Shown in pieces: positions 1 to 64,000 of a stretch of 64,000 nt of DNA; the first letter of the stretch is position 1, and the number at the start of each line of letters is the position of its first letter. This DNA comes from a phage. The translations under genes were made by a program, and so were the position numbers. Location of the stretch: the NCBI GenBank assembly GCA_033580375.1, contig GCA_033580375.1_4527.1; one strand, given 5' to 3'. Below the pieces are notes generated by a model that saw only the letters and a program-made list of their open reading frames with translations, ran no database searches and had not been told where the DNA came from.

Positions 1-173
1 ACCTTTAATGCATTGATAGATGGCATTGCATTATATTCGTTAACGTGGCTCTTTATAATTTTAAAGACATTTTTTGCCGGTCCACGCTCAAAATACTCAG
101 AATCCATATAAGGCCAGACCTTAGAAAAATAAGCCTGGTCGTATACGAGATGAGACAAAATAATTTCTACCAC
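1..173 (-). CDS. 41: Replicative DNA helicase gp41, N-terminal fragment (runs off window start)
   Basis: Minus-strand translation from GTG (171-173) gives VVEIILSHLVYDQAYFSKVWPYMDSEYFERGPAKN..., matching my recollection of the T4 gp41 N-terminus; AAGGAG SD at 178-183 (minus sense); synteny downstream of uvsX-40. Confidence 0.7.
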   Translation of the reverse strand, partial: MVEIILSHLVYDQAYFSKVWPYMDSEYFERGPAKNVFKIIKSHVNEYNAMPSINALK

Positions 174-182
174 GATAACTCC

Positions 183-524
183 TTAAAAGAATTTAAATTT
201 TTTCTTGGTTCGTTCATTAAAAGCTTGTTGTACCTGCATTGTAACACATTTTTCAACATGCGGCGCAAGTTCTGCTTTTCTGTCCTGGTCAAGAACTGCA
301 AAGTCCATTACGATTTTACCATCAACCCAGTCTAGTTTTGTAATATAGACTATATGATGAGAACCGTCTTCAAGTGTAATCAGAATCTCTTGAATGACGT
401 TTTCCATTGCTGAACGGATAATTTTAAGAGATTCATTAAACACTCGTTCTTTGCGAATGTCTTCCCCTTCCGAAGAAGGGGATTCATCAACGATTTCTAG
501 ATTTAAATCATCGAGATTATTCAT
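183..524 (-). CDS. 40: gp40-like head vertex assembly chaperone (113 aa)
   Basis: ORF track 183..545 begins with TTG; first ATG at 522-524 overlaps uvsX stop in an ATGAATAA arrangement; position between uvsX and 41 as in T4. Confidence 0.55.
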   Translation of the reverse strand: MNNLDDLNLEIVDESPSSEGEDIRKERVFNESLKIIRSAMENVIQEILITLEDGSHHIVYITKLDWVDGKIVMDFAVLDQDRKAELAPHVEKCVTMQVQQAFNERTKKKFKFF

Positions 525-1689
525 CGAAATCTTCCATTTCGTCAAGGTCGTTTTCTATATCTGCTGCAGATGGAGCATCAGAAGTTTTAACCGGAACTTT
601 AGTTGTTGCTTTGCAATTAATAAGGTCGTTAACTGCGTCATCAACTTCTTTAATAGAAGAGATAGCGCCTAGTTTATATTTAGTTTCAATTGCATCTCGG
701 AAAGGTTTGTGTTTAAACAACGGTCCCCAGAATTCTACGCAATCAGTAGCTTTAGCACGCCATGATTTCTCTTCACGAATCATTTCACCTGTTTCTTCGT
801 CAAGGAATTCACGAGCATACCAACCGGCTTTAGGTTTAACCACAAAACCAATTTCAGTTGCCATTTCTAACAAGCCACTGAATGGGTCAATACCGCCATC
901 AAAATTAACCGTGATCGGGAAAGTAGATTTCTCTTTAACAGTACGAGATTTTTCTGCTTTCAACGTGAAGTCATAACCGGTCAATTCTGTACCTTCTTTA
1001 ACCTGACGTTTAGAGATAAAGAATACAGTGTTAGCAGAGTAAAGAATACCTGTACCACCACCCATAATCTCTTTAGGATATAGTCCACCGATTTCCATTG
1101 CTGTATGGTTAATTGCAACACATGGAATATCTTTAATAGTCAGATACGGGGTCACAATACGGAACAGAGATTTAAGTGCCTTAGCACGAGACATATCACC
1201 TACGACTTTCTCGTTCAATGCATCTTCGGTTTCTTTCTTAGATGCAGTATTACCGATTGAATCGATAAAGATAATAACTTTATCACCGCGTTCAATAGCG
1301 TCAAGCTGATTAGTCATATCAACTTTAAGTTGTTCGACGGACTGAATTGGTGTGTGAACTACACGGTCTAAATCAACACCCATTGAACGAAAATAAGATT
1401 CTGAAGCACCGAATTCTGAATCATAGAACAAACAAATTGCATCTTTATATTTCTTCATATACGCTGCAACCATGGTCAGCCCAAACAATGTTTTAAAATG
1501 TTTAGAAGGTGCAGCAAAAATAGTCAAGCCTGATTGCAATCCTGCATTCAGAGCACCACCTAGTGCAATATTCAACATCGGAATACGAGTAGGGACTTCA
1601 TCGCGATTATTAAACAGCTTAGACTTAGTCAAGTCTGCAGTCATTTTAGAAGTAGAAGCTTTAATCAGACGAGATTTTAAATCAGACAT
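517..1689 (-). CDS. uvsX: UvsX recombinase (RecA-like), 390 aa
   Basis: MSDLKSRLIKASTSK... with RecA-fold motifs and strong resemblance to the T4 UvsX sequence as I recall it; ATG verified at 1687-1689. Confidence 0.95.
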   Translation of the reverse strand: MSDLKSRLIKASTSKMTADLTKSKLFNNRDEVPTRIPMLNIALGGALNAGLQSGLTIFAAPSKHFKTLFGLTMVAAYMKKYKDAICLFYDSEFGASESYFRSMGVDLDRVVHTPIQSVEQLKVDMTNQLDAIERGDKVIIFIDSIGNTASKKETEDALNEKVVGDMSRAKALKSLFRIVTPYLTIKDIPCVAINHTAMEIGGLYPKEIMGGGTGILYSANTVFFISKRQVKEGTELTGYDFTLKAEKSRTVKEKSTFPITVNFDGGIDPFSGLLEMATEIGFVVKPKAGWYAREFLDEETGEMIREEKSWRAKATDCVEFWGPLFKHKPFRDAIETKYKLGAISSIKEVDDAVNDLINCKATTKVPVKTSDAPSAADIENDLDEMEDFDE

Positions 1690-1757
1690 TGTATTTTTCC
1701 ATAGGCATCATTATATTTTACTCATGTTTAAAAGATAAGATGATTATATACTAATGA

Positions 1758-1766
1758 TTATACAGC
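1758..1766 (-). promoter_or_regulatory. Candidate extended -10 promoter (TGcTGTATAAT, minus sense) upstream of uvsX
   Basis: Minus strand reads ...AAATGCTGTATAATCAT... about 75 nt upstream of the uvsX ATG; no clear -35 seen. Confidence 0.35.
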
Positions 1767-1788
1767 ATTTAAAACTTTAAACAGGCTC

Positions 1789-2337
1789 TTAACGAGCCCA
1801 TTTGATGATTTCTGTAATCAAATCATTACGTTCGCTTGCATTAAATCCTATAACTTTGTTAGCACCATCATGATTAAGTAATTGATACGTTTGGATTTTG
1901 TTATGAATTGCAAACTCTTCAAAATGTGAAATGACTGTATTAAAACTGAGTGAAGACAAAGTAATAAGATCGTCTTCAAAACTTTCAGTCATTTCGTTAC
2001 GTGTTAAAATAATTGTGAACACGTCATGGTTTTGGCAAAGACGAACATAATCCTGCTCATAAACATCAAGAACCGAGTCCGCATCTTGTCGAATACGTCC
2101 ATAAACCCAGTTACTAATATATCCACGGTCTAACAGATAAATCTTAGTAGGGTCTAAATAATTCAACATCGTTTCGAAACAACCAACTTCATTTCGAGAC
2201 TTAACATCGAAACGTCCATCAACTGTTCGTTTAGGGAAATCAATCTTTACATATCTTTCACTAATTTCCATTATGACATTAATGAAAGTTGTTTTGCCGG
2301 CATTATCTGGGCCATCTACTAAAATAATTTTAGCCAT
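1789..2337 (-). CDS. P-loop nucleotide kinase-like protein (thymidylate-kinase-like), 182 aa
   Basis: Walker A GPDNAGKTT near N-terminus and LLDRGYISNWVYG (DRY-type motif of dNMP kinases); ATG at 2335-2337 with GAGGAA SD; occupies the locus where T4 has beta-gt. Confidence 0.6.
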   Translation of the reverse strand: MAKIILVDGPDNAGKTTFINVIMEISERYVKIDFPKRTVDGRFDVKSRNEVGCFETMLNYLDPTKIYLLDRGYISNWVYGRIRQDADSVLDVYEQDYVRLCQNHDVFTIILTRNEMTESFEDDLITLSSLSFNTVISHFEEFAIHNKIQTYQLLNHDGANKVIGFNASERNDLITEIIKWAR

Positions 2338-2338
2338 T

Positions 2339-3235
2339 TTATTCCTCGATTACGACATCTTCGTATTTAGGTATATTATACGGCGAAGAAATTAAAGCAT
2401 TAAAGTAGATGAACTCACCAAGACCTGGATGGAATACTTCTTCAGGATTTTCGAAATATTGAATCTTCGGACGTCCTTTAAGAATTTGATAGTACTCAGT
2501 TTTAGTTGGTTTAAAAATTCGAATCAGCGCTTCTTCAGGATACTTATTTCTGTCGAAGCTATTATTTGGATCGGTTATATAAAGTGGTTGTCCTAATTGA
2601 ATTGCACATTCAACCACTTGTTCAAAATGATAACACGGATCACTAATTCGAAATGGATGAAAAATACCATCTACATGAATAGGAGCCAAATCACCTACAA
2701 GACGCTGCATGATGGAAGGACGTATAACTTTCTGCGTTACGATAATCTTATTATCTGCGCCAGCGTTAACCAGCACTTCTTTTTGACGTTCATTCAACAC
2801 AGTAGTTTGAAGTGAACGATTAACCGACAACATGTCGGTTTTTAAGAATTCGTCAATATAAAAACGTGGTTTATTAGGGTCTGCAGTGATATTGAAATTG
2901 AATTCTACATCAAAAGCGCCGTCATATCCAGTGATATCTGTGATTAGAAAATCACAATCATAATAAGCAATTAATGAATCAACAACAAATTCATTTTCAG
3001 ACCAGAAATATTTACGAGTGTTATACGCGTTATCTTTATACCATAATGGAACAAACTTAAATTCTGGGAAAAGACGTTCACATTCTTTAATATCAGATGC
3101 ATTACGTGGATATGTAATCACATCACCCGGATTAGCACGGTGCAAATGAAGTTGGAAGTTGCCATCCTTAAGGATAGCATACTGTCCAGTTTCATAAGAC
3201 CGCATACTCAAGATTGGTACGCGGAAAATAGCCAT
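2339..3235 (-). CDS. Hypothetical protein, 298 aa (beta-gt locus; candidate DNA sugar transferase, unproven)
   Basis: Long intact ORF, ATG 3233-3235 overlaps gene 42 stop (TAATG); no family recognised by eye. Confidence 0.6.
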   Translation of the reverse strand: MAIFRVPILSMRSYETGQYAILKDGNFQLHLHRANPGDVITYPRNASDIKECERLFPEFKFVPLWYKDNAYNTRKYFWSENEFVVDSLIAYYDCDFLITDITGYDGAFDVEFNFNITADPNKPRFYIDEFLKTDMLSVNRSLQTTVLNERQKEVLVNAGADNKIIVTQKVIRPSIMQRLVGDLAPIHVDGIFHPFRISDPCYHFEQVVECAIQLGQPLYITDPNNSFDRNKYPEEALIRIFKPTKTEYYQILKGRPKIQYFENPEEVFHPGLGEFIYFNALISSPYNIPKYEDVVIEE

Positions 3236-3951
3236 TAGTCAAGGAATCCTTTAACATAATCAAAATCACGTTCAAACACATGGGCACTTACCATGGTATG
3301 AGTATAATCACCAACTTCTACACCGCATTCGTTAGCGATATAATGAAGTAATTTTCCTTGGAGATAAAAATCCAACTGCATAACAACAGCACAGTTCTGA
3401 GAACGCATATGACAGTGGGTATAAAGCTTACCATCACGAATATAATAAGTCACTGAGTCAGTACATGGATATTCAAGTGTTTCATCTGAATCAAGCAAAG
3501 CCTGATCAGAACTTTCTAGAATTTGGAACACAACTCTTCGAGAGTTAGGTTTTTCTTTAAGTTCTTTTAGAAGAGCTGGTAATTGAGCCGCAATGCGAGG
3601 ACCATAGAAAGTGTTGAAGTTTGCAGGCAAAGCATCTGATTTTGGTTTAGAAATAAATTTAGCGACATTAGGATATGCCTTAAACGCTTCTTCTGCATCA
3701 GTACCACCGGAAATCATAAACTTCCAGAAGTCTTCGGCATATTCATAAGATATGCGATTAATACGTGGGTCGGTCATTTTGAATGATGATGGAGTGTCAA
3801 CAACTACTGTCATAGACCCAATTTCATTACAACGTCCAATACGAGAATCAGTTACGAATTCTGGGTTTTCTAAAATTTCACGATTGACTGCTTTAAATGC
3901 GGTTTGAAAATCTGCGGCTTTGATATATTTCATTGTGTTATGTTTTCCCAT
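3235..3951 (-). CDS. 42: dCMP hydroxymethylase (thymidylate synthase family), 238 aa
   Basis: Catalytic-Cys region CTDSVTYYIRDGKLYTHCHMRSQN aligns with the ThyA/dCMP-hydroxymethylase active-site block (T4 gp42-like); ATG 3949-3951 with GAGGT SD; synteny. Confidence 0.8.
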   Translation of the reverse strand: MGKHNTMKYIKAADFQTAFKAVNREILENPEFVTDSRIGRCNEIGSMTVVVDTPSSFKMTDPRINRISYEYAEDFWKFMISGGTDAEEAFKAYPNVAKFISKPKSDALPANFNTFYGPRIAAQLPALLKELKEKPNSRRVVFQILESSDQALLDSDETLEYPCTDSVTYYIRDGKLYTHCHMRSQNCAVVMQLDFYLQGKLLHYIANECGVEVGDYTHTMVSAHVFERDFDYVKGFLD

Positions 3952-4132
3952 GTTTACCTCAATACAATTTATTATATACTCAATTCGTAAAGCTTATTTG
4001 AATTTCTTGGCAATGTTGATATAACGTAAAGCTTCAGCATCGATACTTCCAAGAACACTATGAAGAAATGCATCAGCTTAGTATTCTAATTGAACAGGTT
4101 CTTTAATCACTTTAGCCGCTTTGGTTTCAAAC

Positions 4133-4152
4133 AGGCCCATAAGGGCCTTTTT
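4133..4152. terminator. GC hairpin AGGCCC-ataa-GGGCCT followed by TTTT on the plus side
   Basis: Perfect 6-bp stem read directly; T-run only on the plus strand, so function for the minus-strand operon is uncertain. Confidence 0.35.
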
Positions 4153-4229
4153 AAGAATTTGTTCGTTAGTGTTCAGTTTCATAGTCAAAATCTCTTCATT
4201 AAGTTTATAATTAAAAGCTTTTCTAGAAA

Positions 4230-5390
4230 TCATTCCGGGTACCTCAAAGCGTCATCAGAGTTAGTTATATCAATAATAGATATGGAGTTTTCTGCTAACC
4301 CGTTTTTAGATAATTGACGTTTGTAATATCTTTCACAATATGTACACGTTGACCCACAGATTTCATTAGCACAATCGAAATCCGGATGTCTGAACCACCT
4401 TTTTTCTAAAAAGCCATCTAACAAAGAGGTTTCAATATTTACTGTATGTGAAAACTCAGTCTCATTTTCAAGAGTGAAAATAGTCTCTAAAGGCTTCCAC
4501 AGTTCTAACAAATTACCTTCAAACTTTTCAGAAGCGTATGCTTCAAGAACTTTCAAAATGTAGTCTGTGCTACCTGTACGTCCTGAAACTTTGAATTGAG
4601 TGATACCAATATCATTATAAAGTTTCAAATCTTGAGGACGAACAAAACGAGTTCTCAGCCAGTTAAATGGGTCTGTATCACGAGCTTTAATGCAGTGTTG
4701 CATTGGATATCCATTTAAGGATTTAGCATCATCAGCGGTAACATCAGTACTATGGAAAATATAGCAAGAGTCACGATAACTACAATGTGTTGTATACCCT
4801 TTACCAGCATTAGAACAGAACTCATTTACAAGAACTTCAAATATTATATTGTTCTTATTGCAAAACTCTGCTGCACGCTTCAGGAAAGAAACTGAACGGT
4901 TCTTATGAATTCCACAGCAGACCTTTTTGATATTATATTGGTCATGCAAGTATTTGATTTGAGTTACGGCATCAACATGTAGAATTGTTGAAACTTCAAT
5001 CTCAATATCTTTATTGACTTCACGAACAATTTCCATAACAACAGGGTTAGCGATAGTAATACGCCATACACCTATTGACCAAAGATACTGAACATAATCC
5101 TGAATAGCTTTCTTCTTCCACTCAACTAGTTCTCTTTTTGAACCAGGATTTATCGTGTTGAGTGTATAGTTAAAGCAAATACCTAATTCGTTACAACGTT
5201 TAACATAGTCTTCTAACATTTTTTTGTCAACGTCAGGAAGCCTAAAATCAGGTCTGGCTGCTACAAAAGCCATTTCTCTTGTAGAGCCATATACTTCGTT
5301 TATCAAGCTATTAGGATAAGTTTTATTGAGCTCTACGATTTTATCAAGAAGAGCTAAATCAAAATTCGTTCCGATTTTAAAAGTATTCAT
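4230..5390 (-). CDS. Hypothetical protein, 386 aa; possible TIM-barrel / peptidase-U32-like, Cys-rich C-terminus
   Basis: Intact ORF, ATG 5388-5390; N-terminal pattern EVYGS...ARPDF...CNELGICFNYTLNTIN and Cys cluster NEFCSNAGKGYTTHCSYRDSC weakly resemble U32-family proteins; C-terminal CANEICGSTCTYC; first gene of the inserted block. Confidence 0.55.
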   Translation of the reverse strand: MNTFKIGTNFDLALLDKIVELNKTYPNSLINEVYGSTREMAFVAARPDFRLPDVDKKMLEDYVKRCNELGICFNYTLNTINPGSKRELVEWKKKAIQDYVQYLWSIGVWRITIANPVVMEIVREVNKDIEIEVSTILHVDAVTQIKYLHDQYNIKKVCCGIHKNRSVSFLKRAAEFCNKNNIIFEVLVNEFCSNAGKGYTTHCSYRDSCYIFHSTDVTADDAKSLNGYPMQHCIKARDTDPFNWLRTRFVRPQDLKLYNDIGITQFKVSGRTGSTDYILKVLEAYASEKFEGNLLELWKPLETIFTLENETEFSHTVNIETSLLDGFLEKRWFRHPDFDCANEICGSTCTYCERYYKRQLSKNGLAENSISIIDITNSDDALRYPE

Positions 5391-5448
5391 TTTTTTGCAT
5401 CTCGCGTTAATTGATGCGATGGGTTTTTTGCAGGTCTTACTTAAATTA

Positions 5449-5835
5449 TTATAGATTCGGTTTATACGATTTAAATGTTTCGAATTCGCCTTTATTCATA
5501 AGAGCTTTGAATTCGTCAGGACGCATAGCTTTGTCGTCGATAATCCAATCATATACTGGTTTATGTGTTAGCAAATTATGGTACTTCAAACCAATGTTTT
5601 CCAAGTTCTGAATCAGACTTGGGAGAATGTCAATTGCTATACGACCAGGACCTACTGACTTCATACCACGAGCAGTGTAAAGCGTTATGGTATGCCCTGC
5701 ATCATACAGGGCATTAATGGCGGTCACCATTTCGACGTCTGGTTTGAAGTTCGCGTAATCACGATTGTTATTCCATTCCGTGATGCAATCATCGACATCA
5801 AAACAAAGATTAAGCATGTTTTCTACACGGCGCAT
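5449..5835 (-). CDS. HAD-superfamily phosphatase, about 128 aa
   Basis: HAD motif I LCFDVDDCIT near N-terminus; ATG at 5833-5835 overlaps upstream stop (TAATG); ORF track start 5850 is an alternative. Confidence 0.7.
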   Translation of the reverse strand: MRRVENMLNLCFDVDDCITEWNNNRDYANFKPDVEMVTAINALYDAGHTITLYTARGMKSVGPGRIAIDILPSLIQNLENIGLKYHNLLTHKPVYDWIIDDKAMRPDEFKALMNKGEFETFKSYKPNL

Positions 5836-7520
5836 TAGATTCGTTCCCATTGATGAGTGATATCGCCACCGATTGGACGATAGGAAACACCAGTTTCTTT
5901 ATCAGTTAGTACCCATTTACCAGGATTTTTTGTAATCAGAGTAGCCGTTACAGGTTCTGCTACGTCATAACTAATAGAGCCGTCTTGAAGTACACGACCC
6001 ATGTTACGTAATTGCTTAGTCAGAAGTTCCATACCTTTATAATATGCGGCTACCGCTTTAAGTGGATTATTCTTGAAATAACCACCTAATGCAATCCAGA
6101 TAATCGCCACTGCCAAATGATGATACTCGTTAAACGAACTCATCTTTCCATATTTGTAAACTAATGGATTGATGTTAATAGTCACATTACAAGTTGTTTC
6201 GTCAATAGTAAACTGTCCCCAGGTCGGATTAGCATTGAATTCATCATAACCTGAAACAGCATAAAGCACTTTAGCTTCATCGTACAATTTTGGCCCGTAA
6301 ATCTTGGTTTCACCAAAATATCCACGAGGGTCGATAAACTTGACTTCGCCGTTATCAGTAATCATAGTATTACTGAAGTTCGGGTCACCGTGAATAACAG
6401 AGTACTGTCCCTGAGAACGGTTATGATAACGAATAAGGTGTTCTAAAGCTTGTTTCAACATTGGCTTCAGACGTCCAATCTTAGTGTAGTTCACATGTGT
6501 GATTTTACCAAATGAATCAATCAATGGTTGAATGCTTTCACAACGATCAATAACTTTCGTATAGAATTCTTTAGTGAAATCACGACGAACAGTTTCAGGA
6601 CTTACAAAATAAATGTCTGTGCTGAATTTCAGTGCATCTAAAATTGCATCAACAATTTGTGGACGAGCAAGACTTGATTTGGATTTAATATATTCAAATG
6701 CTGGCTTACCTTTAATGCGTTCCATTTCAAAGTTATTTTCATTAACAGAAACTAACTGAGGAACTGAATCTGATTTTACTTTCAAATACCATGAAATCTC
6801 ATCTTTTTGAAGAGCTCGTCCCTGTTCTGTTAATGCGAATTTAGTTACAGTTTCTTCACCAATTTCAACTGCATTAAAACTACGATTAAGTTCACGAACT
6901 TCATGAGCCTTTTCAAGTTTAGGCATATCACCTAAATCAATTAGATTCATAAGCTCTGATTTATTGAATGCACTGCCGTAAAGGAATTCTACAAAATCAC
7001 GTCCTTTACAGTATTCGTGAATTTCCTCGTCAGTAGAACCCATGTAGAATTCCCAGTCTTTGAACTGATAAATTCCTACAACATTACCGCCTGTTGAACC
7101 TACGTTAGTGATATTTTCACCATCGAAATTATATCGACATTCATCACCCTTAACATAGATTGCGTTAACATTCCAAGACCATGAACCAAAATCTGGAATA
7201 ATATCACACCAGTTAACAACTACGTTATGGCCGTCTAAATCTTTATGTAATTTAGCAAGAGCATAAGCAGAACCATACGCTTCATCAACTGTACGAATAG
7301 TCACATTGAACCCTTCTTGCTCACAATAAGCTCGAACAGTTTCAGCAAATTTTGAATGAACTACTACAATAATTTCATCTGCACCAAGGTCAGAATAAAT
7401 TGTATACAAATTGCTCAGAATAGTGTCTTGTTTATAGTTCACAAGAACTTTTGGAATATGGTGAGTAATTGGATATAAACGAGTTGCCAGTCCAGCACCA
7501 AGAATAACAGCTTTTTTCAT
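5835..7520 (-). CDS. Bifunctional sugar-1-phosphate nucleotidyltransferase (N-term) / APH-like sugar kinase (C-term), 561 aa
   Basis: N-terminus MKKAVILGAGLATRLYPIT...PKVLV is a classic NDP-sugar pyrophosphorylase signature; C-terminal HGDPNFSNTMITDNGEVKFIDPRGYFG is an HxDxxxxN catalytic loop plus D-x-G of APH/choline-kinase-like kinases; ATG 7518-7520 with GAGGA SD. Confidence 0.8.
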   Translation of the reverse strand: MKKAVILGAGLATRLYPITHHIPKVLVNYKQDTILSNLYTIYSDLGADEIIVVVHSKFAETVRAYCEQEGFNVTIRTVDEAYGSAYALAKLHKDLDGHNVVVNWCDIIPDFGSWSWNVNAIYVKGDECRYNFDGENITNVGSTGGNVVGIYQFKDWEFYMGSTDEEIHEYCKGRDFVEFLYGSAFNKSELMNLIDLGDMPKLEKAHEVRELNRSFNAVEIGEETVTKFALTEQGRALQKDEISWYLKVKSDSVPQLVSVNENNFEMERIKGKPAFEYIKSKSSLARPQIVDAILDALKFSTDIYFVSPETVRRDFTKEFYTKVIDRCESIQPLIDSFGKITHVNYTKIGRLKPMLKQALEHLIRYHNRSQGQYSVIHGDPNFSNTMITDNGEVKFIDPRGYFGETKIYGPKLYDEAKVLYAVSGYDEFNANPTWGQFTIDETTCNVTININPLVYKYGKMSSFNEYHHLAVAIIWIALGGYFKNNPLKAVAAYYKGMELLTKQLRNMGRVLQDGSISYDVAEPVTATLITKNPGKWVLTDKETGVSYRPIGGDITHQWERI

Positions 7521-7548
7521 GTTGAAGTCCTCATTGGTAAGTAGGAGT

Positions 7549-7573
7549 ATTGTACACTATTCTAGTTAAAGCA
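7549..7573 (-). promoter_or_regulatory. Candidate MotA-dependent middle promoter (TGCTTTA box, 12 bp, TACAAT) upstream of the NTase/kinase gene
   Basis: Minus strand reads aTGCTTTAactagaatagtgTACAATactcc...; MotA-box consensus and spacing from established T4 knowledge. Confidence 0.4.
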
Positions 7574-7705
7574 TTCATACTTTGCTTGTAGTCCAATCAT
7601 AATCCATCCAATTACAAGTGTTGGAATCATTACTGGAGCCGTTAAGCTCCAGTAGATAGTCATGACAAGCATCAATAGTAAAAGTCCTATTGTTATTGCT
7701 TTCAT
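7562..7705 (-). CDS. Small membrane protein, 47 aa (not in ORF track)
   Basis: Hand translation MKAITIGLLLLMLVMTIYWSLTAPVMIPTLVIGWIMIGLQAKYECFN; ATG overlaps upstream stop as ATGA (translational coupling); single predicted TM helix. Confidence 0.45.
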   Translation of the reverse strand: MKAITIGLLLLMLVMTIYWSLTAPVMIPTLVIGWIMIGLQAKYECFN

Positions 7706-8337
7706 TGCTCGCCTCGTAACATGGCACCTAGAGCACCGCCAGGGTGGAACTTAAGGAAATCATTAGAGGTAAATCCACGTTCAGACGAAAGGTTGATAGC
7801 AAACGTATCGATAAGCGCTAACAACAATGTAGTGGACATGGTCGGAGCTAAAGAGTTCTCGTCAACTTCTACCGCGATACCGGTACAGAACGTATAATCA
7901 AAAAGAGCTTCGTATTCTTGCGGAATGTCAGGGTTACAATGTAACAGAATCTGTTTAACCTGAGGACGAATCATACGAAGATGTTTAGCAACACCTATCA
8001 TTTCTTCAGTCTTACCAGAACGACTGATGTGAACTAATACATCATTAGGTGCAATAAATCCTGCGTCGCCATGAGAATAATGCCCAGTGTTCAAATACAT
8101 GCTAGGAATACCGAGTGAAGCAAATGTCTCAGAAGCTTTAGTTGCAATATTAGCATTCTTACCAACACCTGTAATAATTACACGACTTTCATAATTACTC
8201 AGTCCAGGGCGTCGAAGAGTTTCAAGAATAGCATTATAACGAGCAGGGTTTTGACTAATTACTTTGGCCATAGCGGCCAAAGAAGAAGCTTGTTTTATGA
8301 TTGCGTCAATAGCGATAGTAATAGGAGTAGTTTTCAT
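7702..8337 (-). CDS. SIS-domain sugar-phosphate isomerase, arabinose-5-phosphate isomerase (KdsD/KpsF)-like, 211 aa
   Basis: GVGKNANIATKASETFASLGIPSMYL...HGDAGFIAPNDVLVHISRSGKTEE and FLKFHPGGALG closely resemble the KdsD/GutQ SIS domain; no CBS pair; ATG 8335-8337. Confidence 0.8.
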   Translation of the reverse strand: MKTTPITIAIDAIIKQASSLAAMAKVISQNPARYNAILETLRRPGLSNYESRVIITGVGKNANIATKASETFASLGIPSMYLNTGHYSHGDAGFIAPNDVLVHISRSGKTEEMIGVAKHLRMIRPQVKQILLHCNPDIPQEYEALFDYTFCTGIAVEVDENSLAPTMSTTLLLALIDTFAINLSSERGFTSNDFLKFHPGGALGAMLRGEQ

Positions 8338-8377
8338 ATTTCTCTCATTTAATTAGTTTACCGTCCTTGGCATTATA

Positions 8378-11089
8378 TCAAAAATCGAACATATCGAATA
8401 GAGATGCTTTCTTCTCGTAATCGAGTTTCGCTGCTGATGTGAATCCTTCAAGTGGTTTAATAAATGTCTTCTCAAGGAGAACAGTGTAGTCCATCCAATG
8501 AAGTACATCATCTTTGATTAAATCAGTGATTTCAGTACCAGAAGGCCATGCGATACATTTATCACCGAACGGGTTTCCTTCACGTAAAGGCAGAACATAT
8601 ACTTTTTCACCTTCTACAACTTGTGGTGCATCGATATTACCTTTGATAGCCCGGTTATACGTCAGAATTCCACGAATATGGAACGGACATTTAGGACCAG
8701 GGAATCCACCTACATCATATTTAGCAATGTTATTCGCAGAAGATACCGACGCGATGCTAATATAATTCAATTGACGGAATTCTTTTTCAAACTCTTTAAA
8801 ATATTCTTGTAATGATTCTTCACCTTCTTGAAGCATACGACGAATACATTCTTTAAGAGCTTTCTGTACCGCTTTAGGAGTTGAAGATTTCTGTGTTTCG
8901 AGACCCATGATTTTGAGTTTAGGCTCAGCGTAACGAGTACCTTCCATATCCCACACGTTTAATGCATAACGTTTCTTACCAGTCCAGAATCCGCCAATAC
9001 CTTTAGAACCGAGCGGAGGACCAGCGATAGCTTCTCGGTCCATGAACATTAAGTGTTGTTTATTGTTCATGTATTCACACATTTCACGGAAACCTCTATC
9101 AATAGCCGGTTCCATACGTTCACGAGCGAACTTATCTAAGAAGTCTACCCAATGGTTGGTATCACGGAATTTAGATTCACCAACCTTATCAATAATTTTA
9201 TCTGCAGATACATAAATGGAGTCTGTATCACCATAAAGAACGAAAGCTTCACCTTCTGTACCACAAACTTCGTTCAGATATTCATTAACTTTACGTTCAA
9301 TCCACTGTAAAGCCATTTGCCCGAATGTTGTGATTGCAGTAGCATTACGCAAATCGTAATAACGGAACCAAACGTTTCCAAGTGCACCATAAAGCGAGTT
9401 GATGAGTAATTTACGGTTAATCTGTGCAGTCATACCTGCAACTTCAGTACGTTGAGCTCTAAACAACATTTCATTAAGAGATTTAGCAGACAACTTTTTA
9501 ATCTTTTCTTTAATCTCGTCAGTGAAGTCGAAACGATAATCAACATCTAATGGTTCATCAACAGAAAGATTAGGATTATGCAATGCCTCTTTAATTATTT
9601 CACCATTACGTTGAGCTGCAAGCATGTAACCTTTATGTTCTTTACGCTGATTAAAGACCTTAGTGATTTCGGTTGGAACTACACCATCACGGTCTTTATA
9701 ATACATCATGCCATTAGGAGAGCAACTGTACACATCTGAAGGACGTTCAGCAACAGCGTTAATATAATCATGCAATGGAGCTACTTTAAACGTTCCTGCT
9801 ATTGTTTCTGGGCTAATATTCACTTGGCGAATAATACTTGGATACAGAGATGTAAGGTCGAAACTCATTACATATTTGTATCGATTTGGAATAGGTTCCT
9901 TAACAAAAGCGCCAGGATAAGGTTGAACCGGGTGAGAACGACCTTGTGGAATCACCTTGTTCTGCTCTTTAAGGCTATTAAAAATAATAGCATCCCATGT
10001 TTTAATTGGGCTAAACACAGATTGAATCTGTATCTTAGCATAATAACCCATGTCCAAACTCAAGTTGATGAACTGACGCTTAGCATCAATTTGCAATACA
10101 CGATACACGTCGATAATGTTATAAGAAATATATCGTTGGTGATTGCTTTCACGAAGCTTAGAAATAGGGCCTTCATATTTCAGTTTACCAACGTTCAATT
10201 CAAATTCTGAAATGTAATCCAGAGAATACGACGGTTGATTGGTAAAAGAGAATTTTTTGTAAAGGTCAATGTAATCAAGAACAGAGATACCGAACAATGT
10301 AATGATTTCACGAGAACCATACATGTTTTCGATAACTTTAACACGAGTTTTACGATGTGGTGATAAACGTTTCGCAGTAGATTCGCCAAAAATATTCTTG
10401 ATTCGGTTATACACATATGGAATATCAAATGACTCAACGTTCCATCCAGTCAAAATGACAGGAGTTTTCTGTTGCCAGAAGTTGAGATATTCCATCAACA
10501 ATTCTTTTTCGTTATCGAACGGCATATAAATGATTTTATCAATAATTTCGGATGGAACTTCATCACCACCTTGTTCTTGAAGCTTAGCCGCAATTTCGAT
10601 AGACCATTCTTCCACATTACCATATGGAGAATTCAATAGATCAAATACGTAGAACCTGTCGTCAATTGAGTCATAATGGGTGATAGCATCAATCGGATGT
10701 TTTGCTTGTGACGGCTCAGGGAACCCATCCGGAGATGTTACTTCGATGTCGAAGTTAGCCACACGAATTTTTGTATGGTCGTATTTGATTTCATAGTTAT
10801 AAGTGTCAGACAAATACGCTAATTTGAAATCGTCCATGCCAAGTGCTTCAAGTCCGATATCTTCCATGCGTTTAATCCATTGGGAGGCATCACGCATATT
10901 AGCGAACAACTTACGAGTACATGGCTTACCGTAGATATCGAAATATTTCGTAGCCTGACTTTCTGGACAATGAGCAAACAGTGATGGTTTATATTCTACT
11001 TCACGAGTACGTTCACGGCCGTTAGAATCGATGTAACGTTCAAAAATTGAATCACCGATCTGTTCAACCGTTAAGTAAAATTCTTTCAT
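8378..11089 (-). CDS. 43: DNA polymerase (family B), 903 aa
   Basis: MKEFYLTVEQIGDSIFERYIDSNGRERTREVEYKPSLFAHCPESQ... matches my recollection of RB69 gp43; exonuclease (FDIE) and polymerase (YGDTDS) motifs present. Confidence 0.98.
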   Translation of the reverse strand: MKEFYLTVEQIGDSIFERYIDSNGRERTREVEYKPSLFAHCPESQATKYFDIYGKPCTRKLFANMRDASQWIKRMEDIGLEALGMDDFKLAYLSDTYNYEIKYDHTKIRVANFDIEVTSPDGFPEPSQAKHPIDAITHYDSIDDRFYVFDLLNSPYGNVEEWSIEIAAKLQEQGGDEVPSEIIDKIIYMPFDNEKELLMEYLNFWQQKTPVILTGWNVESFDIPYVYNRIKNIFGESTAKRLSPHRKTRVKVIENMYGSREIITLFGISVLDYIDLYKKFSFTNQPSYSLDYISEFELNVGKLKYEGPISKLRESNHQRYISYNIIDVYRVLQIDAKRQFINLSLDMGYYAKIQIQSVFSPIKTWDAIIFNSLKEQNKVIPQGRSHPVQPYPGAFVKEPIPNRYKYVMSFDLTSLYPSIIRQVNISPETIAGTFKVAPLHDYINAVAERPSDVYSCSPNGMMYYKDRDGVVPTEITKVFNQRKEHKGYMLAAQRNGEIIKEALHNPNLSVDEPLDVDYRFDFTDEIKEKIKKLSAKSLNEMLFRAQRTEVAGMTAQINRKLLINSLYGALGNVWFRYYDLRNATAITTFGQMALQWIERKVNEYLNEVCGTEGEAFVLYGDTDSIYVSADKIIDKVGESKFRDTNHWVDFLDKFARERMEPAIDRGFREMCEYMNNKQHLMFMDREAIAGPPLGSKGIGGFWTGKKRYALNVWDMEGTRYAEPKLKIMGLETQKSSTPKAVQKALKECIRRMLQEGEESLQEYFKEFEKEFRQLNYISIASVSSANNIAKYDVGGFPGPKCPFHIRGILTYNRAIKGNIDAPQVVEGEKVYVLPLREGNPFGDKCIAWPSGTEITDLIKDDVLHWMDYTVLLEKTFIKPLEGFTSAAKLDYEKKASLFDMFDF

Positions 11090-11148
11090 TTAATTTCCTT
11101 TAGACGAGTTATTGTCTTTTGTTTGTTGATGAACTTATTATACTCCAA

Positions 11149-11166
11149 ATGGGACCGAAGTCCCAT
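11149..11166 (-). promoter_or_regulatory. Stable hairpin (GGGAC-UUCG-GUCCC on mRNA) in regA-43 intergenic region; candidate gp43 translational operator element or regA terminator
   Basis: Perfect 7-bp stem with UUCG tetraloop read from sequence; T4 gp43 autoregulates via an operator hairpin (established), but this hairpin is about 60 nt upstream of the ATG so the assignment is tentative. Confidence 0.3.
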
Positions 11167-11170
11167 TGCT

Positions 11171-11539
11171 TTAATTACCAATTGTATATTTTGCTTTCAA
11201 AGTCCAGTCATCTTTCTGTTTAAAAGAGATAACACGGAAGTTATTAGTCAGGCTAAATAGATCTTCACGAGCAGAGTCTTCAATAACAATTAATCCCCAG
11301 TCTTCAAGCAACTGAGCAATCGAATCACGTCGCTGATAGTCTTCACCATCAATATCAACCTGACGTCCGTCCATACGCAGCATTTCTTTAAAGTGGACGA
11401 TGTAATATTTACCTTGCTTTTGGAGGATATGACAGGACTGATAAAGGATTTTATCCTTGTTATTAGCGATGCCCATACGGGTCAAAGTCTCTTTGACTTT
11501 CAGAAAATCTTCAGGGTTCTTCAATTTAATTTCAATCAT
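11171..11539 (-). CDS. regA: RegA translational repressor, 122 aa
   Basis: MIEIKLKNPEDFLKVKETLTRMGIANNKDKILYQSCHILQK... resembles T4 RegA; start taken at MIEI (ORF track start 11548 adds 3 codons); synteny 62-regA-43. Confidence 0.85.
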   Translation of the reverse strand: MIEIKLKNPEDFLKVKETLTRMGIANNKDKILYQSCHILQKQGKYYIVHFKEMLRMDGRQVDIDGEDYQRRDSIAQLLEDWGLIVIEDSAREDLFSLTNNFRVISFKQKDDWTLKAKYTIGN

Positions 11540-11541
11540 TT

Positions 11542-12105
11542 TTACCATTCCAATGCTAATTTTTTAAATTGTTTTTGTTCTTTTACGTTTTTAGTAACTT
11601 CTTTGAGAAATTCATCAGTGACCATGGCCTTCAGTTCTTTAAGGACTATTGGCAGCTTGTTATTTTTTTCAAGGAGCCGCTTATACTCGGTAGCATCATT
11701 CATGTTGATTGTGTAATGTTTCATCAACAGTTTGATAACTAGTAACTCTGAAGTGTCTTCGACTAGTTTAGCCCATTTAGAGAATCGACGACCACGCGGA
11801 ATTGCCGCCATCATATAGTTGAAGTGCGCTTCATCACTTAATTCAGAACCGACTAAGTTCATCATGTAAACGGCTGGCATACATTCTGGGAACTGGGATA
11901 ATGAGTTCTCAATCATAAATTTTGAGTAGTCGACCTGAGCAATTGACATAGATTTCTTTTCATTAATGGCATTAATGATTTTAAAGAATTCATTCTCAGG
12001 TTTTTCTTTAAACATATCAGCACATTTTTGAATCGCATCAGCGTCATTAGACTTCCATGCAATTTGGTGCTCGTTAAGCTGGACGTCATCATCGAATAAG
12101 TTCAT
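11542..12105 (-). CDS. 62: Clamp-loader subunit gp62, 187 aa
   Basis: Sequence and length match T4 gp62 as recalled (...[20 protein letters not shown]); synteny. Confidence 0.9.
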
Positions 12106-12106
12106 A

Positions 12107-13069
12107 TTATTTCCAAGTCAGTTCACAGGTCAGTTGAAGAAGCATATACATAACATGTAATTCAATATTACTTGCTAGTCCATGAAACTTATTATTTTCG
12201 CCTGCAATTTCGTAAAGCGAAATAATACTTTTACCAGGTGCAACTTGGTCATAACATTCTGAAACTAATTTATCGATGAACCACGAATAATCTGCAGCAT
12301 ATTTTGGAGCTAATGCACGAAGCTGTTTGATATCTTTGTTCTTCATTGCTTCGATAACATCAGAGACTGTTCCACGGTCATTAGTTACGATAGACAGAAT
12401 ACCTGCATCAAGAACACCTTTAGACGAGTACTGGTCTAATTGGCCGATTGTGCGACGAAAGTCTGGGAAGTTCTTTTTAACCAGAGCTGCAACAACTTTC
12501 ATATCAGCGATTTCGATATTTTCATTCTTACAGATTTCAACCATACGATGAATCATTTTCTTCATCATCGAGATTTTATCTTCTTCGGTCGGACGACCGA
12601 ATTCGATAACTCGACAACGGCTACGTAATGGTTCAATAATTCCATCGATGTTGTTAGCAGTAATAATAATAGAACAGTTACTAGAGAATTCTTCCATGAA
12701 TGTACGAAGGTGACGTTGTGATTCGGCGAGGCCACTACGGTCAAATTCATCAATAACAATAACTTTAGGCTTGCCTTCCATTGAGACTGAACGAGCGAAT
12801 GCAGTTAACGGACCACGCACAAAATCAATTTTACAATCAGAACCGTTGACGAACATCATTTCGGCATTGATATCATTACATAATGCTTTTGCTACGGTTG
12901 TTTTACCTGTACCAGGAGATGGAGAGTGTAAAATAATATGAGGAAGTTTTCCTTTAGATACTAAAGACTTGAATGTTTCATGGTCATACGCAGGCAGAAT
13001 ACATTCGTCAATGGAAGAAGGACGATATTTCTGTTCTAGAATGTGTTCTTTGGAATTGATAGTAATCAT
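12107..13069 (-). CDS. 44: Clamp-loader ATPase gp44, 320 aa
   Basis: Walker [11 protein letters not shown], Walker [12 protein letters not shown] motif (LRSRC); synteny. Confidence 0.92.
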
Positions 13070-13095
13070 GTAATTTTCCTCATTATCATTAAACT

Positions 13096-13111
13096 GGAGG
13101 ATTTCTCCTCC
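13096..13111 (-). promoter_or_regulatory. Hairpin GGAGGA-gaaa-UCCUCC in the 45-44 intercistronic region
   Basis: Perfect 6-bp stem about 25 nt upstream of gene 44 ATG; possible attenuator or translational control element. Confidence 0.3.
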
Positions 13112-13144
13112 ATAATCGTACTACATTAAACGTAAAGCTTTAAC

Positions 13145-13831
13145 TTAGAAGTCGTGGGTAGAATCGGCTTCCATCGCAATAACATAACTTACTTGAGAGC
13201 TTTCAAACTTAGCTGCAACTTTATCACCAGCTCCCCACAACATTACTTTATAGTTACCTGGCTGGATTTTCATATTAGCCATATTGATTACGAAGTTAAA
13301 GTTATTAGAACCATCATAATCGGTAAGAGTCAAAGAATACTTAGGACGAGTTAGTCCAGAATCTTCAACTTTATTATAACCGTTGATAACAATTTTACCA
13401 TCTTTATTTGTAATAGCAATTGTATCAATCTGAAGACCACGTGAAACTCGAAGCAATTGTTGAAGGTCTTCAGCTTTAATTTCAGTAATCACCGAAGCCA
13501 CTGGGAATTGAATTGGCTTATTAGGAAAAACAATGGTGCTCTTGTCGGCAGCAGGCCAATAAACTGTGGAACGTGTATCTGCAATTTTAATATTGCCATC
13601 GGTGTGCATTGAAATTTCAGCATCATCAGACACTAGACTCAAAATGCTTAAGAAGCTATTCAAATCATAAAGTGCTACGTCAAAATCAATTTCATCAGAG
13701 ATATTTGCTTCCGCATAAGTGGTGCCATTAACTGCACGGGTCATAATAAATTTACCTTGACTCAGCAGAATGCCGGAGTTAATAGAGGCAAAGTTTTTCA
13801 GAATAGCGATAGTATCTTTAGACAGTTTCAT
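13145..13831 (-). CDS. 45: Sliding clamp gp45, 228 aa
   Basis: MKLSKDTIAILKNFASINSGI... matches T4 gp45 as recalled; ORF track start 13846 adds 5 codons. Confidence 0.9.
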   Translation of the reverse strand: MKLSKDTIAILKNFASINSGILLSQGKFIMTRAVNGTTYAEANISDEIDFDVALYDLNSFLSILSLVSDDAEISMHTDGNIKIADTRSTVYWPAADKSTIVFPNKPIQFPVASVITEIKAEDLQQLLRVSRGLQIDTIAITNKDGKIVINGYNKVEDSGLTRPKYSLTLTDYDGSNNFNFVINMANMKIQPGNYKVMLWGAGDKVAAKFESSQVSYVIAMEADSTHDF

Positions 13832-13873
13832 TTTATTTCCTTTCAAGACAATTCAAAGTTTAAAAAAAATTTA

Positions 13874-14290
13874 TTATGCAGCAACCATCTGCTTTTTAAT
13901 AGCTTCAGGCAGTGATTCAATATATTCTGGAATTTTAGAAGCAACAATTTCGCCGGCTGCAATTAATTGTTCGTCGGCATCAACACAGTAGAAATCTTCC
14001 AGACGCTCAGAACCATCTTTATCAAGAACGATTTTTCCACCAGCTTCAATAGAATCTTTATAGTGCTTACGCATCAGATGAATCCACATATCAGATACAT
14101 CGTTGTCGATAAAACCATAAATCATAAAACGAGTTTCTTGTGGCAAAGATTGAAGCTTTTTAGCACTTGCGTCATCACAATGCAGGACCCATGCTTTACG
14201 AACACGATTATGGTTATGTGGGTTAGCGTCAGTACGGATAGAAGTAACTTTCAGATCAGCAGCAGTAAAACCTTTAGCAGTAGTAAACAT
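13874..14290 (-). CDS. rpbA: RpbA-like RNA polymerase-binding protein, 138 aa
   Basis: Position between 45 and 46 as T4 rpbA; size similar; no sequence recall. Confidence 0.5.
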   Translation of the reverse strand: MFTTAKGFTAADLKVTSIRTDANPHNHNRVRKAWVLHCDDASAKKLQSLPQETRFMIYGFIDNDVSDMWIHLMRKHYKDSIEAGGKIVLDKDGSERLEDFYCVDADEQLIAAGEIVASKIPEYIESLPEAIKKQMVAA

Positions 14291-14302
14291 ATTATTTCTC
14301 TC

Positions 14303-14503
14303 TTATTCGTAGAAGTCGGTAACTGTCCATGCGGAATTGCGATTAGACATTATTTTATTATACTCATCTTTAAAAGCAGATTTGAGCATTTGTTCAGTAA
14401 CAATATGTTCTTCACCTGAAAACGTATTGGTCAAAACATATTTTTTAATTTCAGGGACAACAAGAAGATGTTGTCCGGTTGAATACTCCATGTTGTTCTC
14501 CAT
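14303..14503 (-). CDS. Hypothetical protein, 66 aa (45.2 position)
   Basis: ORF in operon context. Confidence 0.5.
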   Translation of the reverse strand: MENNMEYSTGQHLLVVPEIKKYVLTNTFSGEEHIVTEQMLKSAFKDEYNKIMSNRNSAWTVTDFYE

Positions 14504-14545
14504 TTAATTTGATGTGGTCATTATAACCACATCGTGTTAAAGCGT

Positions 14546-16234
14546 TTATGAAACAGTCATTACCGTAAATCGTCCAACTTTGCTCATCTGAAGATGTTGT
14601 CCATAAGCTTGTGGGTCATGGTCTCTGTGACTAATTATAAACACGTTTGCATCGGTTAGAGAGTTAAGAATTGTTGAAATAGCTTTAATACCTTCAGAAT
14701 CAGTCGCGGAATCCATGACTTCGTCCATAATTAATGTATTGATTCTAACACCAGAAACCTTTTCAGCAATATCTCGCCATGTAAACAACAATGCGATATC
14801 GATACGTGCTTTTTCACCTTGACTAAATGAAGCATAACTAAAATCTTCACGGCCGCGTGATTTTATAGATTCATTGAATTCTTCGTCAATAGAAAACACA
14901 TAATCAGCTTCCATGATTTTAAGATAATGGTTAATCTGCTTGTTGAACAGAGGCACATATTTTTTAATGATAGCACCTTTAATACCAGAATCTTTTAACA
15001 TATCTGTGATAATACCACGATGGTATTTTTCAAGAACGATATCCGATTTTGTTTTAATGATTTTATCAAGTTCTTTTTGAAGCAAAGCTATCTCATCGGC
15101 ATGGTCGATAAATTCCGCCGAGGCTTGTTCTATTGCAGCTTTAACTTTCTTAGCTTTATCAATAGTGGCAATCATTGCTTGTTTCTTGGTACGAATATCG
15201 GATGCAAGGTCCTGTTTAGTCTTAACATTAGCTCGATATTCGTCCACTAGGACACTCAGATTATCTCTGTGACAGGTAAGTTGCTCGAATGAGTGATTAC
15301 ATTCATGAAGCTTATCGGTAATCTTAGAGACAATAGGATCACCCTGGTGCAACTGCGATGCACAAGTAGGACATGTGCCACCATCGTGATACATCTTAAT
15401 AACTTTGTTATATGAGTCAATTTTAGATTTAATCAAGAATGCTTCTTGTCCGATCTTGTTGAACGCCTCAGTAGGGTCTTCATCAAGAACGATATTAAGT
15501 AGACGCTCATTAGCTTCTTCGATTTCTGCTTTTAATGAACGAGCTTCTTTGGCTAGGTCGTCATACATATTCTGTAGACGTGCTACATTATCGCCAGATA
15601 ATTTCTTTTGACGTTCGATATTCTCGTTATAAATCTTAATTTGTTGGATAATACCATCTTTCTTGGCATCGAGAACTTGTCCCTGGGAATTAAGTTCGCG
15701 AACTTGAGACTTATTGATTTTATCCATTTCAGCGAGTGTGCCGACTTCTAAAAGGTCTTCGACAAGTTTTCTACGAGCAGGGGTGCTAAGAGCCATGAAA
15801 GGGGTATACCCTGCCGTCCCAAGCACAACGATTTGTTTAAAAGACGCGTATGACATTCCGATGCTACGTTCAAATTCTTCTTGGAAGTCACGACTGCTGG
15901 CAGATTCATCGAGACGAACACCGTCAACGGAGATTTCGAAAATATTGGGCTTTTGGCCACGTTTAATGAAGTATTTTTTACCATCGAATTCCATCCAAAG
16001 CTCAACTAAGAGCTCTTTCTTGTTCGTGCTATTAATGATTTGTCCTTTCTTAACATCACGAAATGGTTTACCGAAAAGTCCGAAAGTAATGGCTTCTAAC
16101 ATCGTAGATTTACCACCGCCATTTTTACCAGTGATTAATGTCTTTTGGACTTTATCTAATTGGATATCGATAGGATTCCCACCTACCGACATGATGTTTT
16201 GATAACGAACACGATTTAATTTAAATGATTTCAT
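14546..16234 (-). CDS. 46: Recombination endonuclease subunit gp46 (Rad50/SbcC-like ATPase), 562 aa
   Basis: N-terminal Walker A GKNGGGKST, long coiled-coil middle with CPTC zinc hook, C-terminal signature/Walker B (LIMDEV); synteny. Confidence 0.92.
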   Translation of the reverse strand: MKSFKLNRVRYQNIMSVGGNPIDIQLDKVQKTLITGKNGGGKSTMLEAITFGLFGKPFRDVKKGQIINSTNKKELLVELWMEFDGKKYFIKRGQKPNIFEISVDGVRLDESASSRDFQEEFERSIGMSYASFKQIVVLGTAGYTPFMALSTPARRKLVEDLLEVGTLAEMDKINKSQVRELNSQGQVLDAKKDGIIQQIKIYNENIERQKKLSGDNVARLQNMYDDLAKEARSLKAEIEEANERLLNIVLDEDPTEAFNKIGQEAFLIKSKIDSYNKVIKMYHDGGTCPTCASQLHQGDPIVSKITDKLHECNHSFEQLTCHRDNLSVLVDEYRANVKTKQDLASDIRTKKQAMIATIDKAKKVKAAIEQASAEFIDHADEIALLQKELDKIIKTKSDIVLEKYHRGIITDMLKDSGIKGAIIKKYVPLFNKQINHYLKIMEADYVFSIDEEFNESIKSRGREDFSYASFSQGEKARIDIALLFTWRDIAEKVSGVRINTLIMDEVMDSATDSEGIKAISTILNSLTDANVFIISHRDHDPQAYGQHLQMSKVGRFTVMTVS

Positions 16235-16479
16235 ATGTATTCTCTTCGAATGAAGTCCTCTACATATTTTAACATGTCATCCCTATCAGCAAAATATTCA
16301 TCTAGTTCTGCATACATAACAACACCCGGTGCATACTCACAGGTAACATACATTGTTCCAAAGAAACGAGGAGATGATTCCTCGTAATTCTCAGTCCATT
16401 CAACGATACCAATATAACCGTCGCCAATACTAAATTCATGACGATGGATTTCATAGTCAGTCTTCGTCATTATACGCAT
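16231..16479 (-). CDS. Hypothetical protein, 82 aa (46.1 position)
   Basis: ORF overlapping neighbours by 4 nt in operon. Confidence 0.55.
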   Translation of the reverse strand: MRIMTKTDYEIHRHEFSIGDGYIGIVEWTENYEESSPRFFGTMYVTCEYAPGVVMYAELDEYFADRDDMLKYVEDFIRREYI

Positions 16480-16714
16480 CCTCGATACATGCTTCAGCCA
16501 TTTTAAGAATAGAGCCAGGAGTATCGTTGTCCATTATATTAAAGCTAAATTCAATAGCCCAGTCGGTACAGACATGAACGGCTTTAACTTCATTGCCTTC
16601 AACGCGTAATGGCTCAATCCAATACTTGATGGTGTTCTCGAATCCATCATCATCTTTAACGTCTATTTCAGCTTCAAGTCCGAGCCCAGCATTGTTAAAT
16701 TCATCTAAAGTCAT
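16457..16714 (-). CDS. Hypothetical acidic protein, 85 aa (46.2 position)
   Basis: ORF in operon. Confidence 0.55.
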   Translation of the reverse strand: MTLDEFNNAGLGLEAEIDVKDDDGFENTIKYWIEPLRVEGNEVKAVHVCTDWAIEFSFNIMDNDTPGSILKMAEACIEDAYNDED

Positions 16715-17730
16715 TGTGTTGCCTCAATATAAAGTTCGTTGGAATATTTGACCAGCGCTTCTCTGTCTTCGTCTGAGATATCTGGAATCGCGTCAATATA
16801 TTCTTTAATGATATCTTGAAGTGATTTAATCTCGATTTCCTGGTCGTCATCAGATTCAACACTGTTATCAACTTTAGAAACCATACGAAGAGAGTGAACT
16901 ACTTTTTCAAGTTCAGATTCAAACTTAGTCAACTCTGAATCAATTTCTGATACTATAACACGTACGGCTAGATTAGTATAATCAGAATAATTGATTTTGC
17001 CTTTAAACGGATAAGTGATTCGTCGATGCCATGTTGTTTCATTAGGAATAAATTCCATACGTTCAACATCAGTGTCAAATACCCAGAATCCGCGCGGGTC
17101 GTTCTCGTCACCTGCAGTAAGGGTCCATGGTGTCCCAATATATTTGACGTTAGCAGCTTCAGAGATTGTGTGGAAGTGGCCAGACCAGACTTGTTTATAG
17201 GTCTTTAAGAAATCAGGTTCAAGCCCATGAGACTTCATTCCTTTATAGAAATAAAAGCCATTCAGTTCCCAGTGCCCAACACAATATGCCGCAGAAGAAG
17301 TCTTGATGTGCTCTAAGATTTCACCTGTATTTTCTTCACACATCCACGGAACGATATCAATCAGACATCCGTCAAAATCTACAGTAGTTGGATGTTCGTA
17401 AATAGTAAAGTTTTCAAATTGAGTTAACAATTCAGAAACAGTGTTAGGTGTTATTGTATTCTTAAACGCCATGTCATGGTTTCCTATCGTGACATGAACG
17501 TGAATGCCTGCTTTAGAAATCATATCAACGATTTCACGATTGAATTCCATTGTACGATGTGTAATTGCTTTACGGACGTCAAACCAATCACCGTACTGAA
17601 TCCAAGTTTTAATCCCGTGTTTCTTAGAGTATTCAATTGCTTGACGAATACCATCACGTTGAATATCTTGAACCCATGGGTCATCTTGTTTGACTCCGAT
17701 ATGGAAGTCGCCTAAGTGCAAAATTTTCAT
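16711..17730 (-). CDS. 47: Recombination nuclease subunit gp47 (Mre11/SbcD-like phosphoesterase), 339 aa
   Basis: Calcineurin-like motifs (LHLGDFH, GDWFD, GNHD, GHWE, GHFH); synteny. Confidence 0.92.
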   Translation of the reverse strand: MKILHLGDFHIGVKQDDPWVQDIQRDGIRQAIEYSKKHGIKTWIQYGDWFDVRKAITHRTMEFNREIVDMISKAGIHVHVTIGNHDMAFKNTITPNTVSELLTQFENFTIYEHPTTVDFDGCLIDIVPWMCEENTGEILEHIKTSSAAYCVGHWELNGFYFYKGMKSHGLEPDFLKTYKQVWSGHFHTISEAANVKYIGTPWTLTAGDENDPRGFWVFDTDVERMEFIPNETTWHRRITYPFKGKINYSDYTNLAVRVIVSEIDSELTKFESELEKVVHSLRMVSKVDNSVESDDDQEIEIKSLQDIIKEYIDAIPDISDEDREALVKYSNELYIEATQ

Positions 17731-17753
17731 ATTATTTCCTCATTAGTTAATTC

Positions 17754-17777
17754 ATTCTATCATCCGTTTATAAAGCA
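17754..17777 (-). promoter_or_regulatory. Candidate MotA-dependent middle promoter for gene 47 (TGCTTTA, 11 bp, TAGAAT)
   Basis: Minus strand ...TGCTTTAtaaacggatgaTAGAATgaattaactaatgaggaaataatATG. Confidence 0.45.
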
Positions 17778-17802
17778 AAAAAAAAAGAACTCCGAAGAGT
17801 TC
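17778..17802 (-). terminator. Rho-independent terminator (GAACUC-uucg-GAGUUC followed by U9)
   Basis: Perfect 6-bp stem with UUCG loop and long T-run on minus strand. Confidence 0.75.
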
Positions 17803-17976
17803 CTATCCACATAGTACACCGTACAGAGGCTCATTTGAACTTTTAAATCGAATGGGCTTGTGCGTAATAGTTCCTTCGGCTTTAGCTTTATCATAAGACT
17901 CTTTAAAACGTCTCATTCTTTCTGCTTTGCCTTTACGGATTTTATCGAAATTTTCAGAGGTCAGGTCGTTCGTCAT
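17803..17976 (-). CDS. Hypothetical small basic protein, 57 aa (not in ORF track)
   Basis: Hand translation MTNDLTSENFDKIRKGKAERMRRFKESYDKAKAEG...; GAGGTG SD; sits where T4 has alpha-gt. Confidence 0.35.
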   Translation of the reverse strand: MTNDLTSENFDKIRKGKAERMRRFKESYDKAKAEGTITHKPIRFKSSNEPLYGVLCG

Positions 17977-18015
17977 GCATAAGCACCTCTCAGAAAATGC
18001 CTAAATCGATTTCTC

Positions 18016-18222
18016 TCATCGTTTCCACCATTTCTTAACTTGAAATGAATCGACCCACACGAGTTGTTTTGGGTCTGCCTTTACAATAGGCGGACAAATT
18101 TCTGTAATAGAACCGTCGTGATATTCCTTTTCAGAAATTTTAACACAAAGAGGACCACCCAATTTAATGGTGAACCCTGCGTTCAGCTTCAGACGTTTAA
18201 ATTTTGTTTGAACTAGCGCCAT
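18016..18222 (-). CDS. Hypothetical protein, about 68 aa
   Basis: ORF track 18016..18237 starts with TTG; first ATG at 18220-18222. Confidence 0.45.
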   Translation of the reverse strand: MALVQTKFKRLKLNAGFTIKLGGPLCVKISEKEYHDGSITEICPPIVKADPKQLVWVDSFQVKKWWKR

Positions 18223-18520
18223 TAATGATGTCCTCAATAGCCTGACGAGTAGTAATCCACTGGATTTTAATTAACTTGTCATTATATGGTTGTCGTAGAA
18301 TATCCCGAGATTTCTTAATAGCATATTCGTAAGCTTCGAAGTTGTTTTGAATTGCTGCTTCTTGAGCATGTGCATAAAGACGGTTTAGTTCAAAACGATT
18401 CTTTTTAAGAATCTTTTCAGATTTTTTACGTGCTTCAGCTTCATTTTTCTTTTGGATTTCTTGTAGCATTTTAGCCACTGCATCTTCTGCTTCTTTATTT
18501 TCAATAATCTCGGTAGTCAT
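18197..18520 (-). CDS. Hypothetical coiled-coil protein, 107 aa
   Basis: ATG verified 18518-18520. Confidence 0.55.
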   Translation of the reverse strand: MTTEIIENKEAEDAVAKMLQEIQKKNEAEARKKSEKILKKNRFELNRLYAHAQEAAIQNNFEAYEYAIKKSRDILRQPYNDKLIKIQWITTRQAIEDIINGASSNKI

Positions 18521-18521
18521 A

Positions 18522-18737
18522 TTATCTCATTAAATTAAAATAAAAACGTCCGTCCTCTTCAATACAGAACTCGTACTCAACTGGAGTCCCATTTATCGAA
18601 AATGACACGTCATGTGGGTTCAAAGGGTCGATGTCAAAATTAATTTTAAATTCTCGACCCAACAGTTTTACCAAATAAGGGATTGCTTCGTCAAAAGGTT
18701 CTTCTAAGTAGTTAGAGATATCAATTGTCATCCTCAT
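18522..18737 (-). CDS. Hypothetical protein, about 72 aa (start uncertain)
   Basis: ORF track start 18815 would overlap gp55 by 95 nt; internal ATGs at 18737 and 18731. Confidence 0.4.
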
Positions 18738-19278
18738 ATAAAAAATCCAAACTAGGTGAATCGCTAACAACTTCCTTCTTTTCAGCCCCAGGAGCTTTAT
18801 AAGCGGATTCTTCATAATGCGTCATTTTATCGTAGATGTCTTGAATAAACGTTTCATCTACCAACGCTACCATATCATCGTCATGACTGTCGTAGACGTT
18901 ATGAACGAAGTAACTATATTTCTTTGCAACTTCCTTACGTTCTTTTTTGATACGTTGGACAAAAGCATTAAAACAAGCTCGAGTTATGTATGCATGTGGG
19001 TTATTGTACTTAGTTTCGTCGAAATTATGAAGTCCCTTAATAGAGGCTTCAATCCCATCTGCAATCATCTCCTGCTTCCAAGACTGGGTATATCCTGAAA
19101 AGTTGAAACGTTTGGACAGGCCTTCGGCGATAAGCATAATTGCTAAACCGATGGTATCATTCTGACGAATAATTTTGTTTGGGTCTTTATTATTTAAGAG
19201 CTCCTTTTTCCACTCGATTATAGCGGCGAGAAGCTCTTTATTATTCACATAGTTATTTTTAGGTTTTTGTTCAGTCAT
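18721..19278 (-). CDS. 55: Late sigma factor gp55, 185 aa
   Basis: [25 protein letters not shown]...[39 protein letters not shown] matches T4 gp55 as recalled; ATG 19276-19278 with AGAGGT SD (ORF track start 19296 is TTG). Confidence 0.9.
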
Positions 19279-19433
19279 AAGTACCTCTTGGCTCAATTCA
19301 TAGGTCTATTATATCATAATATTTAGAGACCTATCTTAAAGCACGAGATACTATCAAAGATACGTAACTTTCATAAAGTTGACGACTTAAAATTCACCAA
19401 ACTTTTCTTCGGTTATAGCAATTCGAGATAGTT

Positions 19434-19661
19434 TCATTCTAATTCCTTCGCTGCAAATAAGGCAGCATCCAACGAATCAAATTGGTCAACGAAATCAATA
19501 TTCAACGCATCGTCAACCGTAGCATATAACCACCATTGTTTGAATTCGTATTCTAGAATAAATCCAGGACCTTCAATCTGAGGAAGACCTAGGCTATTTG
19601 TACCAACTTCGTAACCAGCTAGACGCAGGTCATTAATCAAAGTTTCTGTTAATACGCTCAT
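19434..19661 (-). CDS. Hypothetical protein, 75 aa
   Basis: ORF in operon. Confidence 0.5.
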   Translation of the reverse strand: MSVLTETLINDLRLAGYEVGTNSLGLPQIEGPGFILEYEFKQWWLYATVDDALNIDFVDQFDSLDAALFAAKELE

Positions 19662-19990
19662 TTTACCGCCTTAACAATTTTCAGGTCAACGAATTTTTTC
19701 TTACGTTGATTTTTCATACGACGGATAGTCTTTTCAGAGATTTCATGTTTCTGATAAGCTTTAGATTCAACACCAAATGCAGCAACGTCAAATTCAGAAA
19801 GAATATATTGTACTAGAATTTCGCGAATAGAATTACGTCCAATTTTCTGGTCGTGTTTTTGCATGATTTCATAAAGACGGAATTCCCACGCATCAAGAAC
19901 TTGAGGAGTAACAATATTGCCGGATTCCAGAAGAGCAACAACTTTATCGAAAGCGAAAGAATTAACTACGTTTTTGATTTTAGTAGACAT
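19658..19990 (-). CDS. Hypothetical protein, about 110 aa
   Basis: ATG 19988-19990 with GAGGAAAA SD; ORF track start 20038 lies inside the upstream promoter hairpin. Confidence 0.5.
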   Translation of the reverse strand: MSTKIKNVVNSFAFDKVVALLESGNIVTPQVLDAWEFRLYEIMQKHDQKIGRNSIREILVQYILSEFDVAAFGVESKAYQKHEISEKTIRRMKNQRKKKFVDLKIVKAVK

Positions 19991-20027
19991 ATTATTTTCC
20001 TCGGTTATTTTATTATCCAATGAGAGA

Positions 20028-20056
20028 ATTATACTCATCTCTCAAGAGTTTCTATA
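20028..20056 (-). promoter_or_regulatory. Early promoter in stem-loop (PeSL-like): -10 TATAAT inside GAGAGA...TCTCTC inverted repeat
   Basis: Near-copy of the element at 49798-49826. Confidence 0.45.
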
Positions 20057-20295
20057 CTATTTTTAAGCATGAAAAGTAAGTAATTTGTATCACGTGGAGT
20101 AATATCAACACCCATATCAAAGATGCCTTTATAGATTGGGTATTTGTTTTCGGTTGTATCGAAGCTGAAACTATTTCCATCACATCTAACAGTAATAGCA
20201 TCTGTTAAAATGTCATACTCAATCCTAACAATTGAATCCCCAATTTTAACGTCGAGGTGTTTTTTGAATTTGATAAAATCTAATTCTTCGGCCAC
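20035..20295 (-). CDS. Hypothetical protein, 86 aa
   Basis: ORF. Confidence 0.5.
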   Translation of the reverse strand: MAEELDFIKFKKHLDVKIGDSIVRIEYDILTDAITVRCDGNSFSFDTTENKYPIYKGIFDMGVDITPRDTNYLLFMLKNSIETLER

Positions 20296-20358
20296 GATAT
20301 TTTCCTCATTTTAAGACGATAGGAAGATAATAACATGTCTTCCTATCGTTGTACATTA

Positions 20359-20559
20359 TTAACCGAACTTTTTAGCGCCTTTCCAGCCTTCGTACATAAC
20401 TGCACAAGTCAGTAGTACAGCGTGCTGGCATTCTTTGTATTTGTAAATCCAGAACCAGCGTAAGAAGTCTTCGTCCTCAACACCATTGAGTTTCATATTG
20501 GCAAAGAATTCTGCACGTTCTTCACGAAGTTGCCATGACACAATATTTTCAGGATTCAT
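20359..20559 (-). CDS. Hypothetical protein, 66 aa
   Basis: ORF. Confidence 0.45.
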   Translation of the reverse strand: MNPENIVSWQLREERAEFFANMKLNGVEDEDFLRWFWIYKYKECQHAVLLTCAVMYEGWKGAKKFG

Positions 20560-20691
20560 TTAAATTTTCCAGTTACCGTTTTCATCAATAAATTTAATCC
20601 AGTCATTTACTGACCACTTAGTTGTATCGCCTTTTGGAGCAGAATTTAAAGTGTAGAACCCTTGCTTAAAAAGCCAGCGTTTGATATTCAT
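20560..20691 (-). CDS. Hypothetical protein, about 43 aa
   Basis: ATG 20689-20691 with GAGGAAA SD; ORF track N-terminal extension overlaps upstream gene. Confidence 0.4.
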   Translation of the reverse strand: MNIKRWLFKQGFYTLNSAPKGDTTKWSVNDWIKFIDENGNWKI

Positions 20692-20698
20692 AATTTCC

Positions 20699-20992
20699 TC
20701 AACTGTAACGATAACATTCGTTAGCTTTACGTTTGGCTTCAGTATGAGAAGTATTATAATCATACTCTTCTTTACTGTAAACATCTTTTTTCAACTTACG
20801 AACTTCTTTGCGGAGTTGTCGATTCATTTCATTCTTGACTTCAGAATCAACGCCTTTCATACGTTTCCATTTATCTGAGCGGAAGATGTTTTCAACCATG
20901 TCTTTGTGGCTAACACCGTCAGGAGCTTTACGCTTACCAAAATAGTCGTAATCGCGAACTTTCAAATCTTTACGACGATATGTTTTACCCAT
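20699..20992 (-). CDS. Hypothetical basic protein, about 97 aa
   Basis: ATG 20990-20992 with GAGGT SD. Confidence 0.5.
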   Translation of the reverse strand: MGKTYRRKDLKVRDYDYFGKRKAPDGVSHKDMVENIFRSDKWKRMKGVDSEVKNEMNRQLRKEVRKLKKDVYSKEEYDYNTSHTEAKRKANECYRYS

Positions 20993-20999
20993 AAGTACC

Positions 21000-21248
21000 T
21001 CAGAGGTTGATTGATACAATGCGTTTGATAAAATTCACTTCACTTACTGAAAGGTCTTTAAGACCGATTGATTCTAAACGCTGAGTAAGCGTCAACATTG
21101 GGATATAGTCCCAATGAGTTTTATTTGCTTGATAAGTACGAACGTCATTAGCAATTTCAACATGCAAATCGGAAATGGTAATGAATACCTGATGCTCGTC
21201 ATTAACTTTAAGGGTTAGAACAACCTTCTTTGAATCTAAACTAATCAT
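21000..21248 (-). CDS. Hypothetical protein, 82 aa
   Basis: ATG verified, ATGA overlap with upstream stop. Confidence 0.55.
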   Translation of the reverse strand: MISLDSKKVVLTLKVNDEHQVFITISDLHVEIANDVRTYQANKTHWDYIPMLTLTQRLESIGLKDLSVSEVNFIKRIVSINL

Positions 21249-21427
21249 GGCTTAATTTCCTTCGCAATTGAACAGAAGATACTACGGTCACAAAGCATTT
21301 CACCAATTTCTGGATATTTGATTGAACGGTACCAAACATCCAGGCTTGAAACTCTGGTTATCTGTACTGCGTTACCGTTGACAGAATAGTACTGCTCAAC
21401 CTTAATTTCTTTATCTTCAATTGTCAT
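21245..21427 (-). CDS. Hypothetical protein, about 60 aa
   Basis: ATG 21425-21427 with GAGGAAAA SD; ORF track N-terminal extension looks non-coding. Confidence 0.4.
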   Translation of the reverse strand: MTIEDKEIKVEQYYSVNGNAVQITRVSSLDVWYRSIKYPEIGEMLCDRSIFCSIAKEIKP

Positions 21428-21593
21428 TTTGTTTTCCTCTATAGCAGTTGGTTTAATCTTAACACATCTATCGAGGATGTAAACTGTTTTATGAAAAATA
21501 TTTTTGATTTGAGAGGGGCACAAGGAGATAGTGAAGTGAAGATTCCAATGGATTATATTAGAAATAGGATAAAGAAGACCAGGCGGCACCTGG

Positions 21594-21914
21594 TCAATCT
21601 TCTATGATATCAGAGTCGTATCCTAATGAAATCAAGGACTTTTTAAACTCTGCAATATTCTTTTGTTTCTTATCATTTAAAAATATGACAGGATAACGAA
21701 TATTAAGTGAAGTGAATCCTGCACGTTTAGCAAGAGATACGATTAAAGGACGGTCGTATTCAATCTTACCATTATTAGTGAGGACTTTATAAAATGTATA
21801 AGGAACATTGAGCTCCTTTAAAAGTTTTGTAACAGTATAACATCCTGGACAACGTCCAACTTCTTCAGGGATGCCATAAATTTCAATCTTGTTCTTTAAG
21901 TTCGAGTTTTGTTC
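21594..21914 (-). CDS. nrdH: Glutaredoxin-like protein (NrdH-like), about 106 aa
   Basis: CPGCY redox motif; candidate GTG start with AAGGA SD (no in-frame ATG near the conserved N-terminus); upstream of nrdG-nrdD. Confidence 0.6.
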   Translation of the reverse strand, partial: EQNSNLKNKIEIYGIPEEVGRCPGCYTVTKLLKELNVPYTFYKVLTNNGKIEYDRPLIVSLAKRAGFTSLNIRYPVIFLNDKKQKNIAEFKKSLISLGYDSDIIED

Positions 21915-22200
21915 CACGAGAAATAATTCCTTGGTAAGCCCAATAAGGAGGATTAACAGAATCCTCACCCGAGTTTTCTTCAGGAAAATAAACCTGGATA
22001 ACGAAGCCGGATTCATCAAATGTAAAATAAACTGTAGGCAGTTCACCTAACAATTCGGCGCGAGCATTAATTTCTTCGAGATCTCGTTCACGTCCAGCCC
22101 AAAAACTAGGATTTAGATTACATTCGTAAAAATAATAGTCATTACCGAACATATCAAACCCATTCCAACTCTCTACCACGTACCGCTCAAAACTAATCAT
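21883..22200 (-). CDS. Hypothetical protein, 105 aa
   Basis: ORF. Confidence 0.5.
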   Translation of the reverse strand: MISFERYVVESWNGFDMFGNDYYFYECNLNPSFWAGRERDLEEINARAELLGELPTVYFTFDESGFVIQVYFPEENSGEDSVNPPYWAYQGIISRGTKLELKEQD

Positions 22201-22202
22201 AA

Positions 22203-22418
22203 TTAAGCCTTTTTATCAAGAACAGAATTCAGTTTGTTAGTAATTTTATCCAGACGCTCATTGAACTCATTAGAAGATAAGCCCTTTTCTGGAGAAATTA
22301 AACTAATCACGAAAAATACACCAGTAAAAGGAATAAGAAAAATAGCTCCAACTGCCATAAACAAAAAGAACGTTACAGTTGTAAGAAAATCAGCTAAACC
22401 TTTACGAAATTTATACAT
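22203..22418 (-). CDS. Hypothetical membrane protein, 71 aa
   Basis: Hydrophobic segment LTTVTFFLFMAVGAIFLIPFTGVFFVISLI. Confidence 0.5.
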   Translation of the reverse strand: MYKFRKGLADFLTTVTFFLFMAVGAIFLIPFTGVFFVISLISPEKGLSSNEFNERLDKITNKLNSVLDKKA

Positions 22419-22532
22419 ATTTACCCTTAATTAATTAACCAAGCATTGATAAGCACTAAACTATATTGCGAATAAAATTCTGGACCAAAATGAAAAATCA
22501 TATCATTTATAGTATCCATAATGTAGTTCAAT

Positions 22533-23003
22533 TTAATCATGTTTCCACACCCCATCGGTATTTGACCAAAGTCGCTGATTATCTGATCCTCGCCATAGCT
22601 TTTTGGTCGGAAGATTTTTCTCATACTTCCCATCAATAATAACATCAACATATTTAAGCATTTCTAGCTGTTTAATATCTTCAAACTTATATCCTGTCCA
22701 CAACCAAATGCTTTTATTGGGATAAAGATTTTTAATAGTTTGAACCACAGAATGAATAACATCTCGGTTGTCAGGATAGAGAGGGTCTCCTCCAGATATA
22801 GTTAATCCTTCTATATAATCATTATTCAAACATTCAATTAATTGTTCTAGTGTCTCTCCGGTGAATGGAGCACCATTTCTAGCGTTCCATGTTGATTTAT
22901 TATAACACCCTTCACATTTATGCAAACACCCTGTAACGAAAAGAACGACCCTACAACCAGGGCCATTAACAAAATCGCAAGGATAAAATCTATCATAATT
23001 CAT
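22533..23003 (-). CDS. nrdG: Anaerobic ribonucleotide reductase activating enzyme NrdG (radical SAM), 156 aa
   Basis: CxxxCxxC cluster (GCLHKCEGC); ATGA overlap with nrdD stop. Confidence 0.9.
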   Translation of the reverse strand: MNYDRFYPCDFVNGPGCRVVLFVTGCLHKCEGCYNKSTWNARNGAPFTGETLEQLIECLNNDYIEGLTISGGDPLYPDNRDVIHSVVQTIKNLYPNKSIWLWTGYKFEDIKQLEMLKYVDVIIDGKYEKNLPTKKLWRGSDNQRLWSNTDGVWKHD

Positions 23004-24817
23004 TGGTGTTTAACCCTATGCATGATTTCTTTATTTTTACCGAGATTAAATCCGCGTTCGTTCGGATTTCCAAGATAACCGCATGTTCTTCTTATGGTGT
23101 TCATCTTTTTAGGATCAGTTTCTCCGCAAACTGAACAAACAAATCCATTTTCAGTAGGAGTCATTTCATGAGTACTTCCACATGTAAAACATTTATCTAC
23201 TGGCATATTAACACCAAAATAATCTAAATGTTGTGCAGCATAATCCCAGACAGCCTCAAGTCCCTTTAAATTGTTTTTCATATCAGGAAGTTCAACATAA
23301 GAAATGTGACCACCTGTCGCAATGAAATGATATGGCGCTTCACGAGAAATCTTTTCAAACGGAGTAATATTTTCTTCTACTGAAACGTGGAAACTATTAG
23401 TGTACCAGCCTTTATCGGTAACATCTTTTACACTTCCGTATTTTTCTGTATCAAGTTTACAGAAGCGATAACAAAGGTTTTCAGCAGGAGTCGAATATAA
23501 ACTAAAAGCAAATCCAGTTCTTTCAGTCCACTGTTTAAGATGAGCATTCATTTTAGTTAAAATTTCTTGCCCAATATCACGACCGACAAGAATATTCAAT
23601 TCGTGAATACCAATGTATCCCAAAGACACTGAACTTCTACCGTTTTTAAATAACTCAATTATGTCGTCATCTGGTTTAAGACGAACCCCGAATGCACCTT
23701 CTTGGTAAAGAATAGGAGCAACAGTCGCTTTAACTCCTTTTAAGGAACTAATTCTACACATCAAAGCTTCAAAACATAAATCCATTCGTTCATTGAATAA
23801 TTCAACAAATTTCTGTTCATTGAACTGTGTTCCAATATAAGAATCTAATGCGATACGAGGAAGATTCAGCGTTACAACACCGAGATTATTACGCCCATCA
23901 AGAATTTCATTACTGGTTGAATCTTTCCATACGCTCAAGAAACTACGGCAACCCATTGGAGAAACTGGAACTGAAGAACCGGTAATAACTTTGTTATTCT
24001 TAACCGAAATGATGTCAGGATACATTCTTTTGCTTGCACATTCTAACGCAAGCTGCTTAATATCATAGTTCGGGTCGTCTTTATAAAGATTAACACCTTC
24101 TTCAATGAACATAACAAGTTTAGGGAAAATAGGAGTTATTCCATCACGACCAAGACCTTTAATCCGATTTTTCAGAATTGCTTTCTGAATCATTCGTTCA
24201 GTCCAATCGGTTCCCGTACCAAATGTAATTGTTACAAAAGGCGTTTGTCCATTTGAACTAAAGAGAGTATTTACTTCATATTCATAAGCTTGGAATGCAT
24301 CGTATACGTCTTTTTCTGTTTTAGATTGAGCATAATTCAACGCATCAGCGATTTGCCATTTTTCTGCATCCTCAATATGTTTTGCATAGGTGCGTTTAAC
24401 ATAAGGAGAAAGTACTTTATCTACATTAGCAAAAGTCGTTCCGCCGTATTGATGTGAAGCAACTTGTGCAGTAATTTGTGCCATAATTGCAGTAGCAACA
24501 CCAATCGATTTAGGCGTTTCAATTTGAGCATTGCCTAATTTAAAACCATTCTCAAGCATCCCCTTTAAATCGACTAAACAGCAATTGGTAAACGGAAGAG
24601 CAGGAGAATAATCAATATCATGCATATGAATGATTCCGCTTTCATGCGCATTCATAATAAAAGACGGGACCATATTTTTGGCAATGTGCTTAGACACAAT
24701 ACCAGCCATAAGGTCCCGTTGAGTTGGAAAAACACGAGAATCTTTATTAGCATTCTCGTTCAAAAGATCTTTATTAGTTTTATAAATTAATCCTTCAATT
24801 TCTTTTTCAATTTTCAT
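23000..24817 (-). CDS. nrdD: Anaerobic ribonucleoside-triphosphate reductase NrdD, 605 aa
   Basis: C-terminal glycyl-radical motif RRTCGYLG and Zn-ribbon CxxC...CxxC; uninterrupted ORF (no intron). Confidence 0.95.
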   Translation of the reverse strand: MKIEKEIEGLIYKTNKDLLNENANKDSRVFPTQRDLMAGIVSKHIAKNMVPSFIMNAHESGIIHMHDIDYSPALPFTNCCLVDLKGMLENGFKLGNAQIETPKSIGVATAIMAQITAQVASHQYGGTTFANVDKVLSPYVKRTYAKHIEDAEKWQIADALNYAQSKTEKDVYDAFQAYEYEVNTLFSSNGQTPFVTITFGTGTDWTERMIQKAILKNRIKGLGRDGITPIFPKLVMFIEEGVNLYKDDPNYDIKQLALECASKRMYPDIISVKNNKVITGSSVPVSPMGCRSFLSVWKDSTSNEILDGRNNLGVVTLNLPRIALDSYIGTQFNEQKFVELFNERMDLCFEALMCRISSLKGVKATVAPILYQEGAFGVRLKPDDDIIELFKNGRSSVSLGYIGIHELNILVGRDIGQEILTKMNAHLKQWTERTGFAFSLYSTPAENLCYRFCKLDTEKYGSVKDVTDKGWYTNSFHVSVEENITPFEKISREAPYHFIATGGHISYVELPDMKNNLKGLEAVWDYAAQHLDYFGVNMPVDKCFTCGSTHEMTPTENGFVCSVCGETDPKKMNTIRRTCGYLGNPNERGFNLGKNKEIMHRVKHQ

Positions 24818-25287
24818 TTTAAACTCTTTCTAAGCTGCTTTTTGAATGAAGCTATTAATTGTGTTTTAGTATCAGATTCATTATATTCAAATCCTCTTTG
24901 AAGCATCTCAGCCATCATTTCCTCTTTACCTAGTCTTGAGAACTCTTTAGTTTTGTCTGGAACAAAATTAGGATGTATATTATTATCAGAATAATCTTGT
25001 TTCAAATAAGCAAGAAGAGCTTCAAGCCATTCGAGGTAGTCGACATCACGACCTTTAAGACCAGAACGGTTGAACTTATGCTTCATTTGGCCTTCTGCTG
25101 CGTTGCACAGAGAACAGAGTAACCCACGAACTCTACCGGCTTTTGGCCCGTTTAATTCATGGTCGTGGTCAAGATGGTTACCTTGAACATCAGAGTCTAA
25201 TTCACGGTGGCAAATAGGACACTTACCGTTCTGTGCATCATAAAATTTTTGTTTTTCTTCTTTATATTTTGCGCCTGATAATAACAT
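24814..25287 (-). CDS. 49: Endonuclease VII (Holliday junction resolvase) gp49, 157 aa
   Basis: MLLSGAKYKEEKQKFYDAQNGKCPICHRELD...HLDHDHELNGPKAGRVRGLLCSLCNAAEG matches T4 endo VII as recalled. Confidence 0.92.
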   Translation of the reverse strand: MLLSGAKYKEEKQKFYDAQNGKCPICHRELDSDVQGNHLDHDHELNGPKAGRVRGLLCSLCNAAEGQMKHKFNRSGLKGRDVDYLEWLEALLAYLKQDYSDNNIHPNFVPDKTKEFSRLGKEEMMAEMLQRGFEYNESDTKTQLIASFKKQLRKSLK

Positions 25288-25316
25288 GATAAACCCTTAC
25301 CTTAAATAGATAAGGG

Positions 25317-25324
25317 TATTTATA
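25317..25324 (-). promoter_or_regulatory. Late promoter TATAAATA upstream of gene 49
   Basis: Exact TATAAATA on minus strand about 30 nt upstream of the 49 ATG; T4 gene 49 is known to have a late promoter. Confidence 0.55.
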
Positions 25325-25326
25325 AT

Positions 25327-25524
25327 TTAGTAAACTTTATAAAAGTTACGATGAGAACGTTTAGCTTTGCGAAGCTGACGTTTAGTAGGACGAACTGTAA
25401 ATGGTTGTCCAGAGAAAAAATTCGGATCGGTTTTAATAAGCAAATACCAATCATGCTTGCCATTTTTTAATAAACGGTACAATAATTTAACTTGCATAAT
25501 AATCTCTTCCCATTTCCATATCAA
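25327..25524 (-). CDS. Hypothetical basic protein, 65 aa
   Basis: ORF. Confidence 0.45.
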   Translation of the reverse strand: MIWKWEEIIMQVKLLYRLLKNGKHDWYLLIKTDPNFFSGQPFTVRPTKRQLRKAKRSHRNFYKVY

Positions 25525-25625
25525 TTAATTCATTTATTGAAGGTTCATCATAACACGGTTCTTCGTCGTTGTAAACAGTTTCGACGTCTGGCTCGACAGT
25601 CTCCCATCGAGCAGAATACCACGGT

Positions 25626-25982
25626 TTAACCCCGGAGTTTATTGAGCTCTTCATAATCAATCCAGGATTCTAGTCCGGATGGCAGGTCACATTCAATGTT
25701 CCACAGAAGCTCTTCAATGGCTTGCAGGCGATTATATTCTTCAACGGTAATGGTAACCATTGGTGCAACCGGTTCTGCCTTTTTAACCATCATATCGTTC
25801 ATCAGGACGTAAAGGTCATCACGAACGACAGTGTCGTTCCAACCCCATGATTTGGCTTCGTAAGCTAATGATGAAGGGAGCACATTTAAAACTTCAATAA
25901 TAGTTGGAGCATCAGGACCAAGTTCATTGGCACAAACTTCGTATACATCTTGGAAATCTTTAAGATTTAATGAATATGTCAT
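25626..25982 (-). CDS. Hypothetical protein, 118 aa
   Basis: ORF, ATGA overlap with nrdC stop. Confidence 0.55.
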   Translation of the reverse strand: MTYSLNLKDFQDVYEVCANELGPDAPTIIEVLNVLPSSLAYEAKSWGWNDTVVRDDLYVLMNDMMVKKAEPVAPMVTITVEEYNRLQAIEELLWNIECDLPSGLESWIDYEELNKLRG

Positions 25983-26242
25983 TTAAAATATTCTCGTAGT
26001 TGGTCAAAGCCACCGATCGAAGTTCCATCAGGAGCAAACACCTGAGGCATAGTCAATCCAACTTGTGATTCACGTCCAAGCTTAACCAGAAGCTCAGCAA
26101 TTTTCTCATCATCGAACACACCTTTTTCTGGCATCACGTTAATGAATTCGAACGGCTGTTTCTTAACAGTCAGCAATCGTTTCGCATTATCACAATAAAT
26201 GCATTTATGAATAGTAGAGTCATACCCGTACACTTTAAACAT
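25979..26242 (-). CDS. nrdC: Thioredoxin/glutaredoxin NrdC, 87 aa
   Basis: MFKVYGYDSTIHKCIYCDNAKRLL... matches T4 NrdC as recalled (CxxC); ORF track start 26260 adds 6 codons. Confidence 0.85.
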   Translation of the reverse strand: MFKVYGYDSTIHKCIYCDNAKRLLTVKKQPFEFINVMPEKGVFDDEKIAELLVKLGRESQVGLTMPQVFAPDGTSIGGFDQLREYFK

Positions 26243-26648
26243 TATTTTTCCTTTCGTCAATTAAGCAATTAACACCCAATACAATACATGTAATAAAACC
26301 TGTGATACCGATAGAAAACATCAACACTGTACCAAAGAACCAAATGATGTTATCTCGAGTATTTTGCTGAATATCCATCTCACGAATTTCTATAGCTATA
26401 GTATCACCTTTATTCAGAAGCGTATAAAACGATGGTGATACATGCCTGTCAAAAACTCGTCCTTGCTCATCTTTATAGACTGCAATAAATTCTAATTTAG
26501 AATATTTTCCTGTAGATTGGCCTGAGATTAATTCCACTACCTCCACAGGAATTACTTTAGTTTCCATATAAGTATTCTGGCTGTTCCAAATGAATGGAAT
26601 AACAGCAAAAACTAAAGCTGCGATAAAACAACGAAGGCTATATCTCAT
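26235..26648 (-). CDS. Hypothetical membrane protein, 137 aa
   Basis: Two hydrophobic segments; TAATG overlap with upstream stop. Confidence 0.55.
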   Translation of the reverse strand: MRYSLRCFIAALVFAVIPFIWNSQNTYMETKVIPVEVVELISGQSTGKYSKLEFIAVYKDEQGRVFDRHVSPSFYTLLNKGDTIAIEIREMDIQQNTRDNIIWFFGTVLMFSIGITGFITCIVLGVNCLIDERKNNV

Positions 26649-26953
26649 TATAATGTTCTCTCAAATTTGTGGAAGCATTTACGGCATTTCAATTTCAAGT
26701 TATCAGTGGTCCAGTTAACCAATTGGACTTGGATAGTTCCACATTCCGGACATGGATGTTTTGCTGCCGATTTGGCAGCATTTTCACGTCGTTCAACCAT
26801 TTTCATTATTTCGTTCCATGCCGGAGGAACGAACTCTTCTTCACCATGGATTTTATCTCGCTGAACAAATTCAATCTTTGAACTATCATCAATAAACTTA
26901 ACTAAGCCATGATTAGTGTTCATATCAATATCCTCTAGAAGACGTAGGTTCAT
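26648..26953 (-). CDS. Hypothetical Zn-ribbon protein, 101 aa
   Basis: CPECG...CRKC C-terminal pair. Confidence 0.55.
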   Translation of the reverse strand: MNLRLLEDIDMNTNHGLVKFIDDSSKIEFVQRDKIHGEEEFVPPAWNEIMKMVERRENAAKSAAKHPCPECGTIQVQLVNWTTDNLKLKCRKCFHKFERTL

Positions 26954-27894
26954 TATAACACCTCAATGGCATTTCGTAAACCGTCCGCTTTCGCATTCAG
27001 AGCTTTTAACGATTTAGTCTGTTCTTTAATCTGAGCTTCGACTTCTTTCAGACGAGATTTGAGATATTCACGTTCTTCGCTCAGGTTATCAACCTTTTCA
27101 ACTTTAGGTTCTTTAGGCTTATACTCGTTAGGATTCTTCAGTTTAATTCGAATTCGAGAACTGAATAACATTGAACCGTTATCTTCGGTTTCGTCGAACA
27201 TTTCAACAACATCCATAGTCTGTAACATCACGCAGAGTTTATAAGACAACGAACGAATAGTTTTGTTGTGCTTATTAATTTCTTCGGCTTTCATGGTACC
27301 GAGATTACGTGAGTAGTAATAAGGAACCTGGATATCAATTGATAATGATGCGTTACCATTACCAGTTGGTTTGAATACTGCAGTAACCCAATCTTTAACA
27401 TGAACTTTATTTGTACGACCATCACCGCCTGTGAATAATTTACGAGAATGTTTAAAAAGCATATTCACTTGTTTATTGAATTCACAAGCAAATTTATCAG
27501 CAAATTTAGTTTCAGGAATGGTAGATAACCAATCAGCCAAATGAGTCTTTTTAACATCATTAACAATAGTGAATTCAACCAAATCGGTTTTAGATGTCAC
27601 AGATTTAATAAAGCTCGGTTTCATAAAGTTTTTAATGTTATCACGAGCTACAGTAGAAGATAATAAACGAGAACGTTTGAACCATTGAAGCAGCGTCCCT
27701 AATGAATGAGAATACGCATTCTGAGTATCTTTACAGATATGATTTTCTTGGCCTGTGTATGTACCAAAATCTCGAAGAATACCACTTACTACATCTCGGT
27801 GTGGAACATCAAATCCTAGTGCACCAGAAGCGCGCTGAGCATGAACGTTAGCGATAAGACCGGCAAAGTATTCAATGTAATGTGAACGCGTCAT
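26953..27894 (-). CDS. Hypothetical protein with C-terminal coiled coil, 313 aa
   Basis: Intact ORF; heptad-rich tail LKSRLKEVEAQIKEQTKSLKALNAKADGLRNAIEVL. Confidence 0.65.
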   Translation of the reverse strand: MTRSHYIEYFAGLIANVHAQRASGALGFDVPHRDVVSGILRDFGTYTGQENHICKDTQNAYSHSLGTLLQWFKRSRLLSSTVARDNIKNFMKPSFIKSVTSKTDLVEFTIVNDVKKTHLADWLSTIPETKFADKFACEFNKQVNMLFKHSRKLFTGGDGRTNKVHVKDWVTAVFKPTGNGNASLSIDIQVPYYYSRNLGTMKAEEINKHNKTIRSLSYKLCVMLQTMDVVEMFDETEDNGSMLFSSRIRIKLKNPNEYKPKEPKVEKVDNLSEEREYLKSRLKEVEAQIKEQTKSLKALNAKADGLRNAIEVL

Positions 27895-27922
27895 AATATT
27901 TTCCTCTCGTTAAGATAGAAAG

Positions 27923-27952
27923 ATTATACTCCAACCATCCTTGGTTGTAAAC
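27923..27952 (-). promoter_or_regulatory. Early promoter (TTTACA-17-TATAAT) containing CAACCA/TGGTTG hairpin
   Basis: Minus strand tcaGTTTACAaccaaggatggttggagTATAATctt; 27-bp core identical to 28944-28970. Confidence 0.6.
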
Positions 27953-27956
27953 TGAT

Positions 27957-28916
27957 TTATGATTTTAATGCATTCATTGCGTTAAAAAGTTTAGAGTACT
28001 GCAACTGGAGATTGGTCACCACCTGTTGAGCATCACGAAGCTTAGCTTGTGCTTTATCAAGTTCAACGGATAGTTGGTCTACAGTGGCCTTGATTTGATT
28101 ATAATGGTAGTCTTCGGCAGGAAGAAGGTCATTAGAAACATTTAGTTTTACTGCAGACAGTTTGCACACATTTGGCAAACCTTTAAACATACCAGATTGT
28201 GCTGGAGAATATGCACCTAGAACCTCTGCATTACCGACTGGTGTTGCTGTAATATTGCCTTCAAACAATGCATTTTCCTTTTTAAGATTTTGATAGTATT
28301 CAGAGTCTTTGTGCCACCATGGTGCAGGAACCTTTTTACCAATAGATACACGAGCTTGGATAGCGATATGGCCCTTATTCTTGATAAGGTCGACAATATT
28401 AAGCTCACGAGAATAAATTGCTTTAATCTGGTGGATATTATCACCTAAAACTTCCAACGCTTGGTGGAATACACGAGCAACGTTATCATTCTTAGGTTTA
28501 TACGTAAGAGTGAACTCATTCTCACTGATAACCATGATTTCCAACTTATCGTAAGTATATTTCAAATGTTTCATGTTAATTGCTTGAGGACGAATACGAG
28601 AAGCAATGGCCATCAGATTGTTAAGGTTATTCCGGAACTGCTTAGCGAAATATTGTCCTTCACCGTCAATACAAAAATTACGAAGTTTCTGTTTGGCTAA
28701 TAAACGGCTGAACTCACCATTTTTAATGAACTCTTTAACGGGTGTGTTAGTAACGCATTCAAATTGAGTAAACTTACGAGAAGTAATCCCATAATACGAA
28801 CAGACTTCCTCAATCTCTTCAGGAGTCTTTACAGGCATACGGATAGGATTAGGTCCTGGAGTATATGCGTTCGAGGTAAATTCTTTGATAAGTTCTCTAC
28901 GTGTAATAAAAGACAT
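27957..28916 (-). CDS. Hypothetical protein with C-terminal coiled coil, 319 aa
   Basis: Intact ORF with own promoter. Confidence 0.65.
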   Translation of the reverse strand: MSFITRRELIKEFTSNAYTPGPNPIRMPVKTPEEIEEVCSYYGITSRKFTQFECVTNTPVKEFIKNGEFSRLLAKQKLRNFCIDGEGQYFAKQFRNNLNNLMAIASRIRPQAINMKHLKYTYDKLEIMVISENEFTLTYKPKNDNVARVFHQALEVLGDNIHQIKAIYSRELNIVDLIKNKGHIAIQARVSIGKKVPAPWWHKDSEYYQNLKKENALFEGNITATPVGNAEVLGAYSPAQSGMFKGLPNVCKLSAVKLNVSNDLLPAEDYHYNQIKATVDQLSVELDKAQAKLRDAQQVVTNLQLQYSKLFNAMNALKS

Positions 28917-28942
28917 TTTATATTCCTCATGTTGAAAAAATT

Positions 28943-28971
28943 ATTATACTCCAACCATCCTTGGTTGTACA
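28943..28971 (-). promoter_or_regulatory. Early promoter (TGTACA-17-TATAAT) with the same 27-bp hairpin core
   Basis: ttatactccaaccatccttggttgta repeated exactly. Confidence 0.55.
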
Positions 28972-29967
28972 TCATTCCTTAAGAAGTTTTACTACTTGAA
29001 TAAGATTAGCTCGTTCTGTTTTATTTTTACCGTTTAAGCCTGCTAATCGTGAGATTTCATCGTCAGTCTGTTGAATAGTTACATTAAGTTCGTTAATCAA
29101 AGCTTCAAAGTATTTGATTTGCTCAGCATGTTTTGATTCAAATTTCTGAACCGGAATAACGTCTTGGTTCAGTTCATCAATAAGGTCTTTAAGAGCATCT
29201 TCTTGGTTGATATCGTATTCAACTTCTTTTATTTCTTCAACGAGCTCGTCTTTATATCTAACGTCTTTTAGTCCTGGTGCTGGTCCTGAAATCTCTTCTT
29301 TAAGAGTACAAACATACCCAATACGGTATCCAATGCCGTCTCGCTTGATATCAACTTCGTCGATAAATCCACAATGTTTAAGTCCAGAGCCGATTATGTC
29401 AAAATATCCTTGACGTCGTCCTTCAAACGTTACACGAACTACTAAGACAGTTTTGCCACCAACCTTTTGAAGCTCACATTTATAAAAGTCTGTTGAACCT
29501 GAATAACGTGGATGAGTTTTAAAGTTCATCTGACGATCTAGGCCCATTTGTAAACGTGCTGTTACAGCCATAAAACGTGTTTGGTTCTCGTTAAGATGAG
29601 CAACGATCCATTTCAAAGGCATTTTACACTGTTCACGACCGAACAAGTCGGTATGTCCTAGATTACGCAGGATGTTGTTAGAGTTAATCATCGACAGAAC
29701 GTTAAGTTTATTCAGCGCGCTGAAGATTCCATCAGCCATTGATTTTCCATAACCTTTACACGCTTTAATAAGTGCTCGCGGCAGATTAGTATAGATTTCG
29801 GACGGCATATGAAAATCAAATTTACTAGTCAGTAATTGATGAACCTGGATAGCAATTTGCTCATAATTAAGTGCTCTGCGATCGTTATGGTCTTTAAACC
29901 ACACTTTAATCTGTGAAGCACATAAACCGTTAATTTCATGTTTTACCGCATCAGATGTAATGCTCAT
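28972..29967 (-). CDS. Hypothetical protein with C-terminal coiled coil, 331 aa
   Basis: Intact ORF. Confidence 0.65.
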   Translation of the reverse strand: MSITSDAVKHEINGLCASQIKVWFKDHNDRRALNYEQIAIQVHQLLTSKFDFHMPSEIYTNLPRALIKACKGYGKSMADGIFSALNKLNVLSMINSNNILRNLGHTDLFGREQCKMPLKWIVAHLNENQTRFMAVTARLQMGLDRQMNFKTHPRYSGSTDFYKCELQKVGGKTVLVVRVTFEGRRQGYFDIIGSGLKHCGFIDEVDIKRDGIGYRIGYVCTLKEEISGPAPGLKDVRYKDELVEEIKEVEYDINQEDALKDLIDELNQDVIPVQKFESKHAEQIKYFEALINELNVTIQQTDDEISRLAGLNGKNKTERANLIQVVKLLKE

Positions 29968-30029
29968 AACTATTTCCTCAGATTGAATTGGAACTCAAAA
30001 CCATTATAACCCGTCCTTGGGTAAAGCGT

Positions 30030-30557
30030 TTATGCGTGAACCGTCTTTAAACGTTCTTCAAATTTCCGAAGAGTACTAATACGTTCTGCTTTCTGTTTTG
30101 TGTAGTTTGCAATACGTTCTGAAGTGAGAGCGTATCGTTCGTTTACTGTTTCTTTCATGAAGTCAGGGATTTCACGAGAAGCTTTAATTTCATCAAACTT
30201 ATCGAGTACTGCCTGGTCTTCAGCAATTAAATTTTCGTACATCTCGATATCTTTCTTAATGAACTCGATATCTTCCTGGGTTACTTTGGATAAACGAAAT
30301 GCTTTATCCTTTTTGTACTGCTCGTTGGTTTCACGAGACCAGAATAATGTACGTTTTTTATTAGTGTTTTTGTAGACTTCCACAATTCCAACTAAATCGA
30401 TGATAACAATCCAATTCCAGCGAGATTTGAAAATCTGACCTCCGTCCACGGTAATCTCGTTACCATAAGCAACGTCATTAAAGAACTTGCTTTGTGCTTC
30501 AGATTTAAATTTACCGTCGTTATAATTTACCAGGTTGAAAATATCTTTAGCGTTCAT
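30030..30557 (-). CDS. Hypothetical protein, 175 aa
   Basis: Intact ORF. Confidence 0.6.
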   Translation of the reverse strand: MNAKDIFNLVNYNDGKFKSEAQSKFFNDVAYGNEITVDGGQIFKSRWNWIVIIDLVGIVEVYKNTNKKRTLFWSRETNEQYKKDKAFRLSKVTQEDIEFIKKDIEMYENLIAEDQAVLDKFDEIKASREIPDFMKETVNERYALTSERIANYTKQKAERISTLRKFEERLKTVHA

Positions 30558-30583
30558 GTTTTACCTCCAGTAGTTGATAGGTC

Positions 30584-30613
30584 TATAATAACATAACCAT
30601 AGACCTTGTAAAC
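30584..30613 (-). promoter_or_regulatory. Early promoter (GTTTACA-17-TATTAT) with AGGTCTAT/ATAGACCT inverted repeat
   Basis: Read directly. Confidence 0.5.
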
Positions 30614-30615
30614 AA

Positions 30616-30891
30616 CTAAAAGAAACTTTTTTCGGTATTTTTTCCACTGAACCAAACAGACTTCGGGATTTTTTGTAATTTTTCAGATTTAAGTTTCTCT
30701 TCCTGTTCTTTCTTATACGCATCCTTGTCGTACTGGAGCATCTCTATGGCATTCTTTTGCAAACGATCTAAGGTAATTAAGGCTTTAGTTTTTCCTTTCA
30801 AGGAAGAGTCCTGGCGAACCTCCTCGCTATATTGTTCTGTTGCACTAATCATACGATGGGCATATAATTCACGACTGGCTTGGATATTCAT
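30616..30891 (-). CDS. Hypothetical protein, 91 aa
   Basis: ORF. Confidence 0.5.
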   Translation of the reverse strand: MNIQASRELYAHRMISATEQYSEEVRQDSSLKGKTKALITLDRLQKNAIEMLQYDKDAYKKEQEEKLKSEKLQKIPKSVWFSGKNTEKSFF

Positions 30892-30898
30892 AATTTCC

Positions 30899-31891
30899 TC
30901 ATTTCAGTAAAGTTACTTCGGAGATTTCCTCCCAACCATCTTTATCAGTTGAAATAAAATCTGCTACATAAAGAGCCGTACGTAATGATACATTGCGAAG
31001 ACGAGATATGTTAGCCTTCATCCAGGACAATGCTTTGTACGTTTCTGCATCCGTCAGGCCACGTTTCTGCATCATGTCAGTAGATAATATTACATCTTCA
31101 ACTCGGACCATAATCTCTTCATTAGAGTGTACTCCAAGGTCCAAATACACTGAACGAGATACTAAAGCTTGAAGGTGTGGAGCAAGTTTCGAACCGCGTT
31201 CTAACTCTTTATCGATATCAACGTTTGTAATGAAAACGATAGTACCTTCAAACTCAAATTCTTTATCTATACCCTTATCATCAAGATAAGATGATGCAGT
31301 GCTCCAGCAAACTTTGCGTTTATCGCCAGTATCTAATGCTGCTTTAAGAAGGTTCAAGATGTCCATATCAGAGAATACGTCAACGTCATCGATTAAGAGA
31401 ACGCTGTCTGCATCACGGTTGAGCCAAAGTTGTTCGTAAAGGCCAATACCAGAGATTTTGCCATTAATGCTTTTGTATTTGATGAAACCATTATCATTAG
31501 CATTATTAAGCGCTTTATCCAGAGAATATGTCTTACCAATACCGGCTGCACCTGAAATAATGAGTGAACGAATTTTGCCATCGATAATGCCATTCGTCAT
31601 CATGTTCATTACTTTAAAGCGTTTGTTGATACGAGTTTTCATATCTTCAGCGTTTTCAACAACTGCAACTGGTGATGTCTCAACTCCTTCCATTACGATG
31701 TCTGATTTGAAGACCCATACTCCACGTTCAGAACCATCAATCATAACGAAAATTTTACCGTCACCTAAGTGGGAACATTCAGGATTAAGCTTTGCCGGGA
31801 ACCATGTCTTTGTGGCAACATAAGAACCAGAGATTTCGTTATTACGATAGATACCTTTTTTGATTTGAACGTTGAACATTTTATTCTCCAA
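30899..31891 (-). CDS. P-loop ATPase (AAA-like), 330 aa
   Basis: Walker A GAAGIGKT and Walker B LLIDDVD. Confidence 0.7.
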   Translation of the reverse strand: MENKMFNVQIKKGIYRNNEISGSYVATKTWFPAKLNPECSHLGDGKIFVMIDGSERGVWVFKSDIVMEGVETSPVAVVENAEDMKTRINKRFKVMNMMTNGIIDGKIRSLIISGAAGIGKTYSLDKALNNANDNGFIKYKSINGKISGIGLYEQLWLNRDADSVLLIDDVDVFSDMDILNLLKAALDTGDKRKVCWSTASSYLDDKGIDKEFEFEGTIVFITNVDIDKELERGSKLAPHLQALVSRSVYLDLGVHSNEEIMVRVEDVILSTDMMQKRGLTDAETYKALSWMKANISRLRNVSLRTALYVADFISTDKDGWEEISEVTLLK

Positions 31892-31918
31892 ATTTACTCA
31901 TTTCGTTTCGATAGGTCT

Positions 31919-31947
31919 ATAATAACATGTTTAAAGCAAAAGTAAAC
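31919..31947 (-). promoter_or_regulatory. Early promoter (GTTTAC-17-TATTAT)
   Basis: gataggtctataataacat...gtaaac pattern. Confidence 0.5.
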
Positions 31948-31949
31948 AA

Positions 31950-32168
31950 TTATTTGCGACGAGATTTTTTGGTAAGAGGTTGAAAGAACACTGCTTTACC
32001 AGCAGGAGTCAAAGTGACTCGTAATGCATTACCGATTCCTAAGGATGCTTTAACTAGACCTTTAGCTTTCAGTTCACCGAATGCTTGACGTTGGTCTGCA
32101 TCACGAGTGTTAACCATAAGACCTTTATCACCAGCTTCACGAATCATTTCTAACATTTTGGTTTTCAT
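31950..32168 (-). CDS. Hypothetical small protein, 72 aa (possible winged-helix)
   Basis: ORF. Confidence 0.5.
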   Translation of the reverse strand: MKTKMLEMIREAGDKGLMVNTRDADQRQAFGELKAKGLVKASLGIGNALRVTLTPAGKAVFFQPLTKKSRRK

Positions 32169-32198
32169 TTTGTTTTCTCCTCTTGTTTTGATAGGTCT

Positions 32199-32226
32199 AT
32201 AATAACATATCCTAAAAGCATGTACA
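32199..32226 (-). promoter_or_regulatory. Early promoter (TGTACA-16-TATTAT)
   Basis: gataggtctataataacat...tgtaca. Confidence 0.45.
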
Positions 32227-32256
32227 CTACTTTTTAAAAATATTTTGACCCCCTAA

Positions 32257-32272
32257 AGGGCCCGAAGGCCCT
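32257..32272 (-). terminator. GC hairpin AGGGCC-uucg-GGCCCU immediately after the NTase-like gene stop (weak U-run)
   Basis: Perfect 6-bp stem with UUCG loop; may be a stability or processing element rather than a terminator. Confidence 0.3.
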
Positions 32273-32274
32273 TA

Positions 32275-33264
32275 TCATTTATAGTATGAATTGTGGTTTT
32301 CTAAGTAGACTTGCTCAAGGAAGTCATCCCAGAAACTCATATCTACTTTTTGCTGCATACCGTTCTTAGCAGCTTGTTCTGCCGCATGTTCAACTTGGTC
32401 AACGATATCTTCTAGGAATTCTTGTACGGTTTTAAACGTATGTTTACCAAGCTTAACATCGAGAATAAATGGAGCATCCTGAAGCGGGTAAACCAGGTCG
32501 CCGGTTTTGTAAATTTCTAAGAGCTGAAGTCCACCACGGCATGCGTGACTCAATGCTTTCCAATCAATACCTTCATTGGCTTCTGCCTTACGAGCACGTT
32601 CACCGTAGTTCTCTTCAAGTTTAACCAGGATGGCATTGAACTCTTTGTTAGTTAACGTATCTTGGAATTTACGGTCTAACAGATTATAGAATGTTTGCTT
32701 ACCTGTTTTCTCGTTTTCGGTTTCAACCCATGAAGCAAATTCACCTACAGGCAGAACATTCTTCATATGTGATAAACGAATTACTGCACCATTATCAAAG
32801 TATTGTCCCCATTCATTAGAACGTTTAAGGGCTTGACGAAGAACAGCCAGTCGAGAACCCTTGACACCGTATTTAGAAGCTTGCTTACGGACATACCCTA
32901 AATAAGATTTCATGTTAGTAGTATAGAAACGAGACCTGTTATCTTGAATATACTTCCATACATCAGGCAAATCAGATTTAACTACTAGACTTGGTGGAGT
33001 GTGAAGCATATCTAATGCGACAGTTTCACCATCTGCAGCTAGTTTAAAGAAATATTTGAGACTATATAACTCATGGTCCACGTCGTCTTTTGTGTTCTTA
33101 GAAGATGTGTTATTCGTGTTCTTGCTCATATGTTCTTTAACGTTACCGGTCAAAATATCACGAGCATGAGGGACATAAATTTCTTTAAAATCGACGTCAG
33201 ATTCAGGAGTAGACGTTCCATAAAGGTGGCTACCAAAGTAGCCTTTCATAATTGTTTTCATCAT
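32275..33264 (-). CDS. Pol-beta superfamily nucleotidyltransferase-like protein, 329 aa
   Basis: N-terminal FGSHLYGTSTPESDVDF fits the GSx(9-13)Dx[DE] minimal nucleotidyltransferase motif. Confidence 0.6.
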   Translation of the reverse strand: MMKTIMKGYFGSHLYGTSTPESDVDFKEIYVPHARDILTGNVKEHMSKNTNNTSSKNTKDDVDHELYSLKYFFKLAADGETVALDMLHTPPSLVVKSDLPDVWKYIQDNRSRFYTTNMKSYLGYVRKQASKYGVKGSRLAVLRQALKRSNEWGQYFDNGAVIRLSHMKNVLPVGEFASWVETENEKTGKQTFYNLLDRKFQDTLTNKEFNAILVKLEENYGERARKAEANEGIDWKALSHACRGGLQLLEIYKTGDLVYPLQDAPFILDVKLGKHTFKTVQEFLEDIVDQVEHAAEQAAKNGMQQKVDMSFWDDFLEQVYLENHNSYYK

Positions 33265-33734
33265 TTAGCCTTATATTCAAGAGTAGGACAGACTTTTTCT
33301 TTACGAGCTTTAAGGTATTCACCTATTAATGATTTCTTACGTTCAATAGGCTCAAGTCCATTTTTAATTCGTTCTTGGTTTTGTGCAATGAGCTCAACTT
33401 CTTTATAATACTTCCGCTCTCTGTATAAGTCGATTAGCCATGGTATGCCTAATACTAAAACTATAGAAATACCAACACATAATGCAATGAATAAAACACC
33501 TACACCAATTGAGGCCGGAACTAATGTCCATAAACTACTAAAGACAAAGAATTTAGTTAAAATTTCCTGGCCAATGATTGTGGCTGCTGCTAAAATCGCA
33601 AATCCAATAATCGAAACAAACAATACAGGGAGAAACGTTTTCCAAAAATAAGCACACAGCGTTTTCGGACGATTCCATGTACTATTGAACGCGGCATAAA
33701 TTTTAAAGTGCCAAGAGTTTTCATTGATAATCAT
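33261..33734 (-). CDS. Hypothetical polytopic membrane protein, 157 aa
   Basis: Three or four hydrophobic helices. Confidence 0.6.
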   Translation of the reverse strand: MIINENSWHFKIYAAFNSTWNRPKTLCAYFWKTFLPVLFVSIIGFAILAAATIIGQEILTKFFVFSSLWTLVPASIGVGVLFIALCVGISIVLVLGIPWLIDLYRERKYYKEVELIAQNQERIKNGLEPIERKKSLIGEYLKARKEKVCPTLEYKAK

Positions 33735-33743
33735 AATAATTCC

Positions 33744-34274
33744 TTATTTCAAAGTCGGGATAACAGAATCAAGATAAGCTTTAAGAGCAACAGCTTCGTC
33801 TTTGGTAAACGTAGTAATATGTGAACGTAAATCATCAATTTGGCGAATAACTACGACATCACCGTCTTCATAAGAAGGATTAACGCCCAAGACAGTTGTA
33901 GAGTCAGGGTTGGCCAGATTTGTAATAAAAGCATTACGGCATTTAGCCCATTGAAGTTTGGCCTTTTTGGCTGTTTCAGATTCAATGAATTCTTTCACCT
34001 TAGTGACGAATGTTTTCCAATTATTAATAGAAAAACATTCGTCTTCAGTTTCGATATTAACCCCACTATAAAGTCCGTGATAAAAACGAACTTGAAGGTC
34101 TTCATCAATGTTAATTACAGATGCATGGCCTGGTGGATTTAGTTTCAAAATCTTGTCCAGTTCCATAGGAAGAATAGTAACAGCATCATCTTCTTGTGTC
34201 AGAACGTAAGCGTAACCACGTTTTTCGATACATAAATCACCAAACAACTCAGTTGTTTCAATTACAGTTTTCAT
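33744..34274 (-). CDS. Hypothetical protein, about 176 aa
   Basis: ATG 34272-34274 (ORF track start 34286 is TTG). Confidence 0.6.
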   Translation of the reverse strand: MKTVIETTELFGDLCIEKRGYAYVLTQEDDAVTILPMELDKILKLNPPGHASVINIDEDLQVRFYHGLYSGVNIETEDECFSINNWKTFVTKVKEFIESETAKKAKLQWAKCRNAFITNLANPDSTTVLGVNPSYEDGDVVVIRQIDDLRSHITTFTKDEAVALKAYLDSVIPTLK

Positions 34275-34275
34275 A

Positions 34276-34455
34276 TTATTCACCAATTAAAGTTTCAACA
34301 AAATTCACCAAATCATTCAGACAAGCATCAACCTGATTTTCATAAAACTCTTCGTTATCATTTACCGCATGATAAGCTACATCATTCAAATCTGAATCGG
34401 CTTCACGTAAGTTACGGATAAGTTCCATCAATTTATTAGCTTGTTCACGGGTCAT
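34276..34455 (-). CDS. Hypothetical acidic protein, 59 aa (not in ORF track)
   Basis: Hand translation MTREQANKLMELIRNLREADSDLNDVAYHAVNDNEEFYENQVDACLNDLVNFVETLIGE. Confidence 0.4.
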   Translation of the reverse strand: MTREQANKLMELIRNLREADSDLNDVAYHAVNDNEEFYENQVDACLNDLVNFVETLIGE

Positions 34456-34562
34456 TTTACCATACTCGTTTCAATAAGATTCACTATGCCGTTTACCATG
34501 TTATAAGTAAACATCGGATAATTGTATTGTACTACAACATAAGCGATAAGCAAAAGTTTCAT
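34452..34562 (-). CDS. Hypothetical hydrophobic peptide, 36 aa (not in ORF track)
   Basis: MKLLLIAYVVVQYNYPMFTYNMVNGIVNLIETSMVK; GGAGAA SD, ATGA coupling to next ORF, directly downstream of promoter 34591-34620. Confidence 0.3.
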   Translation of the reverse strand: MKLLLIAYVVVQYNYPMFTYNMVNGIVNLIETSMVK

Positions 34563-34590
34563 TTTGTTCTCCATTCGTTTTAGTAGGACT

Positions 34591-34620
34591 ACTATAACAT
34601 AGTCCTACCAAGATGTAAAC
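34591..34620 (-). promoter_or_regulatory. Early promoter in stem-loop (GTTTAC-18-TATAGT inside TAGGACTA/TAGTCCTA inverted repeat)
   Basis: Member of repeated family (also 45692, 46984, 53910, 54239). Confidence 0.55.
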
Positions 34621-34856
34621 TACCGATTGTGTTTTAAATGTTGATAAAGTTCTTCAACTTGTTTAGGGTCCAAAACAATTAAGTCATTTTCTTGACGAAG
34701 ATAAATCCATCCCTTATCCCCAGGACCATTTTTACAAAACATCACCGTCGTCATATCATCATCTTCAGCGCTTTCAGGTAAAAGTTCAAGTACGCCGTCT
34801 TCAGATTTTCCAGTATAATCGTAAAGCATAATGTCCTCACATAATCTCGTTAACAT
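34620..34856 (-). CDS. Hypothetical protein, 78 aa
   Basis: ORF. Confidence 0.5.
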   Translation of the reverse strand: MLTRLCEDIMLYDYTGKSEDGVLELLPESAEDDDMTTVMFCKNGPGDKGWIYLRQENDLIVLDPKQVEELYQHLKHNR

Positions 34857-35016
34857 ACATTTGCAATTCAGTGTGCGTATCAGCCATCTTTTTCATTGCC
34901 TTATTGATATCGATATCACCGTCTTCACACCCATGGGCATTTTCCCAATCAGATACAGCATTAGCATACTCTTCAATCAAAAACATTAACTTAGAAATTT
35001 TTTCTTTACGTGACAT
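34837..35016 (-). CDS. Hypothetical protein, about 59 aa
   Basis: ATG 35014-35016 with GAGGAG SD. Confidence 0.45.
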   Translation of the reverse strand: MSRKEKISKLMFLIEEYANAVSDWENAHGCEDGDIDINKAMKKMADTHTELQMYVNEIM

Positions 35017-35043
35017 AACGTTCTCCTCTAGTAAGTAAGGTCT

Positions 35044-35072
35044 ACTATAACACAACCTGAGGAGAAGTAAAC
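35044..35072 (-). promoter_or_regulatory. Early promoter (GTTTAC-17-TATAGT)
   Basis: Read directly. Confidence 0.5.
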
Positions 35073-35081
35073 TGATAGATA

Positions 35082-35111
35082 CAAAAAAGCCCCAACCTTT
35101 CGGAAGGGGCT
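35082..35111 (-). terminator. Rho-independent terminator (AGCCCC...GGGGCU hairpin + U7); 24-bp hairpin identical to 51581-51604
   Basis: Hairpin plus T-run on minus strand. Confidence 0.7.
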
Positions 35112-35117
35112 AGTAAA

Positions 35118-35420
35118 TTAGATAGATGTAGGCTCTAATTTTATTTTCATGAACTCGGCAAATTGTCTGGCAGTTTTTATGCCTTGTTCCTGGCATTCAA
35201 ATGCATCATCACAGGGGCTATTTTTGTAATGCTTTGCCATATACTTATAAAATTTTTCAGAATTCTCAACATTTTGAATTTCGAACAAAGTATATACGTT
35301 TTTAATCCCTGATTCCATAAAGTTATCAAAGTACGGGTCAACATATGCAGTACCAACAATAGGAGTCGTTGCTGCAAAAAACCCCAGCATCGCCACAATG
35401 GCTATCGCTCTTAAGGCCAT
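35118..35420 (-). CDS. Hypothetical secreted/periplasmic protein, 100 aa
   Basis: N-terminal signal-peptide-like MALRAIAIVAMLGFFAATTPIVGTA. Confidence 0.55.
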   Translation of the reverse strand: MALRAIAIVAMLGFFAATTPIVGTAYVDPYFDNFMESGIKNVYTLFEIQNVENSEKFYKYMAKHYKNSPCDDAFECQEQGIKTARQFAEFMKIKLEPTSI

Positions 35421-35432
35421 ATAGGCCTCCTG

Positions 35433-35645
35433 TTAATTTTGGCCAGTATTTATTTTTCGCCTTTGAACGGCCTTAACATCTGCGAGGTATTTTTCCAGCT
35501 TGCGCTTGCGTGTATAATCAGCTTTAGAACCAGTTTGACGGATATCCTCGTTTAAATGAGAAATAGAATGTCCTAATTCTCTTCGGATTTCATCCAATTG
35601 GGTTACAGTAAGATTACGAAGTTGTCTTTCGTTTAATTGCTGCAT
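35433..35645 (-). CDS. Hypothetical protein, 70 aa
   Basis: ORF. Confidence 0.5.
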
Positions 35646-35672
35646 ATATACCTCTTGGTTAGATATTAGTAT

Positions 35673-36254
35673 TTATAACAACCCTGTCAAATCATTCCAA
35701 TGCTTCCGGCATAATGACACATATCTATCGGTATCACCAATTTCAATTTGTCCACCGTCTGTAATTGGAAGTCCATCTTCCGTGACTCTAGCTACCATAG
35801 TGGCCTTTTTACCACAATGACAGACACCTTTAAGTTCAACAAGCTTGTCGGCAATAGCCATTAATGCTTGAGAACCTTCAAATAGATTACCTTTAAAATC
35901 TGTTCGTAGTCCATATGCCATTACTGGCACATTGTATACGTCAACAATACGACTAAGTTGATACACCTTTTCAGTAGTTAAGAACTGAGCTTCGTCAACA
36001 AATACACAGTGAATATCCTTTTGTGCTGCAGCCCATTTATAGAATTCAAAGATATCCATGTCTTTTGTAATTATATTGGCATCCTGACGAATACCAATAC
36101 GAGAGACTATTTCACCTTTTGAATCACGAGTATCAATATCCGGTTTAAGAACTAATACACCCATGCCACGTTCTTTATAGTTATGTGCGGCAGTAAGTAA
36201 TGAAGCAGACTTACCAGCGTTCATTGCTGCATAAGTAAAAATTAAACTCGCCAT
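35673..36254 (-). CDS. tk: Thymidine kinase, 193 aa
   Basis: P-loop MNAGKSASLL, C-terminal Zn-binding CHCG...LCRKHW. Confidence 0.92.
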   Translation of the reverse strand: MASLIFTYAAMNAGKSASLLTAAHNYKERGMGVLVLKPDIDTRDSKGEIVSRIGIRQDANIITKDMDIFEFYKWAAAQKDIHCVFVDEAQFLTTEKVYQLSRIVDVYNVPVMAYGLRTDFKGNLFEGSQALMAIADKLVELKGVCHCGKKATMVARVTEDGLPITDGGQIEIGDTDRYVSLCRKHWNDLTGLL

Positions 36255-36263
36255 AAGAGTCCC

Positions 36264-36446
36264 TTATAATGAATTCACATAGTCAATGAGTTCTTGTTCT
36301 TTCCTGTCAAATGATTCCAACAACGCTTGATATTCTTCATCTGTTAAAGGAGCATATTCATCGTACGCATTGGTGGCTGCTTGCTCATCCAATAGGTCAT
36401 GGATAAGTTCGAACAGTTTAGCTTTCTCTTCTTTAGTCAATTTCAT
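36264..36446 (-). CDS. Hypothetical acidic protein, 60 aa
   Basis: ORF. Confidence 0.45.
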   Translation of the reverse strand: MKLTKEEKAKLFELIHDLLDEQAATNAYDEYAPLTDEEYQALLESFDRKEQELIDYVNSL

Positions 36447-36670
36447 TTAGGTTCACCTTCTTTAACGAAATCTGGGTAAGGGTAAAATCCTGAGTAAAAC
36501 CCTTCACCTTTGTGATTGCTACAACCTTTGTTCGAACAGTAGCACCAATAATCAAAATCACAAGCCATTTCATCATTGCATAAAGCAAAAACTACAGGCC
36601 ATTCACATCTTTCGCATTTAGCACCTGTAAGAATTTTTGTTTGACTCATAACCATTTGACCTGCATGCAA
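36443..36670 (-). CDS. Hypothetical Cys-rich protein, 75 aa
   Basis: Multiple Cys (CERCEW...CNDEMAC...CYCSNKGC). Confidence 0.5.
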   Translation of the reverse strand: MHAGQMVMSQTKILTGAKCERCEWPVVFALCNDEMACDFDYWCYCSNKGCSNHKGEGFYSGFYPYPDFVKEGEPK

Positions 36671-36858
36671 TATTCTTCGACATGCTTTTTACGACCTTTC
36701 TTATCAATAAAGGTGTATTCCATAAAGCGTCCATGATAACGACGTTCAACATCGTGAGGGGTGTTAATAGGACACTTAGTCTGACGAATTTCTTCCCATT
36801 CACGAATAATAACTGCTTTATTCTTTGGGTCATACGGGTGAGGATAATGCACATTCAT
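36646..36858 (-). CDS. Hypothetical protein, about 70 aa
   Basis: ATG 36856-36858 in ATGA overlap with macro gene stop. Confidence 0.45.
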   Translation of the reverse strand: MNVHYPHPYDPKNKAVIIREWEEIRQTKCPINTPHDVERRYHGRFMEYTFIDKKGRKKHVEEYCMQVKWL

Positions 36859-37352
36859 AATAATGGTTCCCAATCAACAATCACAATTTCTAGTTTAGTG
36901 GAATATGTATCAAGAATTTCTTCGATAACGTCCCAGTTTCCACCACCGATACCTGCACCAATTCTTGGCATATAAATTACAGGCTTTGTTATCTTATTCT
37001 TTCCGAATTCATTTAATTCTATTATACAATTCATTAAAGCAGAGTACTCAAAATTAGGTCCCGGCTCAAACTGTGTATAAAGATTAAAGCAATAAGCTTT
37101 ATGGGTCTTAAAATATTTTTCATAAACTGAATAAGACCCGAGTTTAGACTCGTCTCCGAATTCGGTTTGAAGTTTATCAGCTTCCAGAATTTTTGGATAA
37201 GCCTTTGCTAATTGTCCTGCCACACCAGCGCCCATTGTATGAAAACAATTACACCCATGAGCAATATTGTTACCTTTAGAAAACAGGGCGACAATATCGC
37301 CCTTGATATAGTTTTTAATCACTTGCTGCAAGTCCTCTAGTATAAGAGTCAA
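36855..37352 (-). CDS. Macro-domain protein (ADP-ribose binding/processing), 165 aa
   Basis: NIAHGCNCFHTMGAGVAGQL and MPRIGAGIGGGNW match macro-domain signature blocks. Confidence 0.75.
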   Translation of the reverse strand: MTLILEDLQQVIKNYIKGDIVALFSKGNNIAHGCNCFHTMGAGVAGQLAKAYPKILEADKLQTEFGDESKLGSYSVYEKYFKTHKAYCFNLYTQFEPGPNFEYSALMNCIIELNEFGKNKITKPVIYMPRIGAGIGGGNWDVIEEILDTYSTKLEIVIVDWEPLL

Positions 37353-37662
37353 CTAGACGGTCCACCATAGAATTGCATGCTGCCTTATCTTTAGGTTCCG
37401 CCACCGAGCATTCTAATATTTGCCATTTTTTATGATATCGTTTAATTAAGGTAGACGCCTTGAACCTACTAGACGCCCCATCTTTTTCTCCGTCTTTATA
37501 TGCGTATAACAATTTTTGTGAAAAATCTACTTTACACTCTTGACTTTTACCACAATAATCAGACGCCGTTCTGTTTGTATACTCCGTTACATCAGTATAT
37601 GTAGTATTAGCAAGAGCGTTAAATGAAACCAAGCCAACTATTAAAGCCAACATTTTGGTCAT
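37315..37662 (-). CDS. Hypothetical secreted protein, 115 aa
   Basis: Signal-peptide-like N-terminus MTKMLALIVGLVSFNALA. Confidence 0.55.
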   Translation of the reverse strand: MTKMLALIVGLVSFNALANTTYTDVTEYTNRTASDYCGKSQECKVDFSQKLLYAYKDGEKDGASSRFKASTLIKRYHKKWQILECSVAEPKDKAACNSMVDRLVDSYTRGLAASD

Positions 37663-38201
37663 TCTTTTACTTCCAGTAGTTTATTTGATTTAAGGTAATT
37701 AGCCTTTTCTAGGACTTCAGAAGCATATTTACTTCCAGCACTTGTCTTCCATCCCGCATTATATGAGGATATAGCTTTTCTTATATCCCCGTTATGTATA
37801 TTTAACCAATAAGAAAATTCGATATAAGCCCATCTGGCTGAATTAGACCGCTTAGATAGCATTTTCTTAATTTGGGCATCAGTCATATTATAACCAAGCT
37901 GGTTAATTCTTGCCCTCATTGTTGGTAGATAGTTTTGGAACATTCCATACGCATGGTGACCTTTCTTATCTTTAAGATTAACACCGGCAGATGATTCCTG
38001 CCATAGTATTGCGGCCATTATGTATCCAAGTCCTTTCTTATGCATATTTTCATGCGTTTTAAATTTTCCGTCCTTAGAAAACTGTTCCCCAAACTGATAA
38101 GCATAATTCAAGTTATCGAGTTGGACATTACTAAAAGTATGCTCGGAGCTATGTGCTGATAACGAAAGAGCAAATAGACCAGCGAGTAGTGCTTTTCTCA
38201 T
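37659..38201 (-). CDS. Periplasmic lytic-transglycosylase-like protein (SLT domain), 180 aa
   Basis: Signal peptide plus AILWQESSAG resembling the SLT catalytic E-S motif. Confidence 0.55.
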   Translation of the reverse strand: MRKALLAGLFALSLSAHSSEHTFSNVQLDNLNYAYQFGEQFSKDGKFKTHENMHKKGLGYIMAAILWQESSAGVNLKDKKGHHAYGMFQNYLPTMRARINQLGYNMTDAQIKKMLSKRSNSARWAYIEFSYWLNIHNGDIRKAISSYNAGWKTSAGSKYASEVLEKANYLKSNKLLEVKE

Positions 38202-38209
38202 GTTTACCT

Positions 38210-38668
38210 CTAGATTTTAATAACTGCTTTAGAAGCTTTTCCTGGTAGTCGTTTACTGTTAATAATAGCCATTCTACATTGAAGAGTCTTCATTTTGAAT
38301 GCCGGATTTTCGCGACAAACTGTAAGGCCTAGCCAAAGATTTCCATCAGTTATTTCTAAACGGCCTGGGCGGTATTCGACACCTTCGACAAAATCTTCAT
38401 CAACATCTGGACGTGCCGGCATTGATAAAAATTCTGCAACTTCTTTAACGTGATTTTTTACTTTACGAAATAATTCAAAAACGTAATTCTCATCTATTTC
38501 TCTCTGGATGGCACGATCTAAGAGATGTTGAGAATACTTGATATGAAAGCCTGGTAGTCCAAGAGACTTTGCAGCATCTTTTATACCGGCATTTATTTTG
38601 CGGAACTCCGTTTCAAAGATTCGACGGAGTTTATTACGGCGGATAAAAACTTCCGAATTGATAGTCAT
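38210..38668 (-). CDS. regB: RegB site-specific endoribonuclease, 152 aa
   Basis: MTINSEVFIRRNKLRR... resembles T4 RegB as recalled; preceded by early promoter. Confidence 0.7.
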   Translation of the reverse strand: MTINSEVFIRRNKLRRIFETEFRKINAGIKDAAKSLGLPGFHIKYSQHLLDRAIQREIDENYVFELFRKVKNHVKEVAEFLSMPARPDVDEDFVEGVEYRPGRLEITDGNLWLGLTVCRENPAFKMKTLQCRMAIINSKRLPGKASKAVIKI

Positions 38669-38694
38669 TTTGATTTCTCCTCTAGTTGACAGGT

Positions 38695-38725
38695 CTATAG
38701 TAACACAACTAGAGGAGAAGTAAAC
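38695..38725 (-). promoter_or_regulatory. Early promoter (GTTTAC-17/18-TAnnnT)
   Basis: gacaggtctatagtaacac...gtaaac. Confidence 0.45.
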
Positions 38726-38729
38726 TACT

Positions 38730-38945
38730 TTATTGATAAAATGGAGTTAAAGCCCAAGATTCTTTAGATACCATATCGGCGAAATGCCTCATCTCTTCGA
38801 TTTGGCGACGACGCTGGTCAGCATAGTCTTCTTCGCCTTCTTCTTTACAATCTTCAAGGTCTTCTTCAAGATACTTTAAGTATTCACTACAAATTTTGTT
38901 GATCTTTTCCTGGAAGTCCAATAACCCAGTAATAGTAGAAGCCAT
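38730..38945 (-). CDS. Hypothetical acidic protein, 71 aa
   Basis: ORF. Confidence 0.5.
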   Translation of the reverse strand: MASTITGLLDFQEKINKICSEYLKYLEEDLEDCKEEGEEDYADQRRRQIEEMRHFADMVSKESWALTPFYQ

Positions 38946-39210
38946 TAGTATTTTTCCTCAGGTCGAAATACTGCGCGGCATGCCCACATGCTGGCTTCTT
39001 TTAGATGTTGCTTAGCATACTTAAGAGCCTGCACTGCATCCATATCTTCTTTGGTTTGTTGCTCTGTTTCATTTTCTTTCAAGATATATGCTTCTTCAAT
39101 CAGAGCATCAAACAACAATCCAAGACGGACTTCAGCATCTTTAATAGCGTTCACTTTACCAATTTTATCATCGGTATGCGGCTTGTAGCCTTTGATGTCT
39201 TCAATCGACA
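38945..39210 (-). CDS. Hypothetical protein, about 88 aa
   Basis: ATG 39208-39210 with GAGGAAA SD (ORF track start 39379 is an extension). Confidence 0.5.
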
Positions 39211-39425
39211 TAAGGAATTTCCTCATCGGTGGCAAGGTCATATTCGACCAATTGGATAGGCTCATTAATACCATATCCACGTACAGTGATATCAGTTGTC
39301 GGATAGTTTCCAGTAATATCACCCATTCTAAATGCTTCAATGAATGATTGCTCGCCTGAGCAACTAAACCAGGCGGCAAAACATTTTAAAACATCTTCAG
39401 ACCCTTCTATAATCAATTTAGCCAT
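39201..39425 (-). CDS. Hypothetical protein, 74 aa
   Basis: ORF. Confidence 0.5.
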   Translation of the reverse strand: MAKLIIEGSEDVLKCFAAWFSCSGEQSFIEAFRMGDITGNYPTTDITVRGYGINEPIQLVEYDLATDEEIPYVD

Positions 39426-39787
39426 TATAGACTCTCAGTAAAGGTACGAGCGATAACGTCGCGCTGCTGTTCTGGAGTCAGAGAGTTAAAGCGAACTGCA
39501 TAACCGGATACACGAATGGTCAGCTGAGGATATTTTTCCGGATGCTTAACTGCATCTTCCAGAGTTTCACGACGCAGAACGTTAACGTTCAGATGTTGAC
39601 CACCTTCAATTTTAACTTTAGGTTGATGTTCAATTTCAATTTCACGGGCATTCAAACCGTAGAAAATTTCAGGGTCTACAATAGCGTCTTCTTTAAAAGT
39701 CTTAGAGACAATAATCCGGGCTTGAGTACCGTCTTCAAAATAAATAGTGCCTTTATGTGCACCTTCAAGAATTTGATATGCTTTCAT
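39425..39787 (-). CDS. Autonomous glycyl radical cofactor (GrcA/YfiD-like), 120 aa
   Basis: C-terminus [61 protein letters not shown] is the PFL glycyl-radical module (RVSGYAV). Confidence 0.88.
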
Positions 39788-39793
39788 ATAACC

Positions 39794-40102
39794 TCAATTA
39801 GAAAATAAATTTATCCAAGTTTTTTCTTTAATCAAAAATGGGTCGGAATTAAACGCCATTAAACTTTGAGTGATTAATCCCTTAAATGGCCCATCAATAA
39901 ATTCCATTTTGAAATGCGGAATACTAGTCATCAACCGTGCATTAGGAGCAGTACAAAGAACCTGCTGACCTGCGAATGGACCTTTAGTCAAACGATATCG
40001 TTTAGGTTTAAAATGGTAGATCTCGTAATTTTCTACAAGAGCCCTTTTATTGCATACTGGGCTATTATAACAATATTCAAAAACTTCAATAGTGGTCATC
40101 AT
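39794..40102 (-). CDS. Hypothetical protein, about 102 aa
   Basis: Internal ATG chosen to avoid 67-nt overlap; start uncertain. Confidence 0.4.
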   Translation of the reverse strand: MMTTIEVFEYCYNSPVCNKRALVENYEIYHFKPKRYRLTKGPFAGQQVLCTAPNARLMTSIPHFKMEFIDGPFKGLITQSLMAFNSDPFLIKEKTWINLFSN

Positions 40103-40638
40103 TGCATTCCAATCACAAAAAATTGAGGACGAGCAATACCGCCGATGCAATATTTGCTTTTGCAACAGTGTTGGACTGTTTTAATATGTATGTTATAAAT
40201 CTTATCCATATCAGGAGCTTTAATAGGCTCGTCAATTATATACAGAATACGAGAAAGCGTTAATCCACGGAATTTAGAACCTTCGTTGCCAATAAAACTA
40301 CGGACAGAATCAGTAAATAAACGGAATCGAATATCGTCGCTAGAATAACGAGAAAATTCTTTTTTAATGTTGCCAGCAGAAATTTTAGAATAAGCTGAAG
40401 TATTAGAAAGAATAATAACTGTTCCACCATCATACAGCCAATTAACAGCAAAATTAGTTACTGCGGTCGATTTACCTGATTGTCTGCCGCCGTCTAAACG
40501 AAGTGTACAGTACTGCTTGAGTACGTCTTCAAATGGTGGGGCATAACCGTTCTTACAAATTTCTTCTACTCTAGCATCAGAATGGTGTGTAAAAGCATTC
40601 ATCAGGGATAGATAAGGTCCAGTTAAAAATGTTCTCAT
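40099..40638 (-). CDS. P-loop NTPase, about 179 aa (start uncertain; ORF track extends to 40752)
   Basis: Walker A GGRQSGKST; ATG at 40636-40638 preceded by AAGAGAAA; the N-terminal extension from 40752 is basic and lacks an SD. Confidence 0.55.
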   Translation of the reverse strand: MRTFLTGPYLSLMNAFTHHSDARVEEICKNGYAPPFEDVLKQYCTLRLDGGRQSGKSTAVTNFAVNWLYDGGTVIILSNTSAYSKISAGNIKKEFSRYSSDDIRFRLFTDSVRSFIGNEGSKFRGLTLSRILYIIDEPIKAPDMDKIYNIHIKTVQHCCKSKYCIGGIARPQFFVIGMQ

Positions 40639-40818
40639 ATTATTTCTCTTAAGGTTGGGGGCCATTCCATGGCGCATGAATTGTCCATTTCTGTATTTAC
40701 CCATTACCGCACTTGGGCTCGACCTTATTACAGGTTGGCGGGAATCCCTCATAGAATCATGAGGTCCAGGTTGTTCCCATTTTATTTGAATGTAAATATT
40801 TTTGCCACGTGTTTACGA

Positions 40819-40846
40819 ATTATACCAAAAAAAAAACACGTGGCAA
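40819..40846 (-). promoter_or_regulatory. Sigma70-like promoter TTGCCA-16-TGgTATAAT embedded in a 12-bp palindrome (TTGCCACGTGTT / AACACGTGGCAA)
   Basis: Minus strand ttgccacgtgttttttttttggtataattcgtaaacacgtggcaa; read directly. Confidence 0.4.
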
Positions 40847-40915
40847 TTCACAGTATTCGGCGATTAAATGTTGATCAGCAAATTTAGATACTAAAGTCAA
40901 ATTAATATAAGTCAT
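40820..40915 (-). pseudogene. denV 5-prime remnant: 31-codon [31 protein letters not shown]... truncated after codon 28
   Basis: 22 of 28 residues identical to the N-terminus of the intact DenV at 42225-42638; upstream leader also resembles the denV leader; follows ipII as denV does in T4. Confidence 0.5.
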
Positions 40916-40940
40916 TTACCCATCCAAGTAATTATGAATA

Positions 40941-40969
40941 TACTATCACAATTCTAGGAGAAAGTAAAC
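40941..40969 (-). promoter_or_regulatory. Early promoter remnant (GTTTAC + weak -10) upstream of the denV fragment
   Basis: GTTTACtttctcctagaattgtgatagtat, parallel to the promoter at 42666-42695. Confidence 0.35.
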
Positions 40970-40971
40970 TG

Positions 40972-41274
40972 TTATTTACCTTTAATTACTTTAGCTGCTT
41001 CGATAGCCGCTTGCTGAAGGTCATCCATAGACATACCGAATTTAGAAGCAAAGTTATCAATTTTCTTTTCGACAGCATTCAAAGGCTTGGCCTGTTTACC
41101 TTCATTAGCGCCAGGAAGAGCGAGAATACGCTCTTTGTCAATATAAAGGCTTACAAGTTTCTTACGGTCTTTATCGGACAAATCATGAAATGAATGGGCC
41201 TTTTTATTTATAGCGGCTTCTAATTTACCTGCACTCACTCGAGCTTCAGTAATAAATTCTTGATATGTTTTCAT
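40972..41274 (-). CDS. ipII: Internal protein with capsid-targeting sequence (IPII-like), 100 aa
   Basis: N-terminal MKTYQEFITEA (T4 internal-protein CTS, cleaved by the prohead protease); overall resembles T4 IPII as recalled. Confidence 0.7.
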   Translation of the reverse strand: MKTYQEFITEARVSAGKLEAAINKKAHSFHDLSDKDRKKLVSLYIDKERILALPGANEGKQAKPLNAVEKKIDNFASKFGMSMDDLQQAAIEAAKVIKGK

Positions 41275-41315
41275 ATGTTTCCTTTAAATGTAAATAGGCC
41301 TATACTTAGACCTTA

Positions 41316-41894
41316 TTAATTACCACGGGCTGCATTAGCAACGGCGTAAGCGTACTGAACATTAGCGTCTTTAAACGTACCTTTAGATGTATCTATTTCT
41401 GCCTTAAAGCCACCTTTAGCCATAACATCGGCAAATTCTTTACGGAAAGCCATTGCATCAAGACCTTTCCATGATGATTTATGCTTGGCAAATTCAAGAC
41501 CAGCGTAGTTGACAGCTTTAGCTAATTTATTATCAATAACCCATTTACCGGCTTTAGGCACAAACTTCGGGCCTTTTTGTTTAGAGAACAGTTTTAAATT
41601 CCAGCGACGAAGGTCACTGTCGGCTTTAACAAAAGCTGCGTCTAAGTTACTAGCAACAACATCTTCAATATGAGCAAATTTAAGTCCGTCAACTTCAATA
41701 TTTAGATCGTTACGCCAGCGTAGTCCTTCCCAAGCGAAGGCTTTAAAATCAGAAGCCTTTGTAGCTAAGTACCGTTCAATAGGAGCTGTTTTAGGGTCAA
41801 AGCCGTTTCCGCCACGATAAGTCCACTCGTCCTTATTAATGCCTTGAGCTTTTCCTGCAAAGGCCTCGGCGATAAATTCTTTATACGTTTTCAT
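41316..41894 (-). CDS. ipIII: Internal protein with CTS (IPIII-like), 192 aa
   Basis: N-terminal MKTYKEFIAEA; size and position like T4 IPIII. Confidence 0.65.
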   Translation of the reverse strand: MKTYKEFIAEAFAGKAQGINKDEWTYRGGNGFDPKTAPIERYLATKASDFKAFAWEGLRWRNDLNIEVDGLKFAHIEDVVASNLDAAFVKADSDLRRWNLKLFSKQKGPKFVPKAGKWVIDNKLAKAVNYAGLEFAKHKSSWKGLDAMAFRKEFADVMAKGGFKAEIDTSKGTFKDANVQYAYAVANAARGN

Positions 41895-41957
41895 TTTTGT
41901 TTCCTTGTTTGTTTTGATAGAGTAATTATACCATATTAATACTTAAGCGTAAACAAT

Positions 41958-42218
41958 TTAAGCTTTACCGCCAGAAATAATTCCGAAGTTGTTAAAATCG
42001 TATCCAATATCGTCAGCATCTACTTTAGGACTTGCTACAACATAAGCAATTTCACTACGTTTTGCATAGGTGTTGATTTCTTTACCATCGCCACCTAAGA
42101 AAGAATACCCATTACGTTTTAATGAGCCAAAGTCTTCCGCATCACCAATGAAAGCTTTAACTTTAAATTTGGGGTCTTTGGCATCCGCTTCAGTGATAAA
42201 TTCTTGATACATTTTCAT
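41958..42218 (-). CDS. CTS-bearing internal protein, 86 aa
   Basis: N-terminal MKMYQEFITEA. Confidence 0.6.
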   Translation of the reverse strand: MKMYQEFITEADAKDPKFKVKAFIGDAEDFGSLKRNGYSFLGGDGKEINTYAKRSEIAYVVASPKVDADDIGYDFNNFGIISGGKA

Positions 42219-42224
42219 TTTTCC

Positions 42225-42638
42225 TTAGTAAATTGATTTACCATAGTATTTGTACCAAGTGGGACGTTGAGCAATTTTTTCATCTAAGCGTGCTTGACTT
42301 ATCGCAATGGACGCTTCGGACGGGACATAATTATTACGAAATTCTACAGGAATGTCGGAAATATCCTGGACTGTCGTGTCCTTGATTTTGAAACCACGTT
42401 TCAAACATTCAGCTATTAGCTCGATTTGACGTAAACGTAAAAATTCGAGTTTGTCGTAAAAGAATGTTACGTGGCCCGTGCCTAAAATAAATGTTGGAGA
42501 GATTTTAAAATCTTTTACACGTTTACCATTTTGAACATGTTTACGGACTGCACCGAATACACGAGGTAATTCACGATACTCAGCCATAAGATGTTGGTCG
42601 GTCAGTTCAGAAACAAGTGTTAAATTGATACGGGTCAT
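42225..42638 (-). CDS. denV: Endonuclease V (pyrimidine-dimer DNA glycosylase) DenV, 137 aa
   Basis: [35 protein letters not shown]... matches T4 endo V as recalled; ORF track start 42650 adds 4 codons. Confidence 0.92.
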
Positions 42639-42665
42639 AATTTCCTCCAAGTAGTTGATAGATGT

Positions 42666-42695
42666 ATAGTATCAAAACCCTTGGAGGAAGTAAAC
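42666..42695 (-). promoter_or_regulatory. Early promoter (GTTTAC-18-TACTAT) for denV
   Basis: Read directly. Confidence 0.45.
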
Positions 42696-42696
42696 A

Positions 42697-42978
42697 CTAT
42701 TTTTCTGAAGCGCCTGAAATATATTTTTCAAGACGTTGTTTCATCAGCGAGCCGTTCTTAGCGATTTCTTCGGGTTTATCGCACATACGCAACAGTGCTT
42801 CAAGCTTAACGATATCACTGGTGCGCTCAAATTTGCGAGTATCTATCTTACTGGCAAGTTCAGAAATACGTGCTAATAGACTTTCAGCTTCGACCAAAGC
42901 TGCACCTAGCTTAGTTGCAAATGTGTCAGTAGCTTCATTAAGAATAGATTCTGATAAAAATTCATTATATGTTTTCAT
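42697..42978 (-). CDS. CTS-bearing internal protein, about 93 aa
   Basis: [11 protein letters not shown] at second ATG (42976-42978); ATGA-type overlap with lysozyme stop. Confidence 0.6.
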
Positions 42979-43463
42979 ATATACGCTTTCCAAGTTCCTG
43001 TTTTAAATGTTGAGATTACGCGTTTCGCGCGATTAGGTGTCTGACGATACCATTTAGATTGGGCGAGATTTACTGCCGCTTCATCCCAACGTTTCTGTTG
43101 AAGCATACGAAGAGAATTAGTAAAACCAGCAACGCCTGCTACACCCATTTGGAAGACCATATTGACCAATGCACATCGACGAACTGCATCTAAAGAATCA
43201 TATACCGGTTTAAGTTTAGCATTACCCAAGATTCCGCGAACGGCTTTATCAACATCTTCATTAAATAGCTTTTCAGCCTCATCAAGGGTAATTGTACCGT
43301 TGCATTTACGACCGATCATTCTATCAAGTTCAGCTTTAGCTACGGCTAAAGACGGGTTCTTTGTTACCAAATGGCCTATGCCAATAGTCCAAAAGCCTTC
43401 GGTGTCTTTGTATAAAGACAGTCTAAGACCTTCGTCATTACGAAGCATTTCAAATATATTCAT
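42975..43463 (-). CDS. e: Lysozyme (endolysin, gene e), 162 aa
   Basis: [32 protein letters not shown]... matches T4 lysozyme as recalled; ORF track start 43475 adds 4 codons. Confidence 0.95.
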
Positions 43464-43497
43464 AATACCTCCCACGTTTATAGGAGGTATTTATTAC

Positions 43498-43956
43498 TTA
43501 TAGGAGTGTAGTGAGCACCTTATATAATGATTTGCCCATCACATATTCCCATTGAGAAGGTTTAATTAAAGCGAATGCATCAAATTCAGGAATCTGTCGT
43601 CCGTCTGGGAATGTATGATAGGAATTACAAACACTGTTTCTGAATTGCTCGTGCTCTACAGGGATGGTATATAGGAACAGATGAATATTCTTATTGTCTG
43701 AGTAATGATGTTCGCCTAGGTCTTTCAGGAAGGCAGGGTCATATTGTGTAAACCCAGTTTCTTCTTCGCATTCACGAATAGCGGCTTCGATAGGAGATTC
43801 GCCGGGTTCGACACGGCCTTTAGGAATATCCCACCGATGAGCTAAAGAACCTTTAGGACGAGAACCAGTTACACGGCCCATGAATAACTCTTTATCTTCG
43901 GTAAGGAAAATAATACCGGCTGATAGCTCTTTCACTTTATTTTTCTTACTCATCAT
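43498..43956 (-). CDS. nudE: Nudix hydrolase NudE, 152 aa
   Basis: Nudix box GRVEPGESPIEAAIRECEEETGF. Confidence 0.85.
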   Translation of the reverse strand: MMSKKNKVKELSAGIIFLTEDKELFMGRVTGSRPKGSLAHRWDIPKGRVEPGESPIEAAIRECEEETGFTQYDPAFLKDLGEHHYSDNKNIHLFLYTIPVEHEQFRNSVCNSYHTFPDGRQIPEFDAFALIKPSQWEYVMGKSLYKVLTTLL

Positions 43957-44197
43957 CTCGGTCCCATGATTTAGCCATTAATTCGGACATAAATTCTTCA
44001 ATGCGCGTTTCTTTAGATGGACTTTCACTATTAGAGACCGCAAGTTTGTAATCTGCAATAGGACGGAACAAATCAAGGTCCATATTAAGATCGTCTTTGA
44101 TTTTTTCTTCTGACACATCTTTATCATATGTGTACAGATAACTATCACATGATTCTGATTTAATGTAAATTGCTATACTCATCTCAAATTCCTGCAT
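43946..44197 (-). CDS. Hypothetical acidic protein, 83 aa
   Basis: ORF. Confidence 0.5.
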   Translation of the reverse strand: MQEFEMSIAIYIKSESCDSYLYTYDKDVSEEKIKDDLNMDLDLFRPIADYKLAVSNSESPSKETRIEEFMSELMAKSWDRDDE

Positions 44198-44670
44198 TCG
44201 GTAATAAAACGTTCAACTTCATTATTCTTGGCTTTTATCTTGTCTTTACGTTCCTGTAAACTACTTTTAACAAGATTAATAATGATGCCTATAGTACCTC
44301 CACCAATAATACCACCAATAATACTTACGATAGTAGATGCTAATAATATAGCGATAATATCTGGTATGGCAAAGGCACTTACTTTAGTACTAAAAAACCA
44401 TACCGACGGTGCAAATATAATCCATCCTGTTATCCATTGGCACTTATTGAAAAACTTTTCAAGCTCAGCTTGAGTTGTTCGTATTACTTCATCGATAGGT
44501 TGATATCCATTAATGTATCTGTTCACGATAATACCTGCTGGCTGGTCGATTTTAAATTCTTGGCAAATACGTTTCACTAAGTAGGATGGACATCCTGTCC
44601 AATCTACTGAGTAGTACGAAATACCTTCATTACCGTCGTCTATATTAGACCAATATGTTTTGTTAATCAT
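44179..44670 (-). CDS. Hypothetical membrane protein, 163 aa
   Basis: Two hydrophobic segments, Gly-rich TM (IIGGIIGGGTIGIIINL). Confidence 0.55.
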   Translation of the reverse strand: MINKTYWSNIDDGNEGISYYSVDWTGCPSYLVKRICQEFKIDQPAGIIVNRYINGYQPIDEVIRTTQAELEKFFNKCQWITGWIIFAPSVWFFSTKVSAFAIPDIIAILLASTIVSIIGGIIGGGTIGIIINLVKSSLQERKDKIKAKNNEVERFITECRNLR

Positions 44671-45356
44671 TACCAGCCTTCCATAGGGAATTCCAGATAA
44701 ACTTGGGCATTGACACGAATTTCATTGGTAATCTTTTTAACTCGGTCTGTATTACGAGATACACGTCCGAACCAACGCCATCCATTACTAATTGCACGAG
44801 AACCAGTGTGCCATGTTTGCCAATCAAACTGAAGAAGAGTACGGTCTGGAGCTTCCCATTTCTCTAGTTCACCTTTTTCAATTTTTTCGAGGACTTCTTT
44901 GTGCCATTGTCGATAGATAAGTTCGCCATCAGGAATCTGACTGAACTCTGCAGTTCCTGTTGCAAAATGAGTAGGACACACGTCAGCGTTAACAAGGCCA
45001 AGAATATGTTCAGACAAATAGCGAGGATTGTCATAATCAGGTTGTCCTGCAGTAATAAAATGTTGACCAACTGGAATATCCGGGCGTGGTACATCGTCAT
45101 GGTGATAACCTGGGATAGCAGGGTACCAACCAGGCATCAGCATGTGGACTCGTGAATCAAATACCACATCCGAGCCTTTCCAATCGTCAGGGAGATTTTG
45201 GATAAAGCTACGAGTAATTGGGCCGCCATTATCAAAAGCAAAATTCAAATCGCAGTTAAAGAACATAGGCTCGTTTTTAATCTGGTCATTTTTAATCGCA
45301 TGAGCAAAACCACCTACTGCACGAGCTTGACTATTAAACACTTTAGAACTATTCAT
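44670..45356 (-). CDS. Hypothetical protein, 228 aa
   Basis: Intact ORF. Confidence 0.6.
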   Translation of the reverse strand: MNSSKVFNSQARAVGGFAHAIKNDQIKNEPMFFNCDLNFAFDNGGPITRSFIQNLPDDWKGSDVVFDSRVHMLMPGWYPAIPGYHHDDVPRPDIPVGQHFITAGQPDYDNPRYLSEHILGLVNADVCPTHFATGTAEFSQIPDGELIYRQWHKEVLEKIEKGELEKWEAPDRTLLQFDWQTWHTGSRAISNGWRWFGRVSRNTDRVKKITNEIRVNAQVYLEFPMEGW

Positions 45357-45357
45357 A

Positions 45358-45663
45358 TTATTTTCCTCGACATTCTTTAATGAAATTTTCTAGATTGGTA
45401 GATTCAATAGCTTTTTTACGAGCTTCTGCATGTTCTTCTTCAGACAATTTACATTTATAATTAACCCAGACGTTATGGTCAAAACTAGTCGTGGCGTATA
45501 ATAACAAAGCCCCGACAAATAATAAAAATGGTGATAAGAATACAAAACCAGGAACACCATCCATATCGTAAGCCTTTTGTAATACTGCAACAGAAAGAGC
45601 TGCATAAAAAGGTGATGCAAATATTGTTAAAAGACCAATTCGGTTGGTTTCTGTTAATTTCAT
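45358..45663 (-). CDS. Hypothetical membrane protein, 101 aa
   Basis: Two TM segments. Confidence 0.55.
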   Translation of the reverse strand: MKLTETNRIGLLTIFASPFYAALSVAVLQKAYDMDGVPGFVFLSPFLLFVGALLLYATTSFDHNVWVNYKCKLSEEEHAEARKKAIESTNLENFIKECRGK

Positions 45664-45691
45664 AATATTCTCCTCATGTTTTAATAGGACT

Positions 45692-45721
45692 ACTATAACA
45701 TAGTCCTATAATTGTGTAAAC
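45692..45721 (-). promoter_or_regulatory. Early promoter in stem-loop (TAGGACTA/TAGTCCTA family)
   Basis: Repeat family member. Confidence 0.55.
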
Positions 45722-45733
45722 AGTTTTGCGAAA

Positions 45734-46690
45734 TTATTTGAAAGGTTTTACCATATGGAAATTTTGTTTGAAACGTTTGACGTAATCATCATGTCCTAAG
45801 CTTTGGTACATACTTACTACTTTGCTGTAGTTTTCCCAAGCGTATTCACGGAACCAACCGGAGGTGATGCTTGTGCAGACTTTTTCTAATGCCATCATAA
45901 AACTGGCTTCAGGGTTAATTTTAAAGTCATTAGGAATCTGAGAACGTTCTAATGCTAGTACACATGATTCTTCGTATACACCGGCCAATTTGACCATTTC
46001 TGGTAATGATTCGAACTTCTCGCGTGAGGTCATGACTTCAGAACCATCTTTCATGTAAAACGTATAAGCAGGGCGGTCTGTTAGTGCAATGGCTTCGTGA
46101 ATAGTATCATGGACATACGTATAGATGTCATCTTTAAAGAATGCGCTTTTAGAAGTGTCAAGAACTGGGTGAGCATAGTTCAAGGTTTCTTTCTGGCGTT
46201 TCAGCATAATTTCAGTAAGTTCATCGTTCAGTGTAACACCTTTACCACGAAGATACTGAATATGGTTCATAGTCTTTAAAAAGAATGGATTATTTTTCTT
46301 GAAACGATGAGACATCTTAATTGCAAGACACATCTCAGGAGTTGCCCAGTAAAACCCGTTCAAACGGTCTTTAGTCAAATTTTTCTTGGCGTATTTTAAA
46401 AGGTCATAAGAAGACGTGAAATCTTCAGGAGTGAGTTCACCGACTAATTCACGGACATTAGTGATTGCCGGAACAATATATGCTTCAAAATGAGTTTCGC
46501 GTCCATTATGGAAGCATTTGAAAACTTGGACATCAGGATTATCTTGGTGAACATATACACCCATCATTTGATTTTTGAATGCATTCCAAGAACCTTGGTC
46601 CGCAATAAAGTCCCAGTCACTATTTTTAATAGCGCTAGAATCAATAAGGCCGTGATAGTGAAGTGCACGAGAACCAATAACTAACATCAT
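45734..46690 (-). CDS. Hypothetical protein, 318 aa
   Basis: Intact ORF. Confidence 0.6.
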   Translation of the reverse strand: MMLVIGSRALHYHGLIDSSAIKNSDWDFIADQGSWNAFKNQMMGVYVHQDNPDVQVFKCFHNGRETHFEAYIVPAITNVRELVGELTPEDFTSSYDLLKYAKKNLTKDRLNGFYWATPEMCLAIKMSHRFKKNNPFFLKTMNHIQYLRGKGVTLNDELTEIMLKRQKETLNYAHPVLDTSKSAFFKDDIYTYVHDTIHEAIALTDRPAYTFYMKDGSEVMTSREKFESLPEMVKLAGVYEESCVLALERSQIPNDFKINPEASFMMALEKVCTSITSGWFREYAWENYSKVVSMYQSLGHDDYVKRFKQNFHMVKPFK

Positions 46691-46715
46691 AATAATTTCC
46701 TCGAATTTAGATTAC

Positions 46716-46967
46716 TTAAATTTCGCGACATGCGATATTATATTCATCCCAGAGGTCATCGTGTGAAGCCTCTACCAATGGAACGATTGTACCGTTTATG
46801 TCTTCATTATAAGGACAAATTGTACAGTGCGCATCTTCGAATCGTATGCCTTTGTGTTCAGATTTTTTATAACGCATATCGAATATCTTTGCAAACTTTT
46901 CACGAGTAATGGTTTTACCAACCACTTTGGTTCCGATACTTTCGTAATAAATCATTGTGGACTCCAT
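46716..46967 (-). CDS. Hypothetical protein, 83 aa
   Basis: ORF. Confidence 0.5.
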   Translation of the reverse strand: MESTMIYYESIGTKVVGKTITREKFAKIFDMRYKKSEHKGIRFEDAHCTICPYNEDINGTIVPLVEASHDDLWDEYNIACREI

Positions 46968-46983
46968 TTAATTTGATAGGACT

Positions 46984-47013
46984 ACTATAACATAGCCCTA
47001 TCTTGTTGTAAAC
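46984..47013 (-). promoter_or_regulatory. Early promoter in stem-loop (same family)
   Basis: Repeat family member. Confidence 0.5.
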
Positions 47014-47017
47014 TGTT

Positions 47018-47215
47018 TTAGCAAGAATAACTAGACGATACCCAGCCTTGAACAGTAATACTATTATTGGATAATGAGATTGCGTTCTGGAGATTCAGAC
47101 CTGCGTTATCTTCAATCCACAATGTAACTTCTTCGCGTTCTTCTGTTGCAATTTGGAACAGGTTTTCCAGAGCAGCTACTGCCGTACGTACAGCACAATC
47201 TAATTCACGAGACAT
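47018..47215 (-). CDS. Small protein, 65 aa, C-terminus ...QGWVSSSYSC (paralog 3 of 3)
   Basis: Shared C-terminal motif with the two upstream ORFs. Confidence 0.55.
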   Translation of the reverse strand: MSRELDCAVRTAVAALENLFQIATEEREEVTLWIEDNAGLNLQNAISLSNNSITVQGWVSSSYSC

Positions 47216-47224
47216 ATGGTTTCC

Positions 47225-47497
47225 TTAGCAAGTGTGAGAAGATGCAACCCAACCGCCGTCTTCAAGGCTCAGGTTGTAGTCGTATTGGTAAACGTCAGCC
47301 CATTCAGCATAACCGTTTTTTGTACAACGTTCAAGATCGGCTTTAAGATGTCCAGGTGAATGATAGGTTCCACCCATACCATAAGCTGGATACAAGTCGA
47401 ATGTTGTGTTTTGTTTATTAGCAATTTCTTTGGCTGCCTCAATAGCTGCATAGATTTTTGCTACGGCTTCAGCCAGTTCGGTTTGTTCTTTAGACAT
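47225..47497 (-). CDS. Small protein, 90 aa, C-terminus ...GGWVASSHTC (paralog 2 of 3)
   Basis: Shared C-terminal motif. Confidence 0.55.
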   Translation of the reverse strand: MSKEQTELAEAVAKIYAAIEAAKEIANKQNTTFDLYPAYGMGGTYHSPGHLKADLERCTKNGYAEWADVYQYDYNLSLEDGGWVASSHTC

Positions 47498-47506
47498 AAT
47501 GATTCC

Positions 47507-47812
47507 TTAGCACAATGCAGAAGAGGAAACCCAAGCACCTTCAGTAATAACGTAACCATTACCTTCACGCTTAACATCGCCACCATTATTTTCAATTTCA
47601 TCTTTCATCCACTGGGATACAATTTCACCCTTAGGATAATAAGTACGACCGCTACCATAATCACCTACAGAAAACGATACGGCGTATTGGTCTGCGATCT
47701 TTGTTGCTTCTTCTTCGATACGTTCAGCTTGATTCAGAAGTTTATAAATTGCATCTGAAGCGGATTTGGCATCATTAAACTCTGGTACTTTAATTTCGAT
47801 AATCTTACTCAT
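47507..47812 (-). CDS. Small protein, 101 aa, C-terminus ...GAWVSSSALC (paralog 1 of 3)
   Basis: Shared C-terminal motif. Confidence 0.55.
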   Translation of the reverse strand: MSKIIEIKVPEFNDAKSASDAIYKLLNQAERIEEEATKIADQYAVSFSVGDYGSGRTYYPKGEIVSQWMKDEIENNGGDVKREGNGYVITEGAWVSSSALC

Positions 47813-48168
47813 TTTCTACATTCCTTAATAAAGTTTTCGATTGTTTCATTTTCACGTTTAGCTAGGAGTTCATTATAACTAATCATTTGAGAAGCGTAAA
47901 CCTTTTTATTTTTCTTGTTATGGTTTATAAAATCGTAGTAAAAATAGACTACAGTACAAAATGATGCGATGGATGCAAAGGCTTGGGTATACCGTAAGTC
48001 CTGCCATTGGTCTGTGAATCCACCAGTGTTCCCTATAAATCCTAACACAACGCCGTCAATAATAAATCCAACTAATCCAAAGGCAAATCCCATGCCAATA
48101 CTCATAATAAAAATTAGAATGTTCTCGCCAAGAGAAGGCCATACGGTTAAGAGTTGAGGCTTTTGCAT
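47809..48168 (-). CDS. Hypothetical membrane protein, 119 aa
   Basis: Hydrophobic segments. Confidence 0.55.
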   Translation of the reverse strand: MQKPQLLTVWPSLGENILIFIMSIGMGFAFGLVGFIIDGVVLGFIGNTGGFTDQWQDLRYTQAFASIASFCTVVYFYYDFINHNKKNKKVYASQMISYNELLAKRENETIENFIKECRK

Positions 48169-48542
48169 CTTATTTCCTTAACGAATTCCATAGCTTCTTC
48201 ATATTCATACTTTTTAACAGCTTCATCATACTGAGCTTGGGCTTTTGCGCACTGAACTTTCCATTCTCTTAATCGGGCTCTGTGATGACGGCCTTGGTGC
48301 CAATATCCGGCCCAATTAATAGGCATTAATAAAAACGGTACAATAAGTGGTGCGACGAACATTAATGAAAACGCTGCATCAGACGATATAACTTTATTGG
48401 AATCTAAAATAGCTCCTATAATCATAAAGATTAAAAATGCTAAAGCTAAAATAGGACCAAACAACACTTCATTTGGGATTAATTTACGCTTGTATTCATA
48501 CGCCCAGGGCTTACTTGGCATGTATAGGGTTGGCTTTGACAT
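48147..48542 (-). CDS. Hypothetical membrane protein, about 131 aa (start uncertain)
   Basis: ORF track start 48572 is TTG; ATG at 48540-48542. Confidence 0.45.
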   Translation of the reverse strand: MSKPTLYMPSKPWAYEYKRKLIPNEVLFGPILALAFLIFMIIGAILDSNKVISSDAAFSLMFVAPLIVPFLLMPINWAGYWHQGRHHRARLREWKVQCAKAQAQYDEAVKKYEYEEAMEFVKEIRCKSLNS

Positions 48543-49113
48543 ATTCTCTACATTCCATAATAAATTGCTCAAGGATTAAATTGTTAGTGAAATTAGGACT
48601 AACAACCATAGTTTCATAAAGCGCATCAATAGCACTTAAAGCATCAACTCTTTTAAGCAAAGGCTTGCCTTCATACATAGTTTCAGAATCTACGATTAAC
48701 GTAAAGTAATATTTTTTATTATCGACTAGAACTTCAGTATCGATATAAAACATGTTAGACCTTAAAAGCTTATCTCTAAAACCATAATAATCTTCAGAGC
48801 GTTCGCTGATATATTCCCATTCGGTGTTTAAACAACAAACAGACCACGTAGGAGCAACGAAATCAGTGAATCTAATATCATGGTCTGCAACTAGTTTAGC
48901 AATAGCTCCGATATCATTAATCATAATACCTGGGGCTAATAAAGATTTTCTGCTATGGCTAGCCGTTTTCTCAGTAGTCTCATAAGAAGACGACCAGTAC
49001 CATTTACGTCCAGTTGCAACATATCGTAATGAATCAACTAAAGACGTAGGTGGATTTACCTTATCTCGGAACTCTTCGAACATTGAGTCAATATCATTAT
49101 TTTGGTTTCGCAT
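48511..49113 (-). CDS. Hypothetical protein, about 200 aa
   Basis: ATG 49111-49113 with AAGGAG SD (ORF track start 49134 is TTG). Confidence 0.6.
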   Translation of the reverse strand: MRNQNNDIDSMFEEFRDKVNPPTSLVDSLRYVATGRKWYWSSSYETTEKTASHSRKSLLAPGIMINDIGAIAKLVADHDIRFTDFVAPTWSVCCLNTEWEYISERSEDYYGFRDKLLRSNMFYIDTEVLVDNKKYYFTLIVDSETMYEGKPLLKRVDALSAIDALYETMVVSPNFTNNLILEQFIMECREYVKANPIHAK

Positions 49114-49162
49114 GTTAACTCCTTTATTATCCAAAAGGAGGACCGGAGTCCTCCGTATTATT

Positions 49163-49771
49163 TTATTTCAAAGAGTTAATATATTCTTGTACATCAGCAG
49201 AAGTGGTTTCGACACCAGCTGGAGCGCCATTGAACGTTTCAACACGAGTCAGAGTGTCTTCGATATCAACCTTAGTCAGTGCAGCGATTTCAATTACATC
49301 ATCAGCCGTAGAGATACCAAGGGCATTGGCTGCTCGAGTTTCACGAATGTATTCGAGTTTGATTGCCAGGTTCTGACGAGCATCGTCAAGTTCAACCACC
49401 TTACGAGCAATTTCAATTCGCATAGCGGCATACCCGTCAGCTTTTGTATTAAGTTGTTCGGCAGTTCGACGATACAGAAGACCAAGCTTAGCATGCATGG
49501 TAACATCTTGTCCTTCAGCCAGGAGCTTACGAATTTCACGTTCTTTAGAAGCGGCTTGCTTGTTCTTTTCATTAACAAGTTCTCGAATACGTTTTTCTTC
49601 GTTAATAGATTTAACAGAAGCAGTTTTTAGTTCTTTGATTTGGGTAATCAACTTATCTGCGGCTGCGTTATACTGTTCTTCGACAGTCAGATTTTTAGCC
49701 ATAGCAGTACCCAGTTTAGTGCGGATGAATTCAACAAGTTTCTTCAGTGTGTTCATATTATTACCTTTCAA
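49163..49771 (-). CDS. Hypothetical coiled-coil protein, 202 aa (composition reminiscent of PspA/IM30, unverified)
   Basis: Long heptad-rich helical sequence. Confidence 0.55.
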
Positions 49772-49797
49772 TTGGTGGTTTATTATCCAACGAGAGC

Positions 49798-49826
49798 ATT
49801 ATACTCTGCTCTCAAGAGTTTGTACA
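49798..49826 (-). promoter_or_regulatory. Early promoter in stem-loop (TGTACA-17-TATAAT inside GAGAGC/GCTCTC inverted repeat)
   Basis: Near-copy at 20028-20056. Confidence 0.5.
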
Positions 49827-50054
49827 TTATTTTTTAATCAAATTGACATAAAACTCTGCGTCTTCCGGGTGCATGCCTTCGCAGTATTCTTCAACCATGA
49901 ACTTCTTAACAGCTTCATAAGGACCACTCAGATTAAGCTCAGTTGTCCAAAACTTGGAATCTTGGGCTGAATCGATACGAACTTCAGGGTGACGGTTGCG
50001 AATAACTTCTTCGGTGTATTCATAATCAACGACATCAATACTAACTTTAGCCAT
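49827..50054 (-). CDS. Hypothetical protein, 75 aa
   Basis: ORF. Confidence 0.5.
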   Translation of the reverse strand: MAKVSIDVVDYEYTEEVIRNRHPEVRIDSAQDSKFWTTELNLSGPYEAVKKFMVEEYCEGMHPEDAEFYVNLIKK

Positions 50055-50083
50055 TTTGTTTCTCCTCTGTAGTTGATAAGTTT

Positions 50084-50111
50084 ATAGTATCACCATCATT
50101 GGTGCTTGTAC
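50084..50111 (-). promoter_or_regulatory. Early promoter (TGTACA + TAnnnT)
   Basis: Read directly. Confidence 0.4.
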
Positions 50112-50121
50112 ATCATTATTT

Positions 50122-50427
50122 TTAATTTTTCCAACTTAACAACTTGTAGTGTCCTTCATTCGTACGAGGTTTATCCCAAGAAATACTAATATATGATTCG
50201 CTGTCAATAGAAGTCGCCGGGTTTTTCTCTACAGTAAGACCTTCGCTTTCCAGCCATTCAATAGTGTTTGCGCATAAATCAGAAGAACACCTCATTGGAA
50301 ACTGACAAGATTTTTCACCTTTAGCTGCAGTGTTATACATCTTTTCTAAAATACGCTTTTGCACGTTTTTAAAAATAGTTTCAGCAGATTCTTCAGATTT
50401 TTTATTCAGTTCAGTATAAAGACTCAT
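50122..50427 (-). CDS. Hypothetical protein, about 101 aa
   Basis: ATG 50425-50427; ORF track start 50454 lies inside the promoter hairpin. Confidence 0.45.
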   Translation of the reverse strand: MSLYTELNKKSEESAETIFKNVQKRILEKMYNTAAKGEKSCQFPMRCSSDLCANTIEWLESEGLTVEKNPATSIDSESYISISWDKPRTNEGHYKLLSWKN

Positions 50428-50452
50428 AACATTCTTCTCGTTAATAGGGCTC

Positions 50453-50482
50453 ATAATATCTTAATCATGAGCCCATGTAAAC
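50453..50482 (-). promoter_or_regulatory. Early promoter in stem-loop (GTTTAC-18-TATTAT inside GGGCTCAT/ATGAGCCC inverted repeat)
   Basis: Read directly. Confidence 0.45.
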
Positions 50483-50484
50483 AA

Positions 50485-50760
50485 TTATTTCATATTATTG
50501 AAATAATCTTCCGCATCAAAATCGTTATCATGATAAACTTTGGTAGACGATTTGGCGTAGCCTTCAGCTGAGAACATATTAATCACAACTTTAATTGTAT
50601 ACCACTGCCCGTCTTCATTACCCATTACTGCGTAGGTTTCATACACTGGGTGTTCAGGTCCAATAACTTTAATATCATTCACCGTACGTCCGAAATCTTC
50701 TGGAACGCATTTCATAAAGAAGTTGAACAGTTCACCGTAATTATCCATTTCATTCTCCAA
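50485..50760 (-). CDS. Hypothetical protein, 91 aa
   Basis: ORF. Confidence 0.5.
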   Translation of the reverse strand: MENEMDNYGELFNFFMKCVPEDFGRTVNDIKVIGPEHPVYETYAVMGNEDGQWYTIKVVINMFSAEGYAKSSTKVYHDNDFDAEDYFNNMK

Positions 50761-50790
50761 GGTTTTTCTGTATCGGTAGTTGATAGTTGT

Positions 50791-50820
50791 ATAGTACCAC
50801 GGAAGAACAGGGATGTAAAC
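50791..50820 (-). promoter_or_regulatory. Early promoter (GTTTACA-18-TACTAT)
   Basis: Read directly. Confidence 0.45.
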
Positions 50821-50888
50821 AGTTTTGTGAAAAAAATTTTTAAAAAGTTTTGGGGAATTCTAGGACAGGGAGAGGAAAGGCCTAGATA

Positions 50889-50917
50889 CCAAAAAGCCCT
50901 ATCTAAATGATAGGGCT
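50889..50917 (-). terminator. Rho-independent terminator (AGCCCUAUC-auuua-GAUAGGGCU + U5)
   Basis: 9-bp stem plus T-run immediately after the stop of 50923-51486. Confidence 0.7.
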
Positions 50918-50922
50918 TAAAA

Positions 50923-51486
50923 TTATTTACCTAGTTTAGTTATTATAGCTTCGGCAGCAGCTTTTAGCTTAGATGCAGTGTTAATACGATTTTTAATTTC
51001 AGTATACGCATCGCCAAGAACATCAAGGCTATCAGAATAAACACTTACACTATTGCGTTCGCTATTTGAAATAGAACCTTTAGTTTTACGATCAAAATCA
51101 GTGTACACGTCTTGAAGATCACGGGCTGCCTTCTTTGCATCATCCAATGCATCAAGAGCTTTATTCAAAGCATTGACATATTTTTTAGTGTCAAACATAT
51201 TCTTAGAAATTTTAACAGGTGCACGTTCAGGAGTAGCTAAGGCGGATTTAGGAACCTGCGTGCCAGATGCCAGTTTCTTAGAAATTTTGAAAAACGCTTT
51301 ATTGAAACTATTTTCTTGACTCATCGTAAAAGAACTAGTATCGATGTTATACATTTCAATAGCTTTAGCTTTCCACTTAAGAAAATCGCCACGGTCTTTT
51401 GGATCCAAGTTGAAGAATACTTTAGTAAGATCTGCTTCAGATGGTAATTTTGCTGCTTCGGTTAAAAATTCGGCGTAGGTTTTCAT
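50923..51486 (-). CDS. CTS-bearing internal protein, 187 aa
   Basis: N-terminal MKTYAEFLTEA. Confidence 0.6.
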   Translation of the reverse strand: MKTYAEFLTEAAKLPSEADLTKVFFNLDPKDRGDFLKWKAKAIEMYNIDTSSFTMSQENSFNKAFFKISKKLASGTQVPKSALATPERAPVKISKNMFDTKKYVNALNKALDALDDAKKAARDLQDVYTDFDRKTKGSISNSERNSVSVYSDSLDVLGDAYTEIKNRINTASKLKAAAEAIITKLGK

Positions 51487-51573
51487 TTAAAATCCTTGAA
51501 ATAATTTATCGGTTGGTTATTAATTATTTATTACTTTGGTATTATCAGTAACAGCATTCTCTGAGAGATTCAA

Positions 51574-51604
51574 ACTAAAAAGCCCCAACCTTTCGGAAGG
51601 GGCT
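51574..51604 (-). terminator. Rho-independent terminator; 24-bp hairpin identical to 35088-35111
   Basis: AGCCCC...GGGGCU hairpin plus U-run on minus strand, downstream of the tRNA/stable-RNA region. Confidence 0.65.
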
Positions 51605-51900
51605 AAGCCTTGCGGCGACCTTGTCGGGGTTCCACCTGCTAAGGCAAGTGTTTGTACGAAACGCCGGGATTCGAACCCGGTTATTAAGCAGTTGACGCTA
51701 CTCAATATTTTTAAAAGGCCATATCTCGACCATATCCGAACGTTCCGTCAAAAACGCTACTCGGCTTACGGCAAAGATATTTCCTCGAATCGATAATTCT
51801 GTGCGCCGTTTCTGCTGTGATGTAAGGGGATATTAACGAATCATAAAGATTTATTAAGACCAGTCCTTACTCAGGGAACATCAGTCCGACGACTTGCCGG
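51605..51900 (-). other. ORF-free region with a perfect tRNA-type T-arm (CCGGG-UUCGAAU-CCCGG); possible small stable RNA(s) or degenerate tRNA
   Basis: T-arm consensus read on minus strand at about 51665-51681; I could not complete a canonical cloverleaf by hand. Confidence 0.3.
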
Positions 51901-51917
51901 TAGCGACCCGGCTTCTC

Positions 51918-52262
51918 TTATTTTGGCATATCATCAATTTGCTCTCTACGCCGACGCCATAGATTAATCGCTTCATAGGCACATTCTGCGTTTGGTATAT
52001 GACGGCAATAATATAATGATTCACGTTTCTGAAACCGATGTTGCAATGGGATTTCGTTTAAAAGGTCTTTACGATCAAAGTATTCAAAACTAGTTAACCC
52101 TGAACGGTTTTTAATGAACTTCCAATGACCGAATTCATTTTGAACATAGATGTAATCAGCGTGTTGATAAAGTGAATTAATCAATCGGTCTGAAATAACT
52201 GTATCATGTTCGTTAAAATAAAACGTTAAATCATGAACTACTAAATAGACATTACCTTTCAT
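51918..52262 (-). CDS. Hypothetical protein, about 114 aa, embedded in the tRNA region
   Basis: ATG 52260-52262 with GAGGAAA SD; ORF track start 52310 would overlap tRNA-Arg. Confidence 0.5.
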   Translation of the reverse strand: MKGNVYLVVHDLTFYFNEHDTVISDRLINSLYQHADYIYVQNEFGHWKFIKNRSGLTSFEYFDRKDLLNEIPLQHRFQKRESLYYCRHIPNAECAYEAINLWRRRREQIDDMPK

Positions 52263-52280
52263 ATTTTCCTCACTTATAAT

Positions 52281-52357
<77 letters not shown>

Positions 52358-52363
52358 AATATA

Positions 52364-52437
52364 TGACCCAGACCAGATTCGAACTGGTAACCTTTCCCTT
52401 ATGAGGGGACTGCTACTAACCGTTGAGCTACAGGGCC
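52364..52437 (-). tRNA. tRNA with CAU anticodon (Met, or Ile if lysidine-modified), 74 nt, no encoded CCA
   Basis: Hand-folded: acceptor GGCCCUG/CUGGGUC (one U-U mismatch), anticodon loop CUCAUAA, T-arm ACCAG-UUCGAAU-CUGGU. Confidence 0.7.
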
Positions 52438-52516
52438 TAAATAACTTTCTATTATGAAAGGCACTTTAGAGCACCTTTGGTAATAGAGGGTATGAGTTAA
52501 TAATAACACATAATTC

Positions 52517-53032
52517 TTAAAGCAAATCAATCATTTTAACAGTCGGCAAAACGATTTCTTCTTCAATATAAGCAAATTCAACACATTCAACTACACGCAA
52601 GAAATCATAATCATAATATTCAGAAGCATAGCCAAGAATATCAATGAGACCTTCTGATACTAAATATCCATTCTCACGGAACAGGTCAAATACACGTGAT
52701 TCATCTTCTTCAGATTTATTACCGAGGTCGACTTCAATATCAAAGACCTTTTTAATGAATTCTGGATAAAGCTGGTCTGAGAACAATCCTTCAACCAAGT
52801 ATTCATAGATTAAAAGCGAGCAATCACTGAATGGTGTATTACCACAGTAACGTTCAGCTTTAGTGCTAGAATGACGACTCTTAAATTTCTTCAAAAGATA
52901 TTTAAACTGTTGGAGCTCATGCTCTTCCACTTCAAACAATGTTTTGGTTTTATAGTTGTCACCATCATTTTCATAGGTAGTGACATCAATTACATAACCC
53001 TTAGGAATTGTACTGCCTAAACAAATATTCAT
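52517..53032 (-). CDS. Hypothetical protein, 171 aa
   Basis: Intact ORF. Confidence 0.6.
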   Translation of the reverse strand: MNICLGSTIPKGYVIDVTTYENDGDNYKTKTLFEVEEHELQQFKYLLKKFKSRHSSTKAERYCGNTPFSDCSLLIYEYLVEGLFSDQLYPEFIKKVFDIEVDLGNKSEEDESRVFDLFRENGYLVSEGLIDILGYASEYYDYDFLRVVECVEFAYIEEEIVLPTVKMIDLL

Positions 53033-53036
53033 TTAC

Positions 53037-53327
53037 TCACCGTACCATATTAATGTAATTATATTCAATGCAACGTAATTTCAAAGGATTCTTGAAAATA
53101 TCATATTCAAGAGGACCTTTTTCTGTTTCAATAAAGAAATCAAAGTTAACTGTATTAAATTTATCATCTTCACAGAGTAATTTAACTTGCGAAGATGAAC
53201 GGTCGATATAAACCTTTTCAACCTCAAAGTTAGTCAGAATACCGTAGTCATCAACTAGTGCTTTAGCTGCACGTTGGTCGCTTTCGTATCCGTTCTCAAT
53301 AGATGACACTTTAGCATAAAGAATCAT
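53037..53327 (-). CDS. Hypothetical protein, 96 aa
   Basis: ORF, ATGA overlap with upstream gene. Confidence 0.5.
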   Translation of the reverse strand: MILYAKVSSIENGYESDQRAAKALVDDYGILTNFEVEKVYIDRSSSQVKLLCEDDKFNTVNFDFFIETEKGPLEYDIFKNPLKLRCIEYNYINMVR

Positions 53328-53686
53328 GAATGTTCCACCACTTCAAAGCTATGAGCATCAACAATATGATACCAGTCAAAATTTTCTTCTGCGTTTTTAT
53401 AAATTTCGCGAAGAGCTTCAACAGTTTTTCCTGTAGCAACAAGATCATCAATACCACCAAGAGGATAACAGTCATAACCAGCAAACAGAAGGAAATTAAT
53501 AGTTTCTGTAGGTTCTGGATGCAGAACACCGTTATCATCTACCACTTCAAAGAAAGTGTAAGAAGGAGTACAAGTTTTAATCCAAGCCCATGCTTGAGAT
53601 GCCGAATCAAATGGTCTACGTATCAAACGACAATCAGGGTCTTTAGAAGGATTTGCTTCAAAATCTGCATATACATGATATTTCAT
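53324..53686 (-). CDS. Hypothetical protein, 120 aa
   Basis: ORF. Confidence 0.55.
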   Translation of the reverse strand: MKYHVYADFEANPSKDPDCRLIRRPFDSASQAWAWIKTCTPSYTFFEVVDDNGVLHPEPTETINFLLFAGYDCYPLGGIDDLVATGKTVEALREIYKNAEENFDWYHIVDAHSFEVVEHS

Positions 53687-53893
53687 TTACTCACCTTTTG
53701 CAATTTTATCCATAACAATAGCGATTAAACCGATTAGAAATGCTACTACCAATGAGATAGAATTTTCGGTTGTTGTCAGTAGTCCGCAAATGAATCCTAC
53801 AAACATCGAAAAACTAAAAGCCATTGAAGCAATTACTACAGCAACATTACGAATCAGTTCAGCGCGTTTCATTTTATTTCTCCATTTACTCAT
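53687..53893 (-). CDS. Hypothetical membrane protein, 68 aa
   Basis: Two hydrophobic helices. Confidence 0.5.
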   Translation of the reverse strand: MSKWRNKMKRAELIRNVAVVIASMAFSFSMFVGFICGLLTTTENSISLVVAFLIGLIAIVMDKIAKGE

Positions 53894-53909
53894 TTTGTTT
53901 TGATAGGAC

Positions 53910-53938
53910 TACTATAACATATCCATATAGGCTTGTAT
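53910..53938 (-). promoter_or_regulatory. Early promoter in stem-loop (TAGGACTA family)
   Basis: Repeat family member. Confidence 0.5.
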
Positions 53939-53942
53939 ACCT

Positions 53943-54206
53943 TTATTTCAAATATATTGCGTATTTTTTATAGCCACCAGGCTCATGTCGAAGACCTTTA
54001 TCATTCGCAAAACGTTGAATGTTATTGAACTGATTTTCGTCAAGTTCGGATGTGTCAAATATGAAAAAGTTTCGTTTGTTACCAAGCGTGATATGCGGAG
54101 TTAAGTCAATGTTATACAAATTAAGAATATCAGCAATAACCTGATTGACCGCTTTGTTAATTTTCACACCAGACGATTCTGAGATGAATTCGTTGAAAGT
54201 TTTCAT
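53943..54206 (-). CDS. CTS-bearing internal protein, about 87 aa
   Basis: MKTFNEFISES at second ATG. Confidence 0.55.
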   Translation of the reverse strand: MKTFNEFISESSGVKINKAVNQVIADILNLYNIDLTPHITLGNKRNFFIFDTSELDENQFNNIQRFANDKGLRHEPGGYKKYAIYLK

Positions 54207-54238
54207 TTTAGGTTCCATTTGGTTGTTTTGTTAGGACT

Positions 54239-54268
54239 ACTATAACATAGTCCTACAAAGATGTAAAC
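54239..54268 (-). promoter_or_regulatory. Early promoter in stem-loop (TAGGACTA/TAGTCCTA family)
   Basis: Repeat family member. Confidence 0.55.
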
Positions 54269-54579
54269 TATTTTATGCCTTTAGATGAAATAGTGTTCTG
54301 GCGTTTAACCCCAGTTTGTGAAAAATCATGGTTATCAATTTGGTCAACTCGCATAACACCAAACGCAGATTTAATTTTGGCCTTTGAACCTTTTTTGATA
54401 CTAATTACCATATAAGTGTCATTTTTCTTATATTCGTAATTTGATACTTCAACGCCTTGATTAGAAATTGACTTAATAATAGCATTAGCGTATTCATCAT
54501 CTAACGGGCCGTTAGTGTTAATAACAAAATTTTTATCCGCTTTAGTAGCTTCCGCGATGAATTCTTGATAGGTTTTCAT
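54268..54579 (-). CDS. CTS-bearing internal protein (IPI position), 103 aa
   Basis: N-terminal MKTYQEFIAEA; adjacent to 57B as ipI is in T4. Confidence 0.6.
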   Translation of the reverse strand: MKTYQEFIAEATKADKNFVINTNGPLDDEYANAIIKSISNQGVEVSNYEYKKNDTYMVISIKKGSKAKIKSAFGVMRVDQIDNHDFSQTGVKRQNTISSKGIK

Positions 54580-54613
54580 TTTATTTCCTTGAGGTTGTTT
54601 ATTTGATAGGATG

Positions 54614-54653
54614 ATAGTAACACACCGTCATCCTTATGTAAACTGTTTTGTGA
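54614..54653 (-). promoter_or_regulatory. Early promoter with GGATGA/TCATCC inverted repeat
   Basis: gtaaac at 54648-54653 plus TAnnnT. Confidence 0.45.
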
Positions 54654-54656
54654 AAA

Positions 54657-55342
<686 letters not shown>

Positions 55343-55346
55343 TTTA

Positions 55347-56081
55347 TTACCTTAAGATTTTTTCAATTTTAGAATAAAGCTCTTCTAACGAGCCGTCGTT
55401 TGTAATAACTAAGTCGCCTTCTTCAATAGGCAACCCAGCTTCTGTAATATGTTTATCAGTGGATTCCGTACCAGAGCGAACCACATGAATAACTGTAGCA
55501 CCCATCGCTCTAGCGGTTTCCATTTCATGGACTTGGCGTGTATCGGTCACAACGTAGTAATCGAAATCACTTCCAATATAATCCATATAGTTTAATGCAA
55601 AAAGCTTAACCCAATACATACGGTCAAATAAATTAACGACAACATCCGTACCGAGGGCTTGCATAAGACGGCGGATCGACCATGTGTCGTTGATATTATT
55701 TATAGCTTCACGCAGGGCTTCGTACGGTTTAATATCTAGATATGAATATCCACCTTCTAGTGATGATAATACGTTAACACCATTAATTGGCAGGTATTGT
55801 CGTTGTAAATAAATTAGTGTTTCTTCCATTAATTCAATAACATCCAATTTATTGAGATTTAATGGTGTTTCACGGTCGTATCCAATGCCTTCAAAGTATT
55901 CATATTTCAACTCGGTGAATACATCAGGGTTTTCGGCATGTTTACGCTCCCAAGCTATTGCTAGAGCGTCTTTAATTGGATATGCTAATTGATATTTTAT
56001 GGATTTAAAGTTTGAATTGATGTAATCAGCAGTAGTGTCTTTACCACTACGTTTGATGCCGCTTAAAAAGATTAGCTCCAT
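55347..56081 (-). CDS. 1: Deoxynucleoside monophosphate kinase gp1, 244 aa
   Basis: MELIFLSGIKRSGKDTTADYI...ARAMGATVIHVVRSGTESTDKHITEAGLPI matches T4 gp1 as recalled. Confidence 0.9.
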   Translation of the reverse strand: MELIFLSGIKRSGKDTTADYINSNFKSIKYQLAYPIKDALAIAWERKHAENPDVFTELKYEYFEGIGYDRETPLNLNKLDVIELMEETLIYLQRQYLPINGVNVLSSLEGGYSYLDIKPYEALREAINNINDTWSIRRLMQALGTDVVVNLFDRMYWVKLFALNYMDYIGSDFDYYVVTDTRQVHEMETARAMGATVIHVVRSGTESTDKHITEAGLPIEEGDLVITNDGSLEELYSKIEKILR

Positions 56082-56134
56082 AGGTTTTCCTCATATAATT
56101 TATGAACGATTATAACATATGGAGCTAGAAGCGA

Positions 56135-56719
56135 TTAACGCAAGGAAGGGTGTCTAGAAATGGATTTAGATTCGGCTGCTTGACGAGGCTGTTGAGATAC
56201 AATGACTTCACCGTCTTTTTCTATCGTCATATACGCGTAGTGAATAGTTGCTACGCACGTAACGGCAGGATCAGAATCTTCAGTGTAACTAAATTCAATT
56301 TCGCTCAAATCAGAAATCCATGGTTTATAGAAATTTGCCGTCAAAACTACTTCCGTCTTATTGTTGTTTAAAATGTGCAAAGTAACAAACTCAGGACCAT
56401 CGGCATGGGCTGTATTATGACCGGTTATATAGTTATTAGTGCTGAGCATCCATTTATACATGTTCATCCAGGACGTCATGTCTTCATCAACTATAAATCG
56501 TACAATAAAAGGGTCATATTCAAATGTAGTGCCTGCACGCATTGCACGCCCTAGCCCCATTGTGCCTGTCACAGTTTCAACAACAGGAATTCTCACACCT
56601 GGCAATGGTGCTGTTTGGGCGTTGAGCACAAAACCTGAAGTTCGTGTACTATCCGGGATATCCACAACAAAGTTTGTTATATTTGTTTGGTTAAAAATCT
56701 GTCTCGCTGGACGAGTCAT
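56135..56719 (-). CDS. 3: Tail completion / sheath stabiliser gp3, about 194 aa
   Basis: Synteny 1-3-2-4; ATG 56717-56719 (ORF track start 56725 is GTG). Confidence 0.65.
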   Translation of the reverse strand: MTRPARQIFNQTNITNFVVDIPDSTRTSGFVLNAQTAPLPGVRIPVVETVTGTMGLGRAMRAGTTFEYDPFIVRFIVDEDMTSWMNMYKWMLSTNNYITGHNTAHADGPEFVTLHILNNNKTEVVLTANFYKPWISDLSEIEFSYTEDSDPAVTCVATIHYAYMTIEKDGEVIVSQQPRQAAESKSISRHPSLR

Positions 56720-56821
56720 AAGCACCTCAAAAACGCTTTAATAAAAATGCAGTATAATGGTTTTAGGTCTCTTCCATTAATCCGGTTCAACAGAATATCA
56801 GAAGAACGGAAGAGAATAGAA

Positions 56822-57643
56822 TTAAGATTTCCAAACAGTATTCGCAGAGAAACGTTTTCCTTTTGACATAAACTGCTGAGTAGGTAACATGATTATGTTA
56901 GCCCAGTCTTTAGGAGCGATTTCTGTTATTGTTCCTCTAATGTGTCCTGGCAGGTATGCTTTAATCATTTTGTCAGCACCTTGAAATCCTTTCACTTTGC
57001 TCCAGTCTATCTTCAACTTTGTGTTATTAGTAATAGTAGTTGTGCTAGCATATTGCTTCAGCAATTCTTCAAGAAACTGTTGACGTGCTTTAGGTGGGAT
57101 ATAGTGCAAGTTTAGCCCATACATCAAATTATGTTTACCTAATCCTAAATAAATAATCAAAGGATATCTGTCCCAGTATGGCAGAGTATCTTTATGTTTA
57201 GCATCATACACATAAGTATAAATTTTACCTGGCGTAGGCTTGACTACTTTATGACCTTTTACACTTTTCTTAATTGTTTCAACAAACCACTTGGATGATT
57301 TGTTGTTTACTGCTGCGCCTTCATTTCTAATCTTTTCTCGTATTGAACTGCGAAACGAGTTTATCATCAGAAGTTGACGTTCTTGCTTATTGAGTTTATT
57401 TTTAGGTTTAGATTCAAGCGTTTCAATTTTCTGTGCAGTCTTAATAGATGATGCATATCTAGACATTGCAGATGTAAACGACGAGTATTTTATTCCTTTT
57501 GATTCAGCAAATGCTTTTGCGGTGATTCCTTTCTCTTTAGCTTTCTTGTATTCTAATCCTATCTCAATCCATTTTCTTTCATTCATAGACTGAGCAATCT
57601 TAGGGGCTTGTACGCCTTCAGATATAATTTGGAATATGCTCAT
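56822..57643 (-). CDS. 2: DNA end-protector protein gp2, 273 aa
   Basis: Synteny and size as T4 gp2. Confidence 0.7.
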
Positions 57644-57645
57644 AA

Positions 57646-58095
57646 TTACCCCTTGTATCCGAGTTTCCTAAGTCCGTCTTCAGTTAGAACTCGAAATTTT
57701 ATATTTCTCTTTTCTGCGACAGCAGAAGCAGCTTTCCATTTGTCACAATTCACAGACCAGGTGTATATTTCATTCATATAACGTTTCTTTGCTGCGGTCG
57801 TAAGATTTGCAGGCTTAATAGGTGGCTGAGTTTCTTTCTTTGGTTTTATTTCTACAAAGAACTCTTGACCTGATGCATCTTTCATCCATATATCCATAAA
57901 GTATCGACGTTTTTTACCTTCTGCGTTACAGAAATATGGAATTACTGCTGTTTCGCTGCCCCATGCAATAATTTCTGGATTTTTATCCAACCATTCGAAA
58001 AAGAATTTTTCCCAGTTTGAACGATACGTTATTTTGGTATGGTCTCCACGGTATTTTTTTAAATTTTTTGGGACCCATTTACCAGAGTAGGCCAT
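57646..58095 (-). CDS. 4: Head completion protein gp4, 149 aa
   Basis: Synteny and size as T4 gp4; late promoter immediately upstream. Confidence 0.7.
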
Positions 58096-58106
58096 GTTGT
58101 CCTCCT

Positions 58107-58114
58107 TATAAATA
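58107..58114 (+). promoter_or_regulatory. Late promoter TATAAATA for gene 53
   Basis: Exact TATAAATA about 43 nt upstream of the gene 53 start. Confidence 0.6.
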
Positions 58115-58122
58115 GTATTATT

Positions 58123-58130
58123 ATTTATAC
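58123..58130 (-). promoter_or_regulatory. Late promoter TATAAATA (minus strand) for gene 4
   Basis: Exact TATAAATA about 28 nt upstream of the gene 4 ATG; divergent with the gene 53 promoter. Confidence 0.6.
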
Positions 58131-58156
58131 CAATTTAATATTGGAAGGAGACTATC

Positions 58157-58732
58157 TTGTTATTTACATTCTTCGACCCAATAGGATATAGTGCTAAAAC
58201 CATTAATAAGAACGCACCTACTATTCCTATGACAGACATATTTCGTAATTATAAAGAGTACTTTAAACGTGTTGCGACCAACTATAGATTACAAACTTAT
58301 TATATTAAAGGTTCTCCGCGCCCAGAAGAACTAGCAAATATCATTTATGGTAATCCACAATTATACTGGGTGCTTTTGATGTGTAATGATAACTATGATC
58401 CGTATTATGGATGGATTACATCTCAGGAAGCTGCGTATCAGGCATCTATTCAGAAGTATGCAAATGCAGGTGGAGACCAAATTCTTTATCATATTAACGA
58501 AAAACGCGAGAAATTTTATAACTTAGTTTCATATCCAGATGAGCCATTAGTATGGTATGATAAAGGCGATAAAGCTCGTAAGTATCCACAATATAAAGGA
58601 CCTTTAGCTGCAGTAGATACTTATGAAGCTGCTGTACTAGATAATGAAAAACTTCGTAAAATAAAAATTGTTGCAAAAGAAGATATAAACTCGTTTATTA
58701 CTGATTTGATTCGTGAGATGGAGATTGCATAA
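58157..58732 (+). CDS. 53: Baseplate wedge protein gp53, 191 aa (TTG start)
   Basis: LFTFFDPIGYSAKT... as T4 gp53; AAGGAG SD 5 nt upstream of TTG. Confidence 0.8.
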   Translation: MLFTFFDPIGYSAKTINKNAPTIPMTDIFRNYKEYFKRVATNYRLQTYYIKGSPRPEELANIIYGNPQLYWVLLMCNDNYDPYYGWITSQEAAYQASIQKYANAGGDQILYHINEKREKFYNLVSYPDEPLVWYDKGDKARKYPQYKGPLAAVDTYEAAVLDNEKLRKIKIVAKEDINSFITDLIREMEIA

Positions 58733-60465
58733 TGGAAATGATTAGCAGTAGCCTTAATTGGTTCGTGGGTGTTGTCGAGGACAGAATGGACCCATTGAAA
58801 CAAGGGCGTGTTCGAGTACGAGTCGTAGGACTTCATCCTGCGCAGAGAGCACAAGGTGACGTACAAGGTATTCCTACCGAAAAACTTCCATGGATGACTG
58901 TTATTCAACCTATTACATCTGCATCAATGTCGGGTATTGGTGGTTCTGTTACAGGCCCTGTTGAAGGAACTCGAGTATATGGTCATTTCTTAGACAAATG
59001 GAAAACAAACGGTATTGTACTCGGTACATATGGTGGAATTGTACGCGAAAAGCCTAATAGACTCGAAGGTTTTTCCGACCCGACAGGCCAATATCCACGA
59101 CGTTTAGGTAATGATACGAACGTATTAAACCAAGGTGGTGAAGCTGGTTATTATTCGAACTCTAACGTAATTCAAGATAACAACTTAGATTATGGTATAA
59201 ACCCAGATGATACAGATTTAGCAAATATTCCAGAAGATGATGACCCTAATTTTACAATAACAGAAATGTTACGTCGTGATGAAGGTCTTCGTGATAAAGT
59301 GTATTGGGACCATCTAGGGTATCCTACAGTAGGTATTGGACACCTTATCGTAATGGAAAAGACCCGAGACATGACTCGAATTAATAAATTGTTATCCGAT
59401 CAAGTAGGGCGTGAAGTAACAGGAAATCCAGGAACTATTACATTAGAAGAAGCAACAGCTCTATTTGAGAAGGACCTTGCTAAGATGCAGAAAGACATTC
59501 GTTCTAATTCTAAAGTAGGTCCTGTTTATGCTAAAATGAACAGGTCTCGCCAAATGGCATTAGAAAACATGTGTTTCCAAATGGGCGTTGGCGGTGTAGC
59601 AAAATTCAATACTATGCTTAAAGCAATGGCCACAGGCGATTGGAAAACTGCATACAAATCTGGGCGTGATTCATTATGGTTCCAACAGACTAAAGGGCGT
59701 GCTTCACGTGTAACAACAATTATTTTAACTGGTAACATGGAATCATACGGTGTTCCTGTTAAAACATCACCTTCACCAGGAGTCGGTGCCGATTTAGTTA
59801 CTAGAAATACCGATCCAGAAGACCCGGCTGGTCCTCCTGTTCCATTAGATTCGCGTATCCTTTTTAAAGAACCTGAATCAAGTTATCGTGGTGAATACCC
59901 GTATGTTCATGCTATGGAAACAGAAAGCGGTCATATCCAAGAATTTGATGACACTCCAGGTAACGAACGTTATCGCTTAGTTCATCCAACAGGGTCATAT
60001 GAGGAAGTTTCTCCATCCGGGCGTCGTACTCGTAAAACTGTAGAAGACCTTTTTGACATCACTAATGGTGATGGGAATTTCCTGGTTTCTGGTGATAAAC
60101 TTGTTAACGTTGGTGCTAACGAAATATATTATAACATGGCGGACCGCCTCCATCAAATAGACGGCAACGACACAATCTTTATTCGCGGTAACCAAACTAA
60201 AACTGTTGAAGGTGATGGAACTCTTTACGTTAAGGGTAATATCAAAATAGTTGTTGACGGAAATGCAGATATTCTTGTTAAAGGTGATGCTAAAACTCAG
60301 GTCGAAGGGAATCATGACTATACTGTCAATGGTAATGTTAAATGGACTGTCAATGGTAATGTTGATATGACTGTTGCCGGGGATTGGGCAGAAACAATGT
60401 CTACAATGAGCTCAATAGCTTCAGGACAATATACTGTTGACGGGTCTCGTATTGATATTGGGTAA
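58732..60465 (+). CDS. 5: Baseplate hub / tail-associated lysozyme gp5, 577 aa
   Basis: MEMISSSLNWFVGVVED..., internal lysozyme domain (TEMLRRDEGLRDKVYWDHLGYPTVGIGHL) and C-terminal VxGxxxxx beta-helix repeats. Confidence 0.93.
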   Translation: MEMISSSLNWFVGVVEDRMDPLKQGRVRVRVVGLHPAQRAQGDVQGIPTEKLPWMTVIQPITSASMSGIGGSVTGPVEGTRVYGHFLDKWKTNGIVLGTYGGIVREKPNRLEGFSDPTGQYPRRLGNDTNVLNQGGEAGYYSNSNVIQDNNLDYGINPDDTDLANIPEDDDPNFTITEMLRRDEGLRDKVYWDHLGYPTVGIGHLIVMEKTRDMTRINKLLSDQVGREVTGNPGTITLEEATALFEKDLAKMQKDIRSNSKVGPVYAKMNRSRQMALENMCFQMGVGGVAKFNTMLKAMATGDWKTAYKSGRDSLWFQQTKGRASRVTTIILTGNMESYGVPVKTSPSPGVGADLVTRNTDPEDPAGPPVPLDSRILFKEPESSYRGEYPYVHAMETESGHIQEFDDTPGNERYRLVHPTGSYEEVSPSGRRTRKTVEDLFDITNGDGNFLVSGDKLVNVGANEIYYNMADRLHQIDGNDTIFIRGNQTKTVEGDGTLYVKGNIKIVVDGNADILVKGDAKTQVEGNHDYTVNGNVKWTVNGNVDMTVAGDWAETMSTMSSIASGQYTVDGSRIDIG

Positions 60466-60468
60466 TAT

Positions 60469-60984
60469 ATGGCACAAATACTTCCTTTAAATACCGACTT
60501 AGGAGAAGACATGGAAGGGGCGTCTATTGACGTCCTTTTTACTCCGCAGTTAGAAACTACCGAAACTTTGGTGTCAATAAATATAATAGATTATGAACCA
60601 ACACAAGGCATTACAGTTGACGGTAATCACTTATATGGAACATACGAAAGCGTATTTAGCTTTTCTTCAGATGCATTGAAATATCGATTAAACGATGATT
60701 TTAAAACTGCATCTTCATGGGAAGATTTACCAAAAGACCAAAGCACTCAACTATATTTGTGGAGAGCTCCTCAGAACCTCCGTAAAGTATTTAGTTATAC
60801 GGTTGAAATGATTTATAACTACCAAGAAGAAGGTTCATCAGGCGGCTCAAGAAGTGACTCTAGTATAGAACCTCCGCCAGCTCCGGTGCAAAAAACTCTT
60901 ACTAAGGTTTATACAAAAACTATAGTAGGGAATTGGAGCAAATGGGCTCAACAATTACGAAATTATGTTTATGCGAGGCCATAA
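60469..60984 (+). CDS. gp5.1-like protein, 171 aa
   Basis: Position between 5 and 5.4. Confidence 0.55.
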
Positions 60985-60986
60985 AA

Positions 60987-61280
60987 ATGTCTGGATTAAG
61001 TTACGACCAGTGCGTTACAACAGGTCATGAAGCATGGCCTCCTACAGTAATTAATGCTTCTCAATCTAAAGTATTCACCGGCGGTATTCCTGTTCTTGTA
61101 GCAGGAGACCAAATAACACCTCATACAGAAATTAAAAAACCGTACGAGACTCATGGTGGTGTTACTGAACCTCGTACATCTAAAGTATATGTCACCGGTA
61201 AAAAGGCCGTTCAAATGGCTGACCCAATTTCATGCGGGGACACTGTTTCTCAGGCCTCGTCAAAAGTCTTTATAAAATAG
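60987..61280 (+). CDS. 5.4: PAAR-like spike tip protein gp5.4, 97 aa
   Basis: Size and position as T4 gp5.4; start taken at MSGLSYDQ. Confidence 0.7.
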
Positions 61281-61288
61281 GAATTAAA

Positions 61289-63259
61289 ATGGCAAACACT
61301 CCTGTAAATTATCAGTTAGTCAGAACGGCGAATGCTATTCCCGAAATTTTTATCGGGGGCACATTTGCCGAAATTAAAACAAATATAATCGAATGGCTCA
61401 ATGGACAGAACGAATTTCTTGATTATGATTTTGAAGGTTCGCGTTTAAACGTATTGTGTGACCTTTTAGCATATAATACTCTTTATATCCAACAGTTCAG
61501 TAATAGCGCAGTGTATGAAAGCTTTATGCGTACTGCTAACTTGCGCAGTTCCGTTGTACAAGCGGCTCAGGATAATGGATATCTGCCTGCATCTAAATCG
61601 GCAGCACAAACAGAAATTATGCTCACATGTACGGATGCATTAAATAGAAACTATATCACTATTCCACGTGGTACTCGTTTCCTGGCGTATGCTAAAGGTA
61701 CTTCTGTAAATCCATATAACTTTGTTTCCACTGAAGACGTCATTGTAGTTAAAGATAAAAATAATCAATATTTCCCACGTCTTAGGTTAGCTCAGGGACG
61801 TATTGTTCGTACTGAATTAACATTTGATAAATTAAAACCTATCATTATTCGTGATAAGAACATTGACCGTAATTTGGTTAAATTGTATGTTGACGGAGCA
61901 GAATGGATTAACTGGACTCGCAAATCGATGGTTCATGCTGGTTCTACTTCAACCATTTATTATATGCGAGAAACTGTTGACGGGAACACTGAATTTTATT
62001 TTGGTGAAGGTGAAATCTCTATTAACACGTCAGAAGGTGCTTTAACATCTAACTACATTGGCGGCCTTAAACCTGTCCAGGGTTCTAAAATCGTAATTGA
62101 ATATATTTCTACTAACGGTGCTGAAGCAAATGGTGCAGTAGGATTCTCTTATGCTGATACATTAGCTAATATCACAGTTATTGGAATTAATGAAAACCCG
62201 AGTAATAACCCTGATTTCGTTGGTGCGGATGGCGGTGGCGACCCTGAAGATATTGAACGTATCCGTGAATTAGGTACAATTAAACGTGAAACTCAACAAC
62301 GATGTGTGACTGCGACCGATTACGACACATTCGTCTCCGAACGATTTGGTTCTATTATTCAAGCGGTTCAGACATTTACGGATTCATCTAAGCCTGGGTA
62401 CGCATTTATTGCTGCTAAACCTAAGTCTGGGTTATATTTGACTTCCGTCCAACGAGATGATATTAAAAATTATCTTAATGAGTATAACTTAGGGACGATA
62501 ACTCCTGTTGTTATTTCTCCTGATTATTTGTTTATTAAAATGAATATTCGCGTTACGTATGCATTGAACAAATTACAGGAATCTGAACAATGGTTAGAAG
62601 GCCAAATTATTAATAAAATCGACCGGTATTATATTGAAGACGTGGAAATTTTTAACTCGTCATTCGCAAAATCTAAAATGCTAACGTATGTCGATGACGC
62701 AGATATTTCTATCATTGGTTCGTCTGCGACTATTCAAATGGTTCGCGAGGTACAGAACTTCTACAAAACACCTGAAACAGGTATTAAATACAATAACCAG
62801 ATTAAAGATAGAACATTAGAATCTAACGTGTTTTCATTTGATAGTTTACGCGTTGACCCTGAAACGGAAGCTACCATTAAATACGATGTTCGCATTGTAG
62901 GTTCAGATAGAAATGACCGTGGCATTGGACAAGTTATCATTGGCCCGTTTGCAGATGGCGACGTTATGGAAAATGCTTATATTCAACCATATACTGGTGA
63001 CGATTTTAATAAACTTCATGTTACGGACGGAAGAAACAAATATTACTCTATAGGTGAAGTAAATTATCCGGCTGATTCAATTTATTGGAATATAGCTAAA
63101 ATTGATTTAACATCTGATAGGTTTGAAGTTCAAACTATTGAACTCTATTCAGACCCAGCTGATGATGTTATCTTTACTAAAGACGGGTCATTAATTGTAT
63201 TTGAAAATGACTTACGTCCACAATATTTAACCATAGATTTGGAGCCTATTTCACAATGA
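61289..63259 (+). CDS. 6: Baseplate wedge protein gp6, 656 aa
   Basis: MANTPVNYQLVRTANAIPEIFIGGTFAEIK... as T4 gp6; ORF track start 61232 is an extension. Confidence 0.9.
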   Translation: MANTPVNYQLVRTANAIPEIFIGGTFAEIKTNIIEWLNGQNEFLDYDFEGSRLNVLCDLLAYNTLYIQQFSNSAVYESFMRTANLRSSVVQAAQDNGYLPASKSAAQTEIMLTCTDALNRNYITIPRGTRFLAYAKGTSVNPYNFVSTEDVIVVKDKNNQYFPRLRLAQGRIVRTELTFDKLKPIIIRDKNIDRNLVKLYVDGAEWINWTRKSMVHAGSTSTIYYMRETVDGNTEFYFGEGEISINTSEGALTSNYIGGLKPVQGSKIVIEYISTNGAEANGAVGFSYADTLANITVIGINENPSNNPDFVGADGGGDPEDIERIRELGTIKRETQQRCVTATDYDTFVSERFGSIIQAVQTFTDSSKPGYAFIAAKPKSGLYLTSVQRDDIKNYLNEYNLGTITPVVISPDYLFIKMNIRVTYALNKLQESEQWLEGQIINKIDRYYIEDVEIFNSSFAKSKMLTYVDDADISIIGSSATIQMVREVQNFYKTPETGIKYNNQIKDRTLESNVFSFDSLRVDPETEATIKYDVRIVGSDRNDRGIGQVIIGPFADGDVMENAYIQPYTGDDFNKLHVTDGRNKYYSIGEVNYPADSIYWNIAKIDLTSDRFEVQTIELYSDPADDVIFTKDGSLIVFENDLRPQYLTIDLEPISQ

Positions 63260-64000
63260 CAGTAAAAGCGCCAGCAGTCACGAGTCTCAGATTATCTAAA
63301 TTGTCCGCAAACCAAGTTCAAATTCGCTGGGACGAGGTTGGCGCTAATTTCTACTATTTTGTAGAAATAGCTGAGACCAAAACAGCTAATGGGGAAGCAA
63401 TTCCCCGTAATAGCTATAGATGGACTAATTTAGGATATACCGCTGATAACAATTTCTTTGAGTCTGGTTTAAATTCATTAACAACATATATGATGCGTGT
63501 GGCTACAGCAGCGGAGGGATTTGAGCAGTCTGATTGGAGATACACCGAAGAGTTTGAAACATTTGAAATAAACGCTTACACATTCCAACATATGATTGAA
63601 ATGCAATTAGCTAACGAGTTTATTTCTGAAAAATTTACAAAAAATAATACAAACTACGTTGATTTTAATAATGACACGATCATGGCAGCACTGATGAGCG
63701 AGTCGTTCCAATTTAGTCCTGCATACACCGATGTGTCATCGATTAGAAATTTTATAATTGGTGAAAATCAGTATCATGAAATCCAGGGGCATATCCAGGA
63801 TGTATGTAAAGATATAAATCGAGTATATCTAATGGAATCTGAAGGAATTCTTTACCTTTTTGAAAGATTCCAACCTATTGTAAAAGTGTCTAATGATAAA
63901 GGCCAAACATGGAAAGCGGTTAAATTGCTTAATGACCGTGTAGGATATCCACTTTCACGAACCGTATATTACCAATCAGAATATACGACGTATTTGCTCG
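63256..64000 (+). CDS. 7: Baseplate wedge protein gp7, N-terminal part (runs off window end)
   Basis: MTVKAPAVTSLRLSKLSANQVQIRWDEVGANFYYFVEIA...; ATGA overlap with gp6 stop. Confidence 0.8.
   Translation, partial: MTVKAPAVTSLRLSKLSANQVQIRWDEVGANFYYFVEIAETKTANGEAIPRNSYRWTNLGYTADNNFFESGLNSLTTYMMRVATAAEGFEQSDWRYTEEFETFEINAYTFQHMIEMQLANEFISEKFTKNNTNYVDFNNDTIMAALMSESFQFSPAYTDVSSIRNFIIGENQYHEIQGHIQDVCKDINRVYLMESEGILYLFERFQPIVKVSNDKGQTWKAVKLLNDRVGYPLSRTVYYQSEYTTYLL

Follow-up and report, generated by a model that had tools for sequence, protein, structure and literature searches.

A Mosigvirus ortholog of RB69 gp52:53 combines a sugar-1-phosphate nucleotidyltransferase with a protein-kinase-like sugar kinase and probably serves the synthesis of UDP-D-arabinofuranose

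Introduction

The DNA of phage RB69 carries D-arabinofuranose (D-Araf) on 5-hydroxycytosine, and the glycosyltransferases of phage DLP3 use UDP-Araf as their donor. The enzyme considered here, which fuses a nucleotidyltransferase to a kinase, is already known: it was identified in 2018 and biochemically characterised in 2025-2026 (Thomas 2018, Mahler 2025, He 2026, Lee 2026). In Lee et al. 2026 (PMC13326640), AfhE of phage HY126 (He et al. 2026) is described as both a kinase for arabinose-5-phosphate and a UDP-arabinose pyrophosphorylase, and AfhF as a phosphatase that requires Mg2+ and acts on Araf-1,5-P2; AfhE converts arabinose-5-phosphate to arabinose-1,5-bisphosphate, and AfhF then removes the 5-phosphate. 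Table 1 of the same article gives the opposite order for RB69: there the HAD phosphatase is said to act first ("dephosphorylates Araf5P to Ara"), and the entry for the fusion enzyme's C-terminal domain reads "phosphorylates Ara to Araf1P" (PMC13326640). The enzyme lets a phage coat every cytosine with arabinose, by which restriction enzymes are blocked, and arabinosylation alters sensitivity to many defence systems, with practical bearing on phage therapy and phage engineering.

Results

An intact fusion gene in an RB69-like phage

The window, by which we mean the whole 64,000-nt stretch of DNA that was analysed, comes from a Mosigvirus (an RB69-like T-even phage), and its gene order matches RB69 gp45-gp56. 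The ORF listing gives an intact 561-aa ORF with an ATG start on the minus strand (Table 1). The size and the motifs quoted in the preliminary description were present in this protein as given: GAGLATRLYPIT at aa 8-19, PKVLV at aa 23-27, HGDPNFSN at aa 377-384, and IDPRG at aa 396-400. By tblastn, the gene was found in 374 phage records (364 of them at a coverage of at least 80%), a protein database search returned 320 homologs, and phrog_4098 matched the protein end to end (E 5e-295); the ORF is therefore a real gene and not a chance reading frame.

The ATG is preceded, 8 nt upstream, by a GAGG ribosome-binding site, and a candidate T4-type middle promoter lies further upstream (Table 1), found with a MotA-box consensus that we take to be the T4 middle-promoter pattern. 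This was the only promoter or terminator pattern enriched among those scanned, with 12 occurrences in the window against 3.6 expected, 10 of the 12 on the coding strand; sigma-70 promoters and intrinsic terminators showed no enrichment over shuffles in a scan of 1600-8500. At the other end of the gene, the TAA stop codon occupies 5837-5835, and the next gene encodes a HAD phosphatase whose start overlaps that stop, as had been claimed from the first inspection. The extent of the overlap depends on the start codon chosen: the in-frame ATG at 5850 gives 16 nt, and the ATG at 5835-5833, which is the RB69 annotation, gives 1 nt (TAATG). The HAD gene is probably translationally coupled to the fusion gene.

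Table 1. Features of the gene cluster and of the fusion gene, in window coordinates
Feature	Position	Strand	Remarks
Thymidylate-kinase-like nucleotide kinase (RB69 gp45)	1789..2337	-	phrog_761, RB69 annotation, Lee et al. Table 1
Putative first DNA arabinosyltransferase (RB69 gp46:47, intact in window), 298 aa	2339..3235	-	phrog_3891
Thymidylate-synthase (ThyA) homolog, 5-hydroxy-dCMP synthase (RB69 gp48)	3235..3951	-	Pfam Thymidylat_synt
Small ORF, 51 aa, at RB69ORF049c position	4078..4233	-	
U32-family protein (RB69 gp50)	4230..5390	-	Pfam Peptidase_U32 E 7e-11
HAD-IIIA-type phosphatase (RB69 gp51; AfhF type)	5449..5850	-	start 5850 (133 aa) or 5835 (128 aa)
Bifunctional kinase/nucleotidyltransferase gene	5835..7520	-	RB69 ORF53_52c / gp52:53 ortholog, AfhE type
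C-terminal tail, aa 511-561	5838..5990	-	confined to T4-like phage proteins
Protein-kinase-like sugar kinase domain, APH / choline-kinase type, aa ~210-510	5991..6893	-	
Sugar-1-phosphate nucleotidyltransferase domain, GlmU/RmlA/MurU/LicC fold, aa 1-~205	6906..7520	-	
Candidate T4-type middle (MotA-box) promoter, TGCTTTA-N12-TACAAT	7549..7573	-	ends 28 nt upstream of fusion gene ATG
Small hydrophobic ORF, 47 aa (36 aa from RB69ORF054c start), between isomerase and fusion gene	7562..7705	-	
SIS-domain D-arabinose-5-phosphate isomerase (RB69 gp55), single-domain KdsD/GutQ type	7702..8337	-	

In a pairwise DNA alignment, the fusion gene and RB69 052c+053c were collinear across the full 1686 nt, with one indel of 1 nt and an identity of about 98% by eye (the computed value of 99% treats single-base gaps leniently). 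The RB69 record holds one extra C, which splits the gene there, whereas the gene is intact in the window; resequencing has shown the one-base insertion in the RB69 record to be a sequencing error (Thomas et al. 2018). The gene sits between gp51 and gp55, as in RB69, and is an ortholog of RB69 ORF53_52c. The protein is 99.1% identical to a homolog from phage Bas47/AlbertHofmann, annotated "putative enzyme involved in UDP-arabinose biosynthesis," and 54% identical to the Thanatos ortholog TH1_060. When the PDB was searched by sequence with this protein of 561 aa, only distant nucleotidyltransferases and no near-identical structure came back, and the PDB copy searched contained no AfhE-like chain. 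It did contain chains about 97-98% identical to the HAD protein (9iqw) and the ThyA homolog (9iqc, 9iqu, and 9ir2) of the window; these entries, which carry no organism or citation in that copy, probably come from HY126, which would therefore be a very close relative of the window phage. We liken the fusion protein to AfhE by description and by RB69 orthology. AfhE, RB69 gp52:53, and DLP3 gp82 share an architecture in which a nucleotidyltransferase forms the N-terminal part and a kinase the C-terminal part of a protein of about 560 aa; the AfhE and gp52:53 clusters hold an isomerase, a HAD protein, a ThyA homolog, and a glycosyltransferase, as does the window; and we see no substantive difference from AfhE or gp52:53.

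Folds and invariant residues of the two domains

The claim that a sugar-1-phosphate nucleotidyltransferase and a protein-kinase-like anomeric kinase are joined in one polypeptide was borne out by Pfam, by the predicted folds, and by structure matches. The N-terminal domain scores above the gathering threshold of PF00483 (39.1 bits versus 21.2), a match that covers aa 3-99 only. It adopts the GlmU/RmlA/MurU/LicC nucleotidyltransferase fold, its structural neighbours are sugar-1-phosphate nucleotidyltransferases throughout, and HddC (heptose-1-phosphate guanylyltransferase) is its first-ranked PDB profile match; MurU is the best Foldseek match to the fusion enzyme. The G-x-G-x-R-L...K signature loop is present as G8-A-G10-L-A-T-R14-L and K24, and G10, R14, K24, D106, and D195-L-G197 are invariant across 57 homologs, down to about 28% identity, and 18 fused homologs. 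By the residue roles in RmlA and GlmU, D106 is presumably the Asp after beta-strand 5 and D195-L-G197 the D-x-G motif, which supply the acidic residues that bind metal and sugar.

These observations bear on a different reading, in which the protein would itself be a DNA glycosyltransferase, as was proposed for TH1_060 ("glycosyltransferase and phosphotransferase domains"). CDD does place the N terminus in the GT-A superfamily, and TH1_060 is essential for the Thanatos phage; however, the signature loop and the uniform character of the structural neighbours argue for a nucleotidyltransferase, TH1_060 moved no sugar to DNA, dCMP, dCTP, or cytosine, and the cluster has separate GT-B-type arabinosyltransferases. 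We rejected this reading as highly improbable. In a published assay, TH1_060 showed no pyrophosphorylase activity on xylose-1-phosphate with any NTP; xylose-1-phosphate was probably the wrong substrate.

The preliminary description would have fallen had the C-terminal half adopted a non-kinase fold, and a bilobal kinase fold was found there. By sequence, this half lies below every Pfam gathering threshold (best clan-member scores 17.8, 17.1, and 15.8 bits), and 24 of the 57 homologs match PF01636 at E<0.01. The PDB profile search gave no kinase match; motifs and fold are thus the basis on which this domain is called a kinase. The HxDxxxxN catalytic loop is H377-G-D379-P-N-F-S-N384, and D397 is the metal-binding Asp (DFG equivalent); these residues (H377-x-D379-x4-N384 and D397) are invariant in the same 57 and 18 homologs, together with K227 and E241, which are the likely beta-3 Lys and alpha-C Glu as judged by position and conservation rather than by superposition. 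The basic residues R213, K322, R326, R399, K417, and K488 are invariant in these homologs too; they would suit a phosphorylated substrate and may form a 5-phosphate pocket, a prediction that is suggestive only. The C-terminal tail is missing from the distant and fused homologs, which span about 89% of the query, and is modelled as short strands with a pLDDT of 83-90.

The arabinosyl-5-hydroxycytosine cluster

The fusion gene lies in the arabinosyl-5-hydroxycytosine cluster already described in print, which comprises the isomerase, the HAD phosphatase, the U32 protein, the 5-hydroxy-dCMP synthase, the arabinosyltransferase, and the nucleotide kinase (Table 1). The isomerase matched Pfam SIS (E 1e-9), phrog_5670, the NCBIfam models KpsF/GutQ (E 9e-32) and KdsD (E 4e-30), neither of them reaching its equivalog cutoff, and PDB entries 3etn (E 1e-24) and 2xhz (E 2e-18); its stop codon is overlapped by the ATG of the small hydrophobic ORF (ATGA). 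The HAD protein had no Pfam match; it matched NCBIfam TIGR01689, "capsule biosynthesis phosphatase" (E 1.3e-13, below cutoff), and PDB 1xpj (E 9e-11), and is about 97% identical to 9iqw. Its proposed role as an arabinose-1,5-bisphosphate 5-phosphatase comes from He et al. as related by Lee et al. The ThyA homolog is about 98% identical to 9iqc, 9ir2, and 9iqu, and 5-hydroxy-dCMP synthase activity has been demonstrated for RB69 gp48 (Lee et al., PMC13326640). For the putative arabinosyltransferase, searches gave neither a Pfam nor a PDB sequence match, and the assignment is taken from the structure matches in Table 1 of Lee et al. (PMC13326640). The U32 protein, which has a weak UbiU match in the NCBIfam search, has been labelled a "sugar or heterocycle reductase" (Lee et al., PMC13326640); it is strongly conserved and occurs in 222 phage records, with an identity that never falls below 82%. 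Contigs of marine T4-like phages and of jumbo phages, at 35-37% identity, keep the gene order isomerase, nucleotidyltransferase/kinase, phosphatase, ThyA homolog; in them stop and start codons overlap again and the HAD protein is of a different subfamily.

This neighbourhood also bears on the activation of something other than a sugar. The closest solved structures to the two domains are LicA and LicC, from which one could read the protein as a choline or small-alcohol kinase joined to a CTP:phospho-alcohol cytidylyltransferase, yielding CDP-choline or a similar CDP-activated head group. HddC heads the profile search, however; the gene is always beside or fused to an arabinose-5-phosphate-type SIS isomerase and a phosphatase; in phages it adjoins the 5-hydroxy-dCMP synthase and glycosyltransferases; and it is arabinose, not phosphocholine, that is found on the DNA of these phages. 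We consider such a function extremely unlikely, and it was rejected.

A proposed route to UDP-D-arabinofuranose

Our main reading, to which we give a probability of roughly 85%, is that the gene is the Mosigvirus ortholog of afhE (RB69 gp52:53) and that its product, with two neighbours, makes UDP-D-arabinofuranose from a host pentose-phosphate intermediate. The SIS isomerase would convert host D-ribulose-5-phosphate to D-arabinose-5-phosphate; the C-terminal kinase domain would transfer a phosphate from ATP to the anomeric C1-OH and so form arabinofuranose-1,5-bisphosphate; the HAD phosphatase would take off the 5-phosphate; and the N-terminal nucleotidyltransferase domain would join arabinofuranose-1-phosphate and UTP into UDP-Araf, with release of pyrophosphate. 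Phage glycosyltransferases would then move arabinose to 5-hydroxycytosine, which derives from the 5-hydroxy-dCMP of the ThyA homolog, and the arabinosylated phage DNA would be shielded from restriction. This analysis itself provides the ORF, its two folds, the invariance of the catalytic residues, the conservation of the neighbourhood, and the near-identity to characterised relatives; the HY126 AfhE and AfhF activities, the D-Araf on RB69 DNA, and the use of UDP-Araf by phage glycosyltransferases are taken from the literature, and by analogy the window protein is expected to share the step order and nucleotide specificity of AfhE. That the phage makes its own NDP-sugar, as had been suggested from the first inspection, agrees with the literature, in which phage-made UDP-D-arabinofuranose serves to modify DNA (Lee et al. 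2026, PMC13326640), and D-arabinose, one of the candidate sugars suggested then, is the sugar on RB69 DNA.

The preliminary description had the activated sugar arise from a free-sugar intermediate by salvage, and this part is probably wrong: in the text of Lee et al., which cites biochemical work on HY126, AfhE acts on arabinose-5-phosphate that the adjacent isomerase forms de novo from ribulose-5-phosphate, converting Araf5P to Araf1,5P2, and AfhF acts on the bisphosphate, so that the route passes through no free sugar (PMC13326640). In a free-sugar route, the HAD phosphatase would first make free D-arabinose from arabinose-5-phosphate, the anomeric kinase would follow, and UDP-arabinose would result, which is the order of MupP, AmgK, and MurU in the MurNAc recycling of Pseudomonas. 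The fold pair is indeed that of an AmgK-type kinase and MurU, the latter being the top Foldseek match; MupP is a precedent for a HAD phosphatase placed ahead of an anomeric kinase (PMC5371407); and this is how RB69 gp51 and the C-terminal domain are entered in Table 1 of Lee et al. (PMC13326640). The ATP and phosphate balance is the same for this route and the bisphosphate route, so genomics cannot separate the two. Against the free-sugar route, free D-arabinose would settle mainly as the pyranose, but the DNA bears the furanose; a mutase gene is absent from the cluster by ORF listing and Pfam; the small phage HAD protein is HAD-IIIA-like, the subfamily of GmhB (heptose-1,7-bisphosphate phosphatase), and an AFDB match in Lee et al. 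points the same way; and the many invariant basic residues of the kinase domain fit a phosphosugar, a point that is suggestive only. We therefore regard the free-sugar route, including its correspondence to the order in Pseudomonas, as unlikely. In the bisphosphate route, by a chemical argument, the 5-phosphate kept during C1 phosphorylation would lock the furanose ring, so UDP-Araf could be made without a mutase.

Whole-pathway fusions

Among the homologs are single proteins of 890-955 aa with the order HAD-SIS-nucleotidyltransferase-kinase, in which all of the catalytic and basic residues are conserved, and proteins of about 790 aa with an extra C-terminal region of about 260 aa that is weakly like a mannose-6-phosphate-isomerase/cupin domain. 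The fused homologs lie on giant-virus-like contigs, beside genes for MutS7-HNH, Rpb2, Rpb10, NDP-sugar epimerases, and GT2 proteins, and a eukaryotic transcript is among them. The one fusion mentioned by Thomas et al. 2018 was bacterial (Butyrivibrio) and involved an SIS domain, and the literature examined contained no description of HAD-SIS-nucleotidyltransferase-kinase fusions. It is possible, though we would put this at somewhat below even odds, that the role of the nucleotidyltransferase/kinase pair extends beyond phage DNA arabinosylation and that the pair forms the core of a viral module, widespread among viruses, in which a sugar phosphate is turned into an NDP-sugar by way of a 1,n-bisphosphate. 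If so, the giant-virus-like fusions would make an NDP-sugar, with D-arabinofuranose or a related pentose or heptose as its sugar, for glycans of the capsid or of fibrils, not for DNA.

Discussion

To an enzyme that was already characterised in close relatives, this analysis adds independent confirmation of the two folds and of the invariant residues, the likeness of the proposed logic to that of the heptose pathway, and the presence of the enzyme core within giant-virus-like whole-pathway fusions.

Several described systems resemble parts of this locus. LicA and LicC, a choline kinase and a CTP:phosphocholine cytidylyltransferase, differ from the phage enzyme in being separate proteins with a non-sugar substrate and another genomic context. 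FKP and the related arabinokinase/pyrophosphorylases share its overall plan, being bifunctional, with an N-terminal pyrophosphorylase, a C-terminal anomeric kinase, and an NDP-sugar product. FKP has a GHMP-fold kinase, however, and an N-terminal domain with a left-handed beta-helix (PMC6468028), and it acts on free fucose; in the phage protein, structure prediction and structure matches show a protein-kinase-like kinase and no beta-helix. The likeness to FKP suggested at first thus fails at the level of the fold; membership was rejected, and the resemblance of the kinase halves is convergent, not homologous.

MupP, AmgK, and MurU come closer, with a protein-kinase-like anomeric kinase, a minimal GlmU-type uridylyltransferase, a required HAD phosphatase, and a UDP-sugar product (PMC5371407). 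The likeness to AmgK-MurU in the preliminary description held for the folds and not for the free-sugar salvage logic. Membership of the AmgK-MurU family was rejected: the NCBIfam MurU equivalog NF045761 gives a score of 24.9, where the cutoff is 250, and the substrate reported in Lee et al. is a pentose 5-phosphate (PMC13326640), not a free amino sugar as for the AmgK kinase. These are three separate proteins, of which the equivalents of two are fused in the phage; their phosphatase acts first and yields a free-sugar intermediate; and they salvage products of cell-wall turnover, whereas the phage would carry out synthesis de novo from ribulose-5-phosphate.

The ADP- and GDP-heptose pathways use GmhA (an SIS isomerase), the HldE kinase or HddA, GmhB (a HAD-IIIA phosphatase), and the HldE adenylyltransferase or HddC. 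The proposed phage pathway would run through the same four steps: a ketose-phosphate isomerase, an anomeric kinase acting on a sugar phosphate, removal of the distal phosphate of the resulting bisphosphate, and a nucleotidyltransferase. In HldE, too, a kinase and a nucleotidyltransferase are fused, the N-terminal domain has HddC as its best PDB profile match, and the phage phosphatase is HAD-IIIA-like. The differences lie in substrate, folds, and product: the phage substrate would be a pentose instead of a heptose; the phage kinase is protein-kinase-like, whereas that of HldE is PfkB and that of HddA is GHMP; the adenylyltransferase of HldE has a cytidylyltransferase-like fold, whereas the phage domain is of the GlmU/RmlA type, and neither HldE-type fold (PfkB kinase or cytidylyltransferase-like adenylyltransferase) was found in the phage protein; and the product would be a furanose UDP-sugar destined for DNA, not for LPS. 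In its logic, the phage pathway as proposed here resembles the ADP/GDP-heptose route rather than sugar salvage.

Identity and conservation of the nucleotidyltransferase/kinase gene

The ORF listing placed a 561-aa reading frame with an ATG start exactly where the preliminary description had it, and its product contains all four motifs reported there: GAGLATRLYPIT (aa 8 to 19), PKVLV (23 to 27), HGDPNFSN (377 to 384), and IDPRG (396 to 400). This is a genuine conserved gene; tblastn located it in 374 phage records, nearly full length in 364 of them, the protein database yielded 320 homologs, and one PHROG family covers its full length. The reported overlap of its stop codon (TAA, 5837-5835) with the start of the HAD phosphatase gene was also seen, and spans 16 nt if the in-frame HAD ATG at 5850 is used or 1 nt (TAATG) if the start follows the RB69 annotation.

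Neighboring genes in the window encode UvsX, gp43 DNA polymerase, RegA, gp62/44/45, and gp46, and the 6.7 kb around the gene match many Mosigvirus (RB69-like) phages at 97 to 98% identity. The RB69 reference record (NC_004928, here L001) annotates the gene as two, ORF053c and ORF052c, and pairwise alignment showed one extra C in that record to be the sole length difference. Resequencing by Thomas et al. (2018) found the extra C absent and gave the one 561-residue product the name ORF53_52c (PMC6024577); the window therefore has the intact form. The same record also splits ORF046c/047c, a sequencing error according to Lee et al. (PMC13326640), and both split genes are whole in the window (561 and 298 aa). 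The RefSeq name of the RB69 phosphatase gp51, "phosphoheptose isomerase," is a misannotation that has been carried into PHROGs.

Domains and invariant residues

Pfam NTP_transferase matched aa 3 to 99 above threshold; the kinase half gave sub-threshold Pfam matches only (fructosamine kinase, EcKL, and similar families), and 24 of 57 aligned homologs matched PF01636 (APH). An AlphaFold2 model built from the 57-sequence alignment was very confident (pLDDT 93.9, pTM 0.91). Invariant in that alignment are G10, R14, K24, D106, and D195-x-G197 in the nucleotidyltransferase, K227, E241, H377-G-D379-x4-N384, and D397 in the kinase, and the basic residues R213, K322, R326, R399, K417, and K488; the same catalytic and basic residues are unchanged in a further 18 homologs that are more distant and fused in other ways. 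The tail (aa 511 to 561) is confined to T4-like phage proteins. The protein belongs to the AfhE/RB69 gp52:53 family, and the earlier reading of a nucleotidyltransferase fused to a kinase, together with its purpose, is correct.

Organization of the gene cluster

All cluster genes (1789-8337) lie on the minus strand. A short, strongly hydrophobic ORF separates the isomerase gene from the fusion gene, and its ATG overlaps the isomerase stop codon (ATGA); its product is probably a membrane peptide, and its RB69 counterpart, RB69ORF054c, carries the record note "similar to T4 42-imm intercistronic region." A candidate MotA-box middle promoter (TGCTTTA-N12-TACAAT) ends 28 nt 5' of the fusion gene's ATG. 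The window has 12 occurrences of TGCTTNA-N11-13-TANNNT where 3.6 would be expected, 10 of the 12 on the coding (minus) strand; a second site falls inside the glycosyltransferase gene at its 3' end, immediately ahead of the kinase-like gene.

Coordinates of cluster genes, candidate promoter sites, and loci in related records
Feature	Location	Strand	Remarks
SIS arabinose-5-phosphate isomerase, single-domain	7702-8337	minus	KpsF/GutQ E 9e-32, KdsD E 4e-30; PDB 3etn, 2xhz
Small hydrophobic ORF, 47 aa	7562-7705	minus	MKAITIGLLLLMLVMTIYWSLTAPVMIPTLVIGWIMIGLQAKYECFN
Candidate MotA-box promoter	7549-7573	minus	
Nucleotidyltransferase/kinase	5835-7520	minus	561-aa ORF
Small HAD-IIIA-type phosphatase	5449-5850	minus	TIGR01689 E 1e-13; PDB 1xpj
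U32-family protein (RB69 gp50)	4230-5390	minus	
Thymidylate synthase (ThyA) homolog	3235-3951	minus	
Second MotA-box site	2375-2399		
Putative first arabinosyltransferase, 298 aa	2339-3235	minus	Assigned by Lee et al. (PMC13326640)
Thymidylate-kinase-like protein	1789-2337	minus	
RB69 ORF053c and ORF052c	L001 6095-7781		
RB69 ORF046c/047c	L001 2598-3498		
Flavodoxin_2/ThyA homolog, distant phage contigs	L007 524-1819; L008 2368-2892, 8086-8997; L009 1245-1748		
Fused homologs with loci	L002 8001-10781; L010 7001-9679; L011 7001-9361		P0086; P0119; P0105
Further fused homologs			P0088, P0089, P0091, P0092, P0096, P0097, P0104, P0107-P0109

Synteny and fusions among relatives

Homologs with 35 to 37% identity, found on marine T4-like contigs and one 350-kb jumbo-phage contig, have the same neighborhood: the SIS isomerase gene lies directly upstream, the gene immediately downstream encodes a phosphatase or is a small ORF and has a start codon overlapping the preceding stop, and a nucleotide kinase gene and a ThyA homolog lie further along. 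The jumbo-phage phosphatase belongs to another HAD subfamily (Hydrolase_3), so this step persists despite replacement of the protein that performs it. Homologs further removed are single polypeptides in the order HAD-SIS-nucleotidyltransferase-kinase, and these gene fusions independently tie the four activities to one pathway.

In distant phage relatives, a Flavodoxin_2 (NAD(P)H-dependent flavin reductase-like) gene adjoins or lies near the ThyA homolog, which would be in keeping with the report of RB69 gp48 as a flavin-dependent hydroxylase; the window's cluster contains no Flavodoxin_2 gene.

Published work and solved structures

The enzyme is already known in the literature. Synthesis of UDP-arabinose by ORF53_52c and ORF055c was proposed in 2018 by Thomas et al. 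(PMC6024577). Lee et al. (2026) reported mono- to tri-D-arabinofuranosyl 5-hydroxycytosine in RB69 and DLP3 DNA, synthesis of 5-hydroxy-dCMP by the ThyA homolog RB69 gp48, UDP-Araf as the sugar donor for DLP3 glycosyltransferases, and a model of gp52:53 as a nucleotidyltransferase plus kinase with the same structural neighbors as found here (PMC13326640). A Thanatos ortholog, 54% identical to the window's enzyme, is essential for Thanatos phage. PDB 9iqw (a 134-aa "capsule biosynthesis protein") shares approximately 97% identity with the HAD protein of the window, and 9iqc, 9ir2, and 9iqu ("thymidylate synthase") are approximately 98% identical to its ThyA homolog; these are probably the phage HY126 structures of He et al. 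(2026), so the characterized phage would be a close relative. The PDB holds no structure of the 561-aa enzyme, a glycosyltransferase, or an isomerase from this phage group.

Proposed pathway and order of steps

In the most likely sequence, the isomerase would convert ribulose-5-phosphate to arabinose-5-phosphate, the C-terminal kinase would use ATP to form arabinofuranose-1,5-bisphosphate, the HAD phosphatase would release arabinofuranose-1-phosphate, the N-terminal domain would use UTP to produce UDP-Araf, and phage glycosyltransferases would move the arabinose onto 5-hydroxycytosine. The gene, folds, catalytic residues, synteny, and orthology come from this analysis; the activities, sugar structure, and UDP donor come from the literature, and we infer that the window's enzyme behaves as AfhE does.

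The only real contention is the order of the kinase and phosphatase. The preliminary description had a free-sugar intermediate. The corresponding order, with the phosphatase acting first to give free arabinose, is listed in Table 1 of Lee et al. (PMC13326640) and matches that of MupP, AmgK, and MurU (PMC5371407). The passage of the Lee et al. text that follows He et al. (2026) puts the kinase first: AfhE phosphorylates Araf5P to Araf-1,5-P2, and AfhF is described as a Mg2+-dependent phosphatase converting Araf-1,5-P2 to Araf-1-P (PMC13326640). We favor the kinase acting first because of this reported biochemistry, because arabinose-5-phosphate has no pyranose form open to it, so that phosphorylation at C1 before removal of the 5-phosphate would fix the furanose seen on the DNA without a mutase, and because the N-terminal domain has its best PDB profile match in HddC, an enzyme of the heptose pathway, and the phosphatase resembles HAD-IIIA proteins. 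A free-sugar intermediate is probably wrong.

The U32-family protein

In each of the 222 phage records that encode it, the U32 protein shows at least 82% identity, far above the conservation of its neighbors; the nucleotidyltransferase/kinase falls to 43 to 54% in some of the same phages (Klebsiella phages, 86% versus 43.5%; Thanatos phages, 82% in Thanatos-2 versus 54% in Thanatos-1). The U32-bearing phages all infect facultative anaerobes (Escherichia, Klebsiella, Serratia, Yersinia, Proteus, Shewanella, and others), and Acinetobacter phages gave no U32 match, although the nucleotidyltransferase/kinase is present in 57 of their records. U32 proteins include O2-independent hydroxylases, among them RlhA (5-hydroxycytidine in rRNA), TrhP, and UbiU/V. 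Since the published 5-hydroxy-dCMP synthase requires both flavin and O2, U32 could offer an anaerobic way of making 5-hydroxycytosine, with the caveat that approximately 40 JS98-like Escherichia phage records contain the nucleotidyltransferase/kinase and apparently lack U32. The label given by Lee et al. goes no further than "sugar or heterocycle reductase" (PMC13326640).

Whole-pathway fusions on giant-virus-like contigs

Distant homologs from the protein-database search (27 to 35% identity, all catalytic residues kept) include 890- to 955-aa HAD-SIS-nucleotidyltransferase-kinase fusions; others of approximately 790 aa have an extra C-terminal region of approximately 260 aa with weak likeness to a mannose-6-phosphate-isomerase/cupin domain. 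The fused homologs lie on giant-virus-like contigs beside genes for MutS7-HNH, Rpb2, Rpb10, a Ski2-like helicase, and a RING finger protein, as well as NDP-sugar epimerase and GT2 genes; P0091 comes from a EukProt transcript. Their surroundings contain no ThyA homolog, so they probably serve glycan synthesis and not DNA modification.

Comparison with known systems

In the ADP/GDP-heptose pathway the kinase acts before the phosphatase. The phage enzyme works like that nucleotide-sugar pathway, but the kinase chemistry is non-homologous. Kinship with FKP was rejected, the likeness being convergent only, as the FKP kinase is a GHMP kinase (PMC6468028). AmgK-MurU has both folds in common with the phage enzyme, but the two are not orthologs (MurU equivalog, 24.9 versus 250 bits), and the order of steps probably differs.

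Follow-up and report, generated by a model that had tools for sequence, protein, structure and literature searches.

The window, a stretch of 64,000 nucleotides (64 kb) of phage DNA, carries on its minus strand a run of genes that reads nrdD, nrdG, two small genes and a gene for an NrdH-like protein; vs.6, on the same strand, lies 15 kb from the nrd genes (Table 1). The open reading frames of nrdD, nrdG, the nrdH-like gene and vs.6 are all present. The two small genes between nrdH and nrdG, which resemble ORF082c of RB69 and gp55.8, had not been mentioned in the initial annotation; the 3' end of the ORF082c-like gene overlaps the GTG start of nrdH by 35 nt. Gene names and order agree with RB69 and T4, as judged by a comparison of annotations. 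RB69-like (Mosigvirus) phages are about 96% identical to the window; LF82-x, PECP20 and RB69 show 96-97% nucleotide identity over 4 kb, and 98% in the vs.6 region. By sequence, then, the phage is an RB69-like T-even phage (Mosigvirus) and a relative of T4. A promoter scan gave sites no more numerous than in shuffled sequence and was not used; both the promoter and the terminator calls are pattern matches, which shuffled sequence yields about as often.

Table 1. Genes and other features of the nrd and vs.6 regions, in window coordinates.
Feature	Position	Strand	Description	Evidence
Terminator-like hairpin	21577..21595	-	Hairpin and T-run directly after the nrdH stop	Consensus scan; pattern match only
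nrdH	21594..21917	-	Glutaredoxin-fold protein, 107 aa, C23-P-G-C26, GTG start	Pfam Glutaredoxin, PHROG 22, homologue profile
ORF082c-like gene	21883..22200	-	Similar to RB69 ORF082c, 105 aa	PHROG 2749, E=1.6e-49; RB69, wV7 and SP18 annotations
Shine-Dalgarno-like AAGGA	21928..21932	-	10 nt upstream of the nrdH GTG	Read from sequence
gp55.8-like gene	22203..22418	-	Small predicted membrane protein	PHROG 1930, E=6e-35; position as gp55.8 in T4 and RB69
nrdG	22533..23003	-	Radical-SAM activase of NrdD, 156 aa	TIGR02491; Pfam Fer4_12, E=2.4e-49
nrdD	23000..24817	-	Class III (anaerobic) ribonucleoside-triphosphate reductase, 605 aa, uninterrupted	Pfam NRDD, E=3.7e-171, and Gly_radical
Site equivalent to the T4 nrdD group I intron insertion	24279..24280	-	After CDS nt 538, codon 180; continuous	GCTTATGAAT directly followed by ATGAAGTAAAT
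vs.6	39425..39787	-	GrcA-type autonomous glycyl-radical protein, 120 aa, Gly95 in RVSGYAV	Pfam Gly_radical, E=2e-18
Host-like 3' half of vs.6	39428..39610	-	61 codons	Codon alignment and breakpoint

The product of nrdD scored 902.6 bits against the NCBIfam equivalog model NF006732 (cutoff 657) and 565 bits against TIGR02487 (cutoff 326). It is collinear with T4 NrdD (PDB 1H78) over residues 1-605, with about a dozen substitutions, and residues C79, C290 and N311, the zinc-site cysteines C543/546/561/564 and the radical glycine G580, in the motif RRTCGYLG, are all found at the T4 positions. The curated models and the catalytic residues identify the protein as the class III anaerobic ribonucleotide reductase NrdD. 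We infer its chemistry, an oxygen-sensitive reduction of NTPs with formate as the reductant, from the near-identical T4 enzyme. NrdG scored 201 bits against NCBIfam TIGR02491 (cutoff 126), and its CX3CX2C cluster motif reads C26LHKC30EGC33; the start of its gene overlaps the stop of nrdD in the sequence ATGA. The identities first proposed for NrdD and NrdG were thus borne out by curated family models, catalytic residues and the alignment to 1H78.

The NrdH-like protein proved harder to place. Its match to Pfam Glutaredoxin was borderline (23.1 bits for a cutoff of 22.9), and it matched PHROG 22, a thioredoxin-domain family, with E=4.5e-16. As a single sequence it found the T4 glutaredoxin NrdC with E=0.014, and a profile built from seven homologues aligned with the T4 glutaredoxin structures 1AAZ/1ABA over the whole fold with E=7e-7. 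The closest solved relative is thus NrdC (PDB 1AAZ/1ABA), with which the protein has in common a thioredoxin-type fold, an N-terminal CxxC and a cis-Pro region (YPVIF vs. MPQVF). It differs from NrdC in having CPGC rather than CVYC and a C-terminal extension of about 20 residues ending in DIIED, and the overall sequence similarity is low. These comparisons point to a glutaredoxin-fold paralogue of T4 NrdC.

The initial annotation had noted that this reading frame appears to need a GTG start, and the sequence agrees. Downstream of the stop of the preceding gene there is no in-frame ATG, and the first usable start is the GTG at 21917. The same GTG is annotated as the start in T4, RB69, wV7 and SP18; the AAGGA element that precedes it is also present in RB69, wV7 and SP18, and in T4 it stands at a spacing of 6 nt. 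In a comparison of the nrdH start across nine phages, distant relatives had an ATG placed 0-3 codons ahead of the first beta-strand. Two other starts were considered and rejected: the one ATG in frame is far upstream and falls within the preceding gene, and an ATT at the position of the ATG of KPV15 has no Shine-Dalgarno sequence. For these reasons the GTG at 21917 was retained. The 150-aa reading frame listed at first, with an end coordinate of 22046, is only a mechanical maximum.

The name given to the protein raises the question of whether it is a genuine NrdH-class redoxin, a dedicated electron donor of the anaerobic reductase that would form one functional set with nrdD and nrdG. Bacterial NrdH typically carries CVQC and serves the class Ib enzyme NrdEF, and the reductant of NrdD of the T4/E. 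coli type is formate, not a thiol redoxin. The motif found here is CPGC, and the neighbours of the gene are nrdG and nrdD, of class III, with no nrdE or nrdF in the T4 and RB69 annotations of the region. The NCBIfam NrdH model TIGR02194 was not matched at E<=0.01, and the sole NCBIfam match, to a YruB-type glutaredoxin-like model, reached 17 bits for a cutoff of 88.6. The gene does stand in one string with nrdD and nrdG, the terminator-like hairpin occurs only after it, its product combines a CxxC motif with a thioredoxin-type fold, and a T4 review groups NrdG and NrdH as parts of the anaerobic reductase (PMC2993671). Nevertheless, with TIGR02194 unmatched and T4 NrdC, not a bacterial NrdH, as the best structural relative, we rejected membership of the bacterial NrdH family and consider a dedicated NrdH redoxin unlikely. 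Of the NrdH-like glutaredoxin initially described, the glutaredoxin fold with its CxxC stands, and the NrdH family does not. The gene had also been described with nrdG and nrdD as an anaerobic set; the link of the NrdH-like protein to anaerobic reduction is one of co-location only, given by gene position and by the terminator-like hairpin after the gene. Its role is the weakest part of the overall reading, because the Pfam glutaredoxin cutoff was barely reached and the NrdH family model failed.

The T4 gene is interrupted by a group I intron of 1033 nt that encodes I-TevII; nrdD of the window lacks it, as had been proposed. Alignment to the T4 gene by blastn, with reconstruction of the junction, placed the 1033 extra nucleotides of T4 after CDS nt 538, and in the window the exons run on without interruption from 24280 to 24279. 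The allele reads GCTTATGAATATGAAGTAAATACTCTCTTT at the intron and I-TevII site. Searches of nrdD for an intron, an intein or an endonuclease (Rfam, alignment to T4 DNA, collinearity with 1H78) found none, an Rfam search of the full 64 kb returned no group I intron, and neither mobC nor another homing-endonuclease gene lies between nrdG and nrdD. The open reading frame, the Rfam search and the T4 alignment thus agree on an uninterrupted 605-aa gene, and without the I-TevII intron no splicing is needed. That T-even phages vary in whether they carry introns was already recognized in the 1980s (PMC2988022). The T4 nrdD intron was present in only 25 phage records, compared with about 935 records that have the region; many of the 25 are isolates of T4, and most are either T4 or very close relatives with at least 99% identity. 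The Mosigvirus records listed all lack the intron. The intron-less nrdD is therefore the normal state and not the exception.

Could the uninterrupted gene nonetheless be a notable derived state, produced by a recent, precise loss of a T4-type intron or by active resistance to it? Within the 30 bp that surround the site, seven positions depart from the T4 exon junction, all seven synonymous, and five of the seven fall within the 10 bp where I-TevII cuts. Ordinary synonymous drift predicts these differences equally well, nrdD as a whole being 94% identical to that of T4. Given also that the intron is restricted to T4 and its closest relatives, loss or resistance seems distinctly improbable, and the simplest reading is that the lineage of the window never had the nrdD intron.

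The initial annotation had also described a stand-alone 120-aa module with the motif RVSGYAV, and suggested that it could repair oxygen-damaged pyruvate formate-lyase (PFL) of the host. The open reading frame, the Pfam Gly_radical match and a search against E. coli GrcA (PDB 6OWR, E=2e-42) all confirmed the module; the match to the C-terminus of PflB had E=3e-26. The protein has the architecture of GrcA, that is, a small stand-alone protein with a PFL-type radical domain and RVSGYAV at its end. Against the NCBIfam GrcA equivalog TIGR04365 it scored 159.1 bits, under the cutoff of 170, because its N-terminal part (residues 1-17) has diverged. It is 7 residues shorter than E. coli GrcA (YfiD), to which its radical domain is identical at 60/61 residues but its N-terminal 59 residues at only 19/59. 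The gene is annotated as GrcA in RB69 and T4, and about 1,600 phage records contain a GrcA-like gene. With 113 of 120 residues identical to T4 vs.6 (Y06I), the protein of the window is its orthologue. That vs.6 should be a spare radical domain for the phage NrdD, or a decoy that titrates host PflA, with no repair of host PFL, is highly improbable: NrdD and vs.6 are both glycyl-radical proteins of one phage, and NrdD too is cleaved by oxygen at its glycyl radical, but the NrdD motif is RRTCGYLG and not RVSGYAV, the radical domain of vs.6 is nearly that of host GrcA and resembles the C-terminus of PflB, and the T4 orthologue reconstitutes cleaved PFL. The last point, that Y06I rescues oxygen-cleaved PFL, was shown biochemically (Wagner et al., 2001, as cited in PMC8683613), and by analogy it supports the suggested repair of host PFL by vs.6.

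The two halves of vs.6 differ in their relation to the host gene. The 3' tract is identical to E. coli grcA at 175/183 nucleotides, a closer match than Salmonella grcA, for which the figure is 154/183. Its codon usage is of the host type (CTG), seven of its eight differences from E. coli grcA are GC-to-AT changes, and when all 64 kb were compared with 5,426 E. coli genomes by megablast, nothing but this tract matched, which makes it the only host-like DNA in the window. Copies at least 95% identical to the tract are present in 639 phage records. Possibly, Escherichia grcA DNA recently took the place of the radical-domain half of vs.6, next to an old, AT-rich N-terminal half of phage origin, although we put this forward tentatively and regard it as somewhat doubtful. 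A single acquisition before the split of the T4 and window alleles would suffice, because the two tracts have two derived changes in common and their mutual distance fits; recurrent gene conversion, which we also considered, is not required. In a Klebsiella Jiaodavirus, the 3' half of vs.6 is GC-rich (0.56) and nearest to grcA of the Pseudocitrobacter/Raoultella type (166/183) among 80 grcA loci listed, K. pneumoniae being absent from them, while in more distant phages the 3' half showed no affinity for a specific host grcA. It is thus only suggestive that the tract follows the host in other phage genera. We found no earlier description of this mosaic in the limited literature searched. If the replacement is real, homologous exchange with the chromosome of the host would let T-even phages keep their PFL "spare part" in step with whichever host they currently infect. 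The replacement would also be a clean, datable case in which a virulent phage has taken up a portion of a host gene through homologous-segment replacement, and the host-matched tract would show why a spare-part protein must fit host PFL and PflA exactly.

Taken together, we are highly confident that these are the usual auxiliary genes of T4 type that serve growth when the host is short of oxygen, carried by an RB69-like phage with an intron-less nrdD and a GrcA-type vs.6, and no sequence evidence contradicted this. We infer the functions of the proteins in this phage from their T4 orthologues. NrdG, a [4Fe-4S]/S-adenosylmethionine activase probably coupled translationally to nrdD through the ATGA overlap, would install the radical in NrdD, which would then reduce NTPs to dNTPs by way of the Gly580 glycyl radical and a Cys290 thiyl radical, with formate as the reductant. 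The nrdD allele itself would be one without the mobile 1033-nt I-TevII intron, the neighbouring mobC also being missing. Downstream of nrdG, past the two small genes, the predicted unit would end with the CPGC glutaredoxin-fold protein (NrdH of the T4 annotators) and the terminator-like hairpin; this protein may be a general dithiol reductase that possibly keeps the cysteines of NrdD reduced. As for vs.6, host PflA would activate it, by analogy with T4 Y06I, and the activated protein would dock onto oxygen-cleaved host PFL and restore its activity. Restored PFL could sustain host fermentation during infection, and therefore keep up the supply of formate and energy.

Seen against known phages, nrdD, nrdG, the nrdH-like gene with its GTG start and vs.6 are ordinary versions of genes already annotated in RB69 and T4, and the absence of an intron, the stand-alone gene of GrcA type and the GTG start are likewise standard. 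The finding amounts to recognizing, in an RB69-like genome, textbook genes of the T4 family, and it matters little, the host-derived 3' half of vs.6, if such it is, being the sole point of modest wider interest. RB69 (NC_004928) has nrdH, ORF082c, 55.8, nrdG, nrdD and 49, as well as vs.6, in the same order and orientation and with 94-98% nucleotide identity; like the window, it has an intron-less nrdD, a GTG-started nrdH and a vs.6 annotated as GrcA. It differs in that its gene 49 is followed by pin and ORF087c, which the window lacks, and in its reference nrdH, which a 2-nt difference near the 3' end shortens to 90 residues, whereas the window has the full 107. T4 has a near-identical 605-aa NrdD (nrdD, also sunY, and nrdG; PDB 1H78, 1HK8) with the radical, thiyl and zinc-site residues in common, and an equivalent hairpin likewise follows its nrdH. 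T4 lacks the ORF082c-like gene, and its activase gene lies downstream of nrdD as in the window, but with mobC in between.

The phage is a close relative of RB69 (Straboviridae, Tevenvirinae, Mosigvirus): a 4-kb stretch around the genes treated here is 96-97% identical to RB69-type Escherichia phages (LF82-x, PECP20, ESh27 and RB69 itself), and the region of vs.6, which encodes a GrcA-type protein, is 98% identical to them. Gene coordinates were taken from a mechanical ORF list of the window, and all the genes lie on the minus strand.

Features of the nrd and vs.6 regions
Feature	Position	Strand	Basis
NrdH-like ORF	3' end at 21594	minus	ORF list
RB69 ORF082c-like gene	21883-22200	minus	105-aa ORF; PHROG 2749
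gp55.8-position ORF	22203-22418	minus	71-aa ORF
nrdG	22533-23003	minus	156-aa ORF
nrdD	23000-24817	minus	605-aa ORF
I-TevII target equivalent	24250-24289	minus	comparison with T4 exon junction
gene 49	24814-25287	minus	ORF list; endonuclease VII by family search
vs.6	39425-39787	minus	120-aa ORF
host-like tract, vs.6 3' half	39428-39610	minus	comparison with E. coli grcA

Family searches identified NrdD, the class III anaerobic ribonucleotide reductase (Pfam NRDD, E=3.7e-171; NCBIfam NF006732, 902.6 bits, cutoff 657), and NrdG, its radical-SAM activase (TIGR02491, 201 bits, cutoff 126). NrdD is collinear with the crystallised T4 enzyme over residues 1-605 and differs from it at about a dozen positions; Gly580 and the four cysteines of the zinc site are retained, as are Cys79, Cys290 and Asn311. 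NrdG carries the motif C26-x3-C30-x2-C33. Since the ORF list, family matches and catalytic residues agree, the genes described in the initial annotation are real and correctly placed. As in T4 and E. coli biochemistry, NrdG would use SAM to form the Gly580 radical on NrdD, which would reduce NTPs with formate. At the DNA level, nrdD (compared over 22983-24817) is 94% identical to T4 nrdD, compared with 79-88% for its neighbours (nrdH, 79%; nrdG/55.8, 84%; gene 49, 88%), and this unusually conserved island adjoins known T4 homing-endonuclease sites.

In T4, nrdD is annotated as two pieces with the endonuclease I-TevII inside the group I intron, and a second homing-endonuclease gene, mobC, lies between nrdD and nrdG. 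The alignment of the window gene with that of T4 falls into two blocks, nt 1-536 and 539-1818 of the CDS, between which 1033 nucleotides were present in T4 only. Reconstruction of the T4 splice joined exon 1, ending in GCTTATGAGT, to exon 2, starting with ATGAAGTGAAC, with T as the last base of the 5' exon and G as the last base of the intron. At this junction the window reads uninterrupted through GCTTATGAAT/ATGAAGTAAAT and encodes the same AYEYEVNTLFSSN as T4. The Rfam search, which covered the full 64 kb, detected no group I intron and matched nothing but two tRNAs. Adjacent tRNA-Arg(TCT) and tRNA-Met(CAT) genes, part of a phage tRNA cluster, are found at 52281-52437 (minus). Moreover, nrdG begins within the nrdD stop (ATGA overlap), so that there is no mobC between the two genes. 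Thus, nrdD is uninterrupted, as had been proposed, and lacks both the intron and an associated homing endonuclease, the I-TevII-bearing 1033 nucleotides being missing. Over the 30 bp spanning the insertion site, the window is identical to RB69 and has seven synonymous differences from the T4 exon junction, five of them in the 10 bp furthest downstream. At an identity of at least 99%, the T4 intron sequence was confined to 25 phage records, among which are many T4 isolates, against 935 records matching the 4-kb query around nrdD. Together with reviews reporting that the three T4 introns vary in occurrence among close relatives (PMC2988022), and with a count in which no more than 16 out of 128 phage genomes with RNR had any split RNR gene (PMC3653736), this indicates that an intron-less nrdD is not unusual.

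The NrdH-like protein is a thioredoxin-fold dithiol protein. It was borderline for Pfam Glutaredoxin (23.1 bits, cutoff 22.9) and matched PHROG 22, 'thioredoxin domain' (E=4.5e-16), and a profile of seven homologues matched NrdC, the glutaredoxin of T4, across the entire fold (E=7e-7), with no bacterial NrdH structure among that profile's matches. The NCBIfam NrdH model was not matched either. Given the similarity to NrdC and the failure of the NrdH model, 'NrdH' is a historical label. Of the anaerobic set proposed initially, the identities of nrdD and nrdG stand. What ties the NrdH-like protein to anaerobic reduction is solely its position in the gene string and a terminator-like hairpin directly 3' of its stop, similar to one after T4 nrdH. 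Speculatively, it could act as a general reductant or one directed at the NrdD cysteines.

That this ORF needs a GTG start was borne out. The frame contains no ATG downstream of the TGA (21885-21883) that ends the preceding gene; its earliest start codon, GTG at 21917-21915, has AAGGA upstream at 21932-21928 and gives a 107-aa protein beginning VEQNSNLKNKIEIYGIPEEVGRCPGC. T4 nrdH (102 aa) has the homologous GTG with AAGGA 6 nt upstream, and the same GTG is annotated in RB69, wV7 and SP18; this is the accepted annotation. The EcS1 homologue starts with TTG, and the more distant KPV15, KP27 and Ac42 have an ATG 0-3 codons ahead of the conserved IEIYG strand. In the RB69 reference, nrdH (L001 1744-2016) is annotated as only 90 aa, shorter than at window 21594-21917; the cause is a 2-nt difference close to its 3' end, within a run rich in A (aaacaaagatatt versus aaacaaaagaatatt), which reflects a frameshift or else an error in sequencing. 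The complete C-terminus, with DIIED at its end, is encoded by the window, wV7, SP18 and T4.

Other differences in layout were seen nearby. The ORF082c-like gene, whose 3' end extends 35 nt into nrdH, across its GTG start, in a different frame, lies between gp55.8 and nrdH in RB69-like, wV7 and SP18 phages and is absent from T4. At 25288-25400, the window lacks about 600 bp relative to RB69 (L001 5437-6095), which there hold ORF087c and pin, encoding an inhibitor of the host Lon protease. The two ends of this segment in RB69 carry copies of a 55-nt direct repeat (75% identity), suggesting that it was lost when one copy recombined with the other; a layout without pin is also found in PECP20 and a small number of other relatives. 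A 118-aa ORF at 25626-25982 (minus), annotated in the same fused form in PECP20, is represented in RB69 by two ORFs, 091c and 092c; the C-terminal half of the 118-aa ORF has a match (E=1e-32) to PHROG 3402, which is labelled 'antitoxin from a toxin-antitoxin system'.

The vs.6 protein contains a glycyl-radical domain (Gly_radical, E=2e-18) and has matches both to E. coli GrcA (PDB 6OWR, E=2e-42) and to the C-terminal end of pyruvate formate-lyase (PFL; E=3e-26). Its gene is flanked by vs.5 and vs.7, the same position as in RB69 and T4, for which RefSeq uses the name GrcA; 1,589 phage records, T5-like phages among them, contain homologues. The gene itself is a mosaic, with a breakpoint between AAA and ATTGAAGGTGGTCAACA. 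Upstream, DNA identity to E. coli grcA is about 50% (19/59 residues in the protein); from the breakpoint to the stop codon, it is 175/183 nt (60/61 residues), as against 179/183 for T4 and 177/183 for RB69. Over the same stretch Citrobacter grcA shares 169/183 nt and Salmonella grcA 154/183 with E. coli grcA; the tract, being nearer E. coli than Salmonella is, is specifically Escherichia-type. Its GC content is 0.46 (0.35 in the 5' half of vs.6, 0.37 in the window), five of its six leucine codons are the host-type CTG (2/45 in phage nrdD), and seven of its eight differences from E. coli grcA are GC-to-AT. When the whole window was searched by megablast against 5,426 complete E. coli genomes, the only match was 39417-39609, once per genome, in grcA. 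Among phages, tract identity is sharply bimodal, with 639 records at 95% or above, 8 at 90-95%, 298 at 80-90% and 566 at 60-80%. The simplest reading is that the radical-domain half of an ancestral phage GrcA homologue was replaced, fairly recently, by Escherichia grcA. Two derived changes are common to T4 and the window, so one acquisition before their alleles split would suffice. No earlier description of the mosaic was found in the literature searched, whose coverage excluded several key older papers.

The proposed repair of PFL by this protein agrees with a role already established for its T4 orthologue Y06I (113/120 residues identical). According to PMC8683613, Y06I and E. coli YfiD are the only two biochemically validated 'spare part' proteins, and Y06I, activated by PFL activase, restores oxygen-cleaved PFL (citing Wagner et al., 2001). 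By analogy, host PflA would activate the vs.6 protein, which would complement cleaved host PFL and so sustain acetyl-CoA and formate production. The vs.6 mosaic is the sole item that might merit a short note; the genes are confirmed and their interpretation supported, but all of this was known before and stands in the RB69 and T4 annotations.

Follow-up and report, generated by a model that had tools for sequence, protein, structure and literature searches.

Three consecutive genes in a 64,000-nt stretch of phage DNA (the window, meaning here the whole stretch analysed) appear to be diverged paralogs of one superfamily that also takes in T4 NrdC.3, NrdC.4, NrdC.5 and NrdC.6. The phage is an RB69-like T-even (Mosigvirus). 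The genes probably form a tandem array of candidate anti-defence binders, each with a self-associating C-terminal tail and a diverging recognition body. As the initial annotation had it, three consecutive open reading frames are present; they encode 313, 319 and 331 aa and all lie on the minus strand (Table 1). Two of its other claims do not hold. T4 was said to have nothing obviously equivalent after nrdC; the window ORFs are counterparts of T4 nrdC.3, nrdC.5 and nrdC.6, so equivalents do exist, in a tandem of nrdC.3, nrdC.4, nrdC.5 and nrdC.6 (308, 333, 340 and 275 aa). The bodies were said to be unrelated, which is contradicted by body-only profile comparison and by collinear full-length hhalign alignments.

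The 313-aa protein matches T4 NrdC.3 over its full length of 313 aa (56% identity, E 7e-120) and also phrog_1435 (E 2e-102), where T4 NrdC.4 is placed together with the NrdC.3 type; T4 NrdC.4 is matched by the body of the 313-aa protein as well (E 4e-5). The 319-aa protein scores 398 bits on PF23882 (DUF7235), where the cut-off is 30 (E 4e-119; residues 15-318, model 1-307), and T4 NrdC.5 matches this model too (420.6 bits, E 5e-126); compared directly with T4 NrdC.5 it shows 23% identity over 330 aa (E 1e-9). The 331-aa protein matches T4 NrdC.6 (29% identity, E 5e-18), the 295-aa Tequatrovirus form of NrdC.6 (E 1e-32) and phrog_2257 (E 4e-127, residues 1-331). On these matches the proteins are assigned, by sequence, to the NrdC.3/4 (phrog_1435), NrdC.5 (PF23882) and NrdC.6 (phrog_2257) families. 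No model in a local copy of Pfam matched the 313-aa or the 331-aa protein; the labels PF26897, on homologs of the 313-aa protein, and PF26899, on homologs of the 331-aa protein, are taken from the source database, the first being its precomputed annotation only. Neither the three window proteins nor T4 NrdC.5 had any match in PDB sequence searches. Word-indexed homolog searches gave 35, 19 and 4 matches for the three proteins, to close relatives only, and hence shallow alignments. Across four Mosigvirus genomes the dN/dS of the three genes is 0.03-0.19, which marks them as genuine and subject to purifying selection; dN/dS within these four genomes gives no sign of positive selection.

Table 1. 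Genes, C-terminal tails and predicted promoters of the array (positions in the window).
Feature	Position	Strand	Evidence
313-aa protein, T4 NrdC.3 ortholog (subgroup NrdC.3/NrdC.4)	26953..27894	-	T4 NrdC.3 56% identity and phrog_1435
319-aa protein, T4 NrdC.5 ortholog (Pfam DUF7235)	27957..28916	-	Full-length PF23882 match
331-aa protein, homolog of T4-type NrdC.6	28972..29967	-	T4 NrdC.6 29% identity and phrog_2257
C-terminal heptad tail, 313-aa protein (residues ~264-313)	26956..27105	-	AF2 helix and heptad score
C-terminal heptad tail, 319-aa protein (residues ~266-319)	27960..28121	-	AF2 helix and heptad score
C-terminal tail, 331-aa protein (residues ~273-331)	28975..29151	-	Heptad helix, Gly/Asn break, short terminal helix
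Predicted early-type promoter, nrdC.3-like gene	27923..27951	-	TTTACA-17-TATAAT, 11/12 matches; part of exact repeat
Predicted early-type promoter, nrdC.5-like gene	28943..28971	-	TGTACA-17-TATAAT; second exact-repeat copy
Predicted middle-type (MotA-box-like) promoter, nrdC.6-like gene	30003..30027	-	GCTTTACCCAAGGACGGGTTATAAT

Each gene is predicted to have its own promoter, two of early type and one of middle type. The earlier proposal that an exact-repeat promoter drives two of the genes is borne out: the 313- and 319-aa genes are both preceded by an identical core of 27 nt, TACAACCAAGGATGGTTGGAGTATAAT. Copies of this repeat family, D3, lie at 27914-27949 and 28934-28969. At the site equivalent to the nrdC.3-like promoter, phage SA79RD carries an annotated promoter similar to TTGACA(N15-17)TATAAT. 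The promoter of the 331-aa gene is unlike the other two (GCTTTA-N12-TATAAT) and looks like a middle promoter with a MotA box. Its equivalent in SA79RD carries the annotation of a T4 middle promoter, and in T4 its positional homolog is the promoter that precedes nrdC.7.

Copy number of the family varies among T4-like phages. Most of the genera sampled have one copy, Mosigvirus and Dhakavirus have three in the same tandem order, Tequatrovirus has four, and 11 sampled loci are without any member. In the coliphage T-even lineage a single copy has thus expanded in tandem into three or four. Loss and decay are seen as well: a deletion in phage ACG-C40 spans nrdC.5 to nrdC.3, nrdC.4 is split in one Tequatrovirus contig, and the tail of T4 nrdC.6 is frameshifted. 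The window genes diverge far faster than neighbouring genes. In their early-type promoter matches, dispensability, copy-number variation and fast divergence they have the look of accessory genes. In other genera the single copy has a gene of the k2 family (phrog_4750) as its neighbour; this family carries no known domain and does not resemble the superfamily.

T4 nrdC.5, termed an early gene, is reported to counteract the SIR2-domain defence Dsr1; the phenotype is one of complementation, in which a T4 deletion mutant supplied with nrdC.5 plates again on Dsr1 cells (Srikant, Guegler and Laub 2022, eLife 11:e79549; PMC9391042). The effect on Dsr1 might be indirect, the proteins having a housekeeping or host-takeover role, e.g. 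in nucleotide metabolism or transcription. The genes do sit among nrd genes and many database records call them 'thioredoxin'; these labels, however, are carried over from the adjoining nrdC. With Pfam no thioredoxin or other enzyme domain was detected, and the NrdC.5/NrdC.6 side, when aligned, shows no conserved residues of catalytic type, the conserved columns being only hydrophobic and structural. Dispensability and variable copy number also speak against such a role, as does a rate of divergence typical of accessory genes, and it is considered improbable. The anti-defence reading is preferred. Literature searches found no experiment on the Mosigvirus proteins, and the main text of the preprint of an accessory-gene screen (10.1101/2023.04.06.535777) does not mention these genes.

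Heptad-rich tails had been described in all three proteins. They are clear in the 313- and 319-aa proteins and weaker and interrupted in the 331-aa protein. In AF2 models of the first two, the tail is a single helix (residues 272-312, pLDDT 75-88, and residues 266-318, pLDDT 67-82, respectively) and the sole confident part of the model. The best heptad window of either protein lies in its tail (z 4.3, reached by 0/200 shuffles, for the 313-aa protein; z 3.0, reached by 1/200, for the 319-aa protein). That of the 331-aa protein covers residues 276-310 (z 1.1, reached by 31/200), and here LAGLNGKNKT interrupts the tail ahead of a short terminal helix. The tails end in GLRNAIEVL, the family motif, in the 313-aa protein, in KLFNAMNALKS in the 319-aa protein, and in ERANLIQVVKLLKE, which aligns with the family terminal motif, in the 331-aa protein. 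In 11 subfamilies the final 42 residues can all be placed in a single unbroken heptad register, with hydrophobic residues at 75% of a, 87% of d and 18-33% of other heptad positions; the most conserved positions are d, and those facing solvent are variable. What the tails have in common is this hydrophobic a/d core together with a terminal motif, Q-R-x-K-L-x-x-A-h-x-x-L, found 0-7 residues from the C-terminus in the 11 subfamilies (<=3 in all but one). A coiled-coil C-terminal domain is thus present in the 313- and 319-aa proteins and in the family as a whole, and is weaker in the 331-aa protein.

From these sequence patterns, an oligomerisation mode common to the paralogs is plausible. A common external partner binding the tails is not favoured, because the solvent-facing heptad positions are variable and the window tails are only 9-18% identical (4-8/45 positions per pair). 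The paralogs could hetero-oligomerise via their tails into one mixed complex, not form independent homo-oligomers with separate targets. The core and terminal motif are common to all paralogs, and the genes are adjacent, two of them with an identical early promoter, and would therefore be made together. In most T4-like genera sampled, however, this tail occurs on the product of a lone copy, and its original role can therefore not depend on a paralog partner. Individual copies are, moreover, lost or truncated in natural phages, and nrdC.5 alone complemented the Dsr1 phenotype, with the other paralogs maybe still present in that phage (PMC9391042). A mixed complex is therefore considered unlikely.

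The initial annotation had also stated that tails without detectable similarity on formal alignment would count against it. By pairwise BLASTP the tails of the window proteins are indeed not significant (E 2.7 and 3.6; the third pair gives no tail alignment), and similarity is detectable with family profiles only. Tail-only hhalign gives 93.9% (E 1.5e-7) for the NrdC.5 group against the NrdC.6 group and 97% for the wB-family against T4 NrdC.5. Leave-one-family-out tail HMMs are marginal (E 0.003-0.5), yet the omitted families come out first or nearly so when 4928 six-frame segments are ranked. The few identities, the BLASTP E values >1 and the marginal HMM scores would be expected if the similarity were that of generic amphipathic-helix composition with no specific signal. 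The tail-only hhalign results, the ranks of left-out families and the position-specific motif near the C-terminus argue otherwise, as does a helical control, NrdC.8, which gave no match, and generic composition is accordingly a poor account of the tails. Identity to T4 is higher in tail than in body in the three window proteins (71 vs 54%, 44 vs 23% and 58 vs 27%), while the flanking NrdC.8, NrdC.10 and NrdC.11 show 75-85% in both parts.

Pairwise BLASTP alone, without profiles, would have led to the finding being discarded. NrdC.8, the product of the next gene, is a helical, charged protein with a helical C-terminus and was rejected as a family member (scores <4%).

Compared in pairs, the bodies are now barely recognisable as related. 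BLASTP between the window proteins gives no significant body match, and Pfam and PHROGs file the proteins in three separate families. With tails removed, hhalign aligns the NrdC.3/4 group with the NrdC.5 group at 96.8% (E 2.6e-10, 199 columns) and the NrdC.5 group with the NrdC.6 group at 94.3% (E 1e-7); NrdC.3/4 against the NrdC.6 group is weak (68.8%), and seven unrelated families used as controls all score <=1%. Full-length alignments are collinear in all three pairs (97.9, 97.9 and 94.5%). The body link between NrdC.3/4 and NrdC.6 is weak and would follow from transitivity and the full-length comparison. Profile HMMs of NrdC.3 and NrdC.4 match each other's bodies reciprocally (E 1e-6 to 1e-14), and a search of 1.84 billion representatives with the NrdC.3 profile recovers a protein of NrdC.4 type (E 7e-6, residues 3-243). 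Subfamilies from other genera bridge the NrdC.5 and NrdC.6 groups, and PHROG cross-matches agree independently with one superfamily. Bodies and tails of NrdC.3/4/5/6 alike appear to share common ancestry; the tails would be alike through descent, each protein being a diverged paralog over its whole length.

Structural models add little for the bodies. AF2 models of the 313- and 319-aa proteins have pLDDT of 50.7 and 41.5 with low-confidence bodies, although the order of secondary-structure elements is the same in both. A Foldseek search of BFVD with the low-confidence 313-aa model gave its own ortholog as the sole match (TM 0.33). When the three window families were aligned with MAFFT, the body motifs did not line up correctly, and this alignment was left out of the prediction.

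Least probable of the accounts is that unrelated proteins independently gained similar coiled-coil tails by convergence or module shuffling and dock on one common partner: the absence of significant pairwise body matches and the three separate database families fit it, but the body-only profile matches are significant and collinear with clean controls, the NrdC.3 profile recovers NrdC.4 from a library of 1.84 billion proteins, bridging subfamilies join the NrdC.5 and NrdC.6 groups, and the variable surface of the tails argues against a common docking surface.

Common descent of the whole proteins is thus the preferred reading, and on it a mechanism can be outlined; as structure prediction failed for the bodies, this mechanism is inferred. 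Each protein would consist of a helix-plus-sheet body of ~250-270 residues and a better-conserved coiled-coil tail of ~45-55 residues, and would act as a stoichiometric, non-enzymatic binder made early in infection. The tail would drive self-association into dimers or higher oligomers, and the fast-evolving body would recognise a host immune protein. Dsr1 or a relative may be the target of the NrdC.5 type, while the other copies would act on other targets or variants. The target of the 319-aa protein may itself differ, because it is only 23% identical to the tested T4 NrdC.5. An array directed at several immune proteins or variants would therefore give the phage a broader host range. More speculatively, the superfamily may comprise lineage-wide immune antagonists oligomerised by coiled coils, in which the tail lends avidity against oligomeric defence proteins and the hypervariable body sets the target. 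Each of the three or four tandem coliphage copies would then act against a different defence system or Dsr1/SIR2 variant, with NrdC.3, NrdC.4 and NrdC.6 as new anti-defence proteins. This wider proposal is tentative and rather doubtful as it stands.

The genes themselves are ordinary, being orthologs of long-annotated T4 ORFs, one with a published anti-Dsr1 phenotype, and their expansion as a gene family is ordinary but informative. What appears to be new is that four T4 ORFs, and the lone copies that occupy this position in other T4-like genera, can be placed by sequence in one superfamily with a diverging body and a conserved coiled-coil tail. No paper stating a NrdC.3/4/5/6 superfamily was found in literature searches, and the groups stand as separate families in Pfam and PHROGs. 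If the anti-defence reading is true, NrdC.3, NrdC.4 and NrdC.6 are concrete candidate inhibitors of other defence systems, the proteins offer a natural domain boundary usable for swaps, and the array is a clear case of a counter-defence gene diversifying via tandem duplication.

In comparison with T4, the 319-aa protein resembles NrdC.5 in Pfam model, array position and tail motif and has an early-type promoter, but differs in overall sequence (23% identity, 44% in the tail). The gene order NrdC.6, NrdC.5, NrdC.3/4 is kept in the window phage, whereas the NrdC.4 copy is absent. At 331 aa its protein of NrdC.6 type exceeds the forms of 295 and 275 aa, and nrdC.7, which in T4 lies between nrdC.6 and nrdC.8, adjoins nrdC. 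Outside the T-even phages, DSAD1 of phage SPbeta binds and blocks the SIR2 defence DSR2. Its likeness to NrdC.5 is one of functional analogy only, a non-enzymatic phage protein neutralising a SIR2-domain NADase defence; lineage and host differ. T-even phages carry other accessory arrays, e.g. the internal proteins and the dmd-tifA-adfA 'anti-TA island' (PMC9391042). Like these, the present array is early-expressed by its predicted promoters, dispensable and, on the anti-defence reading, linked to host range, and varies in content and copy number between close relatives. Unlike them, it does not combine unrelated small genes: its members are paralogs from a single family and have a conserved coiled-coil tail.

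The ~4-kb region around the three ORFs shares 96-97% identity with many RB69-like coliphages, including vB_EcoM_SA79RD, which is classified as Straboviridae, Tevenvirinae, Mosigvirus. The minus-strand gene order is nrdD, gene 49, nrdC, nrdC.7-like, nrdC.2-like, the three ORFs (products wA, wB and wC), and homologs of nrdC.8, nrdC.9, nrdC.10 and nrdC.11. The ORFs are consecutive and lie where initially annotated, all on the minus strand, and their dN/dS of 0.03-0.19 among four Mosigvirus genomes, close to that of nrdC.8, indicates that they are real coding genes. T4 had been said to hold nothing equivalent after nrdC. That claim is refuted by the T4 tandem set nrdC.3 (308 aa), nrdC.4 (333 aa), nrdC.5 (340 aa) and nrdC.6 (275 aa), and by BLASTP matches of wA to NrdC.3 (56% identity, E 7e-120), wB to NrdC.5 (23% over 330 aa, E 1e-9) and wC to NrdC.6 (29%, E 5e-18). 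Full-length matches to Pfam DUF7235 (PF23882) are found for wB (398 bits, cut-off 30) and for T4 NrdC.5 (421 bits). Each of the three proteins is a new member of a T4 ORF family already known.

The surroundings differ from T4 in several respects. In the window phage nrdC is adjoined by the homolog of nrdC.7, which is predicted to encode a membrane protein, whereas T4 nrdC.7 lies between nrdC.6 and nrdC.8; no nrdC.1 or nrdC.4 is detectable in the window phage. The window nrdD is unbroken, whereas that of T4 is interrupted by a group I intron with I-TevII. Many GenBank records name homologs of wA, wB and wC, as well as NrdC.10 and NrdC.11, 'thioredoxin'. No thioredoxin domain is detectable in any of these proteins, and the label appears to be inherited from the nrdC locus name.

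Coordinates of the features in the window and in the comparison loci
Feature	Sequence	Coordinates	Strand	Remark
wA	window	26953-27894	minus	313 aa
wB	window	27957-28916	minus	319 aa
wC	window	28972-29967	minus	331 aa
nrdC.7 homolog	window	26235-26648		
nrdD	window	23000-24817		605-aa ORF
Promoter-spacer stem-loops	window	27935-27944, 28955-28964, 30011-30020	minus	AGGA loop
Fourth exact stem-loop copy	window	8361-8370		
Second repeated promoter family	window	30574-30632, 31908-31966, 32188-32246		
nrdC.7	T4 (L003)	4902-5303		
nrdC.6, frameshifted end	T4 (L003)	4000-4160	minus	NC_000866 ~51999-52159
Natural deletion, nrdC.5 to nrdC.3	vB_EcoM_ACG-C40 (L004)	6721-7129		
Split nrdC.4	Tequatrovirus contig L025	14394-15426		193-aa + 158-aa ORFs
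Shortened NrdC.4	Dhakavirus-type contig L013	13738-14709		
phrog_4750 protein	L006	12226-12999		
phrog_4750 protein	L008	12110-12898		
phrog_4750 protein	L007	12648-13439		18 further loci besides these three

Pairwise BLASTP of wA, wB and wC against each other gives no significant match, and the initial annotation described their bodies, the ~250-270 N-terminal residues, as unrelated. Profile comparison contradicts this. The wA body matches T4 NrdC.4 (BLASTP, E 4e-5), and the BLASTP alignment of T4 NrdC.3 with NrdC.4 spans 271 residues. ORFs were clustered from several annotated phage loci and from 47 viral contigs, with the conserved NrdC.10 gene as anchor of the contigs. NrdC.3 and NrdC.4 profile HMMs match reciprocally in their bodies (E 1e-6 to 1e-14). 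Against 1.84 billion representative proteins the NrdC.3 profile has five matches only, one of them an NrdC.4-type protein (E 7e-6, residues 3-243). PHROGs likewise places NrdC.3 and NrdC.4 in a single family, with cross-hits among the other groups, and the NrdC.5 and NrdC.6 groups are connected through subfamilies from further genera of T4-like phages. In hhalign of the merged groups, with the last 55 residues cut off, bodies score 96.8% for NrdC.3/4 versus the NrdC.5 group (E 2.6e-10, 199 collinear columns), 94.3% for the NrdC.5 versus the NrdC.6 group (E 1e-7) and 68.8% for NrdC.3/4 versus the NrdC.6 group; seven unrelated families of the same loci score <=1%. The corresponding full-length values are 97.9%, 97.9% and 94.5%, with collinearity from the N-terminal region through the final residue. 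Motifs common to the bodies can be recognised by eye: wA 71-91 (WFKRSRLLSSTVARDNIKNFM) aligns to wB 62-82 (EFIKNGEFSRLLAKQKLRNFC), and wA 131-155, wB 89-113 and wC 118-144 align as a long helix with the pattern F..(E/Q)F(N/R).N...L...(S/A)R. The low-confidence AF2 models of wA and wB agree in the succession of their elements, which begins with a helix and a long helix, continues with three strands, a helix and two strands, and closes with a linker and the tail helix.

Only the tail helices are confident in these models, each a single long C-terminal helix (wA 272-312, pLDDT 75-88; wB 266-318, pLDDT 67-82). A simple a/d heptad score over the best 35-residue window places the best windows of wA and wB in the tail, with z 4.3 (reached by 0 of 200 shuffles) and z 3.0 (1/200). 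Heptad-rich tails, noted for all three proteins, are thus upheld for these two, but the wC signal is weaker (z 1.1, 31/200), and LAGLNGKNKT breaks the wC helix, with a short helix following at the terminus. The proposed similarity of the tails is slight between single sequences, with 4-8 of 45 residues identical, but emerges in part between tail-only profiles: 97% for the wB family versus T4-type NrdC.5 and 93.9% for the NrdC.5 versus the NrdC.6 group (E 1.5e-7), with 62.7% and 4% for NrdC.3/4 versus the NrdC.5 and NrdC.6 groups. When each family in turn is left out of the tail HMMs, its tails rank top or near-top among 4928 six-frame segments, at marginal E (0.003-0.5).

A purely compositional origin of the tail similarity is less well supported; NrdC.8, a helical and charged control, does not match (<4%). 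When 11 subfamilies are aligned over their last 42 residues, anchored on the final Leu, one heptad register accommodates all 11 tails. Position a is hydrophobic in 75% and d in 87%, against 18-33% elsewhere, and entropy is lowest at d. A terminal motif, Q-R-x-K-L-x-x-A-h-x-x-L, recurs, followed by 0-7 residues, usually K (<=3 residues in all subfamilies but one). The a/d core, the low entropy at d and this motif indicate that the common signal is a coiled-coil structural core and not a common surface. Between the window phage and T4, conservation is in every case higher in the tail than in the body, at 71 vs 54%, 44 vs 23% and 58 vs 27%. For NrdC.8, NrdC.10 and NrdC.11, which flank the array, the values are 75-85% throughout.

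The exact-repeat promoter assigned to two of the genes is confirmed, TACAACCAAGGATGGTTGGAGTATAAT being identical upstream of wA and wB and agreeing with the early-type -35/-10 pattern at 11/12 (wA) and 10/12 (wB) positions. The wC promoter differs (GCTTTA-N12-TATAAT); at the equivalent site, the SA79RD annotation gives a MotA-type middle promoter. The promoters of the window copies, and also those of T4 nrdC.3, nrdC.4 and nrdC.7, have in common an unusual spacer, CCAAGGA(T/C)GG; this is consistent with duplication of promoter-plus-gene units.

Inside the promoter spacers of the window, and in the T4 promoters of nrdC.3, nrdC.4 and nrdC.7, lies a small stem-loop whose stems vary among copies with complementarity kept (AACCA/TGGTT, CCACA/TGTGG, AGCCA/TGGCT, TACCA/TGGTA). 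It may be merely the TGG of an extended -10 element or a conserved element of duplicated promoter units. The setting of the fourth exact copy differs in that a -10 element lies upstream of it. The promoter downstream of nrdC.8 is conserved in position, but drives nrdC.7 in T4 and an nrdC.6-like gene in the window. The nrdC.8, nrdC.10 and 72-aa genes are preceded by promoters of another repeated family, with the plus-strand core TTGATAGGTCTATAATAACAT (minus-strand reading ATGTTATTATAGACCTATCAA) and with conservation extending downstream of the -10 element.

Copy number varies by genus. One copy at a shared position is found in most of the T4-like genera sampled (such as Serratia X20, Yersinia fHe-Yen9-01 and Klebsiella). 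Mosigvirus and Dhakavirus carry three, in the order NrdC.6, NrdC.5, NrdC.3/4 type, and Tequatrovirus carries four; a member is absent at 11 sampled loci. In ACG-C40 a natural deletion has removed nrdC.4, leaving 71 aa from the N-terminus of NrdC.5 and, unannotated, a piece of the NrdC.3 tail 84% identical to the window tail; a viable phage can therefore do without at least three of the paralogs. In single contigs, nrdC.4 is split (Tequatrovirus), or its product lacks most of the coiled coil and ends ...KSKLPEVVADRLEQALELLK (Dhakavirus-type). T4 reference nrdC.6 has a frameshifted end, ...EELIFLFNNMMMKFSDYLD and stop, while the next frame preserves the complete family tail, ISIQQYDDEIFRLSGLSSKAKSEREKLIKIVDLLKS and stop. 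In other Tequatroviruses NrdC.6 is in frame and 295 aa long. The frameshift is either a recent mutation or a reference sequencing error.

A phrog_4750 protein (256-284 aa; C-terminal motif GSLPK...YRG.IEF.ATF...THSFFKRPS) is encoded immediately upstream of the family member in single-copy T4-like genera and within ~1.5 kb of it in Tegunavirus. None occurs in T4, Mosigvirus or Dhakavirus, and searches found no Pfam domain in it and no likeness to the NrdC.3/4/5/6 superfamily.

For functional data on the family, a literature search found one paper and no later one (PMC9391042). Neither ECOR17 nor MG1655 with the dsr1 gene of ECOR17, a SIR2-domain defence gene, allows plating of a T4 clone that bears large deletions (PMC9391042; Srikant, Guegler and Laub 2022). 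Plasmid-expressed T4 nrdC.5 restores plating of the deleted clone (PMC9391042). On the NrdC.5/NrdC.6 side of the alignment, conservation is restricted to hydrophobic and structural positions, a pattern that argues for binders rather than enzymes. Most likely the proteins are produced early in infection. The tail would drive oligomerisation, and the divergent bodies would neutralise host immune proteins by binding them; Dsr1-like proteins would be the targets of the NrdC.5 type, and the other copies would have other targets. Oligomers composed of different paralogs are less well supported, as is a role unrelated to immunity.

Of the T4 ORF families concerned, that of NrdC.5 is already covered by a Pfam DUF entry and by a published phenotype against Dsr1. 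The joining of NrdC.3/4/5/6 and the single-copy genes found in other genera into one superfamily of tail plus variable body was not found stated in the literature. The insight is modest but useful, as it nominates NrdC.3, NrdC.4 and NrdC.6 as candidate anti-defence proteins.
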